DNA of 26,380 nt from a virus (taxonomy: Duplodnaviria; Caudoviricetes), in the IMG/VR virus record IMGVR_UViG_3300042349_000289, positions 1 through 26,380 of that record, one strand, 5' to 3'. Within the stretch, counting starts at the first letter, position 1; every line of letters begins with the position of its first letter. Made by a program: the position numbers and the translations under genes. Below, in pieces: positions 1 through 26,380 of the stretch. The notes below the pieces were generated by a model. That model was not told the origin of the DNA. It saw only the letters and a program-made list of their open reading frames with translations, and did not search any database.

Positions 1-1
1 T

Positions 2-214
2 TTAGAACTACAAAAAAAAATTGAAGCCGAAAACACGCCTGCAATTTCATTTGATGCTGATAGAAACCCAATTGAATATGGAAAACCATTTCCCGTATTG
101 TTGTGGAAATTTATAGATGAGAACGGCAATATATGGAATACGGAAACTGCAATTGATGGAACAGAAGATGAAGCAAAACAAATCATTTTGCAAAGCATAA
201 CAAATAATGGCTAA
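2..214 (+). CDS. 5'-truncated hypothetical protein (…LELQKKIEAENTPAISFDAD…IILQSITNNG*)
   Basis: Frame open from the window edge to TAA at 212-214, overlapping the next ATG at 207; not in the supplied ORF track. Confidence 0.7.
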   Translation, partial: LELQKKIEAENTPAISFDADRNPIEYGKPFPVLLWKFIDENGNIWNTETAIDGTEDEAKQIILQSITNNG

Positions 215-1070
215 GACAAAAAACACATCTGATAGTGCAAACAGATTCCGATTGTCCGAGCAGGAAATTGAAATGCTGATGCAACACAGGCATGGAATGA
301 TTGATGAATCAGATATTGTTCCTGCTTGGTTGATGCAAATGGAAGATGGCAAAAATGAAATTCCTGATGAAATAATCATCACAGGAAAAACAGCCGTTTT
401 ATGTGACATTCATTTGGGATTCCATGACATTGATGCAATCACAGCATGCATCATGTATTTAGCAAAAGAAAAACCTGACAACATCATTTTGAATGGTGAT
501 TTGATTGATGCACACAAATTATCAAGATGGGCAAAAAGAAAAGATGATATTGAATTTGTGATGGAATTAAAACTTGCAAGAAATTTCATGGATAATTTGC
601 AGGCACAATTCCCAAATGCCAAATTGTATTTCAAAGTTGGGAACCATGAAGACCGCTTGGAAAGATACATCATGGAAAAGGCTGAACAATTTGCAGGCAT
701 TGTTGATTGGATTTCATTGCTCGAATTAAAGCAAAAGGGAATTTCATTTGTCGATTCAATGCAATTGATGATGGTGAATTCAATTTGGCTTGCACATGGA
801 CATGAATTGAAAGTAAGTGGAATGTCACCTGCACATGCTCTGATGAATAAAGTCATGTCGAATTGTGCCATTGGACACTTGCATAAAACATCCACAGCGC
901 GAAAAAAGACATTGGATGGTGAATTCATAAGGTGTGATTCAATTGGCACCTTGTCAAAGCTCAAAAGGGGATATATGATGCATTCACAAAGCAATCATGG
1001 TTTTGCAATCATTCATGAAGATGGACAGATGCAGAACATGATCATTGAACACGGAAAGGTGATGAAATGA
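207..1070 (+). CDS. Calcineurin-like metallophosphoesterase
   Basis: All five motifs in order: CDIH, GDLID, GNHE, HGH, GHLH. Confidence 0.92.
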   Translation: MAKTKNTSDSANRFRLSEQEIEMLMQHRHGMIDESDIVPAWLMQMEDGKNEIPDEIIITGKTAVLCDIHLGFHDIDAITACIMYLAKEKPDNIILNGDLIDAHKLSRWAKRKDDIEFVMELKLARNFMDNLQAQFPNAKLYFKVGNHEDRLERYIMEKAEQFAGIVDWISLLELKQKGISFVDSMQLMMVNSIWLAHGHELKVSGMSPAHALMNKVMSNCAIGHLHKTSTARKKTLDGEFIRCDSIGTLSKLKRGYMMHSQSNHGFAIIHEDGQMQNMIIEHGKVMK

Positions 1071-1549
1071 TGGACAGCATGAATAGAATCATTTGGGCAA
1101 TGATTGCAATGGCATTGATAGCAGGATTCCTATTTGGCAAAGGATGTCAAGAAAAGGGCTACAAATCGATTCTAAGACGCGATACTGTAAAAACAGTACA
1201 AACTATTGAACGACCTGTTTTCATCAAACCTGAAGTCCGTGTGAAGCAAATATTGGTTCCCTATCGTGATACAATGTATGTCAAAGAGCAATTGCCATGT
1301 GATTCAGCATTCATTGCACAGGCAGATTCAGTTATTACGACAACAGGGGACACAATTCAAGTTGCATTCTCACATATTCCATTTGACAAGTCTTTTTTCA
1401 GTATGGTAGTTAAACCAAGACCTGATTCCATATTGACAAAGACAATTGAAATTCCTATTATTCAGGAAAGCAAAACAACAGATATTGGTTGGATCATTTC
1501 AGCATTTGCCATTGGTTTGGGCATTGGCATATTGGGAGCATCAAGATGA
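1067..1549 (+). CDS. Membrane-anchored protein, possible unimolecular spanin-like lysis accessory
   Basis: N-terminal hydrophobic stretch followed by Cys27 (FLFGKG-C), beta-rich middle, C-terminal hydrophobic segment IGWIISAFAIGLGIGILGA. Confidence 0.5.
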   Translation: MMDSMNRIIWAMIAMALIAGFLFGKGCQEKGYKSILRRDTVKTVQTIERPVFIKPEVRVKQILVPYRDTMYVKEQLPCDSAFIAQADSVITTTGDTIQVAFSHIPFDKSFFSMVVKPRPDSILTKTIEIPIIQESKTTDIGWIISAFAIGLGIGILGASR

Positions 1550-2133
1550 AAGTGGCATTGACAAAACTCAAGAACAATCCGAAAAACCCGCGTGTGATTC
1601 GTGATGAAAAATTCAACAAACTGAAAAAGAGCATTGAAGATTTTCCTGACATGCTCGAAAAAAGACCATTGGTTGTATTCACTGACAAAGATGGAAAGTT
1701 TGTTGTATTGGGTGGTAACATGAGATTGAAAGCAGCAAAGGAACTTGGCATCAAAGAATTGCCTGTGATTCTTGCTGATGAATGGACAGAGGAACAAAAG
1801 GCACAATTCTTGATCAAAGACAATGTGAACTTTGGTGAATGGAATCATGAAGAATTGGCAAATGAATGGGATGCAATTCAATTACAAGAATGGGGATTGG
1901 ATTTGCCTGTAAATTTGGAAACAGAAGACATTGACTATTCAATTTTGGATGAAGATGATCTTGGCGACAAACTTCAGGAAATGCAAGATGGTGTGAAGAA
2001 AGCAATACAAATTGAATTTGATGCTGAACATTATGAAGAGGCATTCGCCGTTGTGAAGTTTTGGAGAGAGCAGGGAGCGTATGTTGGTAAGATGATTTTG
2101 GATTATCTGCAATCAGAAAAGGAAAAATTGTGA
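1546..2133 (+). CDS. ParB/Srx-like N-terminal domain protein (phage packaging-locus type)
   Basis: LKNNPKNPR…LKKSIEDFP…RPLVV…VLGGNMRLKAAKELG…KDN motifs; start placed at ATG 1546 (ATGA overlap with the upstream stop) rather than 1489. Confidence 0.88.
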   Translation: MKVALTKLKNNPKNPRVIRDEKFNKLKKSIEDFPDMLEKRPLVVFTDKDGKFVVLGGNMRLKAAKELGIKELPVILADEWTEEQKAQFLIKDNVNFGEWNHEELANEWDAIQLQEWGLDLPVNLETEDIDYSILDEDDLGDKLQEMQDGVKKAIQIEFDAEHYEEAFAVVKFWREQGAYVGKMILDYLQSEKEKL

Positions 2134-2861
2134 TTTGCTATATCCCAACAAAAAAAAGATACAATACCAAAACACACAAATTGTTTGAAAGTTCTGGTAT
2201 TAAGTTTCTGCACTTCATAGAGCCACAGGAAATAGATGCATACAATGTGCCCAATAAAATTTCTATTGAGAAAAATGACATGGGCATTGGTTATGTTAGA
2301 AATTTTATGTTGAATTTCGCAAAACAAAATAATCATGAATGGGTTATATTTTGTGATGATGATGTGAATGGATTTGGCATATACAATGGCAAAACAGAAA
2401 GGAAAGATGCAACAATATGGCATGAAATATATCAAAAGGCAAAGCAAATGCCATTTGAGTTGATTGGAATAAATTATGTTCAACATGCATGGCACGAAAA
2501 AAAAACATATTCAGTGAATTCAAAATTCGCGGAAGTATGCATTTTGGTGAACATAGCAAAAATACATTGGCAGTATAGACCACAATTTGACACAAAAGAG
2601 GACAGGGACTTTTGTTTACAAGCAATAAAATACGGCAATGGGATTCTTAGATTCAATAAGTATTGGTTCTCTTGTCCAAATGTAGGCACCAACAAAGGCG
2701 GATTGCAAGACAGTTACATAAGTAAAAAAGATGAAATAGCAGCAAAAAAAATGTGTATGGAATGGCACCCGTTTCTTCAAATGACTAATAAAAAAGGCAG
2801 GAACGATATAAAGTCCGACATAAAAGCATTGGCAAAATTTTATGGTAGGGATGTAAGATGA
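2130..2861 (+). CDS. TET/JBP-associated glycosyltransferase (TAGT/GREB1-like, GT-A fold)
   Basis: YIPTKKR N-terminus, GIGYVRNF, metal-binding CDDD (DDD at 2355-2363), KEDRDF, GTNKGGL; GTGA overlap with the ParB-like gene and ATGA overlap with the dioxygenase. Confidence 0.82.
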   Translation: MICYIPTKKRYNTKTHKLFESSGIKFLHFIEPQEIDAYNVPNKISIEKNDMGIGYVRNFMLNFAKQNNHEWVIFCDDDVNGFGIYNGKTERKDATIWHEIYQKAKQMPFELIGINYVQHAWHEKKTYSVNSKFAEVCILVNIAKIHWQYRPQFDTKEDRDFCLQAIKYGNGILRFNKYWFSCPNVGTNKGGLQDSYISKKDEIAAKKMCMEWHPFLQMTNKKGRNDIKSDIKALAKFYGRDVR

Positions 2862-3661
2862 AAAGAATTGATTTGATTAAAGTGGAACACCAAGTTAAAG
2901 TCAATGACAATTGTCCAATTATACAACCAAATGTGACGGAAGATTGCATATTATATTCCGATGGTCAGCCTATTGGATTTTACATAAAGCGTATGTCGCA
3001 ACGCATGTGTGAAATTGCTAAGATTGCAGATGTTGAATTTAGAAGTAACAATGTTCCAAAAACATTAATGGTAAGGGCAACAGTTCCAACAAAAGAAGCA
3101 TACGAATTACTAAAGAAAAATAAATCAGGCGAACAAAGGGTAAATCAATATTCTACGATATTGGGCGGTGTTCCGCCTAAGGCACAATTCAAAAGGCTTT
3201 ACGGAAATTTATCCAGTGTTCATTCTGTACAATCAGCACAAACATTCATCAAGGCAATGTTGATGTTAGCAATTGAAAGTGAAAAATTAATTGCAGAAAT
3301 TTTGCCATCACAATATGAAAGACAAAAGGAATTGTTCAAAGATGTTCCTGACAAATGGAAATTTGGCAATCTGTTTACATCATCAATTTCTAATTTCAAT
3401 ATATCAGCACCATTTCACAGAGATACGGGAAACATAGTTGGTGCAGTCAATGTCATCATCACCAAAAGAAAGAATGCAGACGGTGGCAATCTTCATGTTC
3501 CTGATTACAATGCAACATTTGATAGTTGTGATAATTCCATATTGGTTTACCCTGCATGGCGCAATGTTCATGGTGTCACACCAATTGTTCCAACGGCAGA
3601 AAGTGGATACAGGAATTCATTGATTTTTTATCCCTTGAAAGCGTTTGTTGGATTGCAATAA
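2858..3661 (+). CDS. TET/JBP-family 2-oxoglutarate/Fe(II) dioxygenase (5-methylpyrimidine oxidase)
   Basis: HxD in APFHRDTGN (3416-3424), distal His in VHGVTPI (3569-3571), 2OG-binding RNSLIFY (from 3611) matching the TET RxSxxxY pattern. Confidence 0.88.
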   Translation: MKRIDLIKVEHQVKVNDNCPIIQPNVTEDCILYSDGQPIGFYIKRMSQRMCEIAKIADVEFRSNNVPKTLMVRATVPTKEAYELLKKNKSGEQRVNQYSTILGGVPPKAQFKRLYGNLSSVHSVQSAQTFIKAMLMLAIESEKLIAEILPSQYERQKELFKDVPDKWKFGNLFTSSISNFNISAPFHRDTGNIVGAVNVIITKRKNADGGNLHVPDYNATFDSCDNSILVYPAWRNVHGVTPIVPTAESGYRNSLIFYPLKAFVGLQ

Positions 3662-3663
3662 CA

Positions 3664-4026
3664 ATGGCGTACAAAAAAGAAAACATATTGAAAGAATCAT
3701 TGGAGCTGATTGAGAAACATCACCTGATTTTCATTGATGATATCATTGGATTGTTGCCATGTTCAGCACCAACATTCTATTCTTTTTTCCCGCCTGAATC
3801 TAATGAACTTAATGACATAAAAGCAAGATTGGCAAAGAACAGAATCAGCATGAAAGCAAACATGCGCAAAAAGTGGTATCAATCAGAGAATGCAACATTG
3901 CAAGTTGCCTTGATGAAATTGATTGCAACAGATGATGAAGCTGCAAGACTATCAGGCGTGCCAAAGGAAACAAAGCAAAAGGAAGATGCATTGACAATCA
4001 AATGGAATCAAATGAATGCAGATTGA
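3664..4026 (+). CDS. terS: Putative terminase small subunit
   Basis: 120 aa, helical with an HTH-like segment (LLPCSAPTFY), overlapping the terL start; start placed at ATG 3664 just after the dioxygenase stop. Confidence 0.7.
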   Translation: MAYKKENILKESLELIEKHHLIFIDDIIGLLPCSAPTFYSFFPPESNELNDIKARLAKNRISMKANMRKKWYQSENATLQVALMKLIATDDEAARLSGVPKETKQKEDALTIKWNQMNAD

Positions 4027-5170
4027 TGTCACTCTACATAAGACACAAATGGAAGTGATGGAACAGCGCAAAAGATTCAATGTTGTAAGATGTGGCAGGC
4101 GTTGGGGAAAATCAACACTTGCTTTTGCATTGGCATTGGAAACAATGGTTGGAATGCAAGGGACAAAAGTGCTTTACACTGCACCATCGAATGAAGAATT
4201 GAAAGGCAGATATCAGGAAGCCAAGAACATGTTCACTGCCGTTGGTGCAGAATGCAAGGAAGGTGAAATTAGACTTGGTGAATCATTCCTGCACTTGAAA
4301 GGGATTTGGCGTGCTGATGCCTTGCGTGGTTCAAAATACCATAGAATGATTGGAGATGAATGGGCATATTGTGACAATGCAGAAGATGATTGGAATTTTG
4401 TTTTGCGTCCTATGCTCACTGATTACCGTGGTGATTCATTTTTCTTTTCAACACCAAAAGGAAAGAATCATTTTTCAGAACTTGATTCAATGCAAAACAA
4501 GTTTGATGATTGGCAGTCATTTCATTTCACAACTTATGACAACCCATTGATTGATGCCGATGAAGTGAATCAACAAAGGGATTCAATGCCATCACTTGTT
4601 TTTGCACAGGAATATTTGGCAGAATATGTTGATAGGGATGCAGCGAAAATCAAAAGGGAATGGATTCGCATTTCAAATCAAATGGAATGCAAATCATTCT
4701 ATATTGGTGTTGACTTGGCAATATCTGAAAAAGAAACTGCTGATTACACTGCAATTTGTGTTATTGGATTAACTGCAAAGAATGAAGTGGTTGTTTGTGA
4801 AATGATGCGAGGGCGTTGGACATTTGTTGAAATTGGTGAAAGGATTATTGCCATGGAAGACAAATGGAAACCAAAGGTTGTTGCAATTGAATCAAATCAG
4901 GCACAAGCATGGTTGGTTCAGGAACTCAAAAGAAACACAAGAATGAATGTGATTGGGATTCCAAGCACAAAAGACAAGATGATAAGATTTCAACCGATTG
5001 AAGCAAAATATGAAAGAGGGCTTGTCTATCATGTCTCTCATTTGCTTCCTGAATTCACTGATGAATTGTTATCATTCACAGGCACTAAACAAGATAGGCA
5101 TGATGACATGATTGATGCATTGTCAATGGCTTTTAATGCCATAAGAAAAACACCAAGTATTCATGTATAA
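4016..5170 (+). CDS. terL: Terminase large subunit
   Basis: Walker A CGRRWGKST, Walker B MIGDE, motif III FSTPKG, RNase H-like nuclease GVDLA…DYTA…HDDMIDA. Confidence 0.96.
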   Translation: MQIDVTLHKTQMEVMEQRKRFNVVRCGRRWGKSTLAFALALETMVGMQGTKVLYTAPSNEELKGRYQEAKNMFTAVGAECKEGEIRLGESFLHLKGIWRADALRGSKYHRMIGDEWAYCDNAEDDWNFVLRPMLTDYRGDSFFFSTPKGKNHFSELDSMQNKFDDWQSFHFTTYDNPLIDADEVNQQRDSMPSLVFAQEYLAEYVDRDAAKIKREWIRISNQMECKSFYIGVDLAISEKETADYTAICVIGLTAKNEVVVCEMMRGRWTFVEIGERIIAMEDKWKPKVVAIESNQAQAWLVQELKRNTRMNVIGIPSTKDKMIRFQPIEAKYERGLVYHVSHLLPEFTDELLSFTGTKQDRHDDMIDALSMAFNAIRKTPSIHV

Positions 5171-5179
5171 GGATTGAGA

Positions 5180-7222
5180 ATGTCACTATATGCAAACATA
5201 TTAGAGCGTGTGAAATTCATTGCAGGCGGTGTTCAGGAAAAACGCAAAAGACCACCAATTGGATATTTGAATGATGGCAGGGGAATGACATCCGTGACAT
5301 CAGGACAGGAATTGATTGCATCAGCAACAGGCACTGTTTTTGCATGTTTGCAATTGCGTGCCAATGGATTGATGTCTGTTGACATGAAACCCTTTCGTGA
5401 ATTGAATTGGGAAAAGGAAGAATTGTCAAATAGTCATTGGGTAAATCGCCTGATGAAAAATCCAAATCCATATTTCACATATTCGCAAATATTCAAGAGC
5501 ATTCAAAATTGGTTTGATATCAATGGCAATGCATTTGTGTGGACACCAAAACTCGGACATGATGTTCCATTGCAAATGTGGGTATTGAATCCAACACGAA
5601 TGAGAGTCATCAGAGGTGGTGACAATTTCATCAAAGGGTATGTATATCAATCCGCGAATGATGGTGCATTCACTTTGCCAGAAGATGAAGTCATGCACAT
5701 TGCAAATTTGTTTCCTGCATCTTCCAAACCTGATGAAATGATTGGCATGAATATATTCGGCAAAGGACTTGTTTCAGCCGTATTGCCATATGCAAGCATT
5801 GACAAAGAAGTAAGTGACTATCTTTCAAGATTCTTTGCAAATGATGCCGTTCCACCATTGATTGCAACATCAGCAGATAATGTTGATGGCGATTTGTGGA
5901 ATACATTGAAAGAGCAATGGAATGAAGCCCTGCCAAATTACAGATTGCGTGCATTGTTGGATGGTGGATTGCAATTGACAATGCCACCTGAATCACAGAT
6001 TGGAATGTCTTATGATTCAATTTCAAAAGATGTCCGCTCTCAAATTGCACAGGTGTTTGGGGTTCCAACAGGAATGCTCACAGGTGAATTCCAAAATCGT
6101 GCAACAGCAGAAGTGCAATATGCCGTGTTTAGACAGCAGACAATTGATCCTGTTGCAATTTACATGGCAGAGGAATTCACAAGGCATTTCAGACGCTATG
6201 AAGATGACATATTGATTCAGGCACAGCCGTATGAATTTGCTGATGTTGATTCCCAAATCAAGCAGGAAGAATTTGAATTGAAATATGGCATCAAAACAAT
6301 CAATGATGCAAGACGCGAAAGAGGATATGACACAATTGATGGTGGTGATGTTGCAATGCTTGTCAATGGCGTTGTTCCTATTACAACAGTAGTTTCATCC
6401 CCTGATTCAGTTACCGTTGCACCACGGGCGTTTATAGGGGCAAAAAATACTATTGTGCCACGATCATTCCCTATGGAAACAGCAGATGCAAAAGCTGAAT
6501 CATGGCGACAATATGATGAAATGGCAGAAAGCATATCAGGCAAATTGGGAATTCTTGTCAAGTCATTTGTTGAACAATTCCAAATACAAGCGGATGAAGC
6601 GGTTGCAAAAGGCTATGATGTGGAAATGTCAATGAACCTAACTGATGAACAATTGAATGAATTGAATTTGACAATTGCAGAATCAACACAAGTAGTCATG
6701 CAACAGGTTTTGTCTGATTTGGGTTTGGGCATAGAAGATTTGAGTGGGCAATTAGGGCAGGAAATTCAACAAATGACAAGAGACTTGAATGCAAATATAT
6801 CAGAGTCAATTCAAGATTCAATGTTCCTGATAAAAGATGATGTCATTGAAACAATTGCAGAGAATGCAACACAACCGAAGGAAGTGATTGATGAAATATT
6901 GCAAAGGAAATTCAGAACACTTTCAACATCAAGAACAAAGATGATTGCACAGACAACGGCAACATCAGTGACCACAGGAACGCAAAAGACTGTATTCACA
7001 GGAATGGGAATCAAATCAATGTGGAATTCACAAAGAGATGGCAGAGTCAGGCCAAGTCACAGGCGTATGGATGGACAAATTGAAAATGAACTCGGTTGGT
7101 TCAAATTTCGTGATGGTTCATTGATTGACAGACCATGTGGCAGATCACAGGGCGGAACATCGGTTGATGTTTCCAATGTGGTGAATTGCCGTTGTTATTT
7201 GTTTCCTGTTCAGGACAAATAA
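5180..7222 (+). CDS. Portal protein (HK97-type) fused to a C-terminal MuF/SPP1 gp7-like minor head domain
   Basis: Portal motifs LMKNPNPY, GNAFV, LNPTRM, IAQVFGVP, TINDARRERGY; MuF motifs WNSQRDGRVRPSHRRMDGQ and NCRC; one uninterrupted frame (ATG 5180, or TTG 5174). Confidence 0.9.
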   Translation: MSLYANILERVKFIAGGVQEKRKRPPIGYLNDGRGMTSVTSGQELIASATGTVFACLQLRANGLMSVDMKPFRELNWEKEELSNSHWVNRLMKNPNPYFTYSQIFKSIQNWFDINGNAFVWTPKLGHDVPLQMWVLNPTRMRVIRGGDNFIKGYVYQSANDGAFTLPEDEVMHIANLFPASSKPDEMIGMNIFGKGLVSAVLPYASIDKEVSDYLSRFFANDAVPPLIATSADNVDGDLWNTLKEQWNEALPNYRLRALLDGGLQLTMPPESQIGMSYDSISKDVRSQIAQVFGVPTGMLTGEFQNRATAEVQYAVFRQQTIDPVAIYMAEEFTRHFRRYEDDILIQAQPYEFADVDSQIKQEEFELKYGIKTINDARRERGYDTIDGGDVAMLVNGVVPITTVVSSPDSVTVAPRAFIGAKNTIVPRSFPMETADAKAESWRQYDEMAESISGKLGILVKSFVEQFQIQADEAVAKGYDVEMSMNLTDEQLNELNLTIAESTQVVMQQVLSDLGLGIEDLSGQLGQEIQQMTRDLNANISESIQDSMFLIKDDVIETIAENATQPKEVIDEILQRKFRTLSTSRTKMIAQTTATSVTTGTQKTVFTGMGIKSMWNSQRDGRVRPSHRRMDGQIENELGWFKFRDGSLIDRPCGRSQGGTSVDVSNVVNCRCYLFPVQDK

Positions 7223-7224
7223 TC

Positions 7225-8550
7225 ATGGCAGAAACATACAAACCAACAGACGGCATGAAGATTGAAGCCGCTCGCGCAATCAAATGGATTGAAGATGGTC
7301 ACGAAGGTGGAACGCGAGTTGGAAGAATAAGAGCACGGCAAATTGTCAATGGTGATTCATTATCATTTGACATTGTGCAAAGGATGTATTCCTATTTTTC
7401 AAGGCATGAAGTTGACAAGAAAGCAGAAGGCTTTGAACCTGATGAAAAAGGATATCCAAGCAAAGGGCGTGTTGCATGGGGATTGTGGGGTGGTGATGCA
7501 GGCTTCACATGGTCACGAAACATAATTGAATCAGCAAAAGCAAAACAAGAATCAAAAGGAATGAATATGCAAAATGTTATCCATCGTGAATTCACTTTAG
7601 TGAAACGCGATTATGATGAAAAGGAATATGAAGAAAAAGATGATGGCATTTGGTCTTTCACCATCAGCACCCCTGATGTTGATAGATATGGGACCATTAT
7701 CATTCCAAGTGGAATTGATTACATGGCATACATGAATAATCCTGTTGTCTTAATCAATCACAAATCAGATTATTTGCCAATTGGAAAATGTCTTGGATTT
7801 TTCTTGAATGGTGAAAACTTGGAAGCCACAATCCAATTGGACATGAACGATGAAAAGGCATGCAAGGTAAATGACAAAATCAAGAATGGATTTGTGTCTG
7901 CCGTTTCCGTTGGAATTATTCCAATTGAACAAACAGAACAAACGATTGAAGGCGAAAAAATAATCACATACCCTAGATCAGAATTGGTTGAATTTTCGGT
8001 TGTCACGATTCCCGCAAATCGTGATGCATTAATCAAGAAACATTTTGAGAATCAGCAACCCAAAAGTTTCCGCGATGTATTAAAAAAATTATATGAGGAA
8101 AAACGAATGTTGACACCTGAACAGGTTGTTGCCATCGAAGAACAATTGCTACCAGTCATCAAGGAAGCCGCGTTGCTATTCTTGAAAGAGGAATTGGGAA
8201 TTGAAGAAACATTGGCAACACAAGCAGCAGAAGAAGGCACAATGGAAATGGCAGAAAAAGTCATGGAAATTTTGAATCCTGATGCAACAGCACAACCAGA
8301 ACCACAAGATGAACCTGAACCTGCGCAACCATCACCTGATGCAACAGCACCTGTTGAAGCATCATTTGAAACAAGAGCAGGGAGAAGAATTGCAGCAACA
8401 ACAATGTCATTGATTATGGAAGGCGTTGGAATGATCAATGAAGGAAACAAGAAAATCAAAAAAGCGATTGATACAGAAAGAGGCTTTTCAATTGAATTGC
8501 CTGTCAAGATGAATGCAGAAACAATTTTGAACACAATTGAATGGAAATGA
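7225..8550 (+). CDS. HK97-family prohead protease with an extra N-terminal domain and an acidic C-terminal scaffold-like region
   Basis: STPDVDRYG, PVVLINH, PIGK, AVSVG, LVEFSVVTIPAN; located between portal and capsid; start placed at ATG 7225. Confidence 0.9.
   Translation: MAETYKPTDGMKIEAARAIKWIEDGHEGGTRVGRIRARQIVNGDSLSFDIVQRMYSYFSRHEVDKKAEGFEPDEKGYPSKGRVAWGLWGGDAGFTWSRNIIESAKAKQESKGMNMQNVIHREFTLVKRDYDEKEYEEKDDGIWSFTISTPDVDRYGTIIIPSGIDYMAYMNNPVVLINHKSDYLPIGKCLGFFLNGENLEATIQLDMNDEKACKVNDKIKNGFVSAVSVGIIPIEQTEQTIEGEKIITYPRSELVEFSVVTIPANRDALIKKHFENQQPKSFRDVLKKLYEEKRMLTPEQVVAIEEQLLPVIKEAALLFLKEELGIEETLATQAAEEGTMEMAEKVMEILNPDATAQPEPQDEPEPAQPSPDATAPVEASFETRAGRRIAATTMSLIMEGVGMINEGNKKIKKAIDTERGFSIELPVKMNAETILNTIEWK
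8278..8350 (+). repeat. 16-bp direct repeat CCTGATGCAACAGCAC (8278-8293, 8335-8350) flanking a Pro/Glu linker
   Basis: Both copies read directly; each encodes PDATA. Confidence 0.8.
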
Positions 8551-9770
8551 ACAAGATGAATTCTAACATCATAACAACGACAAAGGAAGATTTGCAAAAG
8601 GTTGTTGAAACCAAAGCAAATGAATTGGCACAGGAAAAACTTCGTAACATGAATCCTATCAATGTTCCGCAATCAGGTTTTGTGAAAGTGAAAGCAGAGC
8701 ATGATTCCAAACGCGATCAGGCTCGCATTGTTGCTGATTACATTACAGCAATCACCAAAGGCAAAATTGGTGTGGCAGAAGACATTGCAAACAGAGCAAA
8801 TGAAAAGTATTTGACAAGAGCAAATTTCAACACAGGCACAAATGCACAAGGTGGTTTTGCGGTTCCACAATTTTGGGTGGAAGAAATCATGACTTATGCT
8901 GATAGATTTGGTTATGCAAGATCACTTGCAAAAATATATCCAATGCGCGGCAAAGTTGAAAACATCACTTCATCAGGTTCATTCAGTGCAGCGGTTGTTT
9001 CCGAAGGTTCATCCCTCACATTGACAGACAGTGCAAATTTCTACACAGGAACAGCATTGACAGCCAAGAAAATTGTTGGTGGATGTATTGTTTCTGATGA
9101 ACAATTGCGTGATGCAACACCTGCATTCTTGGACTACACAATCAGCGGTTTGGCACAAGCAGTTGCAGAAGCCGAAGATAAGCAATTCTTCAAAGGCACT
9201 GGAAATGCACCTGAATTTACAGGATGCTTGGTATTGTCAGGAACATCCGTAATTAGACAAGGCGGTGCAAATAATTCAACAAAAGATGCATTTGCAGACA
9301 TCTCATGGAAAGACCTTATCAATCTTCGATTGGGTGTGAATTCATCAGTTGGTGCAAATGGTGTATTTGTTGTGCCACAATCTGTATTTGGATATTTGCT
9401 CAAAGAAACAGACGGTGTGAATGGCAGACCAATTTGGGACATGATCAGACCAATGGAAGTGAATTCAATTGGATTGACAGCACTCGAAAACAATACCTAT
9501 GTCACACCAACAGGCAGACCAATGCATGTTGTGCCTGATTCATTATTCCCAACAGACGGTGCAAATGTTGCATCAGCAGTTTATGCAGACTTTTCACAAT
9601 ATTCAATTCTCGGAATTCGTGAGGATGTTTCGATTGATGAATACAAAGAATACTTTGCATCAACAGGTTTGGGTGGAACATCACAACGCGGAATCATGGT
9701 AAGTGAATCAATCGGAATTGCATTCCCTGCACCATCTGCAATCGGTGTGTTGAAAACATCAACTACTTAA
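8547..9770 (+). CDS. Major capsid protein, HK97 fold
   Basis: GGFAVPQ after an N-terminal leader of about 95 aa, VSEG, AEAEDKQFFKGTG, DGVNGRPIW, GRPMHV, YADFSQY; start could be 8541, 8547 or 8556. Confidence 0.93.
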   Translation: MNKMNSNIITTTKEDLQKVVETKANELAQEKLRNMNPINVPQSGFVKVKAEHDSKRDQARIVADYITAITKGKIGVAEDIANRANEKYLTRANFNTGTNAQGGFAVPQFWVEEIMTYADRFGYARSLAKIYPMRGKVENITSSGSFSAAVVSEGSSLTLTDSANFYTGTALTAKKIVGGCIVSDEQLRDATPAFLDYTISGLAQAVAEAEDKQFFKGTGNAPEFTGCLVLSGTSVIRQGGANNSTKDAFADISWKDLINLRLGVNSSVGANGVFVVPQSVFGYLLKETDGVNGRPIWDMIRPMEVNSIGLTALENNTYVTPTGRPMHVVPDSLFPTDGANVASAVYADFSQYSILGIREDVSIDEYKEYFASTGLGGTSQRGIMVSESIGIAFPAPSAIGVLKTSTT

Positions 9771-9781
9771 TCAGGTGAATC

Positions 9782-9964
9782 ATGATTGATGCAATTGTAT
9801 TGAAATCATTTGCAGGATTGGAAGTTGGAAGAATAACACAATTGCAAGATTGGGAATTTGAAAAACTTCATGCAAGTGGACATGTGACAAAAGAGGATGC
9901 AGGCGAAAAACCTGCATCCGTAATTTCTAAAAAATCATCAGAACCAAAGGCAACAAAGAAATGA
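9782..9964 (+). CDS. Small capsid-adjacent hypothetical protein
   Basis: 60 aa with a Lys-rich tail, between capsid and connector genes; AGGTG upstream; ATGA overlap with the next gene. Confidence 0.7.
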   Translation: MIDAIVLKSFAGLEVGRITQLQDWEFEKLHASGHVTKEDAGEKPASVISKKSSEPKATKK

Positions 9965-10587
9965 GTTATTCAACGGCATACCCTCGCATTCAACAGGCAT
10001 TTTTTCAATTCAACAATTTAGAATTGGCAGGTGACCAGTCTGCTGAAGATGCCGTTTTATATGAATGGTTTGATGATCTATTTGACATATGCTTTGATGA
10101 GGCTGAAGGCTATTGCAATCAGCCTCTTCGAGCATCTGTTATAAATTATGTTTTTACCTATTCACAAGCCCGTCACGGCTTGGAAAGTGAACACAGGTGG
10201 AAATATATCCCTTTCAATGCAAACACATCTGTGACGGCTTTTCAATGGCGTGTTGATGAATTTGGAAACTATGCAAATGTGACTGCAGGAAATTATACAA
10301 CATCAGTTGACAACGGATTGAATTTCGTGATATTCAGGAATATCAACAGCGGACAATTTCGTGCAACACTTTCAACAGGTTGGTCAGATGCCAATTTACC
10401 AAATACAGTGATTCAAGGCATAGTTGAAATGTCATCATGGATATACAAGCAAAGTGCAAATGGTGGAAATTGGTTTGGACTTGGTTCTGTGTCAACAGGC
10501 GGTGCGGGACAGAATGTGAATGCAAGTATTTTGCAGGATTTGAAATGGCAAAGATTCTTTGACAAATATAGAATTGCGGTGGTGTAA
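9961..10587 (+). CDS. Putative head-tail adaptor/connector (gp6/gp15-like)
   Basis: Synteny; AEGYCNQPL, TGW…LPNTVIQGIVEM and terminal FDKYR patterns typical of adaptors. Confidence 0.7.
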   Translation: MSYSTAYPRIQQAFFQFNNLELAGDQSAEDAVLYEWFDDLFDICFDEAEGYCNQPLRASVINYVFTYSQARHGLESEHRWKYIPFNANTSVTAFQWRVDEFGNYANVTAGNYTTSVDNGLNFVIFRNINSGQFRATLSTGWSDANLPNTVIQGIVEMSSWIYKQSANGGNWFGLGSVSTGGAGQNVNASILQDLKWQRFFDKYRIAVV

Positions 10588-11193
10588 ATGTTTTCAGCTT
10601 CACAAGCAATGAATGTCATCAGACCTGTAATTGCAGATCAGATGCAACAATTCCCTGTCTTCATGCAAATATCAATTGCGAAATTCATGAAAGATCAGGG
10701 TGCAACAGGCGGTGCAACATCGGCAGCACCTGTATTCAATACAGGAAATGTTCTCTACAAATCAAGTGGTAATTTGTTTCAATCATTCATCAAGAATAAT
10801 CCAAACAATATCTATCGTGCAAAACAAAGCGGAAACAAATTTGAATTGGAATATGGAAGCAAAGTTGTCTATGCAGCAATTCATGAATTTGGTGGATTCA
10901 TCAAAGGAACACCATTGACTGTTATCAAAAGCAAAAGTGGTAGGAAGATGAAAAAGGAAACAACCAAAATGGCACAATTCTTTTGGTTCAAATACTACAA
11001 AACAAAAGCACCATTTTTCAAAAGGATTGCATTGTCAGTTGAACAGAAAGGCGGTGTTGATATTAAAGCAAGACCATATTGGCAAAATGCAATCAATGAT
11101 TTCAATTCAAATGTCAAAGAAAGATTCACACAACAAATGAGAATTGCAATTGTTCAGCAAATACAAGACATGCAAAACAGAACACGGGAATGA
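10588..11193 (+). CDS. Virion morphogenesis / tail completion protein (Mu gpG / HK97 gp10-like)
   Basis: SGNLFQS, YGSKVVYAAIHEFGG and IKARPYW motifs; basic composition. Confidence 0.8.
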   Translation: MFSASQAMNVIRPVIADQMQQFPVFMQISIAKFMKDQGATGGATSAAPVFNTGNVLYKSSGNLFQSFIKNNPNNIYRAKQSGNKFELEYGSKVVYAAIHEFGGFIKGTPLTVIKSKSGRKMKKETTKMAQFFWFKYYKTKAPFFKRIALSVEQKGGVDIKARPYWQNAINDFNSNVKERFTQQMRIAIVQQIQDMQNRTRE

Positions 11194-11196
11194 TTT

Positions 11197-11658
11197 ATGT
11201 CAAGAGAAAAACACATCACAGATGCAATCATTGAAAAACTTGGCATGATGTCAGGTGTTCGAATATATGAACAAATCCTTTTGAACAAATATGAAACATA
11301 TCAATTTGATTATGTAGGCATCTATGGTTCAACAGATGAAAGATTCACAGAGTCAATGGAAGACATGTCAGCAGTTGCTGATTTGGGCAAAATAGATTTG
11401 TTCATTCTATTGGGGAATTCAGTCAAGAAAACACCGACATTGGGTGCAGCAAAATTACGACATGCCATGCAAGAATTGGCAGAGCGTGTGGAATATTCAT
11501 TGCAAGATTTCAGGATTGAATTCTACAAATCAGATTATGAAACAACAACATTTTCACCTCTTCACTATATTTCAAGTGAACCAATTACATATTCAGATGA
11601 TGAAACAAAGGGATTGACATTGATGACATTTCGCATTTTTTACACAAGAATATCATGA
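11197..11658 (+). CDS. Putative tail terminator protein
   Basis: Size, acidity and position; MSREKHITDAIIEKL start and terminal beta strand FRIFY. Confidence 0.55.
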   Translation: MSREKHITDAIIEKLGMMSGVRIYEQILLNKYETYQFDYVGIYGSTDERFTESMEDMSAVADLGKIDLFILLGNSVKKTPTLGAAKLRHAMQELAERVEYSLQDFRIEFYKSDYETTTFSPLHYISSEPITYSDDETKGLTLMTFRIFYTRIS

Positions 11659-12341
11659 ATAATTTACTATCAGTTTGCATCATTCATCCGAAGAAAGCAA
11701 ACCTATCAAGACTAATTTCAAGATTGCCAAAAGGAACACAAATTGTTTCATGTGCAGTTGAACAAAGGGATGAATATGAAAATCAATTTGAAGTCATTGC
11801 GAACACACCAAGCATTGTTTCTATTCATTACTATTACCAAGATTATGGCATTGACTTTGACTTTGCAGAAATCAGAAACAAGATGGATGAATTGGCATCA
11901 GGTGATTGGTGTTTGCACATTGATTCTGATGAATATTTGGGAACATTCCCAGAAGATGCCATTGCAGAAATTCAGGCAATAGATGAAGCGGGTGCAGTTG
12001 GTGGATGGATTACAATTTCAGGATTGATGTATGACACAAGCCAAGAGGACAAAGTGAGGGAACGCTATTCAATCCATGCAGGAAGATTGCACAAAAAGAA
12101 TTCAGGATTGTTTTGGGAAGGTATTTGCCATGAGGCTTTGACATCCCATGATGAAACAACAGCTTTTGTTGACACTGATATTGTCTTGATTCATGATGGA
12201 TACAAAATTGATAGTGATGGCTTTGAAGACAAAGGCACAAGAAATGGAAAATTGCTGATTCGAGAATATACACGAAAACCAAGCAAGCGGGCTTGGAATT
12301 ATTTAATCAAGACTTTTTCAACACTCAAAGTGAAGGAATAA
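11655..12341 (+). CDS. Glycosyltransferase family 2 (GT-A fold)
   Basis: LSVCII, DFAEIRN, GDWCLHIDSDE (DxD), WEGICHE, LIHDGY. Confidence 0.88.
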   Translation: MNNLLSVCIIHPKKANLSRLISRLPKGTQIVSCAVEQRDEYENQFEVIANTPSIVSIHYYYQDYGIDFDFAEIRNKMDELASGDWCLHIDSDEYLGTFPEDAIAEIQAIDEAGAVGGWITISGLMYDTSQEDKVRERYSIHAGRLHKKNSGLFWEGICHEALTSHDETTAFVDTDIVLIHDGYKIDSDGFEDKGTRNGKLLIREYTRKPSKRAWNYLIKTFSTLKVKE

Positions 12342-12345
12342 AATT

Positions 12346-12912
12346 ATGCTAATTGGAGGCGCAAACGTCACGGACTTTTTTACAGCGTTTGAATCAAACG
12401 GGGTGCCATTGTTCGCGACAACAACAACACCATTGATTTCTTTGACAAAGAAAATCAAGACATCAGTGACAAGAACAAATTTCACAATTGACCAAAATGA
12501 AGATGATCCAGATTTGACAAACTTCCTGACAGTTTATGCACCACAAACACAGGCAGCATCTGATTCAGGTGAATACGAAGATGGTGTCAAATTCAATTCG
12601 GCAACAGCCGCTTCACAAACACTTGCAAAAGTTACCTATGGTTCAAAATATGCAGGCACAAATCCATCACACCAAGGCAAGCGCAAGGTTGTTGTGATGC
12701 TCTGCAAATTGGCACAGGATGTCGGAGCATTTGACATGGAATCAGGCAAGTACACCAAACCAAAAGTTGGTGGTGAAATTGTAAACAATGATGACATTGT
12801 GACAATTCCTGTCACAGCATTCCGTTCATCATTGGTAACATTGGCAACATATGTCACAATTCCTGCTGATAAGGGATATGTGGAATTATGGCTCACAGGC
12901 GTTGGTAATTAA
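12346..12912 (+). CDS. Putative major tail (tube) protein
   Basis: 188 aa, Thr/Ser/Gly-rich; AAGGA upstream; followed by a hairpin, then chaperone and tape measure genes. Confidence 0.65.
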   Translation: MLIGGANVTDFFTAFESNGVPLFATTTTPLISLTKKIKTSVTRTNFTIDQNEDDPDLTNFLTVYAPQTQAASDSGEYEDGVKFNSATAASQTLAKVTYGSKYAGTNPSHQGKRKVVVMLCKLAQDVGAFDMESGKYTKPKVGGEIVNNDDIVTIPVTAFRSSLVTLATYVTIPADKGYVELWLTGVGN

Positions 12913-12921
12913 ACGAAACAA

Positions 12922-12958
12922 GGGCGGGGCATAGATTATGTCCTGCCCACTATTTTCA
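12922..12958 (+). terminator. Intergenic hairpin, probable leaky intrinsic terminator or mRNA stabiliser
   Basis: GGGCGGGGCATA-GAT-TATGTCCTGCCC 12-bp stem with two G-U pairs (12922-12948), then a weak ACTATTTTC tail. Confidence 0.65.
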
Positions 12959-12986
12959 TTGCTTAGAATCAATTTATGGGACATAT

Positions 12987-13487
12987 ATGAATCTTTATTT
13001 GGATGGCAAAGAATACAAGGTTGAATTGCATTCGATTCTTTCACAGAAACTATACACGGAAGTGACGCCATTATTGGCAAAACTTGAAACATCATTTGGT
13101 GCAAGAAAGGCATTTGAAACATTATTGCAAAAGAAACTATTTGCTGATTCTTATTTCAGTGGCAAAGTCAATTTGTTGCAAGGTGAAAATGCATGGGATG
13201 CATTGAAGAATGACATGAGATTTCAAGAGGTAATTGCAGAAGTCATGATCACAATCCGAGAAAACATTTTTGAACACATCACCATTGATGATGAAACAAT
13301 TGTGACCATATTTGATTTGTTCAGAGTCTGCATAAACAAAAAGAAAATTGTGCATGCTGAATTGAATGAAAAAATCAATGAACCATCAACATCTGAATTT
13401 TGGCAGGAGCAAGATTTGAACGCAATCTTGGAAACACTCAAATTTTTTCGTTCAAATGTATTGGCTAGAATCAAGACAAGTATCTGA
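12987..13487 (+). CDS. Tail assembly chaperone (gpG-like)
   Basis: Helical protein between tail tube and tape measure genes, overlapped at its 3' end by a second frame. Confidence 0.7.
   Translation: MNLYLDGKEYKVELHSILSQKLYTEVTPLLAKLETSFGARKAFETLLQKKLFADSYFSGKVNLLQGENAWDALKNDMRFQEVIAEVMITIRENIFEHITIDDETIVTIFDLFRVCINKKKIVHAELNEKINEPSTSEFWQEQDLNAILETLKFFRSNVLARIKTSI
13440..13451 (+). other. Candidate programmed +1 ribosomal frameshift site AAA-TTT-TTT-CGT
   Basis: The downstream ORF is in the +1 frame, open from 13420; TTT TTT can re-pair as TTT TTC. Confidence 0.55.
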
Positions 13488-13731
13488 AATGTTAGGTGAA
13501 TGGATTGTGTTCAATGATCCTGATGATGACAAATATGTGCAGGATGATGAACCATTGGCAATGAGATATTTAGATGAATCAATCATTGATGAATATTTTG
13601 TTTTCCGAAACATTGCAAATGGCAGTCCAAGTGAATTCAGGTTTTTGTATCATGATACATCAAGACTTGAAATGTTCAGAATATATGCAATGAACTTGAC
13701 ATATTTCAAAGAAAGAAACTTCAAAGGATAA
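13456..13731 (+). CDS. Tail assembly chaperone C-terminal extension (gpT-like)
   Basis: Overlaps the chaperone 3' end and stops 3 nt before the tape measure start. Confidence 0.65.
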   Translation: MYWLESRQVSEMLGEWIVFNDPDDDKYVQDDEPLAMRYLDESIIDEYFVFRNIANGSPSEFRFLYHDTSRLEMFRIYAMNLTYFKERNFKG

Positions 13732-13734
13732 AAA

Positions 13735-16700
13735 ATGGCAAACGACATAACCCTGAAAATTGGTGTTGATTCCGATGGTGCCGACAAAGGACTGCAGGAA
13801 ATAATTCAAAAGTCAAGTGAAGCTGCACAGGAAGCATCACAAAGTTTTGCATCTGTATTTGGAAGTCAATTGCAAAATGCTTTGTCTGATGATCCAATTG
13901 CAAAGTCAATGCAGAAATCAGGGAATGCAATTCAGGCATCAAAGAAAGACATGCAGTCTTTTATTGATGAACAGAAAAAGGCATTGGTTGCCATGAAATT
14001 GTCAGGAAATGAAGGTTCAGATGCATATCAAAAAATTGAATTAGCAATCAAAGATGCAAAGCAAGAAATAGACAAAATTGACAATGCAGCAAAGGAAGTT
14101 GATGCAAGTTTGTCAAGTGCATTTGATGGTGAAAAAGTTGGTGGATTTGCGGGTGCAATTGAGAGTCTGAAAACAGGGATGAATGATGCCTTTTCAGGTG
14201 GATTGATTGGAGGTTTGGTTGGTGGTGGATTGGCACAGGGAATTCAGGCGGGGCTTGGTGCAATTGCTGATGGATTTGGTGCAGTCATTTCAGGCGGTCG
14301 GGAATTGATTTCAGCACAAAACAATTTGCAAGCAGCAACAGGTGCATCAGGTGAAGAATTTGAAGCATTGAAAGTGAGTGCAGAAGATGCATTCATTGGT
14401 GGTGTTGGTGAATCATTAGCAGAGGCAACAAAAGCAATAGCGAATGCAAAGGCATCATTACAAGATGCATTACCAAATGAAGAAATTGGAACATTCGTAA
14501 AAAATGCACAGGCACTTGGAACATTGTATGATAAAGATGTCAATGAAGTTGTAAGCAAATCAGCACCATTTGTCAGACAATTTGGATTGGATGGTGAAAA
14601 GGCATTCAACCTGATTGCATTTGCAGCAAAGGAAGGGAAAACATCACAGGATGATGTGTTGGACACCATTGCAGAATATTCGGGATTGTTGCAAGAGGCG
14701 GGATTTTCAGCAGAGGAATTTGCAGCACAAATTGCGGTGGCAGGGCAGGAAGGATTGTTCACTACTGATAAGATTGGTGATTCAATTAAAGAGGCTCAAA
14801 TCCGATTGAAAGCAGGTGATACGGCAAAAGCAATTGCAGACATTCAAGGGTCTTTGCCAAAAGCATTTGGTTCAACATTGAAAGAATTGGAAGGGCTTGC
14901 ATCATCAGGACAAATTTCAATCAAAGAATTTTTGGAAAGATCAGGTGGTGCAATTGAGGATGCATTTTCGGCAGGTGATATTTCAGAAGCAATGCGAAGT
15001 CAATTACAAGTTGCCATTGCAGGAACACCAGCCGAGGATTTGGGAGCAGAAGCCTATGCAAGAATGTTTGGTGCTCCAATACCAAAAGAGGAAATTGCAG
15101 CAAAGGCATTGCAAGCAGGAAAGGAAGCCCAAAACGCAGCGGGTCAATATTTGACATTCGACACATTCACAAGAAACATGGAAATGCAATTTCAGAAGGT
15201 TTCCGCGGTGATTGTTCAGGCAATGTCTGATGCATTTCAAACCATTGCACCTTTGTTGAATTTCGTGACAAATAATTTGGCCACAATTGCATCTGTTGTT
15301 GGTGTGGCCGCAGCAGCATTTGGTGCATATCAATTGGTTGTCACAGCATCATCATTAGCAACGGCAGCATATGCAGCAGTTCAGACGGCATTGGGTGGTT
15401 CAATATCAATTGCAACAATTGCACAATATGCATACAATCTTGCAATGTCACTCAATCCCGTTGGTGCAGTTTTGGCAGGTGTAATTGCTCTCACAGCGGG
15501 CGTTGCTGCTTTGGCTGATGCCATGTCAGTTTCAACAGAAGAAATTGCGGAGCAATCACAGGCAAATGTTGATTTGATCGAGTCACAAAAAAAGACAAAT
15601 GAAGAAAACCAAACCATTGTCAAAGGCACTAAATCAATGGCTGATGAATTTGTCCGATTGTCTGAAAAGAAAAAACTATCAGGCGCGGAAGCAGCAAGAT
15701 TGAAACAATTGCAAGGTGACTTGGCAAAACAATATCCTGATCTTGTCAAGAATTCAAAATCATTTGGCGAAAACTTAAATGGTGTAAAACAAATTGCGAA
15801 TCAGACAGGAACGCAATTGAATAATCTTGCAAAAGAATCAGCACAATTGGACAAGTCATTGGCATTGGCAAATCGAAATTTGGCATTTGCACAAAGGAAT
15901 GTTGCCATATCAGAAGCAGAAGCGGTGTTCACAGGCTTTTGGAAAAAAATCACATTTGATGGTGCAGCCGATGCAGCAGCAAAACAAGTGAAGGTTTTTG
16001 CCGATACACTTTACAATGCAAAATCAGAAGGCGAAATCACGGATGCCGTTTTGAAGGTGCAGGGATCATTGAAAGGGCTTAGCATCAGTGCGCAAGACCA
16101 AAGCAAAGCGCTTGGATTCATCAATGAAGCAGCATCGAAAGCGAGGGCATCATTAAAGTCTTTGGAAGTTGAGGAAAAAGCAGCAACAAATACAATCAAA
16201 GACAACACCACAAATACCAACACAAACAACAATGCAAAGAATGAATCAGAGAAGGCAACAAACAAGCAATTGAAAGCAGTGTTGGAATTATTTGAAGCAG
16301 AGGAAAAGCAGTCAGCACAATTGAAACAAAATGCATTGGATGCATCTGAAAATGGAGAGATTTCAAAGCAAACAACATTGGAATTGTTGGAACTTGAAAA
16401 GCAAAGATTGCAGACATTGTTGGATGCCAATGGAAACTATGTTGATCAATCTCAAAATCAACGCGGAAACATTGTGGATTTGGCAAAGGTTACTGTTGAT
16501 GCAAATCAAGTTGTCAAGTCATCAATCAAAGGAACAGCAGAGGAACAGGAAAAGGCAGCAGAAGTCTATGAGAAACTACGCAAAAAATTAGTTGAAGTTT
16601 CTGCACAAATCAGAAAGACAGGCGGTCAATTTTCATTGGAGCAATTCAAATCAGAATTGGAAAAATTGAAAGGTGATGCTGATTCATTGCGAAAGGCGGT

Positions 16701-18252
16701 GCCTGAAAAATTGACAACAGAATATGCATTCAAATTGTCACAGGAAGATTATGCAGCCGAAATTCAAAAGGTGCAAAATGACTTGTTGAAATTGAATGAA
16801 GATTTCAATGCAAAACTTTTGGATGCTGATGACAAACAAAAAATTGAAATAACAAAGCAATTGGAAGAAAATAAAAAGACAGAAGAAAAATTAACAAGGG
16901 ATTATGCCAATATAAAAGAGCGTGTTGAAATTGGCAGGATTCAGGATGCAAGCAAAAGAGCATTGGAAATTTCCCTATTTGATTTGAGATTGAAATTTGA
17001 AAAGGAAAAGGAAGCGAATGAAGGGAATTTGATTGCCATTGAAGAATTGGAAACAACATATTTGCAAGAGCGTGCCAAATTGCAGGAAGAATACGACAGA
17101 CAAAATAATGTCATGTATGGAATTCAATCTGCATTCCAAATGGCAATGATGGAACAATTCAACATCAGTAGATTGTCAGAAGAAAGGAGAGCAAATCAGG
17201 CATTGCGCGATGAAAAGAAAGCATCATTGGATGCAGAGGAATCAGACCTTGAAAAATCATTGGCTGATAGAACAATAACATTTGAAGAATACCAACAGAA
17301 ACTTTCTGAATTGAACCAAGCAAGAATTGATGCAGGATTGATTCAGGAAAAACTTGGTGAAAATTTATTGCGTGATTTGAAGATTGGTGGTGAAAAAGCA
17401 GTTGCACAAATCTTCACAGATCAAGGCAACAAATTAAATGTTTTGGCACAGGAAAGAATCAACAAACAAGTGGCATTGGATGCAAAATCAGCTGATGCAA
17501 AAAAGAAATTTGATGATCTTCAAAACAAGGTTGGAACTGAAGAATATATCAAAGCACAAAAGGCATACGAAAAAGCACAACAGGATGCAGCGGACAATGA
17601 TGAAATGGTGTATGGATTCCGAGAATCAGTATTGGAAGAATTCGGTGCAAAGGCTGCAATTCAATTTGCACAATTAGCAGCATCAGGAACGGCAAACTTG
17701 GCTGACTTTGGAAAAGCCACTGTTCAATTGGCATTTGAAGCGTTGCAAAAAATGATTCCAATTTACATTGCAAACATTGCAGGAAAGGAATTTGCAACAG
17801 GTATTGGAGGTATTGCAACAACAGCAATTTTGACAGCAGCGTTGTATGGATTATTTGCAGCAGCACAATCAGCAGCAGGATTCAAAGATGGTGTGATTGA
17901 TTTAGAAGGTGCAGGAACGGAAACAAGTGATTCAATTCCTGCTTGGTTGTCCAGAGGTGAATCAGTCATCACAGCCCGTGCCACGAAAGAGAATAAAACT
18001 GAATTGGAATGGATGAACAGAACAGGATTGCCATTGCGTGAATTTTACAGGCATCAAATGTCACAGACAAGCGTAAATGAATCAGGTGACATAATCCATG
18101 AGCTAAGACAATTACGCGTCACCACAGAGAGTTTAGGCGTGCAAATCCATAGGAATACCCGCGTGCAAGTTGATGGTGTGTTGTCAGCAGATGGAAATTC
18201 CATCACAGCAATGATTGAATCAAATCGCAAAAGAAATTCACGGAGGTTTTGA
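13735..18252 (+). CDS. Tail tape measure protein
   Basis: 1505 aa, Ala/Gly/Lys/Glu-rich coiled coil; DDVLDTIAEY…TDKIGDSIKE core; central hydrophobic segments; C-terminal FKDG…GTETSDSIPAWLSRGESVI motif. Confidence 0.95.
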   Translation: MANDITLKIGVDSDGADKGLQEIIQKSSEAAQEASQSFASVFGSQLQNALSDDPIAKSMQKSGNAIQASKKDMQSFIDEQKKALVAMKLSGNEGSDAYQKIELAIKDAKQEIDKIDNAAKEVDASLSSAFDGEKVGGFAGAIESLKTGMNDAFSGGLIGGLVGGGLAQGIQAGLGAIADGFGAVISGGRELISAQNNLQAATGASGEEFEALKVSAEDAFIGGVGESLAEATKAIANAKASLQDALPNEEIGTFVKNAQALGTLYDKDVNEVVSKSAPFVRQFGLDGEKAFNLIAFAAKEGKTSQDDVLDTIAEYSGLLQEAGFSAEEFAAQIAVAGQEGLFTTDKIGDSIKEAQIRLKAGDTAKAIADIQGSLPKAFGSTLKELEGLASSGQISIKEFLERSGGAIEDAFSAGDISEAMRSQLQVAIAGTPAEDLGAEAYARMFGAPIPKEEIAAKALQAGKEAQNAAGQYLTFDTFTRNMEMQFQKVSAVIVQAMSDAFQTIAPLLNFVTNNLATIASVVGVAAAAFGAYQLVVTASSLATAAYAAVQTALGGSISIATIAQYAYNLAMSLNPVGAVLAGVIALTAGVAALADAMSVSTEEIAEQSQANVDLIESQKKTNEENQTIVKGTKSMADEFVRLSEKKKLSGAEAARLKQLQGDLAKQYPDLVKNSKSFGENLNGVKQIANQTGTQLNNLAKESAQLDKSLALANRNLAFAQRNVAISEAEAVFTGFWKKITFDGAADAAAKQVKVFADTLYNAKSEGEITDAVLKVQGSLKGLSISAQDQSKALGFINEAASKARASLKSLEVEEKAATNTIKDNTTNTNTNNNAKNESEKATNKQLKAVLELFEAEEKQSAQLKQNALDASENGEISKQTTLELLELEKQRLQTLLDANGNYVDQSQNQRGNIVDLAKVTVDANQVVKSSIKGTAEEQEKAAEVYEKLRKKLVEVSAQIRKTGGQFSLEQFKSELEKLKGDADSLRKAVPEKLTTEYAFKLSQEDYAAEIQKVQNDLLKLNEDFNAKLLDADDKQKIEITKQLEENKKTEEKLTRDYANIKERVEIGRIQDASKRALEISLFDLRLKFEKEKEANEGNLIAIEELETTYLQERAKLQEEYDRQNNVMYGIQSAFQMAMMEQFNISRLSEERRANQALRDEKKASLDAEESDLEKSLADRTITFEEYQQKLSELNQARIDAGLIQEKLGENLLRDLKIGGEKAVAQIFTDQGNKLNVLAQERINKQVALDAKSADAKKKFDDLQNKVGTEEYIKAQKAYEKAQQDAADNDEMVYGFRESVLEEFGAKAAIQFAQLAASGTANLADFGKATVQLAFEALQKMIPIYIANIAGKEFATGIGGIATTAILTAALYGLFAAAQSAAGFKDGVIDLEGAGTETSDSIPAWLSRGESVITARATKENKTELEWMNRTGLPLREFYRHQMSQTSVNESGDIIHELRQLRVTTESLGVQIHRNTRVQVDGVLSADGNSITAMIESNRKRNSRRF

Positions 18253-18734
18253 TGGCAAGATTTTGGGTAAAAATTGAAGGTTGTGATGTTGACACATTTT
18301 CGACAGGGAATGCAACATATACTGCAATTCAAATTCCGATTGTTGGGATGTTTCCTACATTTGAAATAGAGTCTGATTCTGATGTTTCAATGCAAGGGCG
18401 GGAAATTGGACAAAGGAAATTGCGTCGTGCATTGGAGGTTCAATGTTTTCCAAATTCAACATGGATGACAAATCCACCAACATACCTGAATACTGATTCA
18501 ATTATGTTTCTTTTGGATTCTGTTTTGCAAAGAAAGTTTGTCCGATTGAATGCACCTGATGCACCAAAAGTTTTGCCTGATAGATATAGAAATTCAACAG
18601 CATTTCCCAGAACAGCAGGTTTGATTCCTTTTGTTTTTGTGAGGTGCGATATATCAAATGAAAAGCAATGGACATCAGGAAATGAAAGATTGACATTGAC
18701 TTGCTATCAACGCGATTTGGCAGCGAGGGTATAA
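18252..18734 (+). CDS. Putative distal tail (Dit-like) protein
   Basis: First gene after the tape measure (TGATG overlap, GGAGG upstream); function from synteny only. Confidence 0.5.
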   Translation: MARFWVKIEGCDVDTFSTGNATYTAIQIPIVGMFPTFEIESDSDVSMQGREIGQRKLRRALEVQCFPNSTWMTNPPTYLNTDSIMFLLDSVLQRKFVRLNAPDAPKVLPDRYRNSTAFPRTAGLIPFVFVRCDISNEKQWTSGNERLTLTCYQRDLAARV

Positions 18735-20552
18735 ATGGCATACAACAGATATTACACCCAATTCGAAGATGAAAATTCATGGCAATATACATTGTATGTT
18801 TTGCCAAGCAATGCAAACTTGAATGACTCGCAATTGTTTCTTGATTCTACATTGACAACATTCAATTTGATTGAATTGCCTGATGACTTCCTGATGAAGT
18901 CTTTGTCGGTTGAAACTGAACTTGGTGAAATTCCTGCAGGGCTTGTTTCTCAAGTCATGACATTGAATGTAAATTTGGCAGCATTGCAAGGTGCAACAAA
19001 TTTGAATGAATTACGAGAATGTTTGTTGAGGGGATTTGTTCAGGAAGGCAATCCATATCAATCAACACAATTCATCAATAACACATTTTCATTTCCAAGA
19101 TTCAACACATTCATTCTGATGGTGAATGATGGAAGTGGTGACAGACCTGTATTTATTGGATGCCAAAAATTCGCAGCGGAAAATGAATTGACATTGACAA
19201 AGTTAGATTCAGTAATCAATTTCAAGATTGAATGTTTTGATGTCATGAGATTCATTTGTGAAAATATAGTTGGTGAAGATTATGCAAACTACTTTTTGGC
19301 AAATGGCACAACCAATACAAATGCACTTGATTATGGGAATGGATATTCAATTGCAAGAAACACAAGATACAATGACATTTTGATTGGCACTGCATATTAT
19401 GCAAGCGCACAAGATGAACAAACAGAAGAAACAAGGGAATCAACAATTGACAAATATAGTTTTGTTGTTAACACATTCAACAATTTGAAAACATTGATTG
19501 ATTCAATGTTGACAGAATACATGAGATCAGTCACTTGGAATACATCATCAACAGTTTCAATCCCTGTTCCTTTTTCAAAAGCATGGACATTCTATGCACC
19601 AAGATTGGATGCAGGGGATTCTTATGGTGGTGTAATTGACAAACCTGCATTTGTTTCTGAAATATACAAGGATGAAAACGGAATAACATCTTTGAAAGGT
19701 GGTGCAATAATTGATTCAACAGCATTTGGAAAATTCCAAAATTTCTATGAGGTGTTTCAATCATTGGTTGAAAATACATTGGAAATTTATCGCATAAACC
19801 TGTCGTATTCGATTGCAACAGGCGCGTTTGGTATTTCATACACATCGGACTTTATTCGACCACTGACAGCATCAGGAATCACATTCAATCAAAGCAATGT
19901 ATATTCTGATATTAAGATGAAGTTATTTCAAGAAACAGTCAAATCTGCACAGGCTTCTGTTTCAACATTGCAAGGTGAAAAGGACACAAAGGTTTTTCCA
20001 TATCAGGAAGGAACATCATCTGACAATGGAAAGGATGTTGAATTGATATTCCACAATTTACCAACGGCATCAAATTACAGGCAGACAAGTGACTACACAT
20101 CAGAAGGAAGAATCATCATAAGGAAATCATCAATCAATGCAGGAATGATTGTTTGGAATGATTCGGGAAGAATCAAAAGACCTGACACACAATGTCAATT
20201 TAAGTATTCAAATACAGATTCAATTTCATTGAATTATGAAGTCATTGAAAGGGATGATGCCGTCACTGTTCAACATATTATTGAACAGCAACAGGCGGGC
20301 GTTCCATACACAATTGCCTATGCACTTGTCAAATCACTTGGTGATTCAAAGCAAGTTGATTTGGAATTCAAGACAAGACATTCCATTTGTGGATTTGAAG
20401 ATGTTGGTGCAAATTGCACAATCAATTTGAATGATCTCAATCCATTAGTGACTCAAATCTACAATGCCAATACAGGAACGGGTGTTATCACAAAACATAA
20501 ATTGGATGTTTATTCAGGAAGTGTTGACATATCAATCAGGATGTATCAATGA
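18735..20552 (+). CDS. Putative tail tip / baseplate hub protein
   Basis: 605 aa, beta-rich, second gene after the tape measure; function from synteny only. Confidence 0.55.
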   Translation: MAYNRYYTQFEDENSWQYTLYVLPSNANLNDSQLFLDSTLTTFNLIELPDDFLMKSLSVETELGEIPAGLVSQVMTLNVNLAALQGATNLNELRECLLRGFVQEGNPYQSTQFINNTFSFPRFNTFILMVNDGSGDRPVFIGCQKFAAENELTLTKLDSVINFKIECFDVMRFICENIVGEDYANYFLANGTTNTNALDYGNGYSIARNTRYNDILIGTAYYASAQDEQTEETRESTIDKYSFVVNTFNNLKTLIDSMLTEYMRSVTWNTSSTVSIPVPFSKAWTFYAPRLDAGDSYGGVIDKPAFVSEIYKDENGITSLKGGAIIDSTAFGKFQNFYEVFQSLVENTLEIYRINLSYSIATGAFGISYTSDFIRPLTASGITFNQSNVYSDIKMKLFQETVKSAQASVSTLQGEKDTKVFPYQEGTSSDNGKDVELIFHNLPTASNYRQTSDYTSEGRIIIRKSSINAGMIVWNDSGRIKRPDTQCQFKYSNTDSISLNYEVIERDDAVTVQHIIEQQQAGVPYTIAYALVKSLGDSKQVDLEFKTRHSICGFEDVGANCTINLNDLNPLVTQIYNANTGTGVITKHKLDVYSGSVDISIRMYQ

Positions 20553-21271
20553 AATACAATGAACCAATAAGAGCAAAGGGAATTGGCAGGAACCAATTGG
20601 CATTTCCAACAGGTAGCAAATACAGTGAACTGTTGAATGATGAAGATGAATTCAATTTGATTGCACAGGATTCAACATTGCACATTGCACAGGAAGTGAC
20701 ATCACAAGCAATTGGACTTGCAAGATCATCAGCAACCGCTGCTGCATCTTCTGCACATAAGAAAGCACAGAACTATCCATTTGGAATGCAAGGTGTGACA
20801 TCATTTGCAAAATCAGGTGCAGGTGCATTTTCCGTTCCAATTCCCTTTTCAATTGTGAATGTCATCAATCCGAATTATTTCTACGATTCAAGAGATCAAA
20901 CAATTTATGTGAATGAAGCGGGTTGGTATTGGGTGCAGGCGTTTTTCTATTCCACATCAATTCAAGGTTCATTGGATTGGGGATTGCAAATTGCAACAAA
21001 TGTTTCATCAGGAATTTACACGGAAACATATGAACAGTTTTTTGCATATCAGAATGCAAACAAACATCCAACGCTATCAGGTTCAACAATCATCAATTTG
21101 CCAAATCAAAATGAAGTGATGAACAGATCAGGCAGATACGGTTTTCAAATCCGATTATTCACAGATGCATCATTTGTTTCATTTGGAACGGCAAACACCA
21201 GAGCATCATTGCATGTATTCAAATTGTCGGAAATATTTGAAGCTGATAGAAGATTCACAACAGCAACATAA
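20549..21271 (+). CDS. Putative tail fibre / receptor-binding protein with a C1q/TNF-like C-terminal domain
   Basis: Ala-rich helical stalk, then IPFS…N…FYD…TIYVNEAGWYWV resembling gC1q strands. Confidence 0.5.
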   Translation: MKYNEPIRAKGIGRNQLAFPTGSKYSELLNDEDEFNLIAQDSTLHIAQEVTSQAIGLARSSATAAASSAHKKAQNYPFGMQGVTSFAKSGAGAFSVPIPFSIVNVINPNYFYDSRDQTIYVNEAGWYWVQAFFYSTSIQGSLDWGLQIATNVSSGIYTETYEQFFAYQNANKHPTLSGSTIINLPNQNEVMNRSGRYGFQIRLFTDASFVSFGTANTRASLHVFKLSEIFEADRRFTTAT

Positions 21272-21282
21272 AAGGAAATAAA

Positions 21283-21780
21283 ATGCCAATTTTTTATTCA
21301 GGACAAACAGGACAGGAAAAAGTCAAATCAATTTTTGACTTTGGAACATTAGACACGGTTGCGTATGCACTTGGTGACATATTGACAAGCGGTGCAATTG
21401 CAATTCCAAATGCATCAAGATTTGCAGGGGACACAGGAACATTGCTGAAAATCATTTTGGCAGAATCAACATCAGGAACATTGCAAAGACCTGCATTGCG
21501 ATTGTGGTTTTTTGGTGGATCATTGACACCTGCATCAAGAAATTCAGCGCAGGCATTCACCAAAGCACAATTTGATATTGCAGTTGGTTATGTTGACATT
21601 GCAAATGCATCATGGCAAAATGGTGGAACGGGAACAGCGTATGTTGATGCAACATTTGAATTGCCGTATGGATTGCAACCAACATCAACATCACTTTATT
21701 GCGTTCCTGAAGTCAGGGGTGCATACACATTCCATTCAACAGCCAAGATCACAGGAACGGCAATCATTGCAATTGACTAA
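21283..21780 (+). CDS. Hypothetical beta-rich protein, probably structural
   Basis: AAGGA upstream, Ala/Thr/Gly-rich, end of the late operon. Confidence 0.6.
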   Translation: MPIFYSGQTGQEKVKSIFDFGTLDTVAYALGDILTSGAIAIPNASRFAGDTGTLLKIILAESTSGTLQRPALRLWFFGGSLTPASRNSAQAFTKAQFDIAVGYVDIANASWQNGGTGTAYVDATFELPYGLQPTSTSLYCVPEVRGAYTFHSTAKITGTAIIAID

Positions 21781-21793
21781 AGGAACATGAATC

Positions 21794-22003
21794 ATGGCAT
21801 TGACTTTGACAGATGTGAACACAGGAAATACAATTGTAATTGACAAAGCGGATGTGGCATCATTCTATGATATTGATGAACTGTTCAGGCGTATCAACAT
21901 GACTGATGGCACCATCTATGATGTTTCTGAATCATTTGCAACGCTTGTTTCCGATATTGGAAGCGGTGGCGGTGGTCATGGTGGCGGTGGCGGTGGACCG
22001 TAA
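21794..22003 (+). CDS. Small acidic protein, FlbD-like pattern, with a poly-Gly tail
   Basis: AAGGA upstream; LTLT…IVIDKADVASF…INMTDGTIYDVSESF; ends GSGGGGHGGGGGGP. Confidence 0.6.
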   Translation: MALTLTDVNTGNTIVIDKADVASFYDIDELFRRINMTDGTIYDVSESFATLVSDIGSGGGGHGGGGGGP

Positions 22004-22025
22004 AAATAATATGCACCTGTAAATC

Positions 22026-22067
22026 ATTGGTTTTATTGCAGTTAAGCGATAAAGCCAATTTTTTTTT
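22026..22067 (+). terminator. Rho-independent terminator ending the late operon
   Basis: ATTGGTTTTATTGC-AGTTAA-GCGATAAAGCCAAT 14-bp stem with two G-U pairs, followed by a T run to 22067. Confidence 0.85.
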
Positions 22068-22087
22068 GAAATTATTTTAATTTTTAT

Positions 22088-22116
22088 TTGGTGGTTCGCA
22101 CAATATCCCATATATT
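22088..22116 (+). promoter_or_regulatory. Putative early promoter 1 (sigma70-like)
   Basis: TTGGTG-17 nt-TATATT with an A/T tract upstream; GGAG RBS before ATG 22162. Confidence 0.7.
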
Positions 22117-22161
22117 GTATTTGTAATTGAAACACACAAAATAATTCTTCGGAGCAAAACA

Positions 22162-22347
22162 ATGGAAAAGAAACATTTTTTAGACTACAAATTAAGAATC
22201 TTGAATGCAAACGGAACTATCATGAATGCAAATACAGACTTCCCAAGTTGGTTCACATATGAGCAGGCAAAGAAAATATGTAATTATGCAAAAGGACAAA
22301 GAATCTTCAGACATGATGGTGTGAATTTTAGAGAAGAAATTTTTTGA
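22162..22347 (+). CDS. Small early hypothetical protein
   Basis: GGAG RBS; fills the space between the two promoter repeats. Confidence 0.75.
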   Translation: MEKKHFLDYKLRILNANGTIMNANTDFPSWFTYEQAKKICNYAKGQRIFRHDGVNFREEIF

Positions 22348-22355
22348 AAATATAT

Positions 22356-22384
22356 TTGGTGGTTCGCTTAAAATAACATAGATT
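22356..22384 (+). promoter_or_regulatory. Putative early promoter 2 (sigma70-like)
   Basis: TTGGTG-17 nt-TAGATT, same layout as promoter 1. Confidence 0.65.
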
Positions 22385-22418
22385 GCATCTGTAATTAAAA
22401 ACATACAATATTTGGAGA

Positions 22419-22637
22419 ATGGAAATGACAGCAGAACAAAAACTTGAAATGATTGAAACAGCTCTTCCGAGTGAATCCTTTACGGCTCTTATTATGAGAA
22501 GGGAACAAAGAGAAATATTTAATATGCTTATGAGTGTGCTCAATGACTTCACATTTGGCGATGTTTACCAGACTCATATTGAGCACAAGAAATCAAAAGC
22601 AGTTTTGCGTCAAATGGTTTATCACAATCAAATTTAA
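22419..22637 (+). CDS. Small early hypothetical protein
   Basis: GGAG at 22414-22417; spacing favours ATG 22425 as the true start. Confidence 0.7.
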   Translation: MEMTAEQKLEMIETALPSESFTALIMRREQREIFNMLMSVLNDFTFGDVYQTHIEHKKSKAVLRQMVYHNQI

Positions 22638-22650
22638 TTGGAGAAACAAA

Positions 22651-22896
22651 ATGAGAGCAATCCCTGAATCAGAAAAATTCACAGCATTTGTAGTTGCGTT
22701 TCGCATTGCAATGAATGATGAAAAGTTAGCAAAGGCGGTTGCGGTTGCGGGCAATGAATGCAATCAAGAATTCGAGCAAATGAAAAAGGCATGGATTGAA
22801 ATTGCAATCAAACTTGCAACACCAATAATGAATGATGCATTGAAGATTGCAGAACAATATACGACTGATGAAATTTCACAAATTATGGAGAATTGA
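22651..22896 (+). CDS. Small early hypothetical helical protein
   Basis: GGAG RBS before ATG 22651; the longer 22534 start overlaps the upstream gene. Confidence 0.75.
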   Translation: MRAIPESEKFTAFVVAFRIAMNDEKLAKAVAVAGNECNQEFEQMKKAWIEIAIKLATPIMNDALKIAEQYTTDEISQIMEN

Positions 22897-22898
22897 AA

Positions 22899-23060
22899 AT
22901 GAATCAGAATCAATTGGAATGTGATCGCGATTATTGGAAGGCACAACACATGAAGTTAAAAGGACAAATACAATTTTTTGTCGGTTGGACATTAGTCTGC
23001 ATTCTCATTATTACAGTTGAATTGATTATCAACAGATTTTGGCATGTGCCAATACATTAA
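22899..23060 (+). CDS. 53-aa single-pass membrane protein (MNQNQLECDRDYWKAQHMKLKGQIQFFVGWTLVCILIITVELIINRFWHVPIH)
   Basis: Translated by hand and below the ORF-track cutoff; GGAG upstream; fills the gap between neighbours; one hydrophobic segment. Confidence 0.7.
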   Translation: MNQNQLECDRDYWKAQHMKLKGQIQFFVGWTLVCILIITVELIINRFWHVPIH

Positions 23061-23074
23061 AGGAGCGCAAATGG

Positions 23075-23314
23075 ATGAATGAAATTGAATGGATTACAAC
23101 GGAAGAGGCATCGCAAATCTACGGAAAGAGTCAAAGGTATATTCAGATGATTTGCAAAGGCAGGCGACGGCGGAAAGGAAAAGCAATTTGGCATGTATTG
23201 CCAAAAGTCAAGAATATTAAATACACAATGTCAGCAAAGAACAAACCAATGGCATTGATATTCAAACCAGAATTGGATGAACTATTCACAAACAAATTGG
23301 AGCAAACAGGATGA
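23075..23314 (+). CDS. Excisionase/MerR-like HTH DNA-binding protein
   Basis: WITTEEASQIYGKSQRYIQMICKG; AGGAG at 23061; very basic. Confidence 0.75.
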   Translation: MNEIEWITTEEASQIYGKSQRYIQMICKGRRRRKGKAIWHVLPKVKNIKYTMSAKNKPMALIFKPELDELFTNKLEQTG

Positions 23315-24213
23315 AATTCAAAACACAAGATCAGGCACTTGCATTGACATCAACAATCTTTGTCATCTATGGTGAAGCGGGCGTTGGCAAGTCAACATTG
23401 GCAAACACAGCAAACAAACCATTGGTATTGGATTTTGATGAAGGTTACCAAAGGAGCAAACTAAGCAAAGACTGTTATGAGCATGTGCATTGGAGAGATA
23501 TTGCGAATGATTCAATGTTGGTTGACATCATCAAAGATTATGAAACTATTGTTATTGACACAGCAGGCACAATGTTGGATTCAATCATGGAATGGCACAT
23601 TGAAACAAATCCCAAATTGGAAAGAATGAAAATGCAATTGTTTGGGGAATTGAAAACTACATTTTATAAATTCCTGAAATTGATTCGGGCGTTGAACAAA
23701 GACATCATTTTTATCATGCATTCCAAACAGGTGACAGAATCAGAACAATTGAAAGTGAAGCCATTGGCACAGGGATCAAGTTACGACTTGATTATTCAGA
23801 AGGCAGACATGGTTGGATATATGTTCAAAGATGAAAAAGGAAATACAGTCATTGACTTTGATGCAAAGGATTGGAAAGTTGGTAAGAATTCGGCTGAACT
23901 TCCTGCAATCATCATTCCACACTACAATGAACTTGAATCATTCATGGCGAACATATTTGAGCAAACCAAGACTGCATTTAACCACACAAGATTGAATCAC
24001 ACTGAATCATTGCGTGCCATCAATGCAATGGTTGCATCAGCAAATGAATGTGTGACAATTGATGCATTAAATGCCATCACAAACACATTGACTGAATCAT
24101 CATTCACGAAAGGTGAAAAGATGCAGATTTGGAATTCTATTAAGACAAAGGCAGAATCACTTGGATTCAATTATGATGTCAAATCAAAACAATTCACAGG
24201 GGTGCAATCATGA
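23311..24213 (+). CDS. AAA_24 / Sak4-like P-loop ATPase (ssDNA annealing protein)
   Basis: IYGEAGVGKST, LDFDEG, IVIDTAG, IIFIMH, ADMVGYM, GKN motifs; near an exonuclease gene. Confidence 0.85.
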   Translation: MKFKTQDQALALTSTIFVIYGEAGVGKSTLANTANKPLVLDFDEGYQRSKLSKDCYEHVHWRDIANDSMLVDIIKDYETIVIDTAGTMLDSIMEWHIETNPKLERMKMQLFGELKTTFYKFLKLIRALNKDIIFIMHSKQVTESEQLKVKPLAQGSSYDLIIQKADMVGYMFKDEKGNTVIDFDAKDWKVGKNSAELPAIIIPHYNELESFMANIFEQTKTAFNHTRLNHTESLRAINAMVASANECVTIDALNAITNTLTESSFTKGEKMQIWNSIKTKAESLGFNYDVKSKQFTGVQS

Positions 24214-24497
24214 TTAAGAAACAAACAGCGGTGGATTGGTTGAAGCAAAGTATAGAAAATACGTCTATACATTGGGGTTCGGAATTATACTATAACCAAA
24301 AAGGCGATAGTTTCAATTACCTTGTAATTAGGATACAGCCCGAAAAATTAGACGAATTTTTTCTAAAAGCCAAGCAAATGGAAAAAGAGCAGATTGAGGA
24401 TGCTCATTTACTCGGACTTGTACATGATTTGACAAAAGATGCATACACGCAAGCAGAGGAATACTATAAAGAAACCTACGGAGGCGAGGATGAGTAA
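24210..24497 (+). CDS. Hypothetical protein of the QTAV(D/E)WL…AKxMEKEQI family
   Basis: KQTAVDWL…KAKQMEKEQIEDA…AEEYYKETY. Confidence 0.75.
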   Translation: MIKKQTAVDWLKQSIENTSIHWGSELYYNQKGDSFNYLVIRIQPEKLDEFFLKAKQMEKEQIEDAHLLGLVHDLTKDAYTQAEEYYKETYGGEDE

Positions 24498-24717
24498 GCA
24501 ACAAACCGCAGTAGAGTGGTTGGAACATACTTTGAAATATGTATTCACTATTGATGAAATGCAACAAGAAAAAATTGATAGCATTTTCGCACAAGCGAAG
24601 AGAAAGGAATGCATGCAAATTGCAAAAGCATGGGAGCGTAGGGCAATGGATGTTACAGGGTATGATTACTACAGACTTTATCATGGTAAATTACCAATTG
24701 GAGATGATAATGATTAA
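24490..24717 (+). CDS. Hypothetical protein, paralogue of the preceding gene
   Basis: MSKQQTAVEWL…AQAKRKECMQIAKAW…DYY; GGAGG upstream of ATG 24490. Confidence 0.7.
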   Translation: MSKQQTAVEWLEHTLKYVFTIDEMQQEKIDSIFAQAKRKECMQIAKAWERRAMDVTGYDYYRLYHGKLPIGDDND

Positions 24718-25357
24718 AATATCAGCAACACAATGTGATGCATGGCTGAAATATTGCAATGACATCATTGATGAAAACCAATTGAAACAAACATTATTGA
24801 AAACAGGAAACCCATCAATCAAAATGGAATTGGGAACAATGTTTCATTCGCTGATTGAAAATCAAGATGCTGATGTTCCAATTGTTTTCAATGCAGAACA
24901 AATCAATCATGCAAGATCATTATTCCAAGGTGGCATGCATGAAGCAAAAACAAGAAAAAGACATCAATCAAAGCATGGTGAAATTGCAATCACAGGTGTT
25001 GCTGATTATTTGATTGGCAGGCGTGTGATGGAAGCGAAGACAACATGGGGTTCATTCTCTATTGACAAATATTTGGATTCAATTCAATGGCAAATGTATT
25101 GTTGGTTGTTTGAAGCGGATGAAATTGAATATGTTGTTTTTGAATTTCCTGCACCATCAACAAAATGGAAAACAATCAGTGACATTGATTCTGAACTGCA
25201 ATACAAATCATTTCATTCATTCACATTGCGGGCATCCCAAATGGATGAACAGCATATCAAAACAACAATTGATGAACTGCATAGATTCATCATTGTTTCA
25301 GGCATTGAAGATTCTATGCAATTAACAGAAGACATATCTATATTTGAATTATTCTAA
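24710..25357 (+). CDS. PD-(D/E)XK exonuclease (RecB/Cas4-like fold)
   Basis: GTMFH, ITGVAD, EAKTT, QWQMY motifs; GGAG before ATG 24710. Confidence 0.85.
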   Translation: MIKISATQCDAWLKYCNDIIDENQLKQTLLKTGNPSIKMELGTMFHSLIENQDADVPIVFNAEQINHARSLFQGGMHEAKTRKRHQSKHGEIAITGVADYLIGRRVMEAKTTWGSFSIDKYLDSIQWQMYCWLFEADEIEYVVFEFPAPSTKWKTISDIDSELQYKSFHSFTLRASQMDEQHIKTTIDELHRFIIVSGIEDSMQLTEDISIFELF

Positions 25358-25374
25358 ATTTAGGAGATGATGAA

Positions 25375-25872
25375 ATGGGACTATTTTTCTTCAGAAAGGA
25401 AATTGAAAGAGAGCAATTTGCACAAAGATTGGATTCATTGGAATCACAGATCATGATATTGAATTCAACAATAGATGAACTTATTAAGTTGATTCCGAAT
25501 GAAGTGGCAAAACAGATTCAATCAGCAAAGGCAGTTGAAAAGGCACATGAAACAAATCCATCATTGGCAAAGAGAATGCAGGCAAAAAGAATCAGGCGGG
25601 TTGGAACCTATGCAGAAAGGCAATACAATGAGCCATTTCAAATTGCATGGGTAATGAAAAACAATGGATACACAAGAGCGCAAATTGCCAATGTATTGAA
25701 TGCAAAAGGATTCAAGACACCACAATCAAATGAATTCAGCAAAGCAGCAGTGACAGATTTGATGCATAATTTGCATCAAAAGAAGCAAATGGAATACAAA
25801 CAAACGAAAATTACAAATTTAAATGTGACTTCCATGCCCAAATCAGTTGACTTTTTAGATGGCATTCAATAA
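25375..25872 (+). CDS. Coiled-coil protein with a serine-recombinase-type DNA-binding domain and no catalytic domain
   Basis: GYTRAQIANVLNAKGFKTPQSNEFSKAAV pattern; AGGAG RBS. Confidence 0.65.
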   Translation: MGLFFFRKEIEREQFAQRLDSLESQIMILNSTIDELIKLIPNEVAKQIQSAKAVEKAHETNPSLAKRMQAKRIRRVGTYAERQYNEPFQIAWVMKNNGYTRAQIANVLNAKGFKTPQSNEFSKAAVTDLMHNLHQKKQMEYKQTKITNLNVTSMPKSVDFLDGIQ

Positions 25873-25889
25873 ATTGGAAACTGCCATAA

Positions 25890-25956
25890 ATTGAATATGA
25901 GACGCGAAAGGGTGTGAACCCATAAGAATATATGTGTTAATACCCTTTCATTCAAT
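25890..25956 (+). promoter_or_regulatory. Extended intergenic stem-loop, possible structured leader
   Basis: ATTGAAT/ATTCAAT outer stem, GAAAGGGTGT/ATACCCTTTC middle stem, AAC-CATA/TATG-GTT inner stem. Confidence 0.55.
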
Positions 25957-25979
25957 GGTGAGCCTTAAAACAAGCAAAA

Positions 25980-26380
25980 ATGACTATTCACAAACTATGC
26001 AAGGATGTTAAAATGGAAAATCAGAACATAATTCAGACAATTGGCATACTTTTGAGTGGAATTGAAAGCCACTTGGCAGAGATCAGCACCAAGTTGGATT
26101 TGATGCATGAATCAGGCAAAGAAAAAGTATCACAAAAAGAAATATATTCTTTCTCAAATTTTGGGGGGATTATAGGGGGGGATAAGATAGGGGGTTTAAG
26201 GGGGAAAGAAAAGGGGGGGAATAAAGGGGGGGGGATCAGTGATGATTCAGGAATCCCAAAACCAAAGCGAAGTGAAGCAAGTTTGTCAGATTTCAATTCA
26301 AATGAACTTGCATCACTTGAGAAATTGAATGAAAAATTGTTTGGGCACTTGAAAGATGAATTGCAAATTGAGTATCTTTC
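25980..26380 (+). CDS. 3'-truncated protein, possibly a replication initiator, with a Gly/Lys-rich linker
   Basis: Open from ATG 25980 (or 26013) to the window end; contains GGIIGGDKIGGLRGKEKGGNKGGG; follows the recombination genes; function inferred from position only. Confidence 0.55.
   Translation, partial: MTIHKLCKDVKMENQNIIQTIGILLSGIESHLAEISTKLDLMHESGKEKVSQKEIYSFSNFGGIIGGDKIGGLRGKEKGGNKGGGISDDSGIPKPKRSEASLSDFNSNELASLEKLNEKLFGHLKDELQIEYL
26163..26234 (+). repeat. Six G-runs (6, 7, 5, 5, 7, 9 nt) with short A/T-rich spacers; G-quadruplex-capable
   Basis: Runs start at 26163, 26175, 26190, 26200, 26213 and 26226. Confidence 0.9.

Follow-up and report, generated by a model that had tools for sequence, protein, structure and literature searches.

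A predicted thymine hydroxylation and glycosylation cassette in an exchangeable slot ahead of the terminase genes of a lake phage

We analyzed a 26,380-nt stretch of phage DNA (the window; IMG/VR record IMGVR_UViG_3300042349_000289) in which five plus-strand open reading frames lead from a ParB-like gene through a glycosyltransferase and a dioxygenase gene into the terminase genes (Table 1). The genes are tightly coupled. A 160-aa ORF upstream overlaps the ParB-like gene in an ATGA (1546-1549), parB overlaps the glycosyltransferase gene in a GTGA (2130-2133), and the glycosyltransferase and dioxygenase genes share another ATGA (2858-2861). Between the dioxygenase stop (3659-3661) and the terS ATG at 3664 lies a 2-nt gap. 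The original prediction described three overlapping genes ending 2 nt ahead of terS, and the ORF coordinates and couplings agree with it. Two other lake runs yielded contigs that cross from parB into the glycosyltransferase gene and show zero differences; their support covers this junction, and none of them includes the whole cassette. A scan for promoters and terminators returned no excess (17 versus 19.4 in shuffled sequences). The gene at 3664 matched no family in Pfam or PHROG and is called terS by position alone. With parB and modification genes directly ahead of the terminase, the locus has the ParB-Tls layout.

Table 1. Genes and other features of the cassette and the adjoining terminase genes, in window coordinates
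Feature	Positions	Strand	Basis
ParB-like protein, 195 aa	1546..2133	+	PF02195 above cut-off
ParB C-terminal part, residues 122-195	1909..2133	+	Clade-wide tail match; complex model
Exchangeable modification slot	1902..3662	+	blastn breakpoints of near-identical phages; junctions read
TAGT glycosyltransferase, GT-A fold, GTG start, 243 aa	2130..2861	+	PF20691 above cut-off; PHROG 842
TET/JBP-family Fe(II)/2-oxoglutarate 5-methylpyrimidine dioxygenase (predicted), 267 aa	2858..3661	+	PF12851; Foldseek; tree; invariant residues
Probable terminase small subunit (terS)	3664..4026	+	Position, overlap with terL
Terminase large subunit (terL)	4016..5170	+	PF03237, PF17289 (Terminase_6N, 6C)

The assignment of the third cassette gene to the TET/JBP family is supported by profile, motif and structure comparisons. 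Its match to Tet_JBP (PF12851) lies barely above the Pfam cut-off (35.8 versus 34.9 bits). The HxD...H iron ligands and the 2-oxoglutarate arginine (H187, D189, H238 and R252) are invariant across 49 aligned dioxygenases. Foldseek searches with the structure model (pLDDT 72) returned, among the matches listed, to rank 23, only CcTet, human TET2, NgTET1 and CMD1. The original prediction of a true TET/JBP dioxygenase with intact Fe/2OG residues was to be abandoned if the best structural matches were non-nucleic-acid 2OG oxygenases; the profile and structure searches that it proposed give Tet_JBP and TET folds, with TET-like matches throughout the listed ranks. Oxidation of thymine or 5-methylcytosine (5mC) in DNA is the predicted activity. 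PHROG and RefSeq label such proteins "queuine tRNA-ribosyltransferase," which we rejected here since Pfam, motifs and fold indicate TET/JBP; the same RefSeq name on the dioxygenases of cyanophages MED4-184 and MED4-117 is a misannotation.

The gene between parB and the dioxygenase matches the TAGT profile (PF20691) at 51.2 bits against a cut-off of 27.5, and also matches PHROG 842. Foldseek matches to its model (pLDDT 79) are GT-A folds of a general kind. The R...DDD...ED motif is present as R57, D76-D77-D78 and E157-D158, the last element reading EDR versus EDY/F in the published set. Profile, fold and motif all bear out the predicted GT-A partner with a DDD-type site. Searching solved structures by sequence gave no match for the dioxygenase or the TAGT profile.

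We placed the dioxygenase among characterized phage enzymes. In a tree of 30 rows, in which clade C1 is anchored by 5mYOX176 and 174 only and clades A, B and D of Burke 2021 are absent, it groups with the MED4-184 enzyme (support 100/99) and next with actinophage enzymes, and the C1-like and C2-like rows stand apart (100/100). Identities are 23-30% to C1-like and 21-24% to C2-like enzymes. Past the last conserved strand, 81 rows of its clade have 8-15 residues versus 25-40 in 74 C1-like rows. Clade C1, which comprises the ParB-dependent thymine dioxygenases (5mYOX176/ParB176; O'Toole et al., PNAS 2026, PMC13229309), was rejected on tree position and the missing C-terminal extension. The ParB-independent clade C2 was rejected on identity, the separate branch and the ParB tail found in 79 of 80 clade loci. 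By sequence comparison, the enzyme belongs to neither of the tested clades, C1 or C2, and is missing the C1 extension, which is a new point. Its clade, set apart here without clade D sequences, might be the uncharacterized clade D of Burke 2021; no members of clade D turned up in the supplements of O'Toole et al.

Gene context points to thymine as the substrate. The window contains no C5-methyltransferase (about 11 kb of the genome lies outside it), and in a pair of closed relatives (37.5 and 38.5 kb) the sole C5-methyltransferase is itself an allele of the slot described below. Retrieved flanks hold one in just 4 of the 80 clade loci, and membership in clades A and B, whose cognate C5-methyltransferase lies within a few genes, was rejected. 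The nearest dioxygenase (locus L001; 78-80% identical, same phage group, same ParB tail) is accompanied by an amino acid:DNA transferase (38%), an FAD oxidoreductase (50%) and a kinase (32%), the percentages being identities to the counterparts next to the proven thymine dioxygenase 5mYOX176. Kinases as well as amino acid:DNA transferases of that type act on 5-hydroxymethyluracil (5hmU) DNA (PMC8989533). Because the nearest relative adjoins this thymine-type pair and no cytosine methylase was found, the likely product is glycosylated 5hmU, a base-J-like nucleotide, and thymine is likely the substrate. The original prediction had left the base unnamed; gene context can narrow it to thymine.

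The enzyme could instead oxidize 5mC that was made by methyltransferases of the host, or by the product of a phage gene within the 11 kb outside the window, with TAGT then forming glycosyl-5hmC as in clades A and B. Proven examples exist of phage 5mC dioxygenases that have GT-A partners, and P-loop kinases are found next to methyltransferase-linked TETs as well (PMC8256090). Thymine dioxygenases tested so far oxidize 5mC too in vitro (PMC13229309), and the tree was built without clades A, B and D. The lack of a C5-methyltransferase in the window and, outside the slot, in the two closed relatives argues against this alternative, as do the kinase and amino acid:DNA transferase partners within the same dioxygenase clade and the avoidance of typical methylation sites by the genome. 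We regard it as unlikely.

The gene immediately 5' of the dioxygenase varies across the 80 loci: TAGT in 33, an FkbM methyltransferase in 29, a kinase in 9, an unassigned GT-B-like gene in 7, a sulfotransferase in 1 and none in 1. These labels change 22 times on the dioxygenase tree versus 25.3 times when shuffled, a scatter near random. Our reading of these sequences is that one hydroxyl handle may serve many tailoring enzymes. TAGT also occupies the slot without a dioxygenase: in 28 of 74 records retrieved through parB or terL the TAGT allele has no TET and comes with a ParB tail of its own, and one closed genome (L186) has TAGT in the slot and no TET or thymidylate-synthase family gene. The TAGT family therefore need not depend on a TET product. 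The window's TAGT might ignore the dioxygenase product and modify DNA or another acceptor alone, leaving the oxidized base unglycosylated; the frequency of TET-less alleles and the general nature of the Foldseek matches are compatible with this. Its subfamily, however, was seen at 24 loci, 23 of which have this dioxygenase clade directly behind it (the 24th is interrupted by a contig end), it takes the place of other hydroxyl-acceptor enzymes at the same gene position, and it has the motif of DNA-modifying GT-A enzymes. We judge independent action quite improbable, and glycosylation of the dioxygenase product by TAGT very likely.

The ParB-like protein matches ParB_N (PF02195) at 32.3 bits against a cut-off of 26.3. 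It has a ParB/Srx nucleotide-binding domain (approximately residues 1-120), an acidic linker and a partner-specific C-terminal part, and it resembles the ParB neighbors of clade C1 in combining the first and last of these with no HTH. Over 156 aa it shares 47% identity with a protein of locus L082 that reads as identical to the published activator ParB176, and its N14, R16, S29 and R60 match N14, R16, S29 and R56 of ParB176. Residues 141-195 were matched in 79 of 80 loci of the window dioxygenase clade versus 0 of 81 C1-like loci. The tail is kept despite the changing intervening gene, and in 11 of the 80 loci it is retained with the N-terminal domain swapped for a distant one. Each slot enzyme is inherited together with its own ParB C-terminal part, a new point. 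A common fold for the differing tails, which resemble one another by eye in having a strand followed by helices, found no support: profile comparisons of 9 tail clusters all gave less than 7% probability. Matches to the tails in the Atlas were unnamed viral clusters only.

Complex modeling predicts that the tail docks on the dioxygenase. The model scored 0.78, versus 0.02 for the best of 3 controls, with at least 53% of contacts shared between runs and a partner pLDDT of at least 85; ParB residues 129-153 form the bulk of the contact, and L143, M146 and V150 are among the residues predicted to touch the dioxygenase. In calibration, 116 of the 157 solved complexes tried attained the mark, as did 2 of the 215 mismatched pairs; our run differed from the calibration in its custom alignments and its three chains. 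The predicted interface is little more conserved than the rest (dioxygenase, 0.84 versus 0.81; ParB tail, 0.83 versus 0.76). Sequence searches found no solved relatives of the tail or the dioxygenase, and the published ParB176-5mYOX176 pair gave no stable complex (PMC13229309). The ParB-dioxygenase contact is a prediction. Substrate and ParB dependence are both transferred from distant relatives, because the dioxygenase has the low identities given above and lacks the extension that 5mYOX176 needs; that it needs ParB is quite likely. As the ParB-like protein has no recognizable DNA-binding domain, we read its role as activation or docking. The ParB role in the original prediction is strengthened by a predicted contact with the dioxygenase, and its "targeting" element gives way to this reading.

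We compared the window with near-identical phages. Across 14 records with TerL 98-99% identical, seven different modification alleles occupy the interval that opens midway through parB and closes where terS begins. The blastn alignments break at 1901-1945, depending on the allele, and restart at 3657-3664, at the terS start, with flanks 92-96% identical in most. Slot contents include two kinds of TET/JBP, a C5-methylase, Mom, TAGT and a fused N6/N4 methylase; a more distant relative (L201) has parB alone. Close relatives show three variants of TerS residues 34-57, and these assort independently of the slot allele. Single alleles are paired with two or three TerS variants, and TerS proteins 97-99% identical to the window's adjoin another dioxygenase, a C5-methylase or a TAGT without a TET. 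Some contigs join the 3' end of the window dioxygenase to the other TerS variant; none of those extends to the TAGT gene, so we gave this join no weight. We found no report of allelic ParB-terminase modification slots in the open-access literature.

These alleles bear on the role of the modification. It could be a packaging signal, with the enzymes brought by ParB to the pac region and the mark read by TerS/TerL, as suggested for ParB-terminase loci in PMC4738411 and PMC8256090; phage P1 pac methylation is a precedent. Coupling to terS-terL is close here and in MED4-184 and Nigel, and terL lies at most 1.3 kb downstream in 61 of the 72 clade loci with enough DNA, a linkage that armour by itself does not explain. 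The packaging-coupled part of the original prediction is not supported, since a near-same TerS and a 98-99% identical TerL function beside seven different alleles. The parB-only slot of L201 and the joining of the dioxygenase clade to several unrelated small-subunit families also count against it. The independent assortment of TerS variants and alleles argues against a pac mark, a role that we judge rather improbable.

Another possible role, raised by the authors of PMC13229309, is a sparse mark, specific to a motif, that would regulate late transcription or the handling of DNA and give little restriction protection; the enzymes tested there show motif specificity and convert no more than 25-35% of thymines. 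A regulatory reader of such a mark would have to differ for every one of the seven chemistries, in a neighborhood that is otherwise 92-96% identical, and we consider this role very improbable. The modification probably serves as armour, not as a pac mark. Palindromes are strongly avoided in the genome (for example, CCGG 0 observed versus 48 expected on both strands), and thymine hypermodifications of other phages block 48-71% of type II enzymes (PMC6449724). The source is a lake phage whose near-identical relatives hold six other predicted gene sets in the slot, which likely makes the cassette exchangeable armour and not a packaging signal.

We propose, at a probability of roughly 0.55, that the cassette is an exchangeable parB-terS allele for ParB-activated thymine hydroxylation, TAGT glycosylation and shielding from host restriction. 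The gene families, the intact catalytic residues, the slot, its borders and seven alleles, and the co-inheritance of each ParB tail with its enzyme are direct observations. The three genes would act after replication as one allele of the modification slot. The ParB-like C-terminal part would dock on the TET/JBP enzyme and activate it, the enzyme would hydroxylate thymine in phage DNA to 5hmU, and TAGT would add a sugar to yield a base-J-like base that shields the phage genome. A slot ahead of terS would be expressed late and would lie between conserved flanks through which homologous exchange could occur. More tentatively, the parB-terS interval may be a plug-in armour socket, in which the ParB nucleotide-binding domain is the chassis, the C-terminal adaptor and its docked enzyme are swapped by recombination among at least seven chemistries, and the window allele makes the first phage base-J-like nucleotide.

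Glycosylated 5hmU was called unreported in phages in 2019 (PMC6449724), and we found no later report of it, or of base J, in a phage in the open-access literature. The cassette is a candidate for making base J in a phage, and its two enzymes may serve as tools for 5hmU labeling. PMC13229309 left open how ParB activates phage dioxygenases; this clade offers a specific predicted interface and natural chimeras, and a ParB contact strong enough to model would, if true, expose the mechanism. The allele series turns packaging mark versus armour into a comparison inside one phage population. Two cultured cyanophages carry the window's dioxygenase clade, so the clade substrate is readable from virion DNA.

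The kind of system is already known: ParB-terminase modification loci were predicted by Iyer et al. in 2013 (as cited in PMC4738411 and PMC8256090), and ParB-dependent thymine oxidation was shown in 2025-26. Like those loci, the window has parB and DNA-modifying genes immediately before the terminase; unlike them, it belongs to one phage group with seven alleles, whose borders lie inside parB and at the terS start, and its TerS data do not favor the packaging mark proposed for them. With clade C1 it shares a ParB-like protein that is about 195 aa long and lacks a DNA-binding domain (its N-terminal domain has about 60% identity with that of ParB176), a TET/JBP partner with no C5-methyltransferase, placement ahead of terS-terL (as in L082) and, in a sister allele of its slot, the kinase/transferase/FAD module. 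It differs from C1 in its dioxygenase, in a ParB tail without detectable likeness to that of ParB176, and in a TAGT tailoring enzyme located between parB and the dioxygenase.

Cyanophages MED4-184 and MED4-117 have dioxygenases 48% identical to the window's. In MED4-184 the genes run parB, tailoring gene, dioxygenase, small gene, terL, as they do in the window, and the ParB tail matches; both cyanophages differ in having an FkbM methyltransferase where the window has TAGT. The 5mC TET pathways of phage clades A and B (Burke 2021, PMC8256090; Pyle 2023 preprint) likewise pair a post-replicative dioxygenase with a GT-A enzyme bearing R...DDD...ED, whereas the window cassette lacks a cognate C5-methyltransferase and is tied to parB and the terminase. 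The predicted chemistry resembles the kinetoplastid base J pathway (JBP1/2 and JGT), in which DNA thymine is hydroxylated and then glycosylated by a TAGT-family GT-A enzyme. The window system has a ParB-like partner in place of J-binding or SWI2/SNF2 domains, and its role is likely defense, whereas that of base J is transcription control.

The cassette laid out in the original prediction is real: we recovered the same open reading frames ahead of terS-terL, the same Pfam families, and the same ATGA/GTGA overlaps, which link the genes through terL with one 2-nt gap. The structure model of the TAGT glycosyltransferase has a GT-A fold. This is a lake phage: half or more of the cassette words were present in 10 of the 24 runs listed, all from lake water and four possibly the source. 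The window covers about 70% of the genome, judging from two close relatives that carry terminal repeats and measure 37.5 and 38.5 kb. Across positions 1-26380, TpA is very low (ratio 0.35), CpG is low (0.47) and TpG/CpA is high (1.66). Close relatives share this composition (TpA median 0.38-0.40), but other loci with dioxygenases of the same clade do not (0.83).

Features of the window, alleles of the modification slot (mid-parB to the terS start) and related loci; L-numbers are fetched viral or metagenome loci
Feature	Position or records	Strand	Remark
Metallophosphoesterase; two-membrane-anchor protein	207-1070; 1067-1549		Ahead of parB in all close relatives reaching there
ParB-like gene, 195 aa	1546-2133	+	ParB_N over Pfam cut-off
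TAGT gene, 243 aa, GTG start	2130-2861	+	TAGT over Pfam cut-off
Dioxygenase gene, 267 aa	2858-3661	+	Tet_JBP over Pfam cut-off
terS, 120 aa	3664-4026	+	Position alone; no family match
TerS variant stretch, 71 nt	3763-3833		Flanks unchanged; probably DNA-recognition helix region
terL	4016-5170	+	
Portal fused to Mu gpF-like head morphogenesis domain	5180-7222		
GT2-like glycosyltransferase gene	11655-12341		Surrounded by neck and tail genes; Pfam hit weak and below cut-off; possibly virion protein glycosylation
Allele: TAGT, dioxygenase	Window		
Allele: transferase, oxidoreductase, kinase, dioxygenase	L001		
Allele: second dioxygenase alone	L178 (3053-3907), L188 (1456-2310)		25% identical to window's; C-terminal extension, own ParB tail, no tailoring gene; same phage group
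Allele: ParB-N6/N4 methylase fusion	L179, L182, L183		
Allele: C5-methylase	L181, L184, L185, L189, L211		
Allele: phosphatase-cytidylyltransferase fusion, TAGT	L186		Fusion adjoins the TET-less TAGT
Allele: Mom	L187		
TET-less TAGT in parB-terS slot	L186:5793-6659, L195:1570-2340, many of L222-L290		
parB-linked contents, other phages	L222:5066-7002, L250, L240, L276, L270, L224, L045:1684-2247		QueC-type deazaguanine genes, PAPS-reductase-like genes, ABC-ATPase/GNAT fusion, Asp/Asn hydroxylase-like oxygenase, sulfotransferases
FkbM-type methyltransferase, examples	L004:7299-7997, MED4-184 (L081:16431-17132)		

The TET/JBP assignment withstood structural comparison. CcTet, human TET2, NgTET1 and CMD1 outranked every other oxygenase in a Foldseek search with the dioxygenase model (pLDDT 72), so TET enzymes, rather than 2OG oxygenases acting on something other than nucleic acids, rank first. 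H187, D189, H238 and R252 are invariant across 49 aligned relatives. The family is large: 3665 of 4117 candidate proteins passed E 0.001, and of the 599 viral stretches matched, 596 carry a gene for a relative. The best 80 of these 596 are our clade loci. Among cultured phages, cyanophages MED4-184 and MED4-117 are closest (48% identity). The wrong name 'queuine tRNA-ribosyltransferase' is widespread for TET/JBP genes in RefSeq phages (including NC_020847.1 and NC_011044.1) and PHROG 6059.

We fetched 92 loci resembling the published thymine-dioxygenase clades C1 and C2, 11 of which gave no usable protein. The proteins of L082 read identical to the C1 dioxygenase 5mYOX176 and its activator ParB176, and L147 and L168 are named like the contigs that encode 5mYOX174 and 5mYOX98. 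In a 30-row tree (midpoint root only; clades A, B and D absent), the window dioxygenase grouped with that of MED4-184 (100/99), next with actinophage enzymes, and apart from C1 and C2 (100/100). Its identity is 23-30% with C1-like enzymes and 21-24% with C2-like ones, and its clade, with 8-15 residues past the last conserved strand versus 25-40, is missing the C1 extension. Tree position, identity and the missing extension rule out C1 membership. Parts 1-2 of Dataset S11 of PMC13229309 contain no dioxygenase that appeared alike by eye. According to that paper, thymine is the base oxidized by phage TET/JBP enzymes that lack an accompanying cytosine methylase. By analogy, we predict that the window enzyme acts as a ParB-partnered thymine dioxygenase outside C1.

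Which base is modified can be approached through the neighboring genes. Directly upstream of the dioxygenase in the 80 clade loci (best 80 of 596) lies a TAGT (33), an FkbM methyltransferase (29), a P-loop kinase (9), an unassigned GT-B-like gene (7, labeled by eye, without Pfam or PHROG match), a sulfotransferase (1) or none (1). The FkbM type, second most common, may yield an O-methylated hydroxymethyl base. Tailoring labels changed 22 times on a 57-row tree versus 25.3 when shuffled (equally low in 12 of 200 shuffles), indicating that a single dioxygenase lineage swaps its tailoring gene without restraint. Of the 9 kinase loci, 8 also encode an amino acid:DNA transferase or a related protein. 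L001, the row nearest to the window, has such a transferase, an FAD oxidoreductase and a kinase that are 38%, 50% and 32% identical to neighbors of 5mYOX176; these kinases and transferases act on 5-hydroxymethyluracil DNA, as described in part of PMC8989533. A dioxygenase of the window's clade comes immediately downstream of the window's TAGT subfamily in 23 of 24 loci. We found no C5-methyltransferase in the window; one lies within the fetched flanks of 4 of the 80 clade loci (best 80 of 596) and in 1 of 5 related records, there as the slot allele. The part of the closed relative genome G002 (L186) that is absent from the window holds primase-helicase, lysis and tail-fibre-like genes, with no Pfam methylase match among 19 proteins scanned. 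Host-methylated cytosine is a possible alternative substrate, as tested thymine dioxygenases also oxidize 5mC in vitro (PMC13229309, in part). The likely product is glycosylated 5-hydroxymethyluracil, which excerpts of PMC6449724 give as unreported in phages as of 2019; we found no later report in the open-access literature.

The terL search returned 27 viral and 9 metagenome loci. The slot is shown by 13 distinct records with TerL 98-99% identical (L204 repeats L186, and L180, L199, L202 and L212 stop short of it). In these records the match to the window breaks off at 1901-1945, immediately past the part of parB for the nucleotide-binding domain, and resumes at 3657-3664, where terS begins; exceptions are L001, which keeps the whole parB and dioxygenase, and L211, which starts within the slot. 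These 14 records, window included, carry seven alleles, and some may be one strain resampled. The alleles with C5-methylase, Mom, a methylase fusion or a TET-less TAGT recur in a lineage whose TerL is about 80% identical, and the slot of L201 (TerL 71%) contains parB only. No match to TET/JBP, the thymidylate-synthase family or a C5-methylase turned up in G002. The TpA ratio is 0.62 in the TAGT gene and 0.54 in the dioxygenase gene versus about 0.3 in the flanking DNA, consistent with a more recent arrival.

The original prediction offered anti-restriction armour or a pac mark. Close relatives have three variants of TerS residues 34-57, independent of slot allele. Two of them accompany the second dioxygenase and all three the C5-methylase, and four alleles share the variant present in the window. 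Such assortment would not be expected of a mark that the terminase reads. The genome strongly avoids CCGG, GGCC, ACGT, CCWGG cores, CTAG, GTAC, AGCT and GATC, a sign of restriction pressure, and thymine hypermodification in other phages blocks 48-71% of type II enzymes (part of PMC6449724). Together, these observations make armour the better reading. Of the clade loci (best 80 of 596), 72 extend far enough downstream, and 61 of these have linked terminase genes; this steady link may stem from late timing and from conserved flanks that serve exchange.

The ParB N-terminal domain is common across systems (median 54% identity to 63 of 81 C1-like loci), and solved ParB structures match this domain only. 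The tail (residues 122-195) follows the enzyme. Its last 55 residues have a match in 79 of the 80 clade loci (best 80 of 596) and in 0 of 81 C1-like loci; the ParB176 tail has one in 66 of 81 C1-like loci and in none of those 80. This pairing is kept despite up to four exchangeable genes in between, and 11 clade loci have a distant ParB-type domain in place of the N-terminal domain, so linkage alone is insufficient as an explanation. Tail clusters also follow enzyme families across 205 distinct parB records. Among 74 records fetched via parB or terL, 15 of 17 tail clusters contain a single enzyme family (7 clusters consist of one record), a pattern for which linkage can suffice. A complex model of two ParB 122-195 copies with the dioxygenase scored 0.78, versus 0.02 for the best of three controls; of 157 solved complexes 116 attained the score mark, as did 2 of 215 mismatched pairs, counts that are only rough here, where the model was built from three chains and our own alignments. 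Runs showed at least 53% contact agreement and partner pLDDT of at least 85. Predicted contacts center on ParB 129-153 and dioxygenase 49-59, 103 and 112-139, and the interface is only slightly more conserved than the remainder.

This kind of system is already known. Clade C1 dioxygenases need a neighboring ParB-like protein with both ParB domains (parts of PMC13229309), and ParB-terminase loci were predicted to modify DNA during packaging (passages of PMC4738411 and PMC8256090). C1 pairs are fairly cognate-specific; PMC13229309 describes no stable complex being trapped, which counts against the contact that our model predicts for the window pair. ParB-methyltransferase fusions have been noted in phages (PMC12704722, in part), and we found no report of allele-level swapping of ParB tails in the open-access literature. 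The window's dioxygenase clade may already be listed in the supplements of Burke 2021, of the bioRxiv preprints or of Iyer et al. 2013. Relative to these systems, the new elements are a dioxygenase clade outside C1 and C2, a likely base-J-like phage product whose chemistry is predicted, and a within-population allele series that favors armour and suggests an adaptor role for the ParB tail.
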